Part shown: positions 1-64,000 of the stretch, piece after piece
Layout of the letters: each line of letters begins with the position of its first letter
Numbering within the stretch: the first letter of the stretch is position 1
Assembly: GCA_965202585.1 (NCBI GenBank)
Contig: OZ241832.1
Coordinates: 36,394,001-36,458,000, forward strand
Length of the DNA: 64,000 nt
Origin: Thalia democratica
Taxonomy: Eukaryota
Direction of reading: 5' to 3'
Translations under genes and position numbers: made by a program
The notes under the pieces: generated by a model
What the model saw: the letters and a program-made list of their open reading frames with translations, nothing else
Database searches by the model: none
What the model was told of the DNA's origin: nothing

Positions 1-515
1 ATGCTTTGATTGTGTGAAAAGTAGATAAAAAAATGCGATGAACTTTCGCACCGAGCTCCTTTGGGATACAGTTTTTACAGTTACGCTTTGAAACTTTTGA
101 AAAAGATTAATCTATTTTAAAGAAATTTAATTTTTTAAATTCCTTGTTTACTCTCAATTTGTTTCAGAATTATCAGACCGTAATAAATGGTTTTATAATT
201 GCAATAAAGTATTTACTTTCAACTTGTCTAAACTTTTCTAAACCAATTTGTCTTTAATTTTTTGGTTTAAAAATGTACGCAGTATGAATACTTTTTAAAA
301 TATCTTTACAGTCAATTAAGGTTTATGTAAAAGTAGATTTATATCCAATTTTTAATATGCTTATCTAATTGAAACTTAAGTGTATATGGTGTATTAACAC
401 GAACAAATGTTGTTAAATTGACTTTATAAAACCTAATCTCATGTTTTTAACACTCAAAAACTCATTAAGATTGCAAAAGCTTGTGAAATGTTTACTGAAA
501 AGCCAACGACTTCAC

Positions 516-3500
516 CTGTCCGACTGAGAGTTGCTTCCGTCGTGTCGGTAGCTGATGATGTTGTTGTAGATGTCGCTCATGGTGAACGAAGTCACCGAAA
601 CCCCGTTCGATCTTTCAATCACCCCGTGACGTGGTTGGGACGTGATGAAAAAGTTCACTTCGTTTGACTGAAATACAAAGATTAATTTTAATTTGTGTTA
701 AAAACGAACAAAGTAAAGTTTTAATTCTAAGCATTGAAATTTGTGTGTTGAGTGATGAGTTAATAATTACGTTGGTGTCGGCGTCGACAGCTTTAAGTTG
801 GAATTCCGAGATGGTTTTCTTAACACCTTCCTGAACCCGTATTCCTGAGTTCTTGACAATCGGCAGGGAGTTGTCCACCGGAAGTATTGTGATGTAGAAC
901 GTTTGAGTAATCTGAAAAATATGCTGGTTTCTGTGACGTTTTTCGTTGCTAAAACATACTGCATGTACTTGTTCTAATAAGCTTAAAAGATGTTTAGTTA
1001 TTAATTTAGCTTGTTTCTTATTCTGTTATCTTATTTCTATTTATTAATTAATTTCTGTTATAAAATTATTTATCAAGGTTGTTCGCGGTAAAAACTTATT
1101 GCTTACAGAATTTGAGCCGTCAGAGACGTCAAAAACAATTTGATCTTCGGTTTGCGAAGTTTTGCTTGTGTGCTTGTACGAAATTTTCCCCAAACTCAAG
1201 TCTTTTTGGCTAAAGTTAGTAATTGAAGTGCCTACAAAAATACAAATTTAGTATTTAAAAACTTTAGAAATTATAAAATTGAATAAACGAAAACAAGTAC
1301 CTAAGTTATCAGCATTTTCCAGTCTACCAAGTTGGGGTGGTCTTATGACGTCATAGTATAATTTACCGGAATCGTCTGTTGCTAAAAGCTGATGGGTTGT
1401 AAGTACTGAGCTTTCTGCCTCATTAACGACCAGACCTTGAAAAATAGTTAAATTAGATATTTTATAACTTTAAAAAAATTTACACAAATATATTTGATGT
1501 TTTTTTACAAGAAACAACTTTTTTTATATTTTTCATTAAACGACATATCTTTATTAAAAAGTTTAAGTAGCTTTAAAATCCTTTAAACAGCTGAAACACA
1601 TCAAGTATTGAAATACTTTTGAATGAAGCTTCAGAGAATGTAATAAGTAATAATAATGAGTAATGTGTTGTATTAAGGTCAAGTACTTATCAAAGAAAGT
1701 CAAGTTGTATAAAATTAGAAAGCTTATAGAGTCAATCAGTTTGATGCTTTCCAGGTCCAAGGGTTTACAAACAACTCTTTTTATCCCACGCGTAACAGTA
1801 GGCGACTGTGTTTTGAAACTAACTAAATCTACTTTATTTGGGTTATTTCTTACGCACTTGATGAACTAACAAACTTATTTTAAAACGCAACTTTGCAAAG
1901 CTACATTGTTCTTTACACAAACTTAATGAAAAGTGCTAAACGGGTTTCGTGCAGACAGCATGAATAAAAGCCCACTTAGATTTTCTAATGTCAAGTAAGA
2001 GGGAATAATGTGTGCTTTCAGCATCCATACCATGCGATGATGAGAAAATTACCTGGTAAACACGCACCACAAATGAAAGAAATAAAACGAGTAATAAGAA
2101 AACTTTAGAAAGTAGGCTAAAAACAAAACCATTAGATATTACATAAGCGCCGTAATGTCCAGTTAATGCATAATTAAGTAATGATCGATTGTTTTGCGAA
2201 TGCAAAGCTTCCTCAAACCATTAGCTTTTTGAGCTATAAATTATTACATTTGCAGTCGTTTTCTCTTATTAAAATATTTTGTCGCTATTGTTATGTTAAT
2301 ATGACCTTTCAAACTCGTTGTTAAATTCTTTAAAGTTATTGAGACATTTAATACAAAAAAAAAAACCTAGAAATATTTTGGACAACTTCTGTACTTGTTT
2401 ACTAAAAAACCATAATAGTTTCTATTTATTGGTACTTTTAAACTAAAAGCGACGCTTTCACTTACCGACATTGGTGATGATTCTAGGTTTAGAAGCATCG
2501 ACTCTGACAGATATCTTAAAGCTTTGATCATATGGACCGTTTACTACGTCATAACCGAATGAAATTGATTTCTCTTCATTACTTGAATCATGCTTGTAAC
2601 TTAAGAAACCTGAAATAATGATTTAAAAGCATTAATAAATTTTCGGATAAAAATTCTTTACGACTTAATTCAACTGATTTTTTGCTATCAGGCAGATGTA
2701 TGTTTTTATACAAACCTCTGTCAATGTCCTGCTGGGTGAATGAATTGTACTGCAGCGCTTGCGACGTGACATTGACCGTTTCGTCACCGGCCTTGAGTTG
2801 AAGAACGCCGGATTCCGGGTCACGTGTCATTATGAACCTCGCTGCTTCTTTTTCCGTGTCGCTTGTTGCTTGCAGGTTCTTCGACGTGATGACAGTGGTT
2901 GAGCCTGCCAACAACAACGTCAGTTATTTCCCATTTTATGCTTGCGCGTAAGAAAACAAGCCTAACTAGTGTTTTTTTTTAGTTTGTAAATGTTAATCAA
3001 ACCTCTGATTATACTTAATGGTTGGTTCTTGATGATAGAATAGCTTACGTCGTAGTCGTAATCGTATTCGTCGTAGGTGTGATCGTTTACTTCTTCTACT
3101 ACGTCATCAAACACTGGACCAACCTTGATGTTTTATTTTTCATTTATAACTTAATGAAGTGAAATTGCTAAAAGCAGTTGGATTTTTTTTTAACTTACAT
3201 CAATTTCTACTTGCCCATTTGTTTTTGTGAAACCGTTATTAAGTGTGAAGCTTAGGACATCTCTCCTAATCCGGCGTGATTTTGATGATCCATGGTCTCC
3301 ACCACTTTCGTAAACTATTTTGCCGTCCAAAATATCCTTTTATAAAATTATTTATTATTCAAATAAACCTTTTTATCAAAAAAAAACTGTTATTAAACTG
3401 ATGTTAAATGTAAAATAAATAAGATTATACTTTGAATTAGCAAGTCAAAACGATGTAGACTTTGTAAAATAATAAAGCAAAAATTGCTCCATTGTTGTTT

Positions 3501-6500
3501 ATAAAAAATCATTATGAGATAAAAAAGCTCAAGTTTGTCGCTTAACCCCAATGCATTGCTATTAAAGCGCGCAATTTACGGCTTCCACCGACTGAAAATT
3601 GCTGGCTCTTTCTCGGGTAAACAAACACTCGAGTTAGCAAGCACGTTAACCAACATGAGTCAGACTGATAAAACCGGATGAAATTTTACAAATTGTTTGC
3701 ACAACCAAAGGTCGTAAAACTAATATAAACTGATTTATGACTAAAACAAATTTCTTGTAAGAGCGAAAAATTCTCAAAAAACTGCGTAGTAAAAATTATT
3801 TATAACTACAGGTTGTCTTTTTTACGACTGAGACGCTAGTCTTGTTTGCTGTTTTTAATTAAAATTTTGTGTATTAAACTTTGAAGAGGCAGAGAACAAG
3901 CTCACTTCACTCACCTGATAAGTGAAAGTCGATCCAACCGTCAACAACCGCTTTCTCTCCCTCGAGTCTTCTGCAAAAATAAATAGAAAATAAAATAAAG
4001 TACACCGTGCAGCGTCGTCTCAAGTGCTTTTTCGCTGCGCCACGGGTGAGAAAAGGCGTCCGGTGGGAAACGCGGGCTAGCAAGCTTATTTGAGCAAATA
4101 TACACGACACTCTCTAGCGCAAGCCGAAAGTGACTTGTACTTGAGTGCGGCTGTGAGTGAAAAAAAACTGCGTTTGAGTTTGGGGGCATTCAAGGGCAGT
4201 GTGAGCGTTGTTGTAATAAAACGCCGCTCAGCCCCAGCAGACGAGGCTTGCTCGTTGCCAGTTTGCTTTTAATAACTTGTACAGTTTTGAGTGGCTCAGG
4301 TGCTTCAGAAAATTGTAAATCTCAAGCACGCCAAAGCCCAGACTCAAAAGTTCTCGAGTCTTTTGTCAGTAAACAATAACAAGATGTGCTTTGTTTACTT
4401 AAAAACGTAATAATGAAAAATATTAGTCTATAAAAATAACTAATGAGTGAAACTATCTTTAAGTAATTTATGAAACCAAACAGTTATCCTTAAAATATAT
4501 TAGATTTTAACGTTCTTACCAGAGCTGATAAGTAGTTTTCCTTCATCTGGCAACGAGTTAATGGTTATCACCAAGTAGTTAGGCGGAATTGCATCGTCAA
4601 TTCTCAAGGTGTTCTGGTTTATTTTCACTGTAGACCCTCTGTTTACCGACAGTGAGCGGACAGTGAGCACCGGAGCTGGTTTTTCTGCTTTCTGCAAACA
4701 CACATTGTGCTGTTTTTACATTTGCATAAACTAGCAAGCCAAAAGGCTCTTAAGGAATACAAAAACTTGTTTGTTTTGTAGTATCTAAAAAAACTGGTTT
4801 AAAAACAGCGCGCTGTAAACAAACTTAACGCGTTAACTTTATATTTTAATTATAAGCTGTTATGTTATAAGCTACTGTGAAAATCGCGTATCGCAAAAGG
4901 CGAGGTATGCTAAATCGCGTTTGTCTGACCGAGCTCGAATAATCCCCGCTACCCACACTAAAATCTCGCGCTTAGCCCTTTCGATACGATTTTCCCGGAT
5001 AATAAAGCTGAAATTGCTGAAACCGAAAACTGCCGTCGAGATGTTTTTCGACAGAAATTTTTAATAAAGAAGTAATTTTTAAAAAGTGATTGACTCGTTA
5101 CAAATTGTGTAGTTCGTGAAGAAAAATTTGCTTTTAATATAGCATAATAACGGTGATTAAAGTATTGCGTTTCGGACCGCTGGAAAAATGGTATTCAATG
5201 GTTTGCAGCACATATTGTAGAGCTGATGCGGTAATAATTAATTGCGTATTAACATGGAATGCGGTCTGATAACTACACGACTATTATGACGCAACCGTGG
5301 CACGCCACCAAGCTCGTGTCATTTGCAATTGTAACATTAGCATATTTTTTGGAACGTTCAGCTTATGTACTTTCCTGTAGAGCTTAAACGCACTTTTGGA
5401 ACGGTCGAAGAGAACAATTACGAGTTTAAGTTCAAAAAAAAAAGTAAGCTTTCAAACAAACAGAGTTGCAAAACACGTTGCGCAACGAACCAGTATGACG
5501 ATGTCGACTTGCTGGCGGCTCGATACGTCGTACCCGTCGGTGGCGTGGTAAGTGAACGAATCGGTCGCGTTCGCGTCATAGTTGACGTCACCCGCCATCC
5601 GGTACATCACCTCCCCTTTTTCCAGGTCTTCTAACGAGAACCTCATCAGGCCGCCCCCTTCATGCTCCCCTGAAAATATTGAAATATTAAAAAAAAAAAA
5701 AATATTTTATTTTTTGAACATTTTTTTTTTTGAAACAAAACTTCACCAAGACAAGGACTTTAACGCGTGAAAACGTTTTTCCTACCTTCGCGACCAACGA
5801 TGGTGCCCAGCGTCGGGTTGCTGTCGATGATGATTTCGACCTGCGCCAAGCCGGAGTCCTCGTCGAATACGTTGAAGTGCTCGCGGGTCAGAATCGTCGC
5901 GTAGATGTCCGGGTACACCTGGTGCAGTTGTTTGTAGTTGTTAAGTTCTTTGTTAGATAAAAAAAGAGATTTATTTTTTTAAACATTCAAGTTGTATTTT
6001 TATGTAAGTTTTAAATTTATTTAAAGATATAATCGATTAGATAAAGTTTTTACTGAAAAATTGTTTTTGGTATACGTATTTTTTGATCAAAGTTATTTGA
6101 CAACTTTCAATAACATCAATCATTTAAAGTGCCTAATTGCCATGAAATTGAAGATTTAAGCAAAATTAATAGTATGAACTAATTCAATAACTTTCAATTT
6201 ATTATTAAAAGATTAAAAGTTTACGGTGACTTTAGCGAAACTAATTTGCAGAAAGCTGTTTATTTAGGTAAGATAATTGTTGTGCAGCTTGAGATAAAAT
6301 CACAGGTGGCAACAAGAGCTCATGAGAAAGTTTGAACGTGTTGAAAAGATGATTTATAAGTTTAATTTAAAGAGTAATGTTGATAAAACGTGATTTAGCT
6401 GTTCAATTCCACCTTTGAGATGCGATGATTTCAAAGCAATTATGTCTCAAACAACATTGTAATACATTTGATAAGAAATCTTTCAACGGGCGCGCACAGC

Positions 6501-9500
6501 TTACAGCAAAGAAAAACAAAGTTAGCAATCTTATATTTATTCAACTGCTTAATATTTATAAAAGTTATTGTCGCACCAAATAATAGTTTGAAAAAGTACC
6601 ATTATTATTTATACTCTAACATTTTCGAGCTTTTCTTCAACATAACGACTTCATAATTCGCCGTCACTTTAGCATTAACGCAAAACAAATTACCATAAAT
6701 CAAACTTTTTCGATCACGCTAACAACCGGCCATCATAACTTAAATTTATTTATCGTGCAAACACCACTATACAGAGTTCAGACACCATCAAAGGGTCAAC
6801 TGACCAGCACGTGGTTGCCGGAGCCTACTGTCGGGGCGCGATTCCTTATGGCTTCAATCGAAATGGCCATCTTCTGATTCTGAATCCGGTTGCCGAGCTT
6901 GTCCGCCACCGAGAAGTCGATGGAATCCGTCAGAGTTGCTTCCTTTCCGTCCTCGTGCGACGAGAATCTGTATTTTTTTAATATATTTTTTTAAACTTAA
7001 TTTAAATAAAAATATTTGAATTTTTTAATAAAGTTTTCTAAAGCGTTGTTTAAATTCAATAGCTGTGAAACTCAACTCCCTGAAAAGATAATTAAGAGCA
7101 ACGGTAAGTATATTAAATTCCGCTGGTCTAGGCTTACACTTAATGTAGCAACGAGCGTGATAACTACGCGAATTACCCAATTTCAATTTCAACTTACATG
7201 ATAAACCCGTTGTTAATGTCCGACTGAGTGAAAAAGCTTCCTCTCGCGAGCAGGCCTTTGATTTTGTGCGCCAGCTCGCCGGTGGAGGCCATGGACTCCA
7301 GGTAGAAAATGACCTGCGATCAAAGAATTAATTAAACCGCTTGTAATTCAACAGTTTGTTGTTAACGTTGATGAAATTAAGGCGTGACTTTGAAAAATAT
7401 CTAACAAAGTGCAATGATATGAGTCAGCTTCAATTTCACGATATCAAGTTTCGAGCGTTTTTGTATATATAAAACTTAATTAAAACGCTGTAGATATCTT
7501 GTTTTACGGAGCTTAAAGTGTTTAGGATGAAATTTCTATGAAAAAGTTATCAATCATTTGTTGTAAATTTAAAAGTTTAATAAAATTCTTTATAAGTTAG
7601 TACTTTTATCTACGAAAAAATAAAAGTTTTGTATGTAAACAAACATAAATTCAAAGCCCTAATGTCTTTGCATAAAGTTCTAACTGATTTTAAAACTGTA
7701 AAGTTATTTTTAAATGCACATTAAAAATCAATCACCTCTTAGCATTCTAGCTTTTAATATAAATAATAGAAATCGTAAACCTGTCAATTTAAATACCTTT
7801 TAGTTTATGCTAAAAGTTTGACAAATTGACTTAAAATAACTTTATCAGTAAGAAAAATTTAATCGTTTATATTATCTAAATATTCAAAAGAAATTTTAGT
7901 CTAACTTTTATATTTTTATAATGTTTATGTTATCTTAAATCATTTAAAGTTTGTTATAAAGAGGATATTTACTTATCGATTCGCTTAAGTGTTTGTAAAG
8001 TAACAAGTAGCGAGTTTAGAAACTAAGGTTTAAGTTATCTAACTTTGTTTTACTTTATCATAAAAGTCTACCTCATAATCCTCTGAGTCTTGGTCAATAT
8101 ACGCCAGGTGTTCACGGGTAATAACTTTTTCTTCACTACCTTGGACAACCAAAGACAACTCAGTTTCGGGGTCTGGTTCTGGCCCGTTATGGTCAACTTT
8201 GGCTATAGAAACCTAAAAATTTAAGCAGTTTTTTTTAACTAAAACACAAACTCTGCAAAAAATAGTTTATAGTTTAACAAAAGAATGCGAAAAAAGTACT
8301 TGTTAAAAACTTAAGCATAAATGTTGACTTAGTGCTGACAGAAAGAACATAGTTTATATTTTATCCTGTCAAGCATGCCAGCTAATAAAAGTGAAGATCA
8401 CTTAAGTATTTCTTTGTTTATAAAAGCCATCGTTGTACTCTGTTTGCAAGAAGCTAATTAAAGTACTAAATACCAAAAGATTTGATTATTTTGATGTGTT
8501 GGCTTACAACAACGAGACAAGTCAAACAAACAGAGAGAAATGAAAACAAAATGTTTTGACACACGATACAATGCCGAGTTGCGCAAACAAAGAAACGACT
8601 GACTTGAACGAGTTTCGATATCTGATTAGTTCCGTCGGTGACGCTTATTTGGAACTGGTCGGACCTCGGGCCCACTCCGCCGTGGTAAGAATACTGCAGC
8701 TTGCCATCGGTAATCTAATTTCAAAGTTTATTTGTTACGTTTTGTTTGTTTTGACCCTTTCACAATAGTCTACGCAGATAATAAAGTTTGCTTGTTGAAA
8801 GTATTTCAATTCTTTTTTTACAAAAAAGCAGATTTACATTTACAACATGTACAAAATGTTGTAAAAACTAAATATTTAAGCAAAGTCCTTAAAACAAATT
8901 AAAACTGAGTTTAACTCTATTTCTATAAATTTGATGACTTTTATTTTTCATTCAAACAAATTGTTAACAAAGTAGTAGCAACATACATCTCTGTACGTGA
9001 ATCTGTCTCCCCTTTTCAATTTGGTTTCTCGTTCTCCGCGGTCGATTTTAACGATGTTTCCGTGGTTTGGAGAATTCAGGAGCGAAAACACGAGATCGTC
9101 TGGACTCGTGTCGGCATCTCTGATACTCAGCTGTCGTGTACCTGTTTTGTTTTAAAGTTTTGAAAAAACAATAAAATTACTTTTATAATTAAAATTCTTA
9201 TTTACTTACTCAGAAAAACAAATTGTAGCATAAAGCTTTCAGGCGTCGCTTTAACAAAATTTATCATACAAAAAATTTGCAAAAAAAGTTTAAAGCAAAA
9301 TTTTTTATTTAATTAAGTATTCAAACATATCATTATTTTGTTTATAAGCTTTGAAACCGTAAGTATTAATTGGCGTGGAACTTCTATATCGAAATACTTT
9401 TGATATATACTGTTTACTAAATGTTTTAATAATAAAGTAATTAAGCTTAATCGTGTGAACGTAAACATACCAAAGTTTATTTTTTATTGAGAAGGCAGTG

Positions 9501-12500
9501 AAATAAAAACTACACCTCATCATTTTTCAACTGATTAAAGAATGAAAAAGGGGCATTATTGGTAGTTAATGTACCGTAACACTAAAGTCTTCGAAAATCC
9601 ACTTAACGCTTTTCTTTCTTAAAAATATCAGCCGGTAATTTAGTAACCGTGCTACCTTTGGTCGTATTAAACGCTACATTTAACGCTTTCAGGCCCCCTT
9701 TCCACAAGCGCAGATGGCACTTGGATTACAACGATGCCCAATGGAAGCTTATCAGTGTGCAAATAAACACGCGTCAAAGTGATTCATCGCAAGCGATCGC
9801 CAAGGGTACTTGTTGCGGTCGCTTCGCCATTACACGGCCTAACGCCCGTCTACGCTAATAGCTTTTCGCTTTGTTTGGCGTGGATTGCGAACGAAAAGTA
9901 GCTTTCGGGATTTGGTACCGCACTGTCAGGTTTACTGACAACTGACTCTTTACATCAAAAGACGGCTGATTGAACGGGCGTCTCACGGCTGAATACACGG
10001 TTTGAATTTGGAGTTCAATGGGCGGTAAAATTTGCATAAACACGATAAGGTTTGTTACAATTAATCAAACTTTTTTTTCACTTAGTGTCACATACGTTTT
10101 AATTTAACACAGATACAATCTACAGCAAATAGTTTATCAATTATCCAAATTAGCTGCTTATCAGCCCATTAGCACCGCGATCAATCAACAACTTTTTTTT
10201 CGAATTTCTTAACGAAAACTAACACACTTAAAAAAGCGATCTGTTAAACTAGCATCCTGTTTTACTTAACAATAAAAACTTTATAACTCACCCACGGTGG
10301 CCTTTCCGTCCCTGGAAATTTCAAGCACGGCGTCCTGGTGCATGAACACCGGGGGGTGGTTTTCTTGGGGACGGAGGGGTGCCTGAGCCTTGTTGGAAGG
10401 CGGCACGTCGGTCTGGAAGGTGAAGTTTTTCGCCGGAAGCAAGTGCTTGCCGTCTGAAACGGTGAAGGTGAACGAGAACTGCGGAGGCAATCTGTCACAA
10501 TTTTATTTTTATATTTCACTTAAATTCGCAGTTGGTAGTTGAGCGCAAATAAAAAAAACCATTACGCCCAAGTTAACACTTTAAAAAAAGTTGTTTTCTT
10601 AGCAGTAATTATTTGTATAAACAGTCTGAGAATGCATTGTGCGCAAGTTTTAATTCGGCCGATAATAACTTTTGCACCTATTGATTACTAAATCAAAGAC
10701 AAAGAGCTTGTGGAAATATTTGACCGAATGAAGATAAACGATCGTACACTTTTATTGTTATCTATCGTGTGGTCGTTAACAACGATAAAATAACTTTTTT
10801 TCTCAGCCGGTGGTATACTAAAGCTCTTTTATTTTATTTATGTTTTATTAACGAGTTTGTAAATGTCAAGTGGAGGTCAGAAAGCTGTTTATAACTTGCA
10901 TGTGTAACGTGCAAACAATTCATTAACCGCGAAGCTTCTTTCATTGCAAGCAGAATTAAAAATTTTATTGCTTTATTAAAGCTCCAGTCGTAATAAACTT
11001 TGAAATTACACGAAAACCCATTAAGGTGCTTGTGCTCGGCTAAAAAACAGATTCGAACTCATTCATTATTTCCTTTTACAAAACATCAAGTTAAGAACTT
11101 ATTTTCCTCGCAGCGCTAACATAAATAATACAGAACTCGAGGTACTGATGTTTTTATTGTTTTTTTTTACTCACGGGTTCGTGGGGTGGAAGGAAGACTG
11201 GGACCGGGTCGTTCGAGACGAGGGCGGTCTGTAAAATATTTTGTTTGCGTCCACGTCGGCTTGCGTGAACATCTGGACCGGAACGTAAGGGTGGTCCGCG
11301 TGCTCTATCGTTCCCAAGCGGTAAGGCAGTGGCCTGTTTGTTTTATACAAATCTCAAACAGCTAAACAAAAGTCGTTTCGTGACAGTTTATCGTTTTAAA
11401 TTTATGTTCAATTTCAAAATAGAACTAATCAACATTTTCTTCATGAAACCACACTCACTCGGTGATGTTGTACAGAATGTTGCGTTCGGTGGTGTCGTGG
11501 TCCACGAACTGCAGGTACCCGTTGTGGAGGACGTTGGGCCTGGTCGTGTCCGTGATGACGAACGCGCGGTTGCTGGCCGTGTTCCTGGTCGGAAACGGCG
11601 CCTCGTTGTTCTCGTGCGAGGACACCACCTTCAAGTTGGACTGTGCGATGCGGGCCGGTGGAGACCTGGACTCGTCGTAAACCTGTAAAAATTAGCAGAT
11701 TTTAACATAATAAGTTTTTTGTATTAAATTTCTACTGAGAACTGCTAGTTAACAAAGTTTTCTTTTGTGCCTCTGATATTCAATCACGCCGCAGTGGTAA
11801 ACAAAATATTTCTAAACCGTTTTTAGCAACTAAGACTTTGCTTGATGTCATCAATCGGTTCGCGCACCCGCAGCGTCTCGCAAACGCCGTGCCAAAAGTT
11901 CAGCGTTGGCATGTCTTACCGCTCCTTTTGTTTTCCGTCACTCATTGTTGAGGCCTGCTGCAAAAACAGAAAGCTGCAGAAGCCCGAACAATGCGTTGGT
12001 GGCGTGAAAATTTTCCTTGAAACAAAAGTCGTGCACAACACCAATCGAGACTACTTGCAGATAAGCTGCGATAAACAGCGCTTGAGAGGAGGCCAAACCG
12101 CTTTTTGACCGCGCTGTGAATTAAAAAGTAATATTTATGCGAGAAAGCGACGCTCAAACAAGATATAAGCGTAAGTCGACAATCAGCAGTTGCAGCAGGG
12201 ACCACCCACTCAGAGGGTCGTGAACAGAATCGCAAAAATGCTGCTGCCGTAGCGGCTTTTGATGGTAACTCGCAAAAACATGCTTGCTATGCGAATGACC
12301 TGTTTATCGCCAAACCGCATCTAAAGCTTATTAAAAATTTATCAAGAGCTTTGCCGCGCCGCAAGGTCACTGCAAGTGAAGTTTGCGAAACACAAGCATT
12401 AACGGAATTACTACACTCGCTTAGTGTTCTATTTAAATATTTAGCACATAACTTGAACAGTAAGTTTGAGCGGAGAAGATTATTTTAACCCTTTGAACTA

Positions 12501-15500
12501 GTTCAAACTAATAAGCGCTAATTCTTCTAAGCTAGTTAGTTGGATTAAAGCTACTTATACACTGTATTTATATGTATCATAACATAACACTGGATGTCCT
12601 AACTGGAATAAATTTTTCTAACACTAAATGTTTAACTTTAAAAAATGCAAACTAAAGTTTTTAATGCTTCAGAGACATATGAACTTACAGATAGCTGGTA
12701 GTTTGAAATGCGGCCATCCTCATCTCCGGAGTGACGGAACCACATGGAACCGGAATTGACGTCCTGCTGGGTCATGCGGGACACCGGGAGGGGCTGCTGA
12801 GGGTAGAAATTCGACTGGTACCTCATGTAGGACGGGTATGAATGGATCGGGGCGTCGTTCATGGTTGAACCCAGCTGCACTAGTTCACTGTTGTTTTCAT
12901 TAAAGTTTCATTTAAACTTTTTTACAATGTTTATACTAAAATATTATGCTACAAGTTATTCTTTTATTGTTTTAATAAAGTTTAATTACTGATAATAAAA
13001 TAATACATATACATATATATATATATATCAAAATGACATTTAAACTAACGCTGACGGTTTTTTGCTTTCTCCTTTTCCGTCCATGTCAAGTTCAAGTACA
13101 TACACGATTTTGCTTTTATCCTTGATGTTAGGGGCGACGGTGAGCAACTGGGCAGAAGTGACTTGAACCATTCCACCGGGACTCAAATGCAGCACATTGT
13201 TTGTGACGAGGGTCGGAGAAGTGTGCTTCTGTTAATTAAAATGTTCGTCATTTACAAGCTTCAACTTTAATTTGTCGAAACAGCGTTCAAACACTCACAT
13301 TCGGAACTATCGTGACGTGCACTGCAGCGTTTGTGACGTGGTAGCCATCGGTAATTTGCAGCATTCCGCTGTCGCTAAGCAACTGGTCGACATCAAACGA
13401 CGTCTCGTCTGTTTCTTTCCTGCTCACGTAAGCGATGACGTCACCGCTCAAATCTTCGAGCTGTTGAGTAACACCAAATAAATTATACAAGCGTGTGGCA
13501 ACAGAAATATTTGCGGTGAGCGCTATTGTAAACTTGAAAAGGTAATACGCTAATAAAGCGAGATTGAAGAGCAATATTGTGACAGAACAGTCAAACAAAA
13601 ACTGGCTATCACCGCAAAGTCTGAAAGATTTTTTTTGTCTTTACTTTTTAGAGCAAACCAGTTTATTCGTGCAGCACCGTCTCGTTGTTCAAAAGGTAAA
13701 AGTGGTAAAAACACGGCAATAAGCAATAAGCACCACACAAATTCTTTAAACTGTGAAATCTTTTATTGTATCACAAAAAAAAAAAAACTAACAGTGAAAG
13801 ATTTTACGGGGCGGCTGTAATTGGGTAATTTGACAAATTTTCCTCTGGTTGGAGAGTTCAAAACAGTAATAATAACTTGGTTTGCTGGAGTATCCTTATC
13901 TACGATGCTTATCAGATCGGATGTGAGCTTTGCTGTTTCCCCCTTGCTGTTTGAATAATTATTTGGTTATTCATTGCTTTAGCTTAAGCCTATGGGCAAC
14001 TTCGTGTGAGAATTACACTTTTCTAAATTACTTAAAAGTTCAATGATTACAGCAAAACCATAAGCTACATTAAAGAGTTTTTATCTTAAAGTTAGTTAGT
14101 AAAGTTATAACTATAAAAAGGATCTCTAATTTGTGCACTAAAAGTACACACAGTAATTTAAAATTAATCTTTTAATTTTCTAATACTTTAATTCCATAAA
14201 AAAGAGAACAGTTAATTAAAAAAAGGTTCATAAAATGCGCATTTAAACTAATAGGTTTAAATTCATTGTAACAAACAGCCCTAGACAGTTCAACTTGCTC
14301 TTTAGGGTATTTGAAACTGACCTTTGCAGTTGATTGATGTCTAGTTGTGACGTCAACGAGAGAAATACCTAAAACAAACCCAGCTCACTAAGCAGACAAC
14401 GGCTAAGAATAAGCCGAAAACTGGCCGCTGACAAAAATAGAAAACACGTGCGATTAAACAAGCGCGTCGAGAGCGAGCGTTCGCAAACGTAAATATTTAC
14501 AGAAAGCGCACAGCAGGTAGCTCGCGTGTGTACTTTTGCCAAAACTCGCGTTCACCTGACCACGACTTCTTTGTTGGCGGTTATCACCGGCGGCTCGGAA
14601 GACTCGGCCACCACCGGCACGTTGATCCGCTCGGAGTCGACGAACCCGTTGGACCTGAGCTTCAAGGCGAAAACTCCGTGCTGCAGCAGTGTGGTGTCGT
14701 CGTGAACGAAGTAAAGTTTTGGCATCTTCCAGTACGGAACCACGTTTCCGTTCTTGAGCTTTTTCTGTGAAAAAATTGAACGTTAAAGGTGTCGTTGGTT
14801 ACAGTTTTGTGTGGGAAGTTTAAAAAGTGTTTGGGTGGTCTGAAAATGTTTAAATTGCAACTTTGATTAATAGTTTTATCTTCTTTAACAATGCAGCTTT
14901 AGAATACTCTGCAATTTTCTTGTTATCTATGGAGCGCTGCAAAAAGTAATTAAGGGGTGAAGAAATTTTATAAAAAGCGCATTTTTGCACCTTACAGTTA
15001 CATCAGCTGTCAAAAGCATTCCAGCGAAATCGCGCCGGAAACGCTACATAAAGGCCCTGTGACGTCACATTGTTGTTTTAAGGGAGATTGTTGCCGCTCT
15101 GGAAACTGAGCAAACATCGGGATTTTTAATTTAATTCAACGGCACAATGACAAGTGATAACAACACAAATTCCCGCTTGTTTTAAAATAGAACTTTGTCC
15201 ACAATGAAACGTCAACAATAAATTCTATAGAATTGGGATTGGTTTGTTAAAAACGAGAAATTCCAAACAAATCTTTTGTTCGGGCTGCAAACGAATTTTT
15301 TTGTGTCTATAAATAATTTTTGGGTAAATAACAACACACAATTAACAACGGTTAAATATTTGCACATTTGCGTATTACGTTCACCATGTTAAATTTTTCA
15401 AATATCTCAAAAATCAAGCGATTGAACTTGCCACTGCGTTTTACAGCAGACGGCAGTTTCATAGCTGTGAGGTAAACTTGACCAAACAACACTCCCATTT

Positions 15501-16032
15501 TCGGCAAGGTGAGGAAAAAACTTGTTTAAAGTTGGCGAAAAATGTGCATGACGTCACAATATATTTGCGACCGAGCATTCCCTTGGATTAATTGTCACAA
15601 CAAGTTTTTCAGAATGAGTTTAAAAGTTTGTGACTTTACGGCAAATATAAGTTAAAACAGTAATTTCACACCCTAGCATGTCTCTTATGTAGTCTACAGC
15701 GAATATTAAAAATAAATTCAAATCTTTTTATGGAAAAATACAAGTGAAAAAATTTAAAAATAAAACAAAGTGAAACTTGTGCCAATAATGAGGTTTTGTA
15801 TATTCAATTTTCTTACAGTAATTCAAAAAATAATCTCACAGTAAAAACATTTGTTGCTAACCTTGTCCATTTCTAGCCATCCGTTTACAGGCTGCATTAC
15901 TAACTGAATTTTCAATCCATTTCTGTAATGTGCCCTTTTTGGAACATTTATGACATCACTTAGGCTAACACGTGATCCAACTCCAACAACAAGTGGCCCA
16001 TTGATGGAAAAATTACGCATTCTCCGTTGGTG
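516..16032 (-). other. FRAS1: FRAS1 CSPG/cadherin-like repeat block (11 units in window)
   Basis: Repeated L-x-V-x-x-G...IT...L-x-x-x-D-x-D...P-x-x-G...FTxxDI...Y-x-H pattern, e.g. IVKNSGIRVQEGVKKTISEFQLKAVDADTNSNEVNFFITSQPRHG...FTMSDIYNNIISYRHDG. Confidence 0.88.
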
Positions 16033-19000
16033 CTGAAATTATTTTACTAACAATTTTATGTGTAACTTTATAAAAAAAATTGATTTATAATAACACAACA
16101 CACACTTCTACTGTATAAACACAAACATAAAAACACAGCCTAGGTTTTATAGCTTTGTATCGAATAAATTTTGTATATGGAAATAAAATTCAGTCAATAA
16201 TTATTAGTAACTAATTTTCAATAAAAGCCAAAAAGTATTTATATAAATCCAATAAAGTACAATAGTCTTTACCTCACAAATTCTAGTAAGAACGTTCGAG
16301 TATTGGTCTGCATTGCATTTTCTCTTACAAGGCGTAGACCTTGTCGCAAGTTGTTGTAAATCTAAACAAAATTTAGCTGAATTTATCACCATATAGTGAT
16401 CAATAATAATAGTTTTTTTCATTTAGAATGTCACTAAAAACACCTGTAATCACAGAAAGTGCATGGTACATTCAAAAAAACTTTTGACAAATGACAATTA
16501 CTATCAAGTAATAAAATAATACAGAAATTAGTTTATGTTTTAAGCTAAAATGTTTCGAAACTTTATTAAAGGTAAAAAATTCTAATTTAATTTTTAATAA
16601 AACTGAGCAAAACAGAAAAAAAATTTAAGTTTTAAAGATTGAATAACCTTCAGCGTTAATTATGGGCTAGGTAACTAAAGCTGTCATAGAAAAAGGACAT
16701 TACTAATTTAAACAAACTAATTGTAAAGCAATTAATTTAATTAAAAATTTGTAAAGCTGCAATTAACCTTTGGACTGCTCAAAATTTTTCTTATGTGACT
16801 AAGTATCAAGTCTAAGTATGAGTAACAAGCTAAATTGAAACTTTTAAATTTGTAATTAGCGCAATACACTCAACTTTCTCACAACCTCAATAGTGACAAG
16901 ATAATTGTAAATTAAATGGGTTAGGTTGTAGTTTGCAAACTATGCTAGAAAGCGTAAACTTTAATTTAAGCTTTTGTTTGTTTACAAACTGCACGCTGCT
17001 AAACTTTGCAACGACTTAAATTGTAATACTTTAGTTTGCTTCAGTTAGTAAGTTTTGGTCAACATCAAAAAAATATTTTAATTTAGAAGCCTTTAAATCG
17101 TCTTTAGACTTAAGTTTCAAAAGTTACAATTAGTTCAGAGCTTAAGGTGTAAAGCTGGTAGCAGTAAAAATGCTTTAAATACAAAAAATTATAAGTAATG
17201 CAGGTGTTATTTTATGAAACTGAGTTTAACTGTGAAATGCTTTGTTTGCTTTAAACAGCATAGTAAAAGTTTAAGTAGATTTACTTCAACAGTATTTAAA
17301 ATTTATTACTATAACTTAGTGTTAAGAAAAATTTTGGTAAAAAATTCTCTGAACTTTTTTTGAAAAACTTTTGATATAAAACTTTTTAAGTAAAACACCT
17401 TTTAAAATAGTTTCAGCTCCCAACACATAATATTAAAACAAGCATTGTTTTAAAGCATTAAAATAACTAAACAAGAATGCTCTTAGAAACAACAAGGTGA
17501 TAAAGCTAATTAAGTGCTATTTTCGTTAAGTGAAAACTGCCAAAAACATTTTCGTGCAGCTCAGTAATCTATTAATGAGTTTGGGCGAAAACATTGAGTA
17601 GCTCCTTGTGAAAACACAAGCGTTCGGTTTACGACGCTCACCTGCAGTAGTTGTGTTTGGCTGAAGGAAGGTTTTCGCGTCGCACTGCAAACACGAATGC
17701 CTGTCCGAGCACTGCAGGCAGTTTTGAGGGCAGTCGCGGCAAGATCTCCACGTTTCGTCGGCGAACATCGACCTCGGGCATGCGATGACACATTTTGATT
17801 CTGAAATTAATGGAATGATATTTAAAAAAAAGTGCTTTAATCTAAAAAGCTGCACGTACGTTCAAAGTGACAGGCTCAATGGAAAATTAAATTTTAAAGT
17901 TGTTTCTGCGTTTTTGTTTAACTTCATTTTCCCACGAACGCAAAGTTTTATTTCGAATTCCGGTAAAGAGAAAAACTAAGCTATTTGATTTGCCAACTGA
18001 ACAAAGGCAAAATATTTTATTCAGCAACAAACATGATGAATTGAGTACCCGGTATTATTGTAATCGAGCACTCGGGTCCGCTCAACTATTTGCTACAACG
18101 TCACTTGGGCATGTTGGGTCTTTTCACCGCGCGCACTCATCACACACTTACGACCGTGACGTCATAATAGATGTTCGAGTGCGCGCTCAGTTTCGACGTT
18201 GTGCTTTTTGTAGCAGTTATTTTTTTTCTGTCTTAGCGCCGCTGTTTTGATATCTTGCGCGCTTTTGAAGGTTTCAGGCGTCACAAAACAGTTGCTTGTA
18301 GCGAATTAGCGTCGCAAGTCTTTTTGATGTCCCATTCACGGCTTACAGAACGTAGATTGCGGCTGGCGCACTGGAAAGTGAAGACTGGCGGCGTTTCGTG
18401 CGCGCGTTTGTTTTGATAGCAGATGGGCCACTAAAAACTACAGCGCTTTGAGTAATGGCTTCGTTTGACTACTTTAGCGTGGCGATGCGGAGAGGAAACA
18501 GAATGCATGGAATTTGTTGTTCAGCCACCGTACTTTCAAATGAAAAAAAAAGTCATTTGTTACTTTTGTGCTGACAAACGGGCATCGGAGCGCCGTGTGT
18601 TTAAAGCCAGATAAGTGGCGACTGCGGGCGCCCGGTGCAGCCCTCCTTCAAAAGCACTTAAAAGCATGAAACCCGGTTGAACTCACCGTGGAGAAAGTAC
18701 TGGTTTTTGCACAGCGTGCACGCACCGGCGCCGGAGCACTGCTGGCAGTTGGCGTCGCTGCACGGCAGGCAGGTCATTCCCGATGTCGAGGCGTAGAATC
18801 CTGTTTAGATTAAAAATGTTATCTACGTTTGAGTTTTTCAATTTTTCAGATTGAAACAGTAAAAGTTTTATGGTTTGTCGGAGATTTTATTTAGATTCAT
18901 GTTTGCTTTTATTGATTAATAAATTAAGATGAATGCAAGAAAAGCATTACCAGGTGAACATTTGGCCACACAGTTTCCGTTTTGCAGTAAATGACCCTCC

Positions 19001-22000
19001 ATGCACTCTAAGCACTGGTCTTTGTTGGGTCCTGAGCACTTCATGCAGCTCCAATCGCAAGCCTTGCAAACTGCGTTCTCGCCATCTCTAATACCTGGTA
19101 AATAGAATAGTATTTTTTAAATTTATGTACTACTTTAATTAAAAAACAACAGTTAATAATTTTGTACAATTGTTATTGCAAAATGTTTAAAAATATTTAA
19201 AGTAAAAAACGCGTATATAGTTCCAGACAACAGTAGAAGTAATCAAATGTCTGTTTTAAGTGAAAGTCAGCCACAAATAGCCGTATTAGCATAAACTCCC
19301 ACAAAAAGTAAGGAAAAACCCTTCTTTTGATAAGAAATACAAGAAAATAAATCAAAAATTTACCTCAAAATATCTAAATGATTTATAAAATTTTATCAGT
19401 TTAACACTGCTACAGATAATTTGTTACGGTAGCTACATTATTGTTATTTATTAAAATATTTATGTCTCGACTAAAAAGAATTTGTTTTAAAATAGAGATA
19501 ACTTCATCCGGGTCGATTAATTAATTTAATTTCGACTCCTCAATAAACTTAAGGCAAACAATAGCATATTGTTTGCAACGAAACTTAAGTTTATTGAGCT
19601 TACTTCATTATACAAATGCAAACTAAAACAGACAAAAATTAACAACAAGTTGCTTAAAACTTCGAAAACATTTTAATTTGCCGTTTCGATAATGAAGGTG
19701 TGTTTCCGCTGCTGCAAACCAAAGTATTTACCTAAATTGCTTTGCTCGAAATTTAAGTTCATAGTGTTGCAACAAAACCTTTGTTGTCGGCGTAGAACTG
19801 GCTCACGCACTCCGAAACGCACTCTCCGATCTGAACGACCGCTCCGGGATCTCGGCAGCTCGTGCACGTGACGCTTTCGCTCACGTCGTCCAATCGGCAG
19901 CTCGCACAGTTCCGCGGACACTTGACGCAGCTTCCACCTTCGAGAAATATTTATGATAAAATGTATAAAAACTTTTATATGAGCTTACAATTGATCGAAA
20001 TCGTTTGACAGATCTTGAATTTAAGATTTGAGCTGTCACAGTAGCGTAAACTAGTGTATTGAAACCTTGATATTTTTCCGCGGTTATGCAACGCCTACTG
20101 TATGTTTTTTCACACATGGCTTGGAAAACACTAAAGCATACTTTAAATGTATTCGAAACGCAAAATTCCTGTGTTACAACAAGGCGGTTTACCGCAGGTC
20201 AACTAGACACTTATTAATAACTTATTATGATAATACGGCTGGCTTAGTGGTGGCTTCTAAGTACACATGACAATGTGCATGAAAAAGCTCCCGCTCAAAT
20301 ACCAGTAATCGGCAATGCAAACAATTGTGACGTATGTAACACCACTTCACGCCGGTTGTTATAGTAACAAAACTTTTTAAATATTTGATCCATTGTGATT
20401 TTCCAGCTAAAAGGTGCATGTTTATATAATCGCCTTTTTGTAAATGAACGCTAGGAATGTGACGGATTACGGAAACTAGAGGTGAGCTTAAGAATGCGGA
20501 TAAGTAAAACAAAGTTAAGTGTATACCTGTTAGCGGTTTGTAAAATCCGAATTCGCACTTCTCAACACATTTGGATGTTACCATGGAAACCGCGTAACCC
20601 TCTTTACATCGGTTACATTTCGACAAATCCGAGCAAGACTCGCAGTTGTCGGGGCAAGCGGCGCAGACACGGGTGTTTCCATTTTGTAGTGACTGAAAAG
20701 TAAATAATTTGATAAATAATGATAATGTAAACATTTTAATGATAAGTTTAAAGTTGGTTTCCGATATTCTAAGCTATTTTTTAAAGGCGTTTTTAACTTA
20801 AGATTTAAAAATTATCATAATAGTCGTCAGTTTCAAATAAAAACAAAGTAATTATAAAATTCAAACATGTGTCATTTATTTAAATTGCACAGTACATTTA
20901 GTTTGAAAGCACATCAAGAAATCATAAACAAGCACGCTTCGGTAATGATAAAATTTAAAAAAGTGTCTTAATTGATCTCATTTGAAATCTGATAGTATTC
21001 ATGAAAGAAAATCATTTACAAACTAACGTCAGTTACTATTTGTCGTAAACAAGAGACGACGGAATCCCATTATTTTGTTTACGCGTTCAATGATTTTAAA
21101 ACAAATAAACAGACACGTCAGTAAACAGACAAAAAAAACACTTTAATTTTCTCTACGGTTCGAAACATCGTGCTGAAACTTCAAAGCAACTCACAAGTTC
21201 GCAACTGCCCATGGGGCATTCGTCTGTGCACGAACCGTCCGATAAAACGGTCAATTTGTCGCGACAACTTCTCACTGCAGTTGCATTGACGCAGTGTTCC
21301 CATTCGTTACCAGTTGCTCCCACGCATTCTTCTCGCGACACGCACAACCCGGGTCGTCCCGCTGATGTCATTTCAACAACTTCACCTTCGGCGCACGAGG
21401 AGCACGAACCGGGTCCTGTGCAGGCCTCGCAAGTTGTGTCGCAACCTTGAAAATTTATTTTTTTGCTTACAATGTATATTTTTTTAAACTTAAATTTTAG
21501 AGAACTTTAAAATAGTACTATTGCATATATTCCACAATGTATATACTAAATATTATTTTGTCGTGTTAATAACATTTCACTGATTCTATGAAACTTTTAA
21601 AACCAACTTTTGCAAACTCCGTTTTGAACAAACTTGTGCGACCCGCACTCTCCAACACAAGTACCGTAACCAACGTCTTCGTCCAACGGGCTCAAAAATT
21701 CCAAGGGGTCGTGGCACAGTTGGCACTGGTCGGAACTCGGTCCAACGCACGACCTGCACGACCGGTGGCAGCCTGCAAATTAAACACAGTTTGAAAATTC
21801 TGGTCACAGCCAATTTTACGCTCTGTATTCGTCACACTGCGCTAATTTAGTCGGCCGCGCTGCACCGAGGTGATTTATCGGGTTTTGAGCCGGCCGAGAT
21901 TACAGGTCGTTAATCAAACGCGCTTCCGAACGTGATTGCGCGGCATTTCGTGACGCGGCGGAAGTTTTTTGTGAAATCTCTTTTTTCGCGTGTTTGTCGA

Positions 22001-25000
22001 AGTGGAAGCCGGCTCGAACATCGATCACGCGGCAGGCTGTGCCTGTGGGGTCGCCGCTTGATGATGAATTTGAATAAACACTTTTTGTGACTTTCAATGC
22101 GCTCAGTCGTACTTTTGAATTCGAGTTTTGTAGAGTTTCAAGTTAAATATAATTTTTTTAGTAGATTGGTTTAATTTATTTGAAAAAAATCAGCAATGCC
22201 GCTTGTTTTAAAAGTTTTTTTCTAATTTAATCATAAACGTACAAAACAAAATTAACCGAAAAGCAATATTAATAACCATAAACGTAGCTCGTAAAAAGGC
22301 TAGTCTAAACAAAGTTTCGACATGCAGCCGATGACATAAAAAACAACTGTTTTAACAGCACATGTACGCGCGCTACAAAGTATCAAATGGAAAAGGGAGG
22401 TAAGACGCAGATGAAAGCTTTTCTGTTGCGCAATTCGTCGAATTCCAATCGCGTGTGCTAAAGAACCGATTTGTTTTCATCCGCCTGGGCAACTTCTCGA
22501 AAATACTTTCTTCGTTTGCTCGCAACACTTCTAGTTGGCAGGCACCAGCAAATTAATTACCTGCTTCCAAGCGCACTCTTGATTCCTGGCGCCTGTAATA
22601 AACCTGACGCTGCCAATTTCAAACGCCGTTTCGCCGAAAATCCCCCGCTGATAAGTAATATTAATCAAAAAATTCAATACTGTAACTTGTTTAATGAGCA
22701 CCGTTTAATTTCACGCCAAATACCGAGTTTCAATTTGAATTCCGCAGCCCCCTTTTGAACGATTGTTTTGATTGATGCCTTGGTAATTGCAAAAGTTACG
22801 CGTACTGAACTTTCGAATATACATTTCGCGTATGAGTAATGAGCCTCCTTTTCAAACAATGGCAGTTAAGTTGATGAAATTGAGAAAGTAGCAAGCTCAA
22901 GTGCAGGCTTGAAAGCGAGGCGTCTCAGGTGATTGAAGCGAGCAAAACATGGATCTTAAAATACTTGACTTTGTTATCAAACATAACAAGTTTTCAACGT
23001 CGCACAGATTAATGCGTTTTTGAATTCGCCGACGGTAGGTAAATAAAAAGGTCAAACATCTTGAAATCAACCTTTTGTGCTTTTTATTTGATAAACTGTG
23101 AGAACCGGAAACACCGCGCCGATTTCGTCAAACTTTGAAAACGTTTTTGGAAAAAAAATACTTTAAAAGTTCGCATAGTCAAATAGTTTGAAACCGAACG
23201 AAAAGTCACGTGGTGCACTAAAAAAACAGTTTCTTACTTCTGCATGTCTTTGTGACGTCATCGGCGTAGCGGCCAGGTGGGCACTTTCTGAGGCAAGTGT
23301 TCTGATGGAGGTATAGTCCGGTTGCGCACGAGGAGCAAGACGATTGGTCAGAAGTCGAGCATGAACTGCACGATGCATGGCACTCTGTTGATAAGTTTTA
23401 TAATGTAAGCTTACTTGTTAATAAAATATTCATTTAATACGACACACTCTTTGTTTATAAGCTGAATTAGTTATCTTAACTTTAGGTATTTTCTCTAAAT
23501 TGCTGCTGTGTTTGGTTGTTAAACAAGCGATTTTGGTGCTGTTATACTTAATTATAAACGTTAATATGTTATAAACTTCTTAAATTATGCGCTTAAAAAT
23601 GTTTTGAAAATACTTCTCAAGTTTTTCGACGCCGTTTAGAACTTTAGCAAAAAAACGTAACAGAATGATTTTAAATGCGCACATTATATCCCACAATTTT
23701 TTTTTCACGAGAGTTAAATAAAAAATTCTATTGTCTCCCGAGCTTCGAAAGCAAACCTTAAAATAGAAAAGCCAGACACCCATAATTTCGGGCATTTCGC
23801 GTTGAAACATTCGAGGAATGACATTAAACTGAGAGCGACATTGAGGATTTTCGGTCAAGCATGGCCGATAACAGCTCATTACGGGGCTGTGATCTGCAGG
23901 TTGCTCTGATTACCGCGAAGCGATGCGTGAAAAAAATAAAAAGTGTTGAAAAAAAACTCACTGGCGCAGCGCAGTATGGATATTTTGAACCAGCCGGGCG
24001 AGCAGGCGCCGACGCAAAGTCCGTCTTGGAGGAGGTGGCCGAGGGGGCAGGTGGCGCAGGTTTTGTGGTCGCTCGAGCAGGTGGCGCACGACGGGTGGCA
24101 AGCTGTGGAGAAGAAATTAATCGCATTAAGGGTTTAATGTAGCTTATAAGCTGAAAGTATCAAAGTTAGAGTAATTGGTTATCCAAACGCTCTAAGGTTT
24201 GAGCAATCAATTAACTGGCAAGGTGGTTTAATTTCTCTTAAATTTTATTTGTGCTCTGCAGTTTTTTGATTAATTTTTTGCAACTCACCGACGCAGGTGC
24301 CGTTCAAATGAATGAACTTGTCGCCGCACTGGCCGACGCAAGTTCCCTGCTGTATTATGTGGGTCGACTTGCGACACTTCACACATTCCCCTCTGCCGTT
24401 GCACTGCTCGCAGTTCTTCTGACAAGCTGTAAGTTAACTTGTGTTAGTTTGTTGGCCTAATTAAGTTTAAAATGTTACATCTGATTTTAATTAAAATAAA
24501 CTTTTGAGGTTTTTTTGTTGTATGGTGTTTCGTTTTTTTGTTTAATAATAGCGTATAAACTTAAAACCGATTTATATAAAAGTATACTTTAAGTATGTTT
24601 GTTACATTAAGTTAAAATTGATACAATATAGTTATGCTTTAAAATACACTTATTAATTAAATAACATAATTAATTAACTTAAAATATATACAGCTTTATA
24701 AAAACAGCATGCGAAATCACGAGTTCACAACTTTTAATTCAAACTAATTAGTTTCACACAACTTCACACTAACGAATGCAGTGTCCACTGCTCAAGTAGT
24801 GTCCTGGATGGCAACCTTCTACGCACATGCCGTCCTCGAGGACGAGGGATGGTTTGCACGACGTGCACTGTCCCAAATACTGGCAACTGGCACATCCTTC
24901 GCCGCAACCTGCAGTTATTTGAAAAAAATGTAAGCGCACTTGTTAGCGATGTTACGAACATAAGTGTAACTGTTGCCTTCTTGTTCGTCGTTGAACTGTT

Positions 25001-28000
25001 TAGCGTTCGTTTGATTACTCAAAATCGCTTAATGCCTTTAAATAGAACGCGAGCTACTTTCGAACGACGTTTCATCTGAAATATTATCTAAATAAACAAC
25101 AGCCTTAAAACGTTTTCCGTCCTTTCAAGTTTACAGTAGATACCGACTTTTCATTATACAAAAGTATGCGATCTTCCGCTTTCAAGCGAGCGCCCAGATC
25201 AAAGGCTGTTGACCGCTCGATTAAAAACATCGACTGTTGATAGTTGCGTTACGTCATAATGGATCGCGTTCGAAAAATGTATAAGACTTGGAAGGAACAA
25301 CATTTTTTCATGTTTGAATTACTACGGTGGAAAATCGTTCTCACGGACAATATGTTATCGTTGTTATCGTCTTTGCAGAATGTATTTAAGCAAATCCTTA
25401 AATTGTCGCATGGCGAATTGCATAATCCCCCGTTTTACCCACATCATCGCTCGCCGACCCAGTCTCAATTATCCCAACATTAGAGCCCAATTACTGGAAC
25501 ATTAAAGTATTTGCAAAGCTAATTATAATCGGATTCTTTCGTTTATGTTCGCGCTTTCTATTAAACCTCGCTTTTATGTTTGGCAACTTAAACGTTTAAG
25601 GTTTAATGGGAGTTTAATTTAAACTTTAAAAAATGTTATATTAGAAAGTTATTGAACTCAATTGCCTCGTTATTTTAATGAATAAAGTTTAAAAGCTTAC
25701 ACTTTAACACAAGTGATAAAAAAATTTCAGCACTTTTTTTTGTTGCAGTTAAGTTTTTATTTAGCATTTTAAAACCTTAAAATTTTTGGCTCGATGCTAT
25801 GAAACCTTAACACAATATAAAACACAACAAACAGCAATATGACATCATAAACACTTACTTTTGCACGCGTTACCCTCCTCGTACCACCCCTTCATGCACC
25901 TTCGCACGCATATGGATCCCTGCAGCATGGTGCCTCCGGGGCAGCTCGTGCACTTTCCGTAGCCCTGTCCGTCGCACGTGGCGCACGACGAGTGGCAGGT
26001 CACCGGCTGGCAAACTGGGCAGCAGTCGTCTGTCGCAAAAAAAAAGATGATTAGCAAAAAACTAAATGTCGTTAGCACAGGCGACACAATTGTCACCAGC
26101 TTTAAATTCTAATCGGCTCCAATCAGTTGGCATTGACTGCAAATGGCTTGTGCGGGTGCTAATGACGAAGTTGCGGCCACAATAACTGGTAGTGTGGCGG
26201 CGTGGCGTTCCGGCGACTTTGCATTGTTGTAAACTCAATTATGACGAAATAAGTGTGCGGATGACGGGCGGTAAATGGAGTTGAAAAGAAGGGCAGATAA
26301 AAAGGGGTCGCAAAAACAAACTGCTTGTCTGAAAACTGCTCTAAAAGCTGAAAAAAGTGATGGGCAGAAGCCAATGACAGCCGACCATCGCGTGTAATCC
26401 ATCACGCAATTCTATAAATCATTCATATTTTTTGCTTTCATTTCAGGTTGGCAAGTTTGAAGAGATTTATTATTGTTTGACTACGCATTTAACTTTGAAA
26501 ACTTTTAAAAATTTCGTTTTTTTTATTACTTTTTCCACAAGCAGTACATTTTAATAGATCATATTTTATAAATTCTTAAACATTTACTTATAAAACTTTT
26601 GATAGAATATTTGAATTATTAATGCCATGTTTCGCACAACAACACTAAATGTTTATGTTAGACAAAACTCTAAGTATTTTCGTAACTAAACGTTTTATGC
26701 GATTGTTAAAGTCAAGTTTAACTTGTTAGCACTTAGAAAATACACACGAAACAAGCGCTTTCATCTCGTGCTGGGTGTTTATACAGAGTCGCCAGAACAT
26801 CAAACATTAAAAGATTAAACTTCAAAGTATCCGCAAAAGTGTGTGATAATCACGTTTGCCCGCAATATCTGGGAAAACTCTAATTCAAAGGCAGCCAAAA
26901 GTTTGCATTTGGTTTATCAATATTTGATCGTCATAGCGATACGATTATGAGCTCGCTTAAAATTTACACAGCCAAGTACAAGTTCTTGCTCAAATGCTAT
27001 TAATTATTTATATTAAGTTTTTAAAAGCTAAGAATACGGTTTTAAAAGTCTTTTTTTTTTTTTTATAAAATAAATTTAATTTTTCTAGTTGCTTTATCTA
27101 CTTGAAATTTTTATAATTTATATCTTTAAAAAATTAAACAAACCTTGCAAGTAAACAGCGGTGGTGTTGCTAGGGCAACTGGTGCACTCGCTCTTGAAGC
27201 ACTGCGTAACTCCCCGGATGCACTGGCAAGTTTCGCACGCCCCCCTCGTCCACTGGTCCCCGTCCCTGTACACCAGACCGTTGCCAAGGCGACAGTGGAC
27301 GTGAACGGGAACGCAAGCCGGGCAGCAAGAAGTCGCCACGAGGGTCTCGTTCTTTGAAAAAAAAAATTGTCATTACCATAGAACAATAGGAACAAATATT
27401 TAAATTTACCGGATCTAATCGCATTTTGTAATATGTGAATATTAGACAAGGAAAAGCTCATAATGGCCTTATTGCATTAGTTAAAGTGCGCTTTTATTGC
27501 TTTGCGATAGCGCGGCGGCTAAAGCAGCAAGCTAACTAGTTAATTTATTATTTCATATACAAACTCGATACTGTTCAGGATATCACCTTTGTAGTGGTAT
27601 TACCAGCAGTTTAAGGCGAATTTCAGCCGAACAGTGGACACGGTTGTCACTAGAATTTGTCTCGCTGCATAGCTCACGCACATATGGCGAGCATTAACGC
27701 CGCAAAGTACACACCAGCAGCCCAAATTATCAGTAATTTGAAGCAATTTGACATAGAAATTGTCTCGCACGTATCTCCGATTTAATCAATGAGATCTTTT
27801 TATGAATGCACAACAATGTAGTGCTTAACGGTGGTCTTAAAGTTTTAGTTAAAGTTATTTGAGCTACCGAACATATTTTAAACGCTCTGGTACGTTGGAA
27901 AAACCTACTTATACTAGTTATAATATCTGGTAAAGTATATTAATTCAAAAAGCAAAATAAATTTAAATTGTACTTTTTGTGTCCTGTTTTGCTTTAAAAG

Positions 28001-31000
28001 TAGTAAACTCACCCAGTTACAAGTCACTGGAGTGCACTGCAAGTCCCTGCTTGTGACCATTCCGTTCCTGCACATCTTAGCCTCGCAACTGTCGCTCGTC
28101 CACATCTCGTTATTGTTGCGCTGCTCGCCTCCCACACTACAGCTACCTGCGATAAAAATCAAATGTCACCAGCTGCCAAAAAGTTCATCTGTTTTTTTAA
28201 CTTAACTTTACATTGAGCATGCTTTTTTTTTTGAAAGGACAGCGAAATAATAAAAACATGGTAAGTGGCTGTGCTTTTCTCTGCGTCTAGTGTCGAAACA
28301 GGTGCGCACTTTCGAAAAGGACAACGAGCTGCCTTTTATCACGTGTAAGAGTAAATGGGGATTATACATTCCGCGTAACATGTAGTTTGCCGTACTGTTT
28401 GTGCACATAGACATGTAGGCTTAAACCCGAACAACTGCTGCATTGTCAGGTGTGCTCGAGAAACAAAGAATTTATTCAAAATTATTTATGATCTTAAGTA
28501 TTGTGATATTTATTTTGAGAATCAAAGCTTTAAAAAACAAAAAGAAAACAAAAGACGAAATACCTGTGTTTGACACGCAGGACTTGCAACACTTCCCTTC
28601 GACTTGCCGAGGAGATTGGCCTGGCGGGCAGCTGAGGTGAGGGCAAGTCTCCTCTTTGCACAGCAGTTCACCCGATTTACATACGCATTTTTCACAGGAA
28701 CTTTTTTGTACTACGCTTCCGGATGGTACTAGTTGGCCCTTTTTAAAAAGACAAAATAAAATAAAAACATTTATAATATCTTTTGCAACAAGTTTCTGGT
28801 ACCTTAAACATTGAGATTGTATAAAAACAGTTTTGTAAACATTTTAAAAAGTTTAAAATGAATAATTTAAACAAGTTTTAGAAAAAAAAACTATGTAAAT
28901 TCAATTCAAATTGTTTATTTTATTTTAACACTTTTTCTAATTAACAATTTCTACAAAGAATAGTCTATAAACTTGCTCAAAACCAATAAGAAAAATCTGA
29001 CAACAACCTCATGTATACAAGCAGCTTGGGTGCAAGTGGGGCAACAGTGACCTTCCAACAACGTGGGCTGTTCTCCCATTGGGCACACAACTTTTTCACA
29101 AGTAGGAGCCATGAGCAAAATTTCTCCTAAATTAATTAAAAAGTTTAAAAAAATATTTTGTTCAGCTAAGCTTAGAGAAACCACCCACTTTTTATCAATA
29201 ATCTATCAACTTATCTATTTTGCGATTAATAAAAAAAAAATTATCTTGAAAAAGTAAACCAAATTAAAACTTGTCAACTAGATTTAAAACCAATAAACAC
29301 GCTGACCTTTCGAGCAGACCACCCTCTCGCACGGCATGGTGGATACAATTTGACCATCTATCAGTGTCGTTCCCTTGAACTGACAGGTTTCTGTTGAAAA
29401 CAGAAAATGTTTTAATCAAAACACACGTGTCACAGATGTGTGGCATTATATAAAAAAGCGGCTTTGGTATTGTTTTGCTGTGTGCAGCAAAAACTGCTTT
29501 GTTGTTTCGAAATGTTATTTTAAAATGTTGTTTGTTGCGAAAGTCACACGTTGTTTGTAAGCAAAACAGCCACCTGTTTTTAAAGTTCAACATGTGACCT
29601 TAGCTTCTTTTGTACATCAAAAATCAACAAAAAGCATTTTAATAAAAAAAATTTGCAAGTTTGAAATGTGCTACAACTTTAAAACCTTTTTTCTTTAATT
29701 ACTAAAACAAGTATCGCACCTGTTTTCTTGGCGCAAACAGGACAGCAAGAAGAACTGTGATTGGTCAAAACTTCGTCGGGCTGACACGTGACTGTATCAC
29801 AATCCAATCGCCTGCATTCAACAACGCCGTCGTGACATTGACATTTAGAACAATTATCGTCATAAATCGCTCCGTGCTGTTAAGGCAAGAACAATAGATA
29901 AATATGAAAAAAAATCACAAAAAAAACATTTAGTACTAAATTAAAAACTAAGTTTAAACGTTTTTTAAAAAGCATTAGAGATATTTAACTATTCCAAAAC
30001 ACCTAGATTACAGATTTAGCATTTGGTTAAACTATTTATCAGACATTGCTTTATAGTTGAATTTTACAAATACTACGATTATCTAATTCAAAGCAAAATC
30101 CTGTTAAAACGTTGTGGTGAAAGATAAAATGAACGCCAAATAGTACGGTGTTTACCACTCTGCTGTATTGTGGTAACTTTAAACCTCGTTTAATTTTTTA
30201 GCTTAAAGTAATACTTTAATTCATAAAAAGTATAAAACTCAAGTTTTAACAAACAATTTTGAAAAACTATGAAACCCGAATACATAAAACGTGCTGGAAA
30301 AACGCTAAAAACTTATGTAAATTTTATCTTTACATAACATATTTTAAGTATCATTGTAATAAAAAAAATACTTATAAAACACAATCGTAAGAAGAAACTA
30401 AACAGCATACAGACGTATTTACAATTCCCCTGGGTAAACTGCAACTTTTTATTAACTCTTGTTTGAACTTGGATTTAAACATATTTATGTCTAGCTTTAA
30501 CGCTTTGTTCCGTGAAAACTGTCTCGCATAGCGTGTAATAGCGATATTTTATGTTGTTTAAAAATATTTTAAAACTCAACTTAACATACTTTTTAACAAT
30601 TGGAAATATTCATTAAAAGGGTCAAACAGAAACAATCTTGAAAATTGCTGCAGTTTTAAGCCGAGGTTATGCAAAGTTGTGCTAATAACTTTGCCGCCCC
30701 CCTTCGAAAGCGAAGCAAAATAAAAACATCAAAATGTAGCAAAGTTCGCATTTTGAAAGCTTTAAACGGCGTTTTGCATGCGATGCGCATGGCTTAAGGC
30801 GCAGTTGAAAAGGCGAAATGAAAGCGAATTAGAGGTCGGTTTACAAGTGGTAATTTGCGAAACAAGTTCAACGTTAACTCACTGCAGCTACTCTGCCGTC
30901 CGTTCTCCGGCAGCTCCTCGTTCGGTGTTCGGAAGTCGAAGGCACGCAGACAGGGCAGCAGGAATTCGGCTGCAGCGCCAGCGACTCGTCCTGCAAAAAC

Positions 31001-34000
31001 AAAAGCAACTGTTACAGCATGAAAGGCGAGATTAGAATCTAAAGTAAACGGCTGAAAGGTCGGAAACGAAGGTTTAATGATTTGAACGCGCATGAAGCGC
31101 TGGCATTGTCCCGGCGCGAATGTGATACAGATGCGAGATTAATTGGTTTTGCATGTATGTATATGGTAAAAAGGCACATTTGTGTTTCCGCACCGCGGCC
31201 TTAAAAGCTTTCCACGGACAACAGTTGCTTTTGGGCTTGTTTGCTAAAAAATTTTAAGTTGATCACTTTGTGAAAACGCTGATTATCCGTAACTATTATG
31301 GCCTAATCCCCTGCAGGTTGAAATACTGTGAGTTTCATTGTTGAGGTGCTATCTGCGCCTTTTATCAATCACACTGCTTCAGACTAATTAGTATTAAAAC
31401 CTGAAATTAAAAGAATGGAACAAATAAAACACAGCACTTTATGAAAAAACAATAGGATTAGTATTCTGGCAAGTATTATGATAAGTTGCTAAAGTTGAAC
31501 TTTTACCTAAATGTTTTCTGAACACTTGACAAAAGCGTCTTTTTTATTTAAAATTTATCAAAAGTCTTATTCAATTTTTATAAACCAATACCAACTAATG
31601 TATCATGCTTAAGTTTAAACACTAATTACTGTTTCAAAATTAAAACAAAAAAAAAACGTACCTGCGTGCAGTCGGGAAAATAACACTTCTCAGCCTGGCA
31701 CGTCGTTATTCCATCTGAACACTCGCAGTCGGTGCACGAGTCCAGTTTCCAAGCGAAGCCGCTCTGCAAAACGAAAACAAATGCGTTAATCAGCTTTTCC
31801 CTCGCAAGCACTCGAAATCCACATCAATCAAGTCGGCTTGATTGCAAAAGGGAAGTTGGAGATAGCGAGCGGGCGCAGTGGCGGTGGGTTTCGTTATCTG
31901 CCAGTATCAAAGCGCGCTGCTGTAACAAACAATCAGTGCTGATAAGGCCTGACGTGATTGACTGGTGGCAACCCACTTTTGTAGCGAGCAGGTAAAAGAA
32001 AGAACGGGTTGTTTCTGTTTTTCTTATCAAAAAGAGTTTTATTGTTTTATTAAATTTTTGAACGCTTCAATACGCTTTGAGAAAACTCAATGTGTATTTG
32101 TTATTTTTTCTTACACAAGTTGTATGTATCAAAAAGCATAATCACAAAAAAAATCGATTGTAGCACTTATAGGAGCTCTAACAAAACCAGATAGTTGGTT
32201 TTTCAACGCTAACACGAAGCAGGTAGCAGCGCAGCAGCGGAGGGTGGGAGATACGAGACACAAGGGTTCCGGTTTGCGGCTGGCTTTTCATGCTGGCTGT
32301 AACACAAGAGACTACAAGCTTGCTGATTGCATCTGTGTGGATTGCATCGCAACAACTTCCCCTTTTCAGGTACTTTTCGGGCCAGTTAACGGCATTAGCA
32401 GGTTTTCAATATCCTCGCCGTTTCGTTATTGGAACCGCGCTTGCCAGATTAACTTTCGCTAATTCTCGAGCTTGTTTTTTATTTTTGAACGATTAAAAAC
32501 CAAATTAGTTTAGTGTATCTCTTTTAACTAGCGAAATTTGTTTTCAGCTTAACTGTTTCTATTTTAAAGTGCGAGACTGTTGCCAAGGGCATTATCGGAC
32601 TAATGTTTTTGCTGGTACGCTCATGTTTATTTGTTTGTTTTGCAATAATCAATCTCATCGCCAACAATGGTTTATTTTGTCTGCGCGCCGTAACTTCGCT
32701 TGAAAGCCGCCCGATACTTGTGTATGTTACATTCAGCTGTTGTGCCGGTGTTTTTGTTTTGTCTAAATATTCTCTTCCTGCTTAATACATGCAAATTCAA
32801 CAACATCATTTTTGCTTGTTCCTGAAATCAAAGCAGTAGACTTGCAGACATATTTGCATTTGAATTAAACTTTCTAGACGTTTTGGTTCTAATCTTGCTT
32901 GCCAGTCGCAAATTTTTAATGTTTGTTTAAGCCATTGACAAACTTTGACAGATATTCAGAAATTCGTTATTGGTAATTGCTCTCTTACTACTTAGGCAGA
33001 AAGAATCAAAACTAGCAAGTGTTGACTTACAGATACTAGACAAATCTGTCAACAGATAAAAATCAATAGCAACTTATCTTTATAATTCGAATAAAACCAT
33101 CGAGAAATGATAACAAAATTAATAAAGGTGGTTTCAGTTCTTTGGAAGATAAAAGGCTGTTTTTTTCTATTAGCAGCCTTTACGATAGCACAAATGGTTA
33201 GAAATTATCAAGTAAACAGGCGTATTATGTCGGTAACACGCTGACACCCTCGGGCGACTAACTTCGTCGTGAGCTTCTAAACTTGCCTTTTAGTCGGCTC
33301 TGGCAGATCAAAAATCTCAGCCGGTAAAAAGGGTGAAATGCTAGCAGAGCGTAAACTCAAATCTGAAAATTTCTCACTGTGCGGTCGCTACAAAAAAAAA
33401 GCCTCTTGCTTTCAGACCTCGTTACTTGCGAACGTTGACGGAAAAAGATTATGAGAGCCGTTTGAAGTGACTCGCAGAGCCTTTGTGTTTTCCGCCACTC
33501 GAAAGTTGTTGTAAACCTCTTATAAAAGTGAAAATATGAGAGTATCCAATTTCACAACTCACTTCCCCTCGGTAAGTATCAATTTCAGCGCTATTTTATC
33601 GGTTTGATGCCAGTTTTCATCCGCTCTGAAAGTTTCCTTGAAACTTTGTTTTGCTTTTTCCGCTTCTCAAAGCCCATTGCTGGCCATTAGCGCGTGTCGC
33701 CTTTGACAGATTGTACTAAAAACAAAAGCTCGATTTTCGAGCAAAAGCTTTTTCCGGGCTGAACGCTAGCGGCTAATGATAGCTAAAACAATAGGCTTTT
33801 TATACTTGCTGCACTTTGATAAAACTTTCAAGACGCGACACTGGGCTACTGTTCTTTCCATTTCTTTGTTTTTGTTTATCTTTTCGCCTTGCACAACCTT
33901 CAAGTGCACGAAAGTAGCGGTCGGTGTCACTGCGCAAACAAATTGTCACAAGCAAGAAAAGAAGTATGGCAAACGCACGAACGGGTGGCAAGAAATTTTT

Positions 34001-36072
34001 AAGAATGCGCGGACGATTTGCTGTAACGCGTGTAAGAGGAGGCGTTTTCCGTTTCGCGCAAAACATAAATAAACAAAACCGAACAAAAATCGGCGATCCG
34101 GCTGACAAAAGGCCTGCCTTAAGCACCGGTTTTTGTATTTTTTTAACTATTACGGAAACGAAAGCCGCTAACTGCTTTGTTTGTTTACGTCACACTCGGT
34201 TGTTACGGATTATCGCCGGTTACTAAGAACCGACTAGACCGAGCGGCAGCTAGTTTTATGGTTGAAAAGTGCTTTTTGCAGCCTCAACAAAAAACGCCAT
34301 TGACGCGATCCCCCCGCCCGCATGCAATCAAGGCGGTGAAAGTGAATGTTGAACGTTTGTTTGGTCGCTGGTGCGTGAAGCCTTTACTAAGGAGTTGCAC
34401 AACTAGATACAGCTAATTTGTTAACTTTAAATATTTGCTCTGTGCGTTTTTAGCTGCACGCGCTCAGCCAATTTATTTTAATCGACCACTTGAAAGTTTG
34501 CCTTTCGGTTATTTTAGTCTTGAAGCTTAAACAAAAGTTTTGCAATATTTGTTTTCAAGTAATTAATTTTAATTAGTTATTTGTCTTAATGAAAAGAGTT
34601 TTGTAAACTTCGTTTGTAATGAAAGCAATTTTTAAACAAACATTTGTGCTTAAGTTAGTCTTAAGTATTATTTTCCATAAATACATTGTAACATTTTTAA
34701 CCAACACTTAAGTACTAAATAATATTTATGGCAAAGTTTTGATACGCAGTTGATTTACTAAAAATAAAACATCAAACTTTCAAAACCTCACAGTCAATAG
34801 ATACATCCAAATAATCTAAACCTTTTTTCCACTTAAAAATTTTATAAAAAACACTTTATTCGAAATTACCGTAGGTTCAGAATAAATAATTTAAATAAAC
34901 ATTTTAAACGTTTATTTGTTCAAGCTCTAAGTTTAGTCATATAATACTTTAATTTAGGAATTTACTTTTATGAATAATTCAAACGAAGGTCAAGTGTTTT
35001 AAAAATTATTCATGCCTTACTAAGTTAAAGTTGTTAAATAATGCTCAAAACGTGGTGAACTTAAAAACCTCGTAAAATAAAAACGAAAACTATTTCATAT
35101 TTTCATTACAAACGACTTTTCTTTCATTAAAATCTTTATAAAAAGCTTAACTGTTTGTGGATTGATTTCAATTGTAATGGATGTCAGAAAATGTATTTAG
35201 ATAAAAAATTTAAACTGGTATTAAAAAGATGTAAAAAACTTCAAAAGTAGCCTTTGGTTTGCTCTCTAATCCGTGACCACAAAACCTGGATTACAGTTTT
35301 TTGTGTATCTTAGGTTTAATACAGTTTTTTCATTAGACCAACGTTTAATAACATTTTATTTGACACTGCCTACTAGAAACTTTTTATCAAAACAATTCAG
35401 CTAAAACTTTTCGTTGGTTTGCTTTCAACAAAACTAAAAATTCAGGAGTTTTTCACCAATGTTTTACAACTTATTAAGCTCGGCTAATTAATCAAATAGG
35501 CTAATTTGATGAAAGCGACGAATGTTGGTACCAATTAGCCGGCTTTGTAGCTACTGAATAAGTAACACCCTGGCATGCTAAGCGGCGAACTGCCATAGCC
35601 GCTTGTTATTTTTAAAAGTGACGTGACTAACAGGTAACAATTTACATATTGTACTTGTTCGCTGACAACTTTAGTGAACGCTGACAAAAAGGTTCGAATT
35701 GTTTAGAACTTGATTTATTTTTCTTTAGTAAAAACTTTTTATAAATGTTTAACTTACTTCAAAGTATGTTCCATTGACTAGACAACTGCCTTCGCCTAAA
35801 ACAATTATAATTTTTTTACAACATGAAGCATGTTCAAGAATAAGCTTTACAAGTAATCAAAAGTTTCATTTAAAATAAAAACTAAAAAAGTGTTATACTT
35901 TTAAAATGTTTTTGTCTTAACTTTTGTTTATCAAATATATAATACTTTTTTTCTTACCAATTTGGCTATTAGCTTCGGATGGTATCGTTACAAGTGCAAC
36001 CGAAAGCATCAGTAAAAAACTTTTTAATTTCCAAACAGCAGCATTAGTAGTACAGCTGTTGATTCTTGCCAT
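516..36072 (-). CDS. FRAS1: FRAS1 (Fraser extracellular matrix complex subunit 1) orthologue, 49 coding exons, 3'-truncated by the window edge
   Basis: Phase-consistent GT-AG exon chain (5' to 3'): 35958-36072, 35758-35795, 31662-31763, 30883-30990, 29720-29876, 29307-29390, 29008-29126, 28564-28738, 28013-28146, 27144-27351, 25859-26029, 24774-24908, 24289-24426, 23962-24102, 23238-23384, 21608-21772, 21195-21445, 20527-20692, 19779-19937, 18951-19094, 18687-18800, 17642-17800, 16273-16361, 15862-16032, 14556-14764, 13793-13946, 13299-13460, 13050-13228, 12689-12887, 11459-11682, 11175-11333, 10292-10491, 8987-9141, 8604-8714, 8072-8212, 7198-7313, 6805-6967, 5786-5918, 5491-5669, 4520-4691, 3915-3970, 3199-3336, 3003-3123, 2716-2904, 2466-2609, 1301-1435, 1107-1231, 771-911, 516-667 (7247 nt, no internal stop). 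Order signal peptide - VWC x6 - furin-like repeats - CSPG repeats is the FRAS1 architecture (FREM1/2 lack the VWC/furin block). Further CSPG, Calx-beta and TM regions are expected left of position 1. Confidence 0.95.
13009..13028. repeat. (TA)n microsatellite
   Basis: Short TA run; similar runs near 38555-38571 and 57321-57339. Confidence 0.7.
16273..26029 (-). other. FRAS1: FRAS1 furin-like cysteine-rich repeat block (about 13-14 units)
   Basis: Repeats such as CHSSCATC, CGEGCASC, CQKNCEQC, CHPSCATC, CHASCSSC, CHRSCRSC, CDTTCEAC, CPDNCESC, CPRNCASC, CDWSCMKC, CSDANCQQC, CPQNCLQC, mostly on symmetric phase 1-1 exons. Confidence 0.9.
25859..35795 (-). other. FRAS1: FRAS1 VWC (VWFC) x6 block
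   Basis: Six modules mostly with a CxxCxC-type core and each ending in a CCxxC motif (QPNSCCPVC, SSSCCPVC, EGHCCPTC, EGKCCKSC, ATSCCPAC, DDCCPVC). Confidence 0.9.
35958..36072 (-). other. FRAS1: FRAS1 first coding exon, signal peptide MARINSCTTNAAVWKLKSFLLMLSVALVTIPSEANSQI
   Basis: ATG at 36072, basic-hydrophobic-small residue pattern, strong donor G|gtaaga at 35957, phase 1 matches the 38-nt exon 2 (GEGSCLVNGTYFE), which joins in frame to the first VWC exon. Confidence 0.85.
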
Positions 36073-36401
36073 TGCTTTTCTATTCAGTTCCTCAAGAAAA
36101 ATAAACAGGGAATACTAAAATAATTGGACTTTTTGGTTAAACTCGAACCAATGTTAAAGAAAATTTATCTTCTTGTCAAATCACAGCACTAAAATAAAAA
36201 GTCCATAAAACCATTCTCTATACAAGTATCTGTAAGTTTTGAATTAATAAAAGTACTACTTAAATTTATGGTTATAGTTGCAACTTATTATACTTTCAAA
36301 AGGTGTTTGCGAAACAAAACTTGTTCGGTAAAACCCATTCAAACTGTCTCAGTTTTACAGCAAAATATTTTTCATGATAAAAGCAAACCAAAAGGAGCTG
36401 T

Positions 36402-36521
36402 GTTGAAACGGTGATGAGAGGTGTAGTAGATTAGCCGGCCAGCTTTCCATAAAAGCGTCAGACAGACAATGAGCGTTGTGAGCGTCGTGTTTCAACTGCA
36501 CCTCTACCATCACATTTCAAC
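36402..36521. repeat. Imperfect ~30-bp inverted repeat with ~60-nt spacer
   Basis: gttgaaacggtgatgagaggtgtagtaga (36402-36430) versus reverse complement of 36491-36521 (gttgaaatgtgatggtagaggtgcagttgaa). Confidence 0.75.
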
Positions 36522-36531
36522 CTCTTTTATG
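36494..36531 (-). promoter_or_regulatory. Candidate FRAS1 core promoter (TATA-like CATAAAAG plus Inr-like GCAGTT about 33 nt downstream)
   Basis: Minus strand CATAAAAG at 36531-36524 and GCAGTT at 36499-36494, about 430 nt upstream of the ATG. Motif match only. Confidence 0.3.
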
Positions 36532-39500
36532 TTTTAAATCGCATTTGATTGTTTTTTCAACTGAACTTTTTGTCTGATCTAAACGTAAAATTAAACCTCG
36601 AACAAAAAATAAACTTTTTTTTTTTAATAATTTTCGTGTTTTCATTAAAATGAACAAGTTATAAAATCTCAAAAAAAATATGCTAATACATTTGCAATAA
36701 ATAACTGTCTGGGTAAATTTTAAAAAAAATCTTTCGCAGCTTTATGTATGGTTGGTCGGTGAGTGTGTACAAAAATAATGGATATAAACTTTTATTTCCC
36801 CGGTAAGTTAACGAGAGAAGCTTGTTGGAAAAAATAAACTACTAACTGTCAAGACGACATCTAGCGTACAAAAAATAAAGTGTCTTTGTTTTTATAAAAT
36901 TCTGTTAAAATTTCTATAGTTTTCTTATAACTTTTGACCTAGTGTACTTTGATGTAAATCAAGTTTTTAAACATAAAAAATACTTATGTTCAAAACAAGG
37001 TTATCTTACATTTAATTATGTGCAAATTTGTTTTTAATTTTAGTATGTTAAGTTAAATTGTTACTCCTTGTAAACAAGGCTATTTAAAAATACTGTTACA
37101 AAACTTGAACAAAATAAATTCATGAGATTTTATTTTCAGAACTTAATTTGTTTTTTAACTCTTTGCAGCATAAAAAAAAAAACTTAAGATTTACCTATAG
37201 ATATTTTTTACTTCATGATAGACATGCTTGTTTTTTTTCTTGTTCTTTTTTTACGTATTCGACCTGGTGTGTGATGAAATTTTCTTCTTATACGTTAAAG
37301 AAAAAAAAATCAGTATAAAGGTACATTAAAGCAGTCTTATTTGTCGCTCTGTTTTGTTTTAGTATTTTGTGCAGCTGATTTAGAACTTTTTAAAAACACT
37401 TCACAAAGATAAACTTAATGCTTAATAGTTTACTGAACACGATAAAAAAACCAACGCTAAAAAACTTGGTCAAAAGACTTGATGTTTTAAAAACGTTTTG
37501 GTCATCAAACTTCACACCACTTCATTAAACGCGTAATTAAATTAACTGCTATTAAAATTTATAATAATGTTTTTTACAAGTTATAAAGGTGTTTCAAAAC
37601 TTTGATTGGTTATTTTTTAAGAATAAAAGTTTCAAATGTTATCAAAAAAAAAAGTATAAACTTTTATTTAAATAATAAAAAAAGTAAAATAATATTGCAG
37701 AAAATATCTAGTAATTATGTGCAATGTAGCATACAATTGTAAAGTTTAACTCAATTTCTCAAACTCACTTATACTTTTTTAGTGCATATTTTTAATTTAT
37801 TTAAAAACTTTTTTTTTTATTTCCAATGGCTCTAAAAAGTTAAATATTATTTATTTTGCAATTGTAACTTTATTATCTAAAAGATTATTCTAATTTTTCC
37901 TAGTTTTAGAGTAAATAATGTTATTAGTCTAACAATAAAGTAATTTAAACTTTAACCAAATAAGATTTAACATTAATACTAAAGCTAACAAACGCTACAA
38001 AATGTTGTTTCCTGCAACATTGTTGTCGTGTATCGAGTTAATAAAAACTAAATGCTTTAGCAAACATTTGATAATCCTTTAGAGTACAAAAAGCTTTACT
38101 GTTTATAAAAATGCATGTTGTACTGAAATTTACGACAAATTTACTACAATGAGCTATTTCAGTGGTAGACCGGAAAAAGGCACGTTTAAAATTTAAACTG
38201 ATTTTATTTACATCCCATGCTTTATAAACGGAACCGTATTTATTTGCTTTAGCTACTCGTTTGAGCGCATTCTATGTGCTGATGTTCATGTCGTACAAAT
38301 TGTGATCACTTTATCCGTCTTATTTCGTTGCTTAAGTTTTTGTCTAAGCTGATTGCATAAGCAGTTTTTAAAGCTTAGACTATTTATCAAGATAAATGTT
38401 AAACAAGTTCATTCAAGGTTTCTTGAACTTAAAATAAAATTTTCAAACTTAAAATTCTTTTGTTCAGCCTTTGTTTTGTACTTTTCTATTTAACTAAAAA
38501 ACTTTTCTGAATTATCTAACAAAAAATTTAGTAAATTTTCAAAGTTCATTTATACATATATATATATATATGAAATAAACTAAAACATGGTGTTGATTTG
38601 TATTAGCAATGCTTGTGTCGTGATATGTTAGAAAAATTTTAGACATAGTTTATTAAAAAAAATTTAAGTTTCTTACATTTTACTAAATATAAAAGACAAC
38701 TTTTAAATATTTTTTTAGTTTAAAAAACAGTTCTACTTTGTTACAACTTTATATCATTAACACATACTAAGAAATCAATAACATGACCATTAAATTTAAC
38801 AAAGCTTGTCTAAATAGAATCAAAATTTTACACTTAACTTCGTAAAAAAAAAGCTATATCTCTATTTCAAAGCAGTTTTTACCATTGTTTAAAAATTCAA
38901 AACTAAATAAAACACTGAAAGCTCTAGTACGTTTTAAAACATATATAAACAAAGTTTACTAGCTTAAGTTCTGCTGCATTTCTTTTCACATGTTTTAAAA
39001 CTTCCTTATAAACTTTTGTTTATAATAAGACAAACTAACTGTTTTTTGCCTGTACATTCAGCAACACTAACTAAATTGAAAATTATTCTTTAAGTTTGAT
39101 AAAATATATTTTTAAAATAGTGTTACTATTACAAGGTTTTATTTTTGAGGGTTTTTTAGTATTGTGGTTGTTTTTTTTTATAGATTTTTGTTTACTTTGT
39201 AATTAAATTATATCTATTTAATTTACGTATTAAAAAAAAAATAAAATACTTTTACTGTAAGACTTAATCTATAATTCTAATACAGTTTACAAACTAACAC
39301 TGTAACTTTTCTAATGCTTAAAAGCTTATTTTCGAAACAAGAGTCTTAAATTTCTTCTGATGTGGGAAGCAAAAGTAAGTTAAGGTGGTTTCGTGTATTT
39401 AAATTACCACCCCAAGTTGGATTGAAGAAGATTAGAATATTTCAAGCAATTTGATGAAAGACTTGCAAAAATTCTGCATGTTTAAATGTTATATGAATTG

Positions 39501-40237
39501 ATAAACAACATAATGTTTTCTTCAGACACATGTTTTTATGACGACTTGTGTAAACAAAATAAAGCTGGTTTAAGTGTAATTTAAATCATTTACATACGAA
39601 ACTAAATTTTCAGCTTCATTTAAGAAAAAGATTTTTTTTAGTTTTTTAATATTCGGTTACTGTATTTTAAATGTAATAGAACTTTTGTCAAATTGATAAA
39701 GTCATTGATAATCCGTAAAAAACATAGTATAACGAACTTTTTAAATATTAAAAAATTTGTAAACGATATTTCTGTATAAACTAAAAATTACATATTGAAT
39801 TTATATTCTGCAAAGTAATTTTAAAAATAAGTTTTACTTCACATGTAAACTTAAATTAACAAAGTTCTATCATAAGCGAATTCCTTAAGTACGAAAACTG
39901 GTTTACTTATTAAAGATTGTATAAAATAAACACAATTATTTGTTTAGTTTTAAAGACATGTTTATATTAAATTTCTAAATATTTCAATATAAATACACGC
40001 CTCAACATTTGTCTTTAAATTTTAGCAAAAACCAGTTTAAGTTTGTATTAGTTGAAGGGAAATATAAATTATCTAAGAGTCATTCTTTAAAATTTTTCTA
40101 AATAATTAAGTTGCACAAAGTTTTACGACTATAAAAAAATTAAACTTTTCTTTTCTAAACTACAAGTTTTACCGATTGAAAACTACTTCATGTTTTTTTA
40201 ACCGTTTTATTTACATTGAAGTTACATCATATAACTT

Positions 40238-40426
40238 CGATCATAAGATTACAAGATTTTTGTGGACTGAGACCCGGGCTTCGTGATTGCCATTTGTCAT
40301 GGTAAAGCAAAATATACCGTTTGTAGGTTTACGACTGCAAGTTCTTTCGGTTACAACTGACTGACGAATTTAAATAAGAACAAAACCCGGGTTTCAGTCT
40401 ACCGAAAGCTTGTAGTCTGATGATCG
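40238..40426. mobile_element. MITE/foldback element, ~48-bp imperfect inverted arms
   Basis: Left arm cgatcataagattacaagatttttgtggactgagacccgggcttcg versus right arm (rc) cgatcatcagactacaagctttcggtagactgaaacccgggttttg; about 95-nt interior; no TSD found. Confidence 0.7.
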
Positions 40427-42956
40427 GATTGGTATAATCAAACCTTTATTTTAGCTTGAACTTGTCTAACGGCAAACGAAAGTCCAAGCTTAATCTCTCT
40501 ATTAGACTTTCGCCAATGGTTTCTTTAACTTTATATTTACTGTTATAAAGTCAGTACCTTTATTTCAGATAGTCAATTCGTGAAACTACGGTATGGTTCT
40601 GGTAATCTATATTTAGAGAAACTTATATAAAAACTATTGATAATTTATTAACTGATAAAATAATAACTCATTTAATCTCAAGTAAACTTAAAAGTATTTT
40701 TAGGTTAAAGTTTTTTGAAAATTTTTTAGTCATTATCATCTGTTGTTTTAGTTGTTTTTTATAAGCCTTAATGTACCAAAACTAAAAGTAATTTTTGTTA
40801 AATTTTATTAGACTAATATAGTACTAGTAGTTATAAAAAAGTTTGGTAAAAAAAACATTGAAACAGTATAGTCTAATAATGACCGTATATAAAATTATAT
40901 TATTTTGTATACATCAAACTAGACATTAAAAGGGGTTCAGTCAAATTTTACTGGTTGAAATATAAATTTGTTTCTGAAAAAGTCGTTTATGTAAGTTTTT
41001 ATAGCATAAGATTTAAATAACCTTGAAAAGTTTTATTATAACTTTTAAGTGAGTTTTTTAAAACGTTTTATCAACTAATATTGCCATATTGTTTGTACTG
41101 ACCTTTTATTGAATTTTGAACCTGTCTCATAAATACGTTTTAATAGTTCTATTTTTCAAAAGACTAGTTTGTCAAAGTTTCAATCTATCTTACTGATGTA
41201 AAGTTTTGTAAGACAACTTTGAAAAATCTCGCCTTCGCTTAACCTTAAAACCTATTAAACTTTCTTCATTGCAAGTAACAAACATTGCAAAATCAATATT
41301 TTAGTAACTGCTTACAATGAAACCGATCTTAAAATTAAAGTTTTACAATTAATTGATTCATTAAACAAAAGCTTATTTTAAAAAAATGTTTGTGCGAGCT
41401 TTATTAATTGATAGTATATCTTTTCGTATTCGGAATTGTTAAGCTAAACAATTGCTTTTGTTTAAACTAATGTTATTAAAACTACACTTTAAAACTTTTT
41501 TCAAACTTGTTTTAATTAAGTAAGTTAAGACGATCAAAATAGTATTGCCTTTAGATTTTTAAAATAAGTTTTTTAACAAAATTTTTAACATATATTTTTA
41601 AAATTACAATTAATCTATTTCAATATCACCAAAACAACTCATAAAAACGTTAATGTTTTTGTTCTTTTTTAGTTAAAATTTCTATACTTTTTTTTAGTTT
41701 TCTGCTAAAATTTTATTTAAGGATTTGCTTAAAATTTTATTGATGAGTCATTTCATTTTTTTTAAATAAATGATTAATAAAATATAATTTTGTGTTATAC
41801 ATACGACGTACATTCTTATACTATAAAAGAGCAAACAGGTGACTAAAATCCGTATAAAAAACGCTACTTTTGAAATAAGTCTTACAAAAGTAAAAGATTG
41901 TGTTATTTGTATGTTTCTAATTGTTTGTTATTTAAAATTTTATGAACATTTTAGCAATTAATAGGATGGAAAATGCGTAAAATCTCTTTATGGAATGTTT
42001 GATGACCCTTTAAAAATACTTTGTTCTTTATTTGAATTGTACTTTGTTCATAACTATATAATATGACGCAATACACTAATGTAATATTTTGTACAAGTTT
42101 TCATTTAACTTTTTTTTTTGTTTTAATAGCTAAGTTTTTATTCATAAGATAACTTTTATAGCTAAAAAAATGATAGTAGTACTAACTAATCACTTAAATT
42201 TTATGATGGTCATTCCATGTGTAATAATAAGTTGTAACTGTAATGTTTATTCGGTTGTATAAATATTTTACGAAAAACATAAAAATATATAAAATAATGA
42301 AGTTTTGTAGTTGAAAGCATGTTTTTACGAAATACTTTATTTTTTCTTGTAATGAAACTTACGTAATAATGTTATGTTCTTTAAAATAGAGTAAGTCATA
42401 AAATATCTAGAGTTCAATTAGATAATCGCTTAAAAAATAATAAGTATATTTAACTATATATTTTTTTAGTGATATTCAGATAACTTTGTTATCTATAGTT
42501 GGAATGTTTTTACTGTTTGCGGAAAAGCGTTTTAATCAGAAAAAAATCTTTTTCGATAATATTTTAACAAAGACAGTCTAAGTCTATTTTTACTTTAATG
42601 CACGTTTGAACAACCAAATGAAAAACATCAACTTAAAATTCATACCAGTAACAGATAGTTTAGCTTTATTTAACAACAAGTTGACTTATGATTTTCAATT
42701 TTAATTGTTTTCAATCTACTTGTCAAGTTATTTTTTTAAAGCATCGGCGAGCAAAGTGCGTATAGTTTAAAGTGTCATTACATGAGGTCTGAAGTGACAA
42801 TATCACCAATGATGGAATTGTAAACATTCTTACAAGTACTTTGAACAAGTATAGAGAAAATAATTTTAAATGTTAAATTGTTACAAAAAGACAAGTTGAC
42901 TCAAAGTGAAAATAGCTAATCCATATTTGCCTCTTTTTCTCAATTTTAACGTAGAC

Positions 42957-45900
42957 TTAAAAGTTCTTTTGTTGAATGTTCTCGTAAAAACTTTCAGATT
43001 CTTCTATTGTTTCCATTTGTAAATACTTTGTCTTTGGAAAACGGTAAACAATAAATGACGTCGTAAAACCTTAAAAATACAAGTTTAGTATTTTTAAAAG
43101 ATATTTACTTTAGTCTTAAATACAAAAAATATTATAATAATACTACTGCTTTTTTTTTTTTGCTTTTTTTTTGTAGTTTTTACACGTTTTTAATTGCCTT
43201 TAAAATTAATATAAACAGTATTAAGTTAAAAAAAAGATAAAGAAAAAGATTTAACATAATTTGCATAATTTAGACTTTTTTATGTTTTTTTTTTCTTATA
43301 AACCTTTTTTTAATATAACGCTGAGTTTAGAATATTTATTTAGCAGAAAACAACAGTATATTTTAAAATAAGTAGGTGTAAAAACAAAGCTATATAAATT
43401 AACACAAAATTTAAATACTCTGAGAGTTTATTTATTTTCTAAAAGTTTTCGTATTTTTGGGCAAGTTTTTCTATAAAAGTTTTTTACAGATTGATCATAA
43501 AAAATTTAATACTTTTTATTAATTCATTTCATAAATTGTAAACAACATTTATAATTTGTCATACATAAGTATATAGTTCAATTAAAAAATTTTAAAGTAC
43601 TTTTGTTCAAAGTAAATAATTTTTCTCAGTTTTTACAATATTCAAAATCAAATCTTTGAAATATTCTAAAACAGTAATAAACATTAGGTGAGACATATGT
43701 TTTTTACTAACTGCTAAGTAGTACAGATATAAAATAAAATTAACAAAAACAAAATTGTTAATACATTTACAACTTAAACTCATAAAACAAAATTAATAAT
43801 AGAATAAAAATATTTTAATTATTTTAATTTAAAAGCAATGTTTTCAATAAAACGCTATAAACAACAAAATTTATGGCCATAAATTCGAATGGACATTATA
43901 AAGCTGTTCTTAAGCTTCTTATTTACCAAGTAAAAATATAGAAGGTTTATAAGTAAAAAAATCTAAAATTTATTTTGTTTGAATTAATTTTATAGCAATT
44001 AAGTATGTACTTGATTTCTGTACGGTATAGGAATTTTTAATATTTTTTTTGTTCATAATTAAGTTTAAACAAAAACTTTTGAGTCCTTTAGGTAAAGACC
44101 TCATATTTAACAAAAATAAAAGTTGCATGGTTTACACGTTTGAATGCTGTTGCTTAAACAGTTACATTGGTCAAACCTCTAAACATCCTGAAACCAGAAT
44201 AAAAGAGTACATTACTAAAAGTGTAAGAGAACATGTTAAAAATCAGCCAATGACAATTAGTATAGCAACTTTAAATGCAATAAATATTTCTTCAATATCA
44301 GAAAATTTTGTCAAAAATCCAATTTGTGGAAAAAGTTATAATGAAACCAAATTTTAATATTGAGAAGTTTTAATAATATTTTTGACCTGATCAAAATTTA
44401 GCCATATGCATTCATGTTATATGTATATAAATAAACCAACGTTATGTAAACAGAAAAATTTTGGTTATCCATTATCCTTGTTTAGTTCATTAGTGCTCTC
44501 ATAAAATATTTAGTTATGTTTATTTAGAACTTTAATTACTTTTCTGTTTTGTTTTTTGCTGGATTCACTAATTTCTGATGCAATTATAAAGCTATATAAG
44601 TTTAAAATTTTCTTTATTTTCTTACAGTTGTATCACATTGATGAAAATTTGTTGAAATGTATTTGTTTTGAATAAAAGACCTTGTTTGTTTTTGAAAGTT
44701 TTTAATTCAAACTAAAAAACCTTTTACTAAATTGTAAGTCACAAATTGTAAGTTGTTTTTAACTATAGATTTTTTTTCTTAGTGTAGTTTTTCTTGACAG
44801 CTAATAAACTAAAGTAATGTAAAAACAAAAAATTAAACTAACAAGTTTTAAGAGTATTTAAAAACTTACCCAAAATTGTTACTGCGCTATAAAACATCCA
44901 AGGATATTCTAAGGTATCAATATTAACATACAACATAAATATACCTCCAAGTCTGACCATAATGCTACCGATTGATAAACCTGTGCACCTAAAATGTGGA
45001 ATTATTAAAAAGTTTTTAGTTCTAAGTAATGAAAAAAAATGTGTTTTATAAAATAAAAACTTAAAACACTGGTACTTAGACACTTTCTTGTTACTCGTCA
45101 ATAAAGTTTAGATGACCTCATAATACATTGAAGATGTTATACAACAAAAAGTAGTTTATTTTGCAACGTAGAATTTTTTTTTTGCTTATGTCTGAGTTTA
45201 AAATCTTTTTTAGATAAAGTTTTTGTCTATAAAAAAAAATAAATGACTTTAACTTTTTAGCTTATTTAAAAAAAAAGGTAGAATGTTTAGTTCTTATTTA
45301 CTACCGAAGACTAATACAACCGTTGTTGTTCACAAACTTAACTATTTTAAACTTTAAAAGTCATAAGCTGTTTGATGATCTTATACTGGTTAAAAAAAAG
45401 TCTACAGTCAAAACTAAATTTTGCTGTTTACGCTGCAAAATTACAAACTTACTGATACCTTGTAGCTGTGGGATAAAGTTCCATTGTCACAATGTATATG
45501 CATGCAAACACTTGGTTTGCCGTGAAATGTGATGTTATGCTAAAACCCTTTGCAACGAAATAAGTAGCTGTTTCAAATGTTATTTAGAGTATTTTTAAAA
45601 CATTTTATTGCACAAAAACACTTTATAGTCTTTATTGACCGATACCATAACACTAAAACATGTAATATGTCTATATATACTTAAAATATAACACAATCGT
45701 AAAGCTAGAACAAATATTATCATATGTATGTGTTAAAGTAGGGGTGGGCAACGTACGGCCCGCAGAGTGAAAATGACCGGCCCCGACCGTTTTTTAAACT
45801 TTAATGGGATACGGCCCCTAAATGAAAATTACTGGCCTGCTAGCAAATTTACAGGCCCGCAAAGAGTCAGTATTACAACATTTGTATAAAACTTTGTATC

Positions 45901-48900
45901 ATATTTTTACAAAACAAAACTGTAGGAATTTGACTTCAAAAACATGCTAAAAAATTACTTTATAAATTAATGTGTACTAATATATACACTATTTCGTCCT
46001 AATACTTTGTGTTGTTCAAACTTAGTTGGAATATCTATTGTAAAATTACCCCAAGCAAAGTGTTTTTTTTACATATGTACCTTTGTTAATTACAATCTCA
46101 ATTCTATTTATAGACATTATTTAAACATCTGACATGTCTCAATCTACATCTTAAGTTGTCAGACTTAAGAAAGTATTTTGAATTTGAAGGATTTAAAAAA
46201 GTGATCAACTGTATCCATAAAGTTAGATTCCGGCCGGATCCGAAACTTTTATTTACATTAAAATCCGACCGGATCCGTATCTCGACTTAAAATTAGTTTT
46301 TAGTCGGATTCGGATCTAAAAATTCATTATTCGGCTAGATCCGGTAAATCACTAGTTCAAAATGCTCCGGCCCGCAAAAGACTAAACTTTTCCGGATCCG
46401 GCCCGTTGATATAAAAACGTTGCCAACCCCTATGTTAAAGCATGCTGTAAGTAGGATATTATAAAGAATTCTGTTTATATTATGTGTATTTATCGCAACT
46501 TTACTACTACTTTTTATATCAAATAAAATAAAGTCCACTATTTCCAACTGATGTCGTAAATAGGAATTACAACATTAAACACTTTACAAATGTAAAAAAA
46601 TGGCTTATTTATTTTAATCTTATCACAACTACTTTTTTTAGTCAAAAATTACTTACGTTATATACTAAACCTTTAACACTTTACATAAAATATTTAGTAG
46701 AGGTTTAATGTGAGGCTTATATATTAAAGTTTTTTTAACTAAGCTAAAGTAACGAATTTTTAGATGTAAAGGTGATACTTATTCACTTAACAAGAAATTA
46801 ATACCTTATCAACATAATTTTTTTGAATATACTAAGTAGAAATGAAAACTAAATAAATTCCAAACTTCAATAAAAAGTAAAAGAGTCTTTCAACTTGTAA
46901 AAACCTTTAATTTAGACTTAAGCTTATTTTCTAAATCTTTAACAAAAGTTATGTATAGTTTTTGATCTTAAAAGCTTCTTATGCTCAAATTAGCGCATTT
47001 TCAATTTATTTTTACATAAAGAACTTTTATATTCACTATTTATTTTATTATTGCTAGCAAGCATCATTAAAAAAATAAAGTCAATTAAACTGAAACAACA
47101 GTATTTACTTCTTAGCAGTGGTTAAAAAATATACTTAAAAACCATACTTGAACTGAACTCGGAGAAACTTTTTATAACAGCTGAAGCCAAAAGAAACAGA
47201 TTAGAGATTATACAACCAAATACCAGCACATTTCTGTGTTCAAAAAAATGCATCTGAACACCTAGTACGATTATAGAAACCAGATCTACAGCTGCCTCTG
47301 CAATAGGTTGATTTTTTTTTTAATTTTAATTACTTGAAAACAATTTTACTTTTTTTTAGAATTAAATGTTTAATGCCCAGTAAACTTACGCACTTAGTAT
47401 TTGGTCAGTATAGTAATAATCTGAGTAATTTCCAGCAAGCTTTAGAGAACTTCTATACGTTAACATAATTGAAATCCTGTATGAACTGACGTTTAATATA
47501 ATTGAAGGAAAAACAAAAAAATAAAGTTTAACCAAGTTGTCATGAGAAGAAAAGTTAGCTTTCTTATGTTTCTGTCCCTGAATATGGCGTAGATTGTGTA
47601 AAATTGTTCCTTTATAAGCTAAAAAAGTATGTTTTTACACAACAAGTTTTGATACTCTTATAACAATAATTAAATTACAGCTTTTTTTCGAATAATAAGA
47701 AAAAACTTTCGCGCTATCGCAAATTTGTTTTAACTTACATTTTGACCAAAAACTTTTGCTGTTTGAGAACTCTTCCAAATGTCTAATGGTAGTTTTTTAT
47801 TATTTAACCTTGCCATTAGTCTAATAACCTACAAAAAAAAAGTATTTGTAGTTAAATATATAGAACTAACTTAACAAGGGTAAGTTTTAGAAAGTATATG
47901 AAATTTAAAAATTGAAAAGATCCTGTTTAATTTCGTTTCCAATATGTTTTTAAATAAAATTACTAGAATTTCGTTTTTCTAAAATTAAAAATCATCCAAA
48001 CTCATTTTTAGTATCTTACTAAAAAGATTTTGTTACAAAATTATTTTTGTCATTAAAAAACTCGTGTAGCTCAAAAATCTAAACAAGCCTAATGTTAAAA
48101 CAGCTTAAATTCGGGATATTTTTTCAATAAACTTAGTTATTAGTCACTAAGGGTAACTAATGTATACGAGGCCAAAGTAAAAGACGGATTTTCGTCTCAA
48201 TATCTCAATACAAGGTTTGTAAACTGAAGTTTATAACTATAGTCTTTTTTACCCTAAAAAGTATTCTTTAATGTCTCATTACTAATAAGCAATAAAATTA
48301 AAATCTTTAAACTTTGTTACTAGTTTATTATAGCATATATTCAAGTTCAACAGAATTAAAAAACATTGTTTCTGTATATTTAGCAAATGGTAGATTCTTT
48401 AAAAATTCAAAGTGTTGGTGTTTATAAATTGTCGCAATTCAGTAATTTTATTTGACTTTTTTTGATGATAATAATCTACAAATTTGAAGATATTTTTCAT
48501 TTAACCCTAAAAAATATATAGATCTCCTATTCTTAATTAAGTTTCTAGGCAGTATTTCCTTTTTAATATTTAAGGTTCATTTCACTTATGGTAATAATTT
48601 TACTAGAAATTGTAGAAATATAAAATGTTCTAACTTTATTTACTTTTTTGTCGAACAGAATACATTATTTTTTTTTGTTTAATTTTATACTTAATTTTAG
48701 CCTTTTATATTGTAATACTAGTAATTATCGTAACTACTACAGTTCTCAAAATAGTTTTATAAGTCTTTTAAGCAGGGTCGGCAAACTGCGGCCTTTAGGC
48801 CATATAAATGCTTTCAAGCAAATATTACTGGACAGTGTCTTACCTTTTGACTAAAACACATTTTATATAGAAAATGCAAGTTTTATCTATTAGCTTTAGA

Positions 48901-51900
48901 TCAAAATTAAGTTCTATCAAGTAAAATTTTAGAAACATGATAAAAAATTTCAAAATGTCTTTTAACAACGCTATACATAACCTTAAACTTTAAAATCTTG
49001 TTCAGAGTTTTTTTTTGAACCTAAAAGTAAGAAAACAAGTAAAATTGATTTTTTATCGTTTATAAAACAAAAAAGTTTACCTTTTTACCAGCAGTTGTTT
49101 TTTCTTTCAAAAACAGCCATCTTGGACATTCGGGTAAAATGAGAGTTAAAAAAGCAACCGGAGTAATTGCCAACATGCATTTCAGCTTTTTTAAATTTCA
49201 ATATAAGCTTATTGTATACAAAATAATATCTAATGAAGCAAAATAACAAAACTGTACTTTGTTCTGGTAATCAAAAAGTAAATGTTTATATATAAGGGGG
49301 CTCATAGAAAATTAAAGAAGATCATTTAAACTAACTTATTTGACGGTTTCAAAAAGTAGGTAAAACTAAGTTAAACTTTTATTAAAAATTAATTTTTAAT
49401 GGCATCAATTAATTAAATGAATTTAAAAAGTTTTTTTTTAATTAAATACTAGTTTACTTAAAACCTTTGATATTGCTATATAACTGAAAAAGTTTTACTA
49501 CTAAAATATTCATAGAAAATTTAAATATTTGATATCTTTTCTTTAAAAAAATTGTTGCAATTATATCTTTTAATATTAAGAACTCAAGCTGTTTAAGTTT
49601 AGTAACACACATATATAGTACGCCAGTGTTTGTTCTTCCATGATATGTAAGCTTTCAGGATTTGAGCTAACGGGTAAATGCAATTCGACAATATCAAGTA
49701 CACAAGACGATTTTCAACATTTGCCAACTCAATTGCTAAAAATATGAAAACTATAACAAACTAAAGTTTTCTAATAGTTATATCTTGTTCAAGTAAGTAG
49801 TATATTGCGGTCTCTTCATATAAAACTAGAAAGGTATGAAAAATTATTTTTAAAGCCTTAGTACATACTTATATTTATGTTTTTTTCGAACTAAAATTTT
49901 ACTTAGTATTAATACCTATATTCATTTTTGAAGCTTTAACTTTTATTTTTATGTAAAATATTAAATTAAGTATAAAAAAAAAACTTTTTGTAGCTTACCG
50001 TACACAAAACTGATTAAGTAGACTCCATGGTCAAACGCTTTTGCCAATTCATTACAAATTAAAAATCCGGAAAAATAAATTGTTTTGCTATTCCAAACAA
50101 AAAAGCTACAAACTATTGAAACTGTAGATGCAAAAAACAACAAGTACTTTCTTCCCTGCCTAAAATGTTTTTAAATTTTTAATCATTTTGTCCAAAGTAC
50201 TTATCTATCATCAAATGTTGATTTATTTTAGACATAAGTTACCATAACAATTTTATTAAGCTGTTTTAAAGCCTTTAAACTTCATAAATAGCAAACAAAG
50301 CTCTAAAATTTAAAACTGATAGATAAACTAACTGTTTTTTACCAATCAAAAATAGGTAGTATTTTTTGTTGTAGCATTAAACAGGTTATCAGCTAAATAT
50401 GAAAGAATTAAAATGTTGCAGAATTTAACATTGATATTTTTTCTGAACAAATCAAATATAAAAATTTCATATCTGTTCTACTTACTGGTCAGCAGCACTA
50501 CCAATAACAATTGCTCCAGCAATGCTTGCCAGGTATCTTCCTCTTTCAAACGTGCTCGTGTCATAAATTTCTTTTTCACAAACATAGTCAAACTAAAGTT
50601 ATTTAATCATGTGTTGGAATTTAATTGCAAACTTTTGTTAAGTCTTAGACAACTTTGGTTTAAACCTTTTTAGTTTTAAAATAAATTGGAGGCTCTTTTT
50701 TTGCTTTAATGCTTAACAGCTAGCTAACCTCAGTTATTACAGTTTCTGTGAAAACAGATGTGTCGTAATGATACTTGTCATTGCAATTTACAATTTCTGC
50801 TGAAGTGTTTACACAGCCGAGGCTGCCATTCACACATTCAGACAAGTTGAAGCCGTACCTTTTTGATTGAAAAAACAGTAGTTTCAATAGTACTTCCATA
50901 TAGTTTTTTTTTTTGTTACAAAGACAGTTTCTTAGCTAGTTAGTTGTAATAAATGATAAAGTGTTAGTTCTAGTTAGTTTGAAAAAATAAAAACAAAAAT
51001 AAGTAGTCAATTTCAGTCATCAAAGTAGAAAAAAAAGTTCAAAATACAGAGATATATCTTAAAAACAAAAGTTTGACCAATTCGTTTTGTTTGTAATAAA
51101 ACACAAACATTAAAAAAAATTACTTTAGTTAAGCAGCAAAGTTGAATTCTTACAATATTTTCTTTAAAAAAATCGAAAAGGTTAAATTCTTTTTTTAATA
51201 TGTTGTTTTTTTTTGTAATTTAATTCTGTAAAAAATCATTTCTCTGTTTTCATAGTTTTAATAAACAGCTAGCTTTTTATCATTAAACTTTATAACAAAT
51301 TTTCTTACTATAACTAAACATTCTAAAGTAATATTGATTTTTAAATAAATAATTTTATGCAACACAACTACTCTACCTATGACATCTATCATAATTTCCT
51401 TGATTATCAACCGGTGTAGTTAGTTTTAAAATTGTTTCCTCGTCTGCAATATATTCATCTAGAGGAGAGACATCGCATCTTTAATTTTTATTCACTCAAT
51501 ACTAATTATATTACATTTATTAAGAAAGTAATTTATAGTAAAAAAAGTTATCTTTTAATTAGAAAAAATTAAAGCCATAAAACATTTGCTACTATTAATC
51601 TTTTACCAAGTTTTTTTTTCTATTTTTCTTTGAAATTTAACTTATTATATTTGGTAAAGCAAACAAAACTAAATATTTTTTTGTTCTTATTTTAAAATCT
51701 TTTTGCAATGCAAAAAGTCGTAAAAAAAAGTTTTAAGTCATTTGTAAAAGTTTGTTTCAGTTTAATCTTATATTTTTGTAATTATTAAATAATGTTTTTT
51801 TTTTCAGTTACAAAACAGTTATACATTATTTACGTAACCAATCTTACAATTTTGATATTTTGTTCTTGTTAGTTTTTTGACATTCAAAGTTTATTTAAAA

Positions 51901-52178
51901 GCATATTAAAAACGTCTTTCTAAACTTAAGTGAAAATCAGTTGCTTTATAAGTTTTAGAATACTCAACTTAAAGATAATTAGTCCAAACCAACTATATAG
52001 ATCAACTACTACTAAATTTATACTCCATTTACCTGTACGTAGGCTTGTAGAAAAACATAGAGTTATTGCTATTGTTAAAGCTGTAAAATATCATACAATA
52101 GCACAATATCAAAAATGTTATTGTTTGCGAAACGCCGAAGCAGCCTAGTTCATTAACAATAACTTCGTAACTTAGCAT
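42957..52178 (-). CDS. SLC22-family (organic ion, MFS) transporter, 14 exons, 544 aa, intact
   Basis: Exons 52033-52178, 51377-51478, 50729-50858, 50486-50592, 49999-50159, 49611-49735, 49081-49185, 47739-47828, 47533-47618, 47394-47485, 47148-47297, 45459-45567, 44870-44988, 42957-43069 total 1635 nt, phases consistent. Hallmarks: MLSYEVIVNELGCFGVSQ N-terminus, Cys-containing first loop ending YDTSVFTETVITEFDYVC, ADQQGRK (motif A), LPECPRWL, ELYPTATRCTG, FPKTK...ETIEESE. Confidence 0.92.
44049..44492 (+). mobile_element. Decayed Penelope-like retroelement fragment (GIY-YIG endonuclease and C-terminus) in the last SLC22 intron
   Basis: SCMVYTFECCCLNSYIGQTSKHPETRIKEY fits the VY-x-x-x-C...YIGQT-x-R/K...R-x-x-EH pattern; after frameshifts/stops NKPTLCKQKNFGYPLSLF resembles PLE C-termini. 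No RT portion visible. Confidence 0.8.
45739..46432. mobile_element. Non-autonomous hAT-type MITE (694 bp) in an SLC22 intron
   Basis: 16-bp TIRs TAGGGGTGGGCAACGT / TAGGGGTTGGCAACGT (rc); perfect 8-bp TSD TGTTAAAG at 45731-45738 and 46433-46440; subterminal CGGCCC and CCGGATCC repeats. Confidence 0.92.
48773..48802 (+). mobile_element. Solo hAT (Charlie-like) terminal fragment
   Basis: cagggtcggcaaactgcggcctttaggcca resembles the CAGGGGTCGGCAAAC-x-x-CGGCCC end typical of hAT MITEs and the 45739 element end; no partner end found. Confidence 0.5.
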
Positions 52179-52884
52179 TGTAAATTCAAAAGTAAAGTAT
52201 AACCTTTCAGTGTGCTTATTTATACTTGTAATTTTTAAGGGTATAAACAAGCCACCGTTTACCATACTTTGAGCTTTTGTTAAATTATCGATTTTTTGTT
52301 GATAAATATCTTTTTTTAAATAAAACTAAAATCGATCGTTTCAAATCTTTTTTATATACTCAAATTAAAAATGTTTCAAAACTTTTATACTTTTATACTT
52401 TCTTGTATAAATTCTTTCTAGATTTTATACTACTGATTTTTTTGTGATCCACTAACATATAAATTGTTAATATCCACAAGCTTTTTATAAGTTTTTTGTG
52501 TTAAATAAGTGATTAAAATATAAAATATATAGTACAGTTTGAAATATAAACATAGAAATTTTTAATTGCACATTAGAGTTGTCATGTAATGAAAACTTAA
52601 AATAAATTTTTATTATTTTTTGAAGATAACTGAACAAAAAGCAAATGTAATATTTTTTTAAGCCATGTTATACGTTTTTTATAATACTTAATCAAAACTT
52701 TATTTTGTTAATTGTGTGAAAATTTTTAAGAGTTTTATAACAAGTGTTACATTATGAATAAAAAACTTAAGTTTTAAAACTGTTCTACACGGTGTATTGA
52801 TTCAAAAATACTACTTCATGTGTTTCTTTTGTTTAAATTTATTAGGAACAAAAATGTTTGCTTTTAGTAGAATGATCTGTTTTA

Positions 52885-53273
52885 ATGGGGTATGTGTCAA
52901 GTATGCATAAAGAGTCACTTTTGCACGGGTTATTTTTTTAGTAATTTACTTACTTCTATTTTTAATACCACTGCTACCCTGACCCTTCCCCTTAGTCGGT
53001 GACTTTTTTTATTAATTATTTTTCTTTATGTTTAACTAGCACTGTTACTCCTATCCCTTCCCCTTAGTCGGTAACTTTGTTTTCTTAATATTGATTTTTT
53101 TTTGTTTCTTTTTTTTTTCTTTTTTACTATCACTGTTACGCCTAACCTTTACCTTTGGTCTGTACTTTTTTTCAAATAGTTTATTTTTATCTGAACTCTG
53201 GTGCAAAAGTGCCCCTTCGTACGAAAGTTTCTTCTTGTAAAAGTGTCTTCATGCATATTCGACCCATCTCCAT
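52885..53273. mobile_element. Degenerate MITE with ~40-bp TIRs and three internal direct repeats
   Basis: Left atggggtatgtgtcaagtatgcataaagagtcacttttgcac versus right (rc) atggagatgggtcgaatatgcatgaagacacttttacaa; TTTA flanks both ends (possible 4-bp TSD); three internal copies of cactgytac...cccttccccttagtcggtract at about 52969, 53040 and 53131. Confidence 0.6.
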
Positions 53274-54177
53274 TTTATTGAACATAATCAGTAGAGTTTT
53301 AAATCATGCATCAAAAGTGACTATTTTACCAACAACTGTTTTCTAAAAATTAAACGTAACTTTTTTTTTATACCTCAGTAACTATGCTTATTAAAGGAGC
53401 AATTATAATTGTTTGACAGAAATTTTTAATCTATATTACAATAATTGATTGTTTACTTTTTAAGTAATTGACTTTTTTTAACAATTTTTGTAAGTTTCAA
53501 GCTTTATTACAATAAATAAACTAAGTAAGTATGTTAGTCTTATAGGAACAAATGATAATTCTGTTTGTAAAACTGCTGTTACTTAAAATATAGAACGTCT
53601 TAACTTAAATTATCACATAAACTTTAATTTTGATCCGTATCTTCTTACAACTTTTTATAAATAAAACTATTTTCCAGCTTAACAAATATTTTTAGGTTTA
53701 CAACAGTTTCTAAAATAGCTTTATAAAGTCTTTTAAATATTTTATAACGTTTTTTTTTTTTTTGATCAAGTTTTAGAACTTTTATGAGTAGTAAGATTTT
53801 TTTAATGTTATAATTTAGAGTATTAATTCTGTAATTTAGATTTAAAGTTATCTAAAGCATAACTTAGAAAGCTTGTTTAGCTAAATTGGAGCAAGTTTTG
53901 GATCAATTGAAAATTTACTCTAATTTTAATAAATAAATAGCTACTAAATTAGAAATTATTTGAGTTCATAACAATTTAGTTTTAAAAATCTATTATTTGG
54001 TGTTGGTCTGGATATAAACTTGATAGGGCTGATTAGTATTTTAAACTTTGTAAAAAAATTATTAGTTAGTTAATTTTCAAACGAACTATATGCTGAACGG
54101 TAGCCTTCGTAAACAAGTATTGAATTTAAGTTAAATTTAAACACACTATTTAAAATAAATTAAGTAAGTTTTTCAAG

Positions 54178-54220
54178 TAGGGGTGGGTATCATAAGGTCC
54201 ATGGACCAGATTTGGCCTGC
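54178..54220 (+). mobile_element. Eroded end of the same hAT MITE family as 45739
   Basis: taggggtgggtatcataaggtccatggaccagatttggcctgc shares the TAGGGGTGGG terminus and GGCC-rich subterminal. Confidence 0.45.
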
Positions 54221-56052
54221 TAAACAATAATCTCTTGCTTTTTAAATGTAAACTAAATTTTATTTTTAATAAACAGAAATGCTTCTTAAATAACCATTTC
54301 ATTACTAATTTGTTCTAAAATATTTTTTACTAGTTTTATATTTTAATTATACATCCGATGAGGAATTTTTTTAATTAAACCTGTCTTGCTTACTTGTAAA
54401 AATCATAATCCTGAATGTATGGGAATACCTAATCTTTAATAACTTATTATGTATAAAAATTTGATTAATATAAATTCTAAAGTGATTTTCTAGCTAGATT
54501 AAGAAAATCGAATTTACGTTAACAGCTATCATTAGTACTAAACTTCAAAATTTCTTAATTTTTTCTTAACTACAACACTTATTTAAGAGAATGTTTAAAA
54601 TTTTTATACCTCTGGCTTTCAAAATAGTAAGATTGTACATATTTTTCAGTTCTAATGAATATCTATCAAACATAATGACACAAAATCTCATATCACTTAT
54701 TTTCATGTTAAACTTTTAACATAGCATAGTATATCTTTTGAATAAAAAAATGTATACTATATGTTAATTTTTCTGCAAAGCTTATTACTGAACCGAATGT
54801 AAAAATCTATTATAACTGTAACGTTTTTTTTAACTTTACTACTTTTAATACTTTTTTCTGTATATCTACGTTATTTTTAGTTCTACTTCGTTTTGCAATT
54901 TTAAATAGTTGCAAAAACTAATGATCTTTTTCATTTTTTGTATCAGTGAATGTTTGATCTTAAGTTAAACGTAAAAATTTTAAATTAATTAGTAGTTCGT
55001 TTTTTATTTTAAGCAATTGTTAAAGTCGGTATTTAATTTAATTTTTTTTTATGAGTAACCGGCCGGACCCTAATTTGAAAATAATATCCAGGTCTTTCCG
55101 AGTCCTAGTTTAAAAAATAAACCCGCAGGATCCTAATTTTATGGATACGGTAGATAATAAAATTTAATACTTAAAGTAACTTTTTGTGTAACTCGAATTA
55201 TTGTTTTGATCATTTTTGTTCAAGTTTTTTAATGGAAAAAAAACATCAGTCTTACTTTTCTCTCTACAACGATAAACGTTATTTGAAGGTAAAGCAAGCA
55301 AGTTGTCAATACCTGTAATTGCACCTGCACCTTTAAGATTAACACTAAGCTAACCAAAAAATAAAAAGTAAAAAAAAACAATCTAGTTAACTGAAAAAAA
55401 GCCCTTGATGACACGTCATTTGGCAAACACTCACAAGGTTAAAATCTCAACTACAAAAACAACAAAGTGTGCGAAAACCTTGAATCTCAAATCCCAAAGC
55501 AAGTATATGCCGACGCTCTGCAATAAAAAACATATCAACAATCTAAACATGTTACCCTGCCATCAGAGTGAACTCGCACTCAGCTGTAGCAAATTTAAAT
55601 CTCTAACTGTTAAGCTTCTATAAATCTCTCTATAAATTTCTAAAGAAAGTGACGAACTACTGTAAGTATAAAAAAAAATACTATTTTTACTTAAAAAGTA
55701 GAAATTAATTTAGTAACAAGTATTTTATAAGTTTGTTAGTATTAAATTAACATAAAAATTAAGAAAAAATTAAATTAATGTTTTACTTTTACCTGTAATT
55801 TGTAATAAAAGAAATAATAATAAATTCAATTTTTTGAATCTAACACAGTAACATAAATAAAATAGTTTATAATAAGTATAGTTTTTTTTTTATGTTAACT
55901 ATCACTCTTTCATTAGGCTGAAAATCATAAAATAACAAGATCTATCACAATCTGCTGTACATAAAACATGCATCAAATTTCAATACAAATAATACATACA
56001 TGAAATAATATACATATGACAAACTTTCAAAATTTATGTAATGTTTTAAAAT

Positions 56053-56414
56053 CAGGGCTTCAGTGTGGGCTGGTAAGCGGCCATTGACCATTTTAGTGAC
56101 TAAAAAATTATACCAATAAGTTTTATTTAGTTGTTTAGAGCTAGGTTTAATTTTTTTAAACTAGGTTTGATTTTATTCTGCCTTAAGCATATAAAAGGTT
56201 AAAATAGCTTAAATGTAGCCAATTTTTGCTGTTTTGAAGTTTAAAAATTGCTCAAAATTCCTAAAATTTATCTCAAAATTAAGGCCTAAAGCAACTTCTT
56301 AAAAATACCTTAAAATCTTTAATTCAAATATTTCTTATAGTTCTTTTTGTTTCTTTGGCATAGCGTTAATTCATTATAGTCAATGGCCGCTTGAATCCCC
56401 AGTTTATCCCGCTG
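56053..56414. mobile_element. Old inverted-repeat element
   Basis: Perfect 14-bp inverted match aagcggccattgac (56075-56088) / gtcaatggccgctt (56379-56392), each 22 nt from a terminal CAG; no TSD. Confidence 0.45.
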
Positions 56415-57660
56415 TGTGCATATTGATAAGTTTATTCATATATCTTAAGAAAAATTACAGGTCGGCAACAACTATTTTAAAGTTGACTTAATGGTTTTCT
56501 AAATCACTTAAGGATTTAAATGAAAAATAGTACTTCTGGTATGCATTTAATATAAGGACAATGCATGGCAGTCACCTGTCGCGAGTCTATGCACTCGTTT
56601 GGTCACGCTACGAACTCGTTAAATTACGCATTTTAGAATTCTTAAAAAATACAAAAAAGTATTTAAAATCTTTAACATTGTAATTTTATTCGACGTATTT
56701 AGTTACCAATATATTTAATTTATAAAAATATAGGAAGAGATAGAATTTTAATAAAATTGAGACATTTGCATTTTTAGTTTGTACCTTTGATAAGGTACCT
56801 ATTGAATTCTATGGCTTTGCTCTTTTTACTTTAGGTGTCTTAGCCCCCTTTGTATATTTAAATCAAACAAGGTACAATGTTTAATTCCTCACAATATTAA
56901 TGGCATAAATTTTCATTTCAACCCAATAAATCTCTCACATTTTTGAACCAAAAATAAAAACTTTCTGTCAGGTTTCTTTTTTATTTAGTCGAGTTATTTT
57001 CTTTGCTACAAACTTTCTATTGAGTAGCTGCTGCGTTCAGAAAGTGCACTTCAGCGAAAGTTAACTGTAATAATTATTATTAGAATGGAAAAATAAATAA
57101 TATAAACTTAACCATAACAATTTTGTACTGAACTAGATATACTTTTTTCTCACTGCTAACCTCTTTGCGAATAATCTCTAGGTGTCACTAATGTGAAGTG
57201 AACTACTGGAAAATAGTTTTTAATAAAAATACTAAAAATGGTATTAAAACTTAAACATTTGTAATTAACTTCTGTAAAACTTTTTTTTTTATTCTATCAG
57301 GTGTAGAAACATGTACATAGATATATATATATATATATAGACTTTTGTGTTTATATCCAAGTTTCACTATGAAAGTGTCCTTGCCACAGATCATCAATAC
57401 TAAGAAGATTACATACAACAACTACTTGGAAAACTCTAGTAAAACTGGAGAAAAATTTTATAATTTTAGTCCGGTTTTATAACGATTTTTTTGTTATTTT
57501 ACCATTGGTAGGCTTTGGAATTTAATGGTATTGTAAGTTAATTTCTAGGAAAATTTTGCAATTTTAATCTGACTTTAAAGAACTTTTTTTTAATTTTTTA
57601 CTATTTTAGGCTTTGAAAATTAAGGAATTTTGTAAATTAGAAGTGATAACTTAAGACATT

Positions 57661-57801
57661 TTAATCAAAAAAACTGACTTTTAGTCATTTAACCTAACAA
57701 AAAACTAACTTTTGGTCATTTTTACCCCAAAATAACTGACTTAGCCAGATTTTTTCATATTTTTTAAAAAAACTGACTTAGCCTGACCCGTGGCAACCCT
57801 G
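57661..57801 (-). mobile_element. hAT/Tip100-like terminus with subterminal AACTGACTT repeats
   Basis: Reverse complement begins CAGGGTTGCCAC; about four aact(g/a)actt copies adjacent; related tagggatgccac at 63424. No second end found. Confidence 0.45.
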
Positions 57802-58526
57802 ATACAAGTTTAACAAACTTTTGTGCCCGATTTTTTATCTATTCTACATAAGCTTATGTTCTGCTAAATTTACTTTTATTATTTTAGCTAAAAGTTTCAA
57901 AAATTAACGCTTGTTTTTTAAACACATAACATATACTAATTTAATTGTATAGATTAAAGTCCATTACAAATTTACACAGTTTTTGTAAAACTTATCAGAT
58001 AAAACTAAAATGTTGAAGCATTTTGTTATTTTTGTAAATATTTGAATTATGTTAAGTAAATATTTTTGTTTATAAAAGGTGTCAATTCAATGACAATTTT
58101 ATGAACTATTTAATTTTTAATTTTTAACATATATTTTTTAAACTTTTGTTTATTTTCATTTAAACAAACAAAACTTGTTTTTTTTAATAATTCTGAAGTT
58201 TTCTACTCAATAAAGAATTGAGAAAAGTAAAAATAAATTTAAATATTAATTTATAGACACTAAATATTTATATATATTGTTTATAAGATAATGATATCTA
58301 AGATTTTTCAAGAACATTTTCCATAAAACTTTTTAAGAAGCTCAGAGGTATTGTGGCCATGTTTTTATTAATCTTAAATTAAACTTTATTTTACTTATTT
58401 ACTTTACTGTATCAATTAAAATTATTATAACATAAATGATAATAACGTTATCAGTATTTACAGAACTAAATTAAAGTTCTTAATCACAAAAAAAAAACAA
58501 AAGTTTAAATAAAATGTATTACATTG

Positions 58527-58532
58527 TTTATT
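58527..58532 (-). terminator. Candidate polyadenylation signal for PFDN4
   Basis: AATAAA on the minus strand about 210 nt after the stop; such hexamers are common in AT-rich DNA. Confidence 0.3.
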
Positions 58533-58739
58533 GATAGCTTAAATTTTCTATTTTGTATAAACAAAATTTCAATTAATATTTAAACCAAGTTTCGATCATT
58601 AAGTACTTAGTAAAGATATGTAAACACTTCTACTAACAATAAACAGAGAACTTTAAAAAAATTTGCAAACTGCAGCTTTTCTAAAAAAGTGTGTATCAAC
58701 AATATCGTATGCAAATAACTTTTATGAAAACAAAACAAA

Positions 58740-59372
58740 TTAGCTTTCCAGGTTGATGTTGTCGCCGAACTTGGCGTACAGCTGCGTCTTCAGCTCCTTC
58801 ATCTTCCCCTCCACCTCTCCCCGCTCCCCCTCCAGCTTCCTCCGCTTCCCCTCCAGCTCCTCCTTCAGCTGCGCCAGCAGGTCGTTCACCTCCTCCTGCG
58901 TGCCGTCCATGAACGTCTCGCCCATCTGGAACGGCACCTCCTCCTCCTCGTCGTCCAGCATCAGCAGGTCGTTCTCGGCGTCCTCCGCGTTCTCCATCTG
59001 GCGGTGAAAATTTTTAAATTACGATACAAATTAATTTGGTCGAAAAGTTCTACATTTAAAAAAAACGGCTTACTGCGTGCGTGCTGGCTTTTGAAAAATT
59101 TTTACTTACAGCCAGAAACTTGCAAGGTAGCTGTAACTGATCCGATTTTGTCTTGGTTACGTAAACAAGTAAAAGCTAAACAACTAAAACCGTTAAAAAG
59201 AACCAACTTGTTTGTTTAAAGCAAGCAGTTTAGACTTCAAATCTCCAAGTTCAATGTTGTATTGAGCAAACATGTTAATTTTTTTCTGGTCTTCGAATGT
59301 AACTTTCTGCTCCTCTTCTTTACCACTTGGATTCATTGACAATTTTTGAACTTTCTGTGTTGCCATGTCCAT
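58740..59372 (-). CDS. PFDN4: Prefoldin subunit 4, 2 exons, 140 aa
   Basis: Exon 1 59208-59372 (MDMATQKVQK...VTFEDQKKINMFAQYNIELGDLKSKLLALNKQ), 210-nt GT-AG intron, exon 2 58740-58997 (MENAEDAENDLLMLDDEEEEVPFQMGETF...LKTQLYAKFGDNINLES). VTFEDQxKINxFA and LYAKFGxNINLE are PFDN4 signatures. Confidence 0.93.
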
Positions 59373-59807
59373 AGTAATGTTTTATTTTCTATTAGGAATA
59401 TGTTGTATAAATCAAGCTTGAGAAAAAAACTTATAAATAAAACATTTAAGTAATTCAGTATGATTAATAAACTCTTTATTTAATTGCGAAACATTATTAT
59501 GATTTAGTTATGCTTAAAATAAATACATATTGAGCATAGTGTATAAGTACATAAAAACAATTTTACAGAAAAAAGTTTGTTTTTAAAAAGCTCATTAAAA
59601 AAAATCATGAAATCGTTCATGTATTTTGAGGCTGACTAAGTACATTTATTTCAATATTCTTAAATTCTTAAAATGATTTAAGTTAAAACATGTAGGAATG
59701 ATTTTTAAGTGTTTGTACTTTGCAGAAGATTTCTTAAACAGCAATCAGGATGTAAAATGAAAAATAAAAATCTTGTAATTTAGAACTTGTTTTACAGTTA
59801 TCAATGA

Positions 59808-62800
59808 TTAGTATGCTGGTATTTTCACCAAAAGGGACATCACTTCATTCCCTTTAGTGCACCTTCCGTCGGCAACATCACAAGTGTATCCGTTTGGACA
59901 ACAATGAATGTGATCATCACAGCAAACAGCATTTGGTTGAGGGCAGCAACCATATCTTCCATCAGCCATTTTACAACAAGTAGTACCAGTTGGACAGGAA
60001 GAGCCATCTCCGCAATCTACAGATTCTACATCGAAAGAAAGCTTTGGTTGGTTCATAGCTGGTTGTTTCACCAACAATGACATTACATCATTACCTTTAG
60101 TGCACCTTCCGTCAGCAACATCACAAGTGTATCCGTTTGGACAACAATGAATGTGATCATCACAGCATACAGCGTTTGGCTGAGGACAGCAACCATATCT
60201 TCCATCAGCCATTTTACAACAAGTAGTACCAGTTGGACAGGAAGAGCCATCTCCGCAATCTACAGATTCTACATCGAAAGAAAGCTTTGGTTGGTTCATA
60301 GCTGGTTGTTTCACCAACAATGACATTACATCATTACCTTTAGTGCACCTTCCGTCAGCTACATCACAAGTGTATCCGTTTGGACAACAATGAATGTGAT
60401 CATCACAGCAAACAGCGTTTGGTTGAGGACAGCAACCATATCTTCCATCAGCCATTTTACAACAAGTAGTACCAGTTGGACAGGATGAACCATCTCCGCA
60501 ATCTACAGATTCTACATCGAAATAAAGTTTTGGTTGGTTCATAGCTGGTTGTTTCACCAACAATGACATTACATCATTACCTTTAGTGCACCTTCCGTCA
60601 GCTACATCACAAGTGTATCCGTTTGGACAACAATGAATGTGATCATCACAGCACACAGCGTTTGGTTGAGGGCAGCAACCATATCTTCCATCAGCCATTT
60701 TACAACAAGTAGTACCAGTTGGACAGGATGAACCATCTCCGCAATCTACAGATTCTACATCGAAAGAAAGCTTTGGTTGGTTCATAGCTGGTTGTTTTAC
60801 CAACAATGACATTACATCTTCACCTTTAGTGCATCTTCCGTCGGCAACATCACAAGTGTATCCGTTTGGACAACAATGAATGTGATCATCACAGCAAACA
60901 GCATTTGGTTGAGGGCAGCAACCATATCTTCCATCAGCCATTTTACAACAAGTAGTACCAGTTGGACAGGAAGAGCCATCTCCGCAATCTACAGATTCTA
61001 CATCGAAAGAAAGCTTTGGTTGGTTCATAGCTGGTTGTTTCACCAACAATGACATTACATCATTACCTTTAGTGCACCTTCCGTCAGCTACATCACAAGT
61101 GTATCCGTTTGGACAACAATGAATGTGATCATCACAGCACACAGCGTTTGGTTGAGGGCAGCAACCATATCTTCCATCAGCCATTTTACAACAAGTAGTA
61201 CCAGTTGGACAGGAAGAGCCATCTCCGCAATCTACAGATTCTACATCGAAAGAAAGCTTTGGTTGGTTCATAGCTGGTTGTTTCACCAACAATGACATTA
61301 CATCATTACCTTTAGTGCACCTTCCGTCAGCTACATCACAAGTGTATCCGTTTGGACAACAATGAATGTGATCATCACAGCAAACAGCATTTGGCTGAGG
61401 ACAGCAACCATATCTTCCATCAGCCATTTTACAACAAGTAGTACCAGTTGGACAGGATGAACCATCTCCGCAATCTACAGATTCTACATCGAAAGAAAGC
61501 TTTGGTTGGTTCATAGCTGGTTGTTTTACCAACAATGACATTACATCTTCACCTTTAGTGCATCTTCCGTCGGCAACATCACAAGTGTATCCGTTTGGAC
61601 AACAATGAATGTGATCATCACAGCAAACAGCATTTGGTTGAGGGCAGCAACCATATCTTCCATCAGCCATTTTACAACAAGTAGTACCAGTTGGACAGGA
61701 AGAGCCATCTCCGCAATCTACAGATTCTACATCGAAAGAAAGCTTTGGTTGGTTCATAGCTGGTTGTTTCACCAACAATGACATTACATCATTACCTTTA
61801 GTGCACCTTCCGTCAGCTACATCACAAGTGTATCCGTTTGGACAACAATGAATGTGATCATCACAGCAAACAGCGTTTGGTTGAGGACAGCAACCATATC
61901 TTCCATCAGCCATTTTACAACAAGTAGTACCAGTTGGACAGGAAGAGCCATCTCCGCAATCTACAGATTCTACATCGAAAGAAAGCTTTGGTTGGTTCAT
62001 AGCTGGTTGTTTCACCAACAATGACATTACATCATTACCTTTAGTGCACCTTCCGTCAGCTACATCACAAGTGTATCCGTTTGGACAACAATGAATGTGA
62101 TCATCACAGCACACAGCGTTTGGTTGAGGGCAGCAACCATATCTTCCATCAGCCATTTTACAACAAGTAGTACCAGTTGGACAGGATGAGCCATCTCCGC
62201 AATCTACAGATTCTACATCGAAAGAAAGCTTTGGTTGGTTCATAGCTGGTTGTTTCACCAACAATGACATTACATCATTACCTTTAGTGCACCTTCCGTC
62301 AGCTACATCACAAGTGTATCCGTTTGGACAACAATGAATGTGATCATCACAGCAAACAGCGTTTGGCTGAGGACAGCAACCATATCTTCCATCAGCCATT
62401 TTACAACAAGTAGTACCAGTTGGACAGGAAGAACCATCTCCGCAATCTACAGATTCTGCTTCAAAATAAAGTTTTGGTTGGTTCATAGCTGGATGCTTTA
62501 CCAATAATGAAACAACATCACTTCCTTTTGTACAATGACCATTTGATACATCACAAGTGTAGCCATTTGGACAGCAGTGGACACCATCAGCACAACACAC
62601 AGCGTTTGCTTGTGGACAGCAACCATATCTTCCATCAGGCAGTTTACAGCAAGTTTCACCAAATGGACATGATGAACCATCTCCGCAAAAAACAGATTCA
62701 ACAGAAAGTTTTGGTTGATTCATAGCTGGATGCTTTGCCAATAATGAAACAACATCATTTCCTTTTGTACAATGACCATTTGATACATCACAAGTGTAAC

Positions 62801-63287
62801 CATTTGGACAGCAGTGGACACCATCAGCACAACACACAGCGTTTGCTTGAGGACAGCAACCATATCTCCCATCAGGCAGCTTACAGCAAGTTTCACCAAA
62901 TGGACATGATGAACCATCTCCGCAAAAAACAGATTCAACAGAAAGTTTTGGTTGGTTCATAGCTGGATGTTTTACAGACAAAGACACTGAACCTCCTTGC
63001 TTTGTGCACCTTCCATCAGCTACATCGCAAGTGTATCCGTTTGGACAACAATGAACGTGATCATCACAGCACACAGCGTTTGCTTGAGGACAGCAACCAA
63101 AAAGACCATTTGGAAGTTTGCAACAAGTTGAACCAGACGGGCAAGTAGAACCGTCTCCACACTGAACTGTGCTGTAAGCACTTGGCTTTTTCATTTGGAT
63201 AACTTCATTTGAGTTTGATGATTGAACATGAAACGAACAGACTGATGAGACCAAAATGACTAAAAGGCTGACTAAGATTAATCTCAT
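59808..63287 (-). CDS. GRN: Progranulin, single coding exon, 1159 aa, 14 complete granulin domains
   Basis: Signal peptide MRLILVSLLVILVSSVCS from ATG 63287 (the ORF-track start at 63359 lies upstream of an acceptor tttttcag at 63320-63321); 14 copies of the 12-Cys granulin motif C-x5-C-x5-CC-x8-CC-x6-CC-x5-CC-x5-C-x6-C; stop at 59808. Confidence 0.95.
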   Translation of the reverse strand: MRLILVSLLVILVSSVCSFHVQSSNSNEVIQMKKPSAYSTVQCGDGSTCPSGSTCCKLPNGLFGCCPQANAVCCDDHVHCCPNGYTCDVADGRCTKQGGSVSLSVKHPAMNQPKLSVESVFCGDGSSCPFGETCCKLPDGRYGCCPQANAVCCADGVHCCPNGYTCDVSNGHCTKGNDVVSLLAKHPAMNQPKLSVESVFCGDGSSCPFGETCCKLPDGRYGCCPQANAVCCADGVHCCPNGYTCDVSNGHCTKGSDVVSLLVKHPAMNQPKLYFEAESVDCGDGSSCPTGTTCCKMADGRYGCCPQPNAVCCDDHIHCCPNGYTCDVADGRCTKGNDVMSLLVKQPAMNQPKLSFDVESVDCGDGSSCPTGTTCCKMADGRYGCCPQPNAVCCDDHIHCCPNGYTCDVADGRCTKGNDVMSLLVKQPAMNQPKLSFDVESVDCGDGSSCPTGTTCCKMADGRYGCCPQPNAVCCDDHIHCCPNGYTCDVADGRCTKGNDVMSLLVKQPAMNQPKLSFDVESVDCGDGSSCPTGTTCCKMADGRYGCCPQPNAVCCDDHIHCCPNGYTCDVADGRCTKGEDVMSLLVKQPAMNQPKLSFDVESVDCGDGSSCPTGTTCCKMADGRYGCCPQPNAVCCDDHIHCCPNGYTCDVADGRCTKGNDVMSLLVKQPAMNQPKLSFDVESVDCGDGSSCPTGTTCCKMADGRYGCCPQPNAVCCDDHIHCCPNGYTCDVADGRCTKGNDVMSLLVKQPAMNQPKLSFDVESVDCGDGSSCPTGTTCCKMADGRYGCCPQPNAVCCDDHIHCCPNGYTCDVADGRCTKGEDVMSLLVKQPAMNQPKLSFDVESVDCGDGSSCPTGTTCCKMADGRYGCCPQPNAVCCDDHIHCCPNGYTCDVADGRCTKGNDVMSLLVKQPAMNQPKLYFDVESVDCGDGSSCPTGTTCCKMADGRYGCCPQPNAVCCDDHIHCCPNGYTCDVADGRCTKGNDVMSLLVKQPAMNQPKLSFDVESVDCGDGSSCPTGTTCCKMADGRYGCCPQPNAVCCDDHIHCCPNGYTCDVADGRCTKGNDVMSLLVKQPAMNQPKLSFDVESVDCGDGSSCPTGTTCCKMADGRYGCCPQPNAVCCDDHIHCCPNGYTCDVADGRCTKGNEVMSLLVKIPAY
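59820..63150. repeat. Coding tandem array, 243-bp period (237 bp for the first two units)
   Basis: 81-aa units (79 aa for units 1-2); units 4-14 differ almost only at synonymous sites. Confidence 0.95.
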
Positions 63288-63835
63288 GCCTATTTTTAGA
63301 AATTTTACACAAATTAAATCTGAAAAAGTAAGTAAAGCCTTAAAATAATTAACAAACAAAATCAGCTCAAGCTCTAAACAGTTAAATAAATATTATAAAT
63401 ATACTTAAAAGCTTTTCAATAACTAGGGATGCCACACTTTCAGTCAAAAAAAACTGTTCTGAATGACAAATAACTGTCCTTAGTAATCCTGAATTCTTTA
63501 AACCTTTTTAGAAAAATTTTAAATACTTTTTTATTAATTAAATAAACATTTTAAAATTTAAGTTTTTTTACAAAATGGTTATAAGTAAAGTATAGAAACT
63601 GGAACACCTAAATTTCATTCAAGATCTAGAAAAAAAACAGGACTGAAGTTTTCAGTTAAAAACTCTTTCAATTGTCCAGAGCTTTTTCTACAAAAACCAA
63701 ACTAGCCCAAGTCATCTTGAGTTTTTCAAAAATATTTAAAGTGTCTTGAGTATACTGAGTATCGAGAGCATGTTACGACCCTAGTTGACCTACTAAACTT
63801 ATCAAAACATTAACAAAACAAATAAGAAAAAATAC

Positions 63836-63917
63836 TACAGTGCTTATTCACTTATCCGGACACGTCGGGCAAGATTTTTATGTAAACATGTCCAGATAAC
63901 CTAAATTCCGGATAAGT
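63836..63917. mobile_element. Tc1/pogo-like MITE remnant
   Basis: tacagtgcttattcacttatccggac... with inverted tccggataagt at 63907-63917; TA|CAGT start typical of this superfamily. Confidence 0.4.
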
Positions 63918-64000
63918 AAAAAAATCAATCTTTTCATATAATAACATAACTGCTGCATATAATTCAATGCATGATACAAGTGTTATGGTAAAAACAATTA

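Follow-up and report, generated by a model that had tools for sequence, protein, structure and literature searches.

Coding-limited edges of a GC3-saturated exon in the PFDN4 gene of the salp Thalia democratica

Introduction

How does a single exon of a small gene come to carry G or C at nearly every third codon position when it lies in very AT-rich DNA, and why does this composition end at the stop codon? The exon in question is the second exon of a prefoldin gene in Thalia democratica, located in a window of 64,000 nucleotides (contig OZ241832.1, positions 36,394,001 to 36,458,000, assembly GCA_965202585.1). An initial annotation, made from the letters of this window, described it as a sharp-edged island and offered a narrow hotspot of GC-biased gene conversion (gBGC), an exon-restricted mutation or repair bias, or a foreign or retro-copied template as candidate causes.

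A 2026 comparison of 38 tunicate genomes found that thaliaceans have a broad, high-reaching gene-level GC3 and have lost several base-excision repair genes (PMC13746493). In that work the GC3 distribution of Thalia democratica is wide and rounded, the ENC-GC3 plots reach high GC3 in three salps, and the cause of thaliacean GC3, selection or gBGC, is left open. The published analysis was made per gene; here we consider exon-scale mosaicism, edges limited to coding sequence (CDS) and the polarity of substitutions, none of which is described in PMC13746493 or in two Salpa genome papers, where composition is not discussed (PMC5174732, PMC10686999). A literature search on exon-confined gBGC and on the composition of salp exons turned up no account of exon-scale, CDS-limited islands.

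Our reading, to which we give a probability of about 0.9, is that the exon is native and single-copy, that its saturation is the tail of a genome-wide pattern, that the island was inherited, and that a bias from A/T to G/C (W-to-S) acting on coding DNA only maintains it.

Results

The gene lies on the minus strand and is PFDN4, as had been proposed. The coding part of exon 1 (59208..59372, ATG at 59372-59370) comprises 55 codons, that of exon 2 (58740..58997) 85 codons followed by TAA at 58742-58740. In a comparison with relatives of solved structure, exon 2 aligns with residues 47-130 of human PFDN4 (E 2.7e-15), and residues 10-45 are covered by exon 1 (E 0.01). The two matches are collinear, and no prefoldin subunit other than PFDN4 is among the solved-structure matches listed for the two exons. 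Pfam PF01920 (Prefoldin_2) is matched at 58761-59021 with 50.1 bits, above its cut-off of 27.6. The intron (58998..59207, 210 nt, GT..AG, 34% GC) is placed by an oligo-dT RNA contig from a marine sample, which joins 59208 to 58997 and skips 210 nt with ends CT..AC on the plus strand; RNA contig coverage of exon 1 is 59208-59355. This spliced contig confirms the two-exon model and its join. The metatranscriptome RNA contig X6 spans 58510-58874, and the 18 untemplated T preceding 58510 place the poly(A) tail near this position, about 20 nt past the AATAAA signal at 58527..58532 (TTTATT on the plus strand; 17-22 nt upstream of the cleavage site). X6 thus defines a 3′UTR of about 230 nt (58510..58739, 22% GC) within the same last exon, which measures about 488 nt.

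DNA contigs of two separately labelled studies span both edges of the island, at the stop codon (58528-58763) and at the acceptor (58734-59015 and 58986-59215); read support here means assembled contigs rather than raw reads. Exon 2 is single-copy in the 802-Mb genome assembly. A weak second match on contig C1 (L002) proved to be an unrelated GC3-rich coiled-coil exon and no paralog. Exon 2 is the native, expressed, spliced and polyadenylated last coding exon of PFDN4. A search of 57800-59800 against Rfam gave no match. We note that exon 2 starts exactly with ATG (58743-58997), so that metagenome gene callers give it as a stand-alone 85-residue ‘protein’ (P0001, P0002), with exon 1 called apart (P0006, P0009); such calls are a trap for protein databases.

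In exon 2, 83 of 85 codons end in G or C, the exceptions being GGA (codon 60) and GAA (codon 84), against 20 of 55 in exon 1. The longest uninterrupted run of such codons is 59. GC1 is 0.68 and GC2 is 0.22. There are 20 CpG in exon 2 (observed/expected, o/e, 0.95) and one in exon 1 (o/e 0.21). GC in 100-nt windows is 0.61-0.67 within exon 2 and 0.13-0.26 across the 700 nt past the stop. At the 3′ edge the coding sequence ends ...GAAAGCTAA and is followed directly by tttgttttg; the island therefore stops mid-exon, at the stop codon, the G/C-rich part of the last exon being the coding 258 nt only, and AT-rich 3′UTR continues the same exon. On the 5′ side the island reaches about 9 nt into the intron, where caccgccag (58998..59006, minus strand) precedes ATGGAG. 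These last nine nucleotides of the intron are the sole spill of the island into non-coding DNA. Between 34.4 and 64 kb of the window the island is the only 90-nt stretch above 0.55 GC. Its coding score ranks second among all minus-strand segments, behind a far longer granulin open reading frame (ORF), and is the highest per codon. The codon counts, the GC contrast and the sharp edges in the initial annotation, that is all of its numbers that could be checked, were correct. Its argument that the encoded helix is enriched in Gly/Arg is weak: GARP residues number 15 of 85, against 11 of 84 in the human segment aligned with it, and among the polarised changes on the window lineage a single one (GAG to GGG) is both non-synonymous and W-to-S.

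Five marine metagenome contigs contain the orthologous exon, four at 96% amino-acid identity (L003-L006) and one at 88% (L007). All have 78-81 of 85 codons ending in G or C and flanks of 21-34% GC, and they repeat the island edges seen in the window, with a matching C-rich acceptor and a TAA that likewise leads into T-rich DNA. The marine transcript P0003 joins both exons at the same point, and P0001-P0003 of the relatives carry PF01920. The intron position is the same and both the flanking intron and the 3′UTR can be aligned. Compared with the closer relative, third positions differ at 8 of 85 sites in exon 2 and 7 of 55 in exon 1, while 35 of 189 aligned intron sites differ, in addition to indels. 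The two exons are about equally similar to those of the relatives and therefore have one shared history. Judged from these alignments, the island is inherited and common to two related species. More distant PFDN4 homologs from marine metagenomes and plankton (P0004, 47% identity; P0010, 49%) have GC3 of 0.36-0.43 and lack the island, which is therefore confined to a close, shallow clade.

The comparison also revealed some local features. In L003-L006, codons 39-43 of exon 2 (approximately 58869-58883) contain six differences in 13 nt (GAC CTG CTG GCG CAG against GAA TTA TTG GCC CAA): three G/C-to-A/T (S>W), one G>C and two not polarised to the sister lineage. Their clustering suggests that they arose in one event, either a multi-nucleotide change or a conversion. 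Two short blocks of the 3′UTR (58662-58698 and 58708-58721, minus strand) are kept in all relatives, including the 88% species, and the remainder is fast-evolving and AT-rich. One block has ATTTGCAT, which is octamer-like; the other has GCTGCA followed by TTTGCAAA. A G/C-rich block in the intron at about 59063-59094 (minus strand ...AGCCAGCACGCACGCAG...) is kept in the close relatives and in part in L007; it has no Rfam match. The GC of the intron is as high as 34% because of this block.

Coding DNA elsewhere in the genome was sampled by Pfam searches with Pkinase, RRM and Prefoldin_2. The genome-wide figures given here rest on 62 loci from these three families together with the window, which is not a random sample. 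Among 56 in-frame domain segments the median GC3 is 0.51 and the extremes are 0.17 and 0.96; it is at least 0.90 in four segments and at least 0.80 in 11. Two of 45 independent ORFs hold an 85-codon stretch with at least 83 G/C-ending codons, and one has an unbroken run of 104 of them, against the 59 of PFDN4 exon 2. The flanks are about 20-30% GC whatever the GC3 (rho 0.12 and 0.13 between GC3 and GC 30-300 nt outside the ORF). Averaged over 12 GC3-rich ORFs, the fall from about 0.55 to 0.23 GC is complete within 15 nt of the ORF end, and in individual cases composition is seen to switch at start codons, stop codons and splice sites. When segments of the same Pfam domains are compared, GC1 goes up with GC3 (rho 0.53, P 3e-5). 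Single ORFs can vary internally, for example from 100% to 20% and back to 95% in L023, which has a dip mid-ORF. Apparently intronless genes are also GC3-rich, and many long intronless ORFs are AT3-rich. A rise of GC3 with exon length finds no support in these samples, rho being −0.26 in the 56 domain segments and −0.14 in 43 predicted exons of the large FRAS1-like neighbouring gene of the window. In this neighbour, on the minus strand and with exons predicted by a noisy in-house exon finder, GC3 runs from 0.29 to 0.91; several of the 3′-most exons are AT3-rich, and there is no simple gradient from 5′-AT to 3′-GC.

PFDN4 exon 2 is an extreme, not an exceptional, member of a genome-wide GC3 continuum. 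Third positions in this continuum go from about 20% to nearly 100% GC between exons, and even between blocks of a single ORF, beside introns, UTRs and intergenic DNA of 20-30% GC. The initial reading is supported in part: saturation and sharp edges are real, but the exon belongs to the upper tail of a continuous distribution in which sharp edges are the rule. That such exons might be the common upper tail of GC3 in this genome had been named as an outcome that would undo the claim, and the continuum over 56 segments together with the two equally saturated ORFs in 45 shows this largely to be so.

Some further observations concern the neighbourhood and the sampled loci. The intronless multi-granulin gene at 59811-63392 (minus strand, 1183 codons) has GC3 of 0.25 and CpG o/e of 0.42. 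It ends about 430 nt upstream of the PFDN4 start codon, so the two genes nearly abut and have opposite composition; RNA contigs over 59395-59742 are probably granulin 3′UTR. Contig C3 has none of the 287 Pkinase and RRM matches listed, although all other large contigs of C1-C10 have many. Large arrays of apparently intronless kinase copies are found on C8 (12-17.8 Mb and 53.5-53.8 Mb) and C6 (13.4-13.7 Mb).

Within blocks with GC3 of at least 0.8, G- and C-ending codons are about equally used in GCN, ACN, TCN, CGN and CCN, with G/(G+C) of 0.47-0.61; only CTG and GTG reach about 0.7, and GGC exceeds GGG. There is no avoidance of NCG codons. That G and C endings are used about equally, that GC1 shifts and that exchanges between G and C look neutral (below) together indicate a pressure on G/C content rather than on particular codons. 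At synonymous contexts in loci L011-L070, CpG o/e is 0.98-1.00 in GC3-rich ORFs against 0.50-0.59, an approximately two-fold depletion, in GC3-poor ORFs and flanks, and in the Pfam sample CpG depletion tracks GC3 (rho 0.46). The pattern suggests that germline methylation may be mosaic by gene. The large FRAS1-like neighbour varies in GC3 from 0.35 to 0.91 in this CpG comparison yet is nowhere depleted in CpG, and methylation was rejected as a general cause.

The direction of change was assigned by parsimony with L007, the 88% relative, as outgroup, and all substitution counts are small. In exon 2 the window lineage has two W>S, no S>W and two G<>C changes, and the sister lineage five S>W, no W>S and two G<>C. 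If the 83 G/C third positions evolved as the intron does, about 8.6 S>W changes would be predicted per lineage; the window lineage has none (P ~2e-4) and the sister lineage three at third positions (P ~0.03). Exchanges between G and C affect 4 of about 83 third positions, which is no rarer than the 1 of 48 in the intron. In a trio of GC3-rich kinase paralogs, W>S changes per site are 3.1 times as frequent at third positions as in the flanks (P 0.01), and S>W changes are 0.56 times as frequent, a difference that is not significant (P 0.12); at these rates GC3 would settle at 0.73, against 0.78 observed. When haplotypes or paralogs are compared in pairs, divergence at third positions is about 0.7 times that of the flanks in GC3-rich genes and about equal to it in a GC3-poor gene. 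These substitution counts point to an ongoing AT-to-GC fixation bias confined to coding DNA. Such a bias had been anticipated, and both the polarised exon 2 changes and the kinase rates support it.

Non-coding DNA differs between haplotypes by 2-9% mismatches, with an indel every 100-300 bp. Intron haplotypes differ at 21 of 231 aligned letters (the two X3 contigs over 58986-59215 have 1 and 21 non-window letters), 3′UTR haplotypes have eight mismatches and 14 gap letters in 236, and the flanks of haplotype or paralog pairs contain 9-31 indel events per 2-3 kb.

Discussion

The cause of the bias is less certain than its presence. It is quite possible, though short of an even chance, that it is a drive of the gene-conversion type with heteroduplex tracts confined to coding DNA. 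Such a drive would account for the excess of W>S over S>W relative to neutral DNA (2:0 on the window lineage; 3.1-fold in the kinase trio), for the equal treatment of G and C, for the rise of GC1 with GC3, and for mosaics within one mRNA or ORF, as seen between the PFDN4 exons, in the large neighbouring gene and in L023. The narrow gBGC hotspot first put forward for exon 2 finds support in the W-to-S excess and in the equivalence of G and C; the spill into the flanks that it implies is absent beyond about 9 nt. In known gBGC landscapes (honeybee, birds, mammalian isochores) the GC of introns and flanks rises and falls together with GC3 on a scale of kilobases. The salp resembles these in its W-to-S fixation bias with G equal to C, in the pull on non-synonymous sites and GC1, and in the heterogeneity of GC3 among and within genes. 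It differs in that its flanks are blind to GC3 and the shift takes place within about 10-15 nt of the CDS limits. Classical gBGC fits the exon contrast within one mRNA, the equality of G and C and the GC1 shift; it fails on the blind flanks.

Confinement of the tracts would be an auxiliary hypothesis added to gBGC. In the reading that we favour it would come from heterology: the AT-rich surroundings, with their 2-9% mismatches and frequent indels between haplotypes, would be too divergent for tracts to extend. Conversion would then end together with the conserved coding sequence, that is at the stop codon on one side and just inside the intron on the other, and each exon would reach its own equilibrium, set by how often breaks are repaired across it. 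In its strictest form, which we regard as unlikely but worth stating, heteroduplex could form only across conserved coding DNA in this hyper-polymorphic animal, giving sharp-edged, exon-by-exon GC3 islands. In humans, poly-A length heterologies are reported to change recombination outcomes in one experimental study (PMC6485458).

Several observations argue against a drive. Adjacent non-coding DNA is free of the bias, with only about 9 nt of intron affected, a 3′UTR at 22% GC and flanks that ignore GC3. For equilibrium GC to go from about 22% to 98%, the scaled bias would have to shift by about five (in 4Ne units) over some ten bases, so conversion tracts of ordinary length are insufficient unless their ends are fixed. 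Exon 1 is as conserved between species as exon 2, yet is AT-rich; heterology alone thus fails to explain exon 1. In X3, exon 1 and its upstream flank are found on a single contig of intermediate depth, and may therefore be homozygous there too. Edges at start and stop codons are, moreover, what selection on the translated sequence predicts.

Such selection, acting on the synonymous G/C content of the translated region, is a real if tentative contender. Its targets might be the efficiency or accuracy of translation, codon-dependent mRNA stability, or, the genome being AT-rich, the avoidance of coding sequence that could be mistaken for intron or for a poly(A) signal; it would be unusually effective if the effective population size is very large. 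The edges match the limits of the CDS (start codon, stop codon and splice sites), the flanks are unaffected, and the 2-9% haplotype divergence of non-coding DNA suggests a very large population. In codon selection of the Drosophila type, preferred codons end in G or C and introns are AT-rich, and selection is expected to be strong in very large populations. GC3-rich CDS, AT-rich introns and an effect that stops at the stop codon are common to both; exons of 36% and 98% GC3 in one mRNA, the lack of a single preferred codon in most fourfold families and the common use of NCG are not. The first of these is a difficulty for selection on synonymous G/C content too, the mRNA being constitutive. The roughly equal G and C endings, the shift of GC1 and amino-acid usage with GC3, the adjacent 1183-codon granulin gene at GC3 0.25 and the many long AT3-rich intronless ORFs also tell against it. 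Selection that keeps exons GC-rich is documented in other animals (PMC4338330). The exon-intron architecture described there shares with the salp its GC-rich exons, AT-rich introns and sharp splice-site edges; in the salp the magnitude is much larger, the island stops partway through the last exon, and apparently intronless genes show the effect too.

An exon-targeted mutation or repair bias, in which chromatin-coupled repair or a difference in germline methylation would lower G/C-to-A/T mutation on some exons, appears improbable. It would agree with the near-expected CpG of GC3-rich ORFs against the depletion in GC3-poor ORFs and flanks, a contrast repeated between the two PFDN4 exons, and with the reported lack of several base-excision repair genes in thaliaceans (PMC13746493). 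To move from 22% to 98% GC by mutation alone, however, would require a more than 100-fold shift in the mutation ratio, and the per-site W>S rate is itself raised, beyond what a lowering of S>W alone would give. The neighbouring large gene is mosaic without CpG depletion, so methylation fails to track GC3, and chromatin is blind to the position of a stop codon.

Replacement of exon 2 by a foreign, paralogous or retro-copied GC-rich template has the contrast in composition in its favour, and that alone. We reject it as very improbable: the 802-Mb genome offers no second copy or donor, the relatives share the island, the intron position and alignable flanks, third positions differ to a similar extent in both exons, and the same composition recurs in many unrelated genes. 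An assembly chimera or contaminant is contradicted by the contigs of two studies that cross both edges, by RNA contigs that tie the island to exon 1 and to the AT-rich 3′UTR, and by independent metagenome contigs of the same structure, and we reject it as having next to no chance of being correct.

Conclusions

The PFDN4 locus is an ordinary housekeeping gene, and what is unusual is the pattern repeated across the genome, in which the fixation bias appears to climb from near zero to about five (4Ne units) in the space of some ten bases. One practical consequence is that screening the salp genome for foreign DNA by composition will produce many false positives. The pattern bears on whether GC3 variation in animals reflects biased gene conversion or selection, the classical version of each failing one test here. 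If heterology does set the limits of conversion tracts, a natural experiment on tract length and repair bias would be available in very polymorphic marine animals, and PFDN4 exon 2, which three species share together with flanks that can be aligned, would offer a compact test.

What the first reader, a model, noticed from the sequence alone, without database searches (positions are those of the whole stretch)
59808..63287. Intronless progranulin polyprotein with 14 granulins, 11 essentially identical
Vertebrate progranulin has 7.5 divergent granulins, each typically split across exons (established). Here, beside two intron-dense genes, a 3.48-kb single coding exon encodes three domain types: unit 1, units 2-3, and units 4-14 whose Cys-bounded cores are identical in amino acids. 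The conserved linker (TKGNDVMSLLVKQPAMNQPKLSFDVESVD) has no dibasic site, there is no paragranulin, and the C-terminus is KIPAY rather than the sortilin-binding QLL. Inference: intron loss or retroposition allowed unequal crossing-over, producing a polyubiquitin-like dose amplifier for one granulin peptide (growth, repair or defence role unknown).
Basis: partly seen in the sequence, partly recalled or inferred. Interest (0 to 1): 0.7.

Follow-up and report, generated by a model that had tools for sequence, protein, structure and literature searches.

The report
Single-exon progranulin gene, 14 granulins
A marine planktonic tunicate has a real, expressed progranulin gene whose whole coding sequence is one exon with 14 granulin modules, 11 of them identical in protein, but this layout was already described for progranulins of other invertebrates, so it is an ordinary new member of a known family.

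Summary
Window 59808-63287 (minus strand) is one open frame of 1159 codons: a signal peptide, then 14 Pfam Granulin modules. These are unit 1, units 2-3, and units 4-14 with identical Cys-bounded cores. RNA contigs from two plankton libraries lie colinear on both ends of the gene. Among the repeated cores all 9 variable sites are synonymous (dN 0, mean dS 0.15), so selection, not only youth, keeps the peptide identical.

Palfree et al. [quoted passage not shown] Their examples include Aplysia (13 modules, 11 identical) and single-large-exon arrays in sea urchin and amphioxus. I confirmed a 22-module single open frame in Lytechinus. The missing dibasic site, paragranulin and QLL tail are not distinctive. 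Intron loss is not needed for such amplification.

What is new is modest. The host is a tunicate (mitochondrial AGR = Gly), whereas Ciona's gene has 7 fully split modules. No split-exon paralogue exists in this genome. The genome also holds at least 25 single-granulin mini-genes and a prosaposin-like gene with many near-identical saposins.

The scan had not noted this on other DNA.

The parts
59808..63287 (-). Complete coding sequence of the progranulin gene: 1159 codons plus TAA, in one open frame
   Evidence: ORF list; first ATG and units; 14 Pfam Granulin stretches, E 8.5e-199
63234..63287 (-). Signal-peptide-like N-terminus, about 18 residues: Met-Arg, an 11-residue Leu/Ile/Val core, then SSVCS
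   Evidence: Read from the translation. It is conserved, with one change, in the 83%-identical relative. No signal-peptide predictor was available.
63162..63233 (-). 24-residue spacer between the signal peptide and unit 1. It has no Cys, so there is no paragranulin half-module.
62925..63161 (-). Unit 1 (module type A, 79 codons)
   Evidence: Core dN 0.10-0.14 and dS 0.65-2.3 against the other types. Orthologous to unit r1 of the relative.
62445..62924 (-). Units 2-3 (module type B, 79 and 81 codons). Their cores are identical in protein and differ at 4 synonymous sites.
60015..62444 (-). Units 4-13: ten 243-nt copies of module type C. There are 9 distinct nucleotide versions. The cores are identical in protein. 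The linkers differ only by N>E (u7, u10) and S>Y (u11).
   Evidence: Core mean dN 0, dS 0.149.
59811..60014 (-). Unit 14: a terminal type-C module with the same core. Its tail is cut right after the conserved K-x-P-A motif and ends KIPAY.
   Evidence: The same ending (KVPAY) is found in the relative.
63320..63331 (-). Acceptor-like site (pyrimidine run + CAG) 32 nt upstream of the ATG. It may be a 5'UTR intron or a spliced-leader acceptor; this is unproven.
   Evidence: Sequence; conserved in the relative; RNA depth stops between 63278 and 63305
59586..59807 (-). 3' untranslated region, with AATAAA at 59645-59650
   Evidence: Sequence; RNA contigs X5 59630-59861 and X7 59586-59892

Best explanation
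This is the single long-form progranulin gene of a pelagic tunicate. It encodes a secreted or lysosome-bound precursor of 14 granulin modules: three older, divergent N-terminal modules and eleven C-terminal modules of one type.

Shown: the gene is real and its coding sequence is uninterrupted. It is transcribed. Each module has the 12-Cys granulin fold. The eleven repeated cores are kept identical in protein by purifying selection, while unequal crossing-over or gene conversion shuffles synonymous variants among units.

Inferred: as in mammals, the precursor is delivered to an acidic compartment and cut by lysosomal proteases. The cut would fall in the roughly 10-residue flexible part of each linker (around M-N-Q-P-K-L-S-F-D-V). 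Each translation would then yield about 11 copies of one granulin peptide of roughly 70 residues (core plus structured tail) and 3 variants. The single coding exon most likely arose by loss of the N/C-half introns that Ciona still has.
For: Identity and fold: Pfam finds 14 modules. PDB human granulins match at E 1e-17 with all Cys aligned. The AlphaFold model of u4-u5 has pLDDT 92.9, and its top four Foldseek hits are granulins.

Expression and colinearity: RNA contigs from two independent plankton libraries cover 62428-63278 and 59586-60123 without joints. The same library splices the neighbouring prefoldin intron. The upstream high-copy repeat has zero RNA depth.

Selection: all 9 variable core sites are synonymous, P about 2.5e-6 under neutrality. 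Mean core dN is 0 and dS 0.149. Against the relative, type C has dN 0.008-0.016 at dS 0.40-0.51.

Recombination: 12 of 78 site pairs are four-gamete incompatible, and u7 equals u10 at offset 729.

Linker anatomy: residues 53-70 are modelled confidently as strands, and only about 71-80 are low-confidence. The K-x-P-A motif is conserved across phyla.

Machinery: legumain, Vps10/sortilin-type and prosaposin-like genes are present in the genome. Human precedent for linker cleavage is in PMC8330050 and for trafficking in PMC8833632.

Only long-form gene: whole-genome searches with Pfam Granulin and with a Styela progranulin find no other array and no half-module exons.

Tunicate host: COX1 reads correctly only with AGR=Gly, TGA=Trp. 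Ciona Grn has 7 fully split modules.
Against: No peptide or protein data exist, so cleavage, its sites and the released product are inferred from mammals. The structured, strongly conserved linker segment could equally serve an uncleaved, multivalent protein. The copy number (14) rests on the assembly; I had no long reads. Contig word depth on repeat units is about 8-13 times the flank depth in run X1, which fits, but it is a rough figure and may come from the source sample. Whether the 5'UTR carries an intron is open. Intron loss versus ancient retroposition cannot be separated.
Confidence: 0.7

Rival explanations
1. The protein works mainly uncleaved, as a multivalent beads-on-a-string ligand or scaffold. 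The eleven identical modules would give avidity for one partner rather than a higher dose of a released peptide.
For: Most of the 'linker' is predicted to be folded, with pLDDT above 90 for residues 53-70. The linker is as conserved as the core: the K-[HQ]-P-A-M-N-Q-P-K-L stretch is invariant in all 13 linkers although core types differ at about 20% of residues. Intact mammalian progranulin is itself active (PMC4527844 introduction).
Against: A low-confidence segment of about 10 residues still separates modules. Every repeat has Asn residues there, and a legumain gene is present. In mammals the lysosomal granulins are the stable species (papers found).
Confidence: 0.22
2. The high copy number is an assembly expansion. 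The real gene has only a few units, like the 2-4 units seen in short-read contigs of a related species.
For: Contigs of the 83%-identical relative carry 4, 3 or 2 units. No long reads were available to me.
Against: Nine of the ten full repeats differ in nucleotide sequence, with a mosaic of synonymous variants, and the longest exact repeat is 467 nt. That is not what a spurious expansion looks like. Word depth of repeat-unit contigs is about 8-13 times the flank depth in X1. The varying 2-, 3- and 4-unit contigs of the relative show that short-read assemblies collapse this array, so they are lower bounds.
Confidence: 0.06
3. The gene is an old retrocopy of a lost intron-bearing parent, rather than the ancestral gene after stepwise intron loss.
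For: All coding introns are absent at once. The gene is not linked to the tau/MAP gene (on C5, whereas Grn is on C8), although Palfree et al. report Grn-Mapt linkage in Ciona and vertebrates.
Against: There is no poly(A) remnant and no flanking direct repeat. The locus, including the neighbouring prefoldin gene, is shared with the 83%-identical relative. An acceptor-like site upstream of the ATG suggests ordinary splicing signals. Tunicate genomes are heavily rearranged, so lost synteny is weak evidence. All other granulin genes here are also single-exon.
Confidence: 0.2

Closest known systems
Aplysia californica progranulin (XP_005090713.1; Palfree, Bennett and Bateman 2015, PMC4527844)
   Same: Almost the same protein plan: 13 modules of which 11 are identical, divergent modules at the N-terminus, about 1160 residues. 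P0010 is 54% identical.
   Different: The Aplysia repeats are encoded by many split N, C and CN exons. Here the coding sequence is one exon.
Sea urchin and amphioxus progranulins (S. purpuratus, B. floridae in PMC4527844; Lytechinus pictus P0006/L021)
   Same: Long runs of near-identical modules inside a single large exon. The Lytechinus open frame L021:3612-8744 holds 22 full modules. An environmental eukaryote, P0001, has 22 modules in one ORF.
   Different: Those genes still have other exons at their ends (the Lytechinus gene spans 14.4 kb). They have more modules and belong to other phyla.
Ciona intestinalis Grn (Palfree Table 2)
   Same: It is the closest relative whose exon structure is published: a tunicate long-form progranulin with a signal peptide and no paragranulin.
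   Different: Ciona has 7 modules, each split into an N and a C exon. The window gene has 14 modules, none split, and 11 of them identical.
Human progranulin (GRN)
   Same: The same 12-Cys module (E 1e-17 to granulins A, C and F). It shares the tandem modules joined by linkers of about 26 residues carrying K-x-P-A, and the secretory signal.
   Different: Human GRN has 7.5 divergent modules, split exons, a paragranulin and a C-terminal sortilin-binding tail. None of these mammalian extras is present here.
Polyubiquitin and multi-copy peptide precursors (by analogy only)
   Same: Head-to-tail identical protein units that differ only at synonymous sites, which is the mark of concerted evolution under strong purifying selection.
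   Different: They are unrelated in fold. Ubiquitin units abut without linkers and are released by dedicated enzymes. Release is unproven here.

Membership tests
Granulin module (Pfam PF00396) | 12-Cys motif C-C-CC-CC-CC-CC-C-C that scores above the curated cut-off | tested here: met
   14 stretches, 644 bits against a cut-off of 20.9. The regex for the full motif finds 14 modules.
Granulin module (Pfam PF00396) | Stacked beta-hairpin fold like the solved granulins | tested here: met
   Sequence match to 2jyt, 2jye, 2jyv and 6cku. AlphaFold pLDDT is 92.9 with short paired strands. The top four Foldseek PDB hits are granulins, although E is only about 0.01 against flexible NMR models.
Progranulin (long-form Grn) | Secretory signal followed by tandem granulin modules and nothing else | tested here: met
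   The signal peptide was judged by eye only.
Progranulin (long-form Grn) | Inter-module linkers of about 20-30 residues with the conserved K-x-P-A element | tested here: met
   The window linkers are 27-29 residues long with K-[QH]-P-A. The consensus of 60 homologue segments shows K-x-P-A. The motif is present in 42% of 1201 distinct linkers, whose median length is 26.
Progranulin (long-form Grn) | Modules split into N-half and C-half exons (typical but not universal) | tested here: not met
   The open frame is uninterrupted. This is not disqualifying: sea urchin, amphioxus, C. elegans and choanoflagellate genes have unsplit modules.
Progranulin (long-form Grn) | Proteolytic release of granulin peptides | not testable with these tools
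   Inferred from mammals only.
Mammalian-type progranulin | Paragranulin half-module and a C-terminal sortilin-binding tail | tested here: not met
   There is no half-module, and the protein ends KIPAY. Invertebrate C-termini vary widely. Trafficking through prosaposin or other routes exists in mammals.
Processed retrogene | Poly(A) remnant, target-site duplication, and an intron-bearing parent elsewhere | tested here: not met
   No A-tract follows the 3'UTR. The flanks share no 12-mer. No other long-form gene exists. The locus is shared with the relative.

The most novel reading that the evidence does not exclude
In this pelagic tunicate lineage the granulin-saposin peptide system may have been amplified as a whole and is kept so by selection. 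One granulin type was expanded to 11 copies inside a progranulin that lost all its coding introns; a sister species' contigs show as few as two type-C units. In addition there are at least 25 tandem single-granulin mini-genes with almost no database relatives, and a prosaposin-like gene with more than 20 saposins, about 12 of them near-identical. This could reflect a lineage-specific demand, such as very fast growth and budding, or defence in a filter feeder.
Probability: 0.2. Interest if true: 0.5.

Novelty: new member of a known kind. Interest (0 to 1): 0.28.

Why it matters
It adds a clean, fully resolved example from a pelagic tunicate to the known pattern of near-identical tandem granulin modules. 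The repeated cores have dN = 0 at dS = 0.15 within the array, and dN/dS is about 0.02 against a sister species. These numbers show that the identity of the repeated module is selected and is not just recent. It also documents complete loss of the module-splitting introns within tunicates, relative to Ciona. It does not open a new question about progranulin biology. Its practical value is for annotation and as a natural 'one-peptide' progranulin in which processing and the function of a single granulin type could be studied.

Tried and rejected
1. Contig 'joints' 59589>63513 and 59674>63511, which would delete the whole gene. Rejected as noise: the shorter side is only 20-23 letters, several joints converge on 63511-63513 (the edge of a high-copy repeat), and there is no sequence similarity or duplication at the ends.

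2. Retrogene hallmarks: none found.

3. Synteny with the tau/MAP gene as a test of the ancestral locus. The MAP-repeat gene is on another chromosome, which is inconclusive in a rearranged tunicate genome.

4. Gene structure of Styela clava progranulin. Two isoforms were not on record, so I relied on Palfree's Ciona table.

5. Copy number in the related species. Contigs give 4, 3 and 2 units, which shows short-read collapse, so no conclusion can be drawn.

6. Literature on salp or ascidian progranulin. There is nothing specific, only a ligand-receptor mention in a Styela endostyle atlas.

7. A search for an intron-bearing paralogue with Pfam Granulin and a Styela protein over the whole genome: none found. 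Isolated half-module exons would score low, and only the best candidates are scored.

8. Several window ORFs tested for neighbouring genes gave no Pfam hit, apart from one cadherin-like exon.
Full report
OBSERVATION. The window has no N. The ORF listing finds one long ORF at 59808-63359 on the minus strand. Its first ATG, at 63287, starts a typical secretory leader: Met-Arg, an 11-residue Leu/Ile/Val core, then SSVCS. That gives a 1159-codon coding sequence ending in TAA at 59808-59810. Pfam finds 14 Granulin stretches (E 8.5e-199). Tandem Repeats Finder finds a 243-nt period, 13.6 copies, 94% matches and no indels.

Cutting at the first Cys of each module gives unit 1 (62925-63161), units 2 and 3 (62445-62924), ten 243-nt units (60015-62444) and a shortened unit 14 (59811-60014). 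The 52-residue Cys-bounded cores of units 4-14 are identical in protein, units 2 and 3 share a second core, and unit 1 is a third type. There is no half-module, no N-glycosylation sequon and no dibasic pair in any linker, and the protein ends KIPAY.

IS IT A REAL, EXPRESSED GENE? Sixteen public runs were listed for the stretch and 14 of them hold part of it; six of those 14 are on record as RNA, from marine plankton. I laid four runs on 58600-64000.
- RNA contigs of a metatranscriptome (X5) and an oligo-dT library (X7) lie colinear on 62428-63278, which covers units 3, 2 and 1 and the leader. They also lie on 59586-60123, which covers units 13-14 and about 220 nt of 3'UTR, past an AATAAA at 59645-59650.
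- Two internal controls show this is RNA rather than contaminating DNA. The same X7 library joins 59208 to 58997, splicing the intron of the downstream prefoldin gene. The high-copy repeat at 63487-64000 (DNA word depth 7,000-100,000) has zero depth in both RNA runs.
- RNA stops between 63278 and 63305. A pyrimidine run plus CAG ending at 63320, 32 nt before the ATG, is conserved in a related species. 'Intronless' is therefore shown only for the coding sequence; a 5'UTR intron or a spliced-leader acceptor remains possible.

IS THE ARRAY AN ARTEFACT? Nine of the ten full repeats differ at the nucleotide level, and the longest exact repeat is 467 nt. The variants form a mosaic, with 12 of 78 site pairs failing the four-gamete test. 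Contig word depth over repeat units in run X1 is about 8-13 times that of the flanks. That figure is rough and possibly comes from the source sample. I had no long reads, so the exact number 14 rests on the assembly.

SELECTION. Among units 4-13 there are 14 variable sites. All 9 in the core are synonymous, with P about 2.5e-6 given a 24% synonymous fraction. Mean pairwise core dN is 0 and dS 0.149. The three module types are old: dS is 0.65-2.3 and dN 0.10-0.14.

A relative known from marine metagenome contigs (L026, L027, L063) is 83% identical in DNA and colinear from 63832 to 58476, including the prefoldin gene. It has the same gene as one open frame with the same order of types and a KVPAY end. 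Against it the amplified type C has dN 0.008-0.016 at dS 0.40-0.51. That makes it the most constrained of the three types; type A has dN 0.034 at dS 0.60, and type B has dN 0.05 at dS 0.25. Contigs of that relative carry 4, 3 or 2 units. This shows that short-read assemblies collapse the array, so its copy number is unknown.

WHAT ORGANISM? The mitochondrial COX1 on contig C1833 gives the universal motifs only if AGA/AGG are read as Gly, TGA as Trp and ATA as Met. There are 32 AGR codons at positions that read as Gly under that code, including the canonical COX1 motifs. That is the ascidian (tunicate) mitochondrial code. Together with the plankton RNA this supports a pelagic tunicate. The genome is 802 Mb, and the window lies on a 67-Mb chromosome-scale contig.

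HOW IT LIKELY WORKS. Each unit matches human granulins A, C and F at E 1e-15 to 1e-17 with all Cys aligned. An AlphaFold model of units 4-5, built on 60 homologous two-module segments, has mean pLDDT 92.9, and its best PDB matches are granulins.

The model adds one point. The first 18 or so residues after the last Cys, including the K-Q-P-A element, are modelled with pLDDT above 90 as further short strands. Only about ten residues (roughly N-Q-P-K-L-S-F-D-V-E) are low-confidence. The real flexible linker is thus short. The K-x-P-A element is conserved across phyla and occurs in 42% of 1201 distinct linkers.

In mammals progranulin reaches lysosomes through sortilin, prosaposin or other routes (PMC8833632). 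It is then cut in the linkers by cathepsins and by asparagine endopeptidase after Asn (PMC8330050). This genome encodes legumain, Vps10-type and prosaposin-like proteins, and each linker has Asn in the flexible part.

I therefore infer, but cannot show, cleavage into about 11 identical peptides plus 3 variants. The rival, an uncleaved multivalent protein, is kept at about 0.2 because the linker is unusually conserved and largely structured.

COMPARISON WITH WHAT IS KNOWN. [quoted passage not shown] They report the following.
- Aplysia has 13 modules, of which 11 are identical.
- Similar runs occur in Nematostella, oyster, sea urchin, amphioxus, Xenopus and zebrafish GrnA.
- The runs sit either in a single large exon (sea urchin, amphioxus) or in split exons (Aplysia, oyster, zebrafish).
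- Divergent modules sit near the N-terminus and repeats near the C-terminus.

My own survey agrees. Of 722 hits, the 120 listed have 9-24 modules and identical-core sets of up to 16. The Lytechinus gene has 22 full modules in one open frame, and an environmental eukaryote has 22 in one ORF. Half of all homologue linkers lack a dibasic pair, and C-termini are not conserved.

WHAT IS SPECIFIC HERE. Ciona, the tunicate examined by Palfree, has 7 modules that are each split into N and C exons. The window gene has none split, so the coding introns were lost within tunicates. Whole-genome searches with Pfam Granulin and with a Styela progranulin find no second long-form gene and no half-module exons.

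I see no retrogene hallmarks, and the locus is shared with the relative. The tau/MAP gene is on another chromosome, which is weak evidence either way.

Intron loss is not a precondition for amplification. In this same genome a prosaposin-like gene with split saposin exons carries about 12 near-identical modules.

VERDICT. The gene is a new member of a known kind, of modest interest. The scan's index shows only this same stretch under 'granulin', so it was not found before on other DNA.

Noticed in passing
Own genome: C10:9.259-9.458 Mb, C10:27.588-27.610 Mb, C10:32.243-32.273 Mb, C8:35.397-35.408 Mb, contigs C1114, C1162, C1545 (loci L017-L020, L028-L058): At least 25 intact and about 4 broken copies of a single-exon 74-codon mini-gene sit in tandem clusters. 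Each encodes a 21-residue signal peptide plus exactly one 12-Cys granulin. The mature part has pN 0.009 and pS 0.064. Only 3 database relatives exist, all metagenomic (best 73% identity). One cluster lies about 1 Mb from the window's array.
   Followed up: partly
Own genome C2:64,784,600-64,818,700, minus strand (L059-L062): A prosaposin-like gene holds 24 Pfam SapB_2 matches in 34 kb. Each saposin is split into two exons. About 12 C-half exons are identical or differ at 1-3 residues, with a period of about 1.3 kb. Progranulin's known lysosomal partner is therefore also amplified as near-identical modules in this genome.
   Followed up: partly
Own genome C1:73.57-73.65 Mb and C5:26.69-26.74 Mb (L013-L016): Six single-exon genes of about 225 residues: signal peptide, one granulin, a spacer of about 110 residues without Cys, then a divergent second 12-Cys module.
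   Followed up: partly
window 58740-59372 (minus): A prefoldin subunit gene (Pfam Prefoldin_2, E 1.3e-11) starts 435 nt downstream of the progranulin stop on the same strand. It has two coding exons (59372-59208 and 58997-58743), and RNA shows the intron spliced. The short same-strand spacing in a tunicate raises the possibility of co-transcription.
   Followed up: partly
window 63487-64000: A very high-copy repeat lies just upstream of the gene. DNA contig word depth is 7,000 to over 100,000, against about 50-100 for the flanks. Its edges are near 63511 and 63836, and it has no RNA depth. It is absent from the related species' contig beyond the position matching 63832.
   Followed up: no
Own genome contig C1833 (L023:1501-2817) and C4:56.84-56.94 Mb, C757: Mitochondrial COX1 uses the ascidian code (AGR=Gly, TGA=Trp, ATA=Met). 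Several decayed nuclear copies of COX1, with many stops, lie on C4 and C757.
   Followed up: partly
window 2588-2917 (minus): An exon-sized open frame has a Cadherin_3 (cadherin-like) Pfam match, E 1.7e-7. It belongs to the multi-exon gene filling the GC-richer first 35 kb of the window.
   Followed up: no
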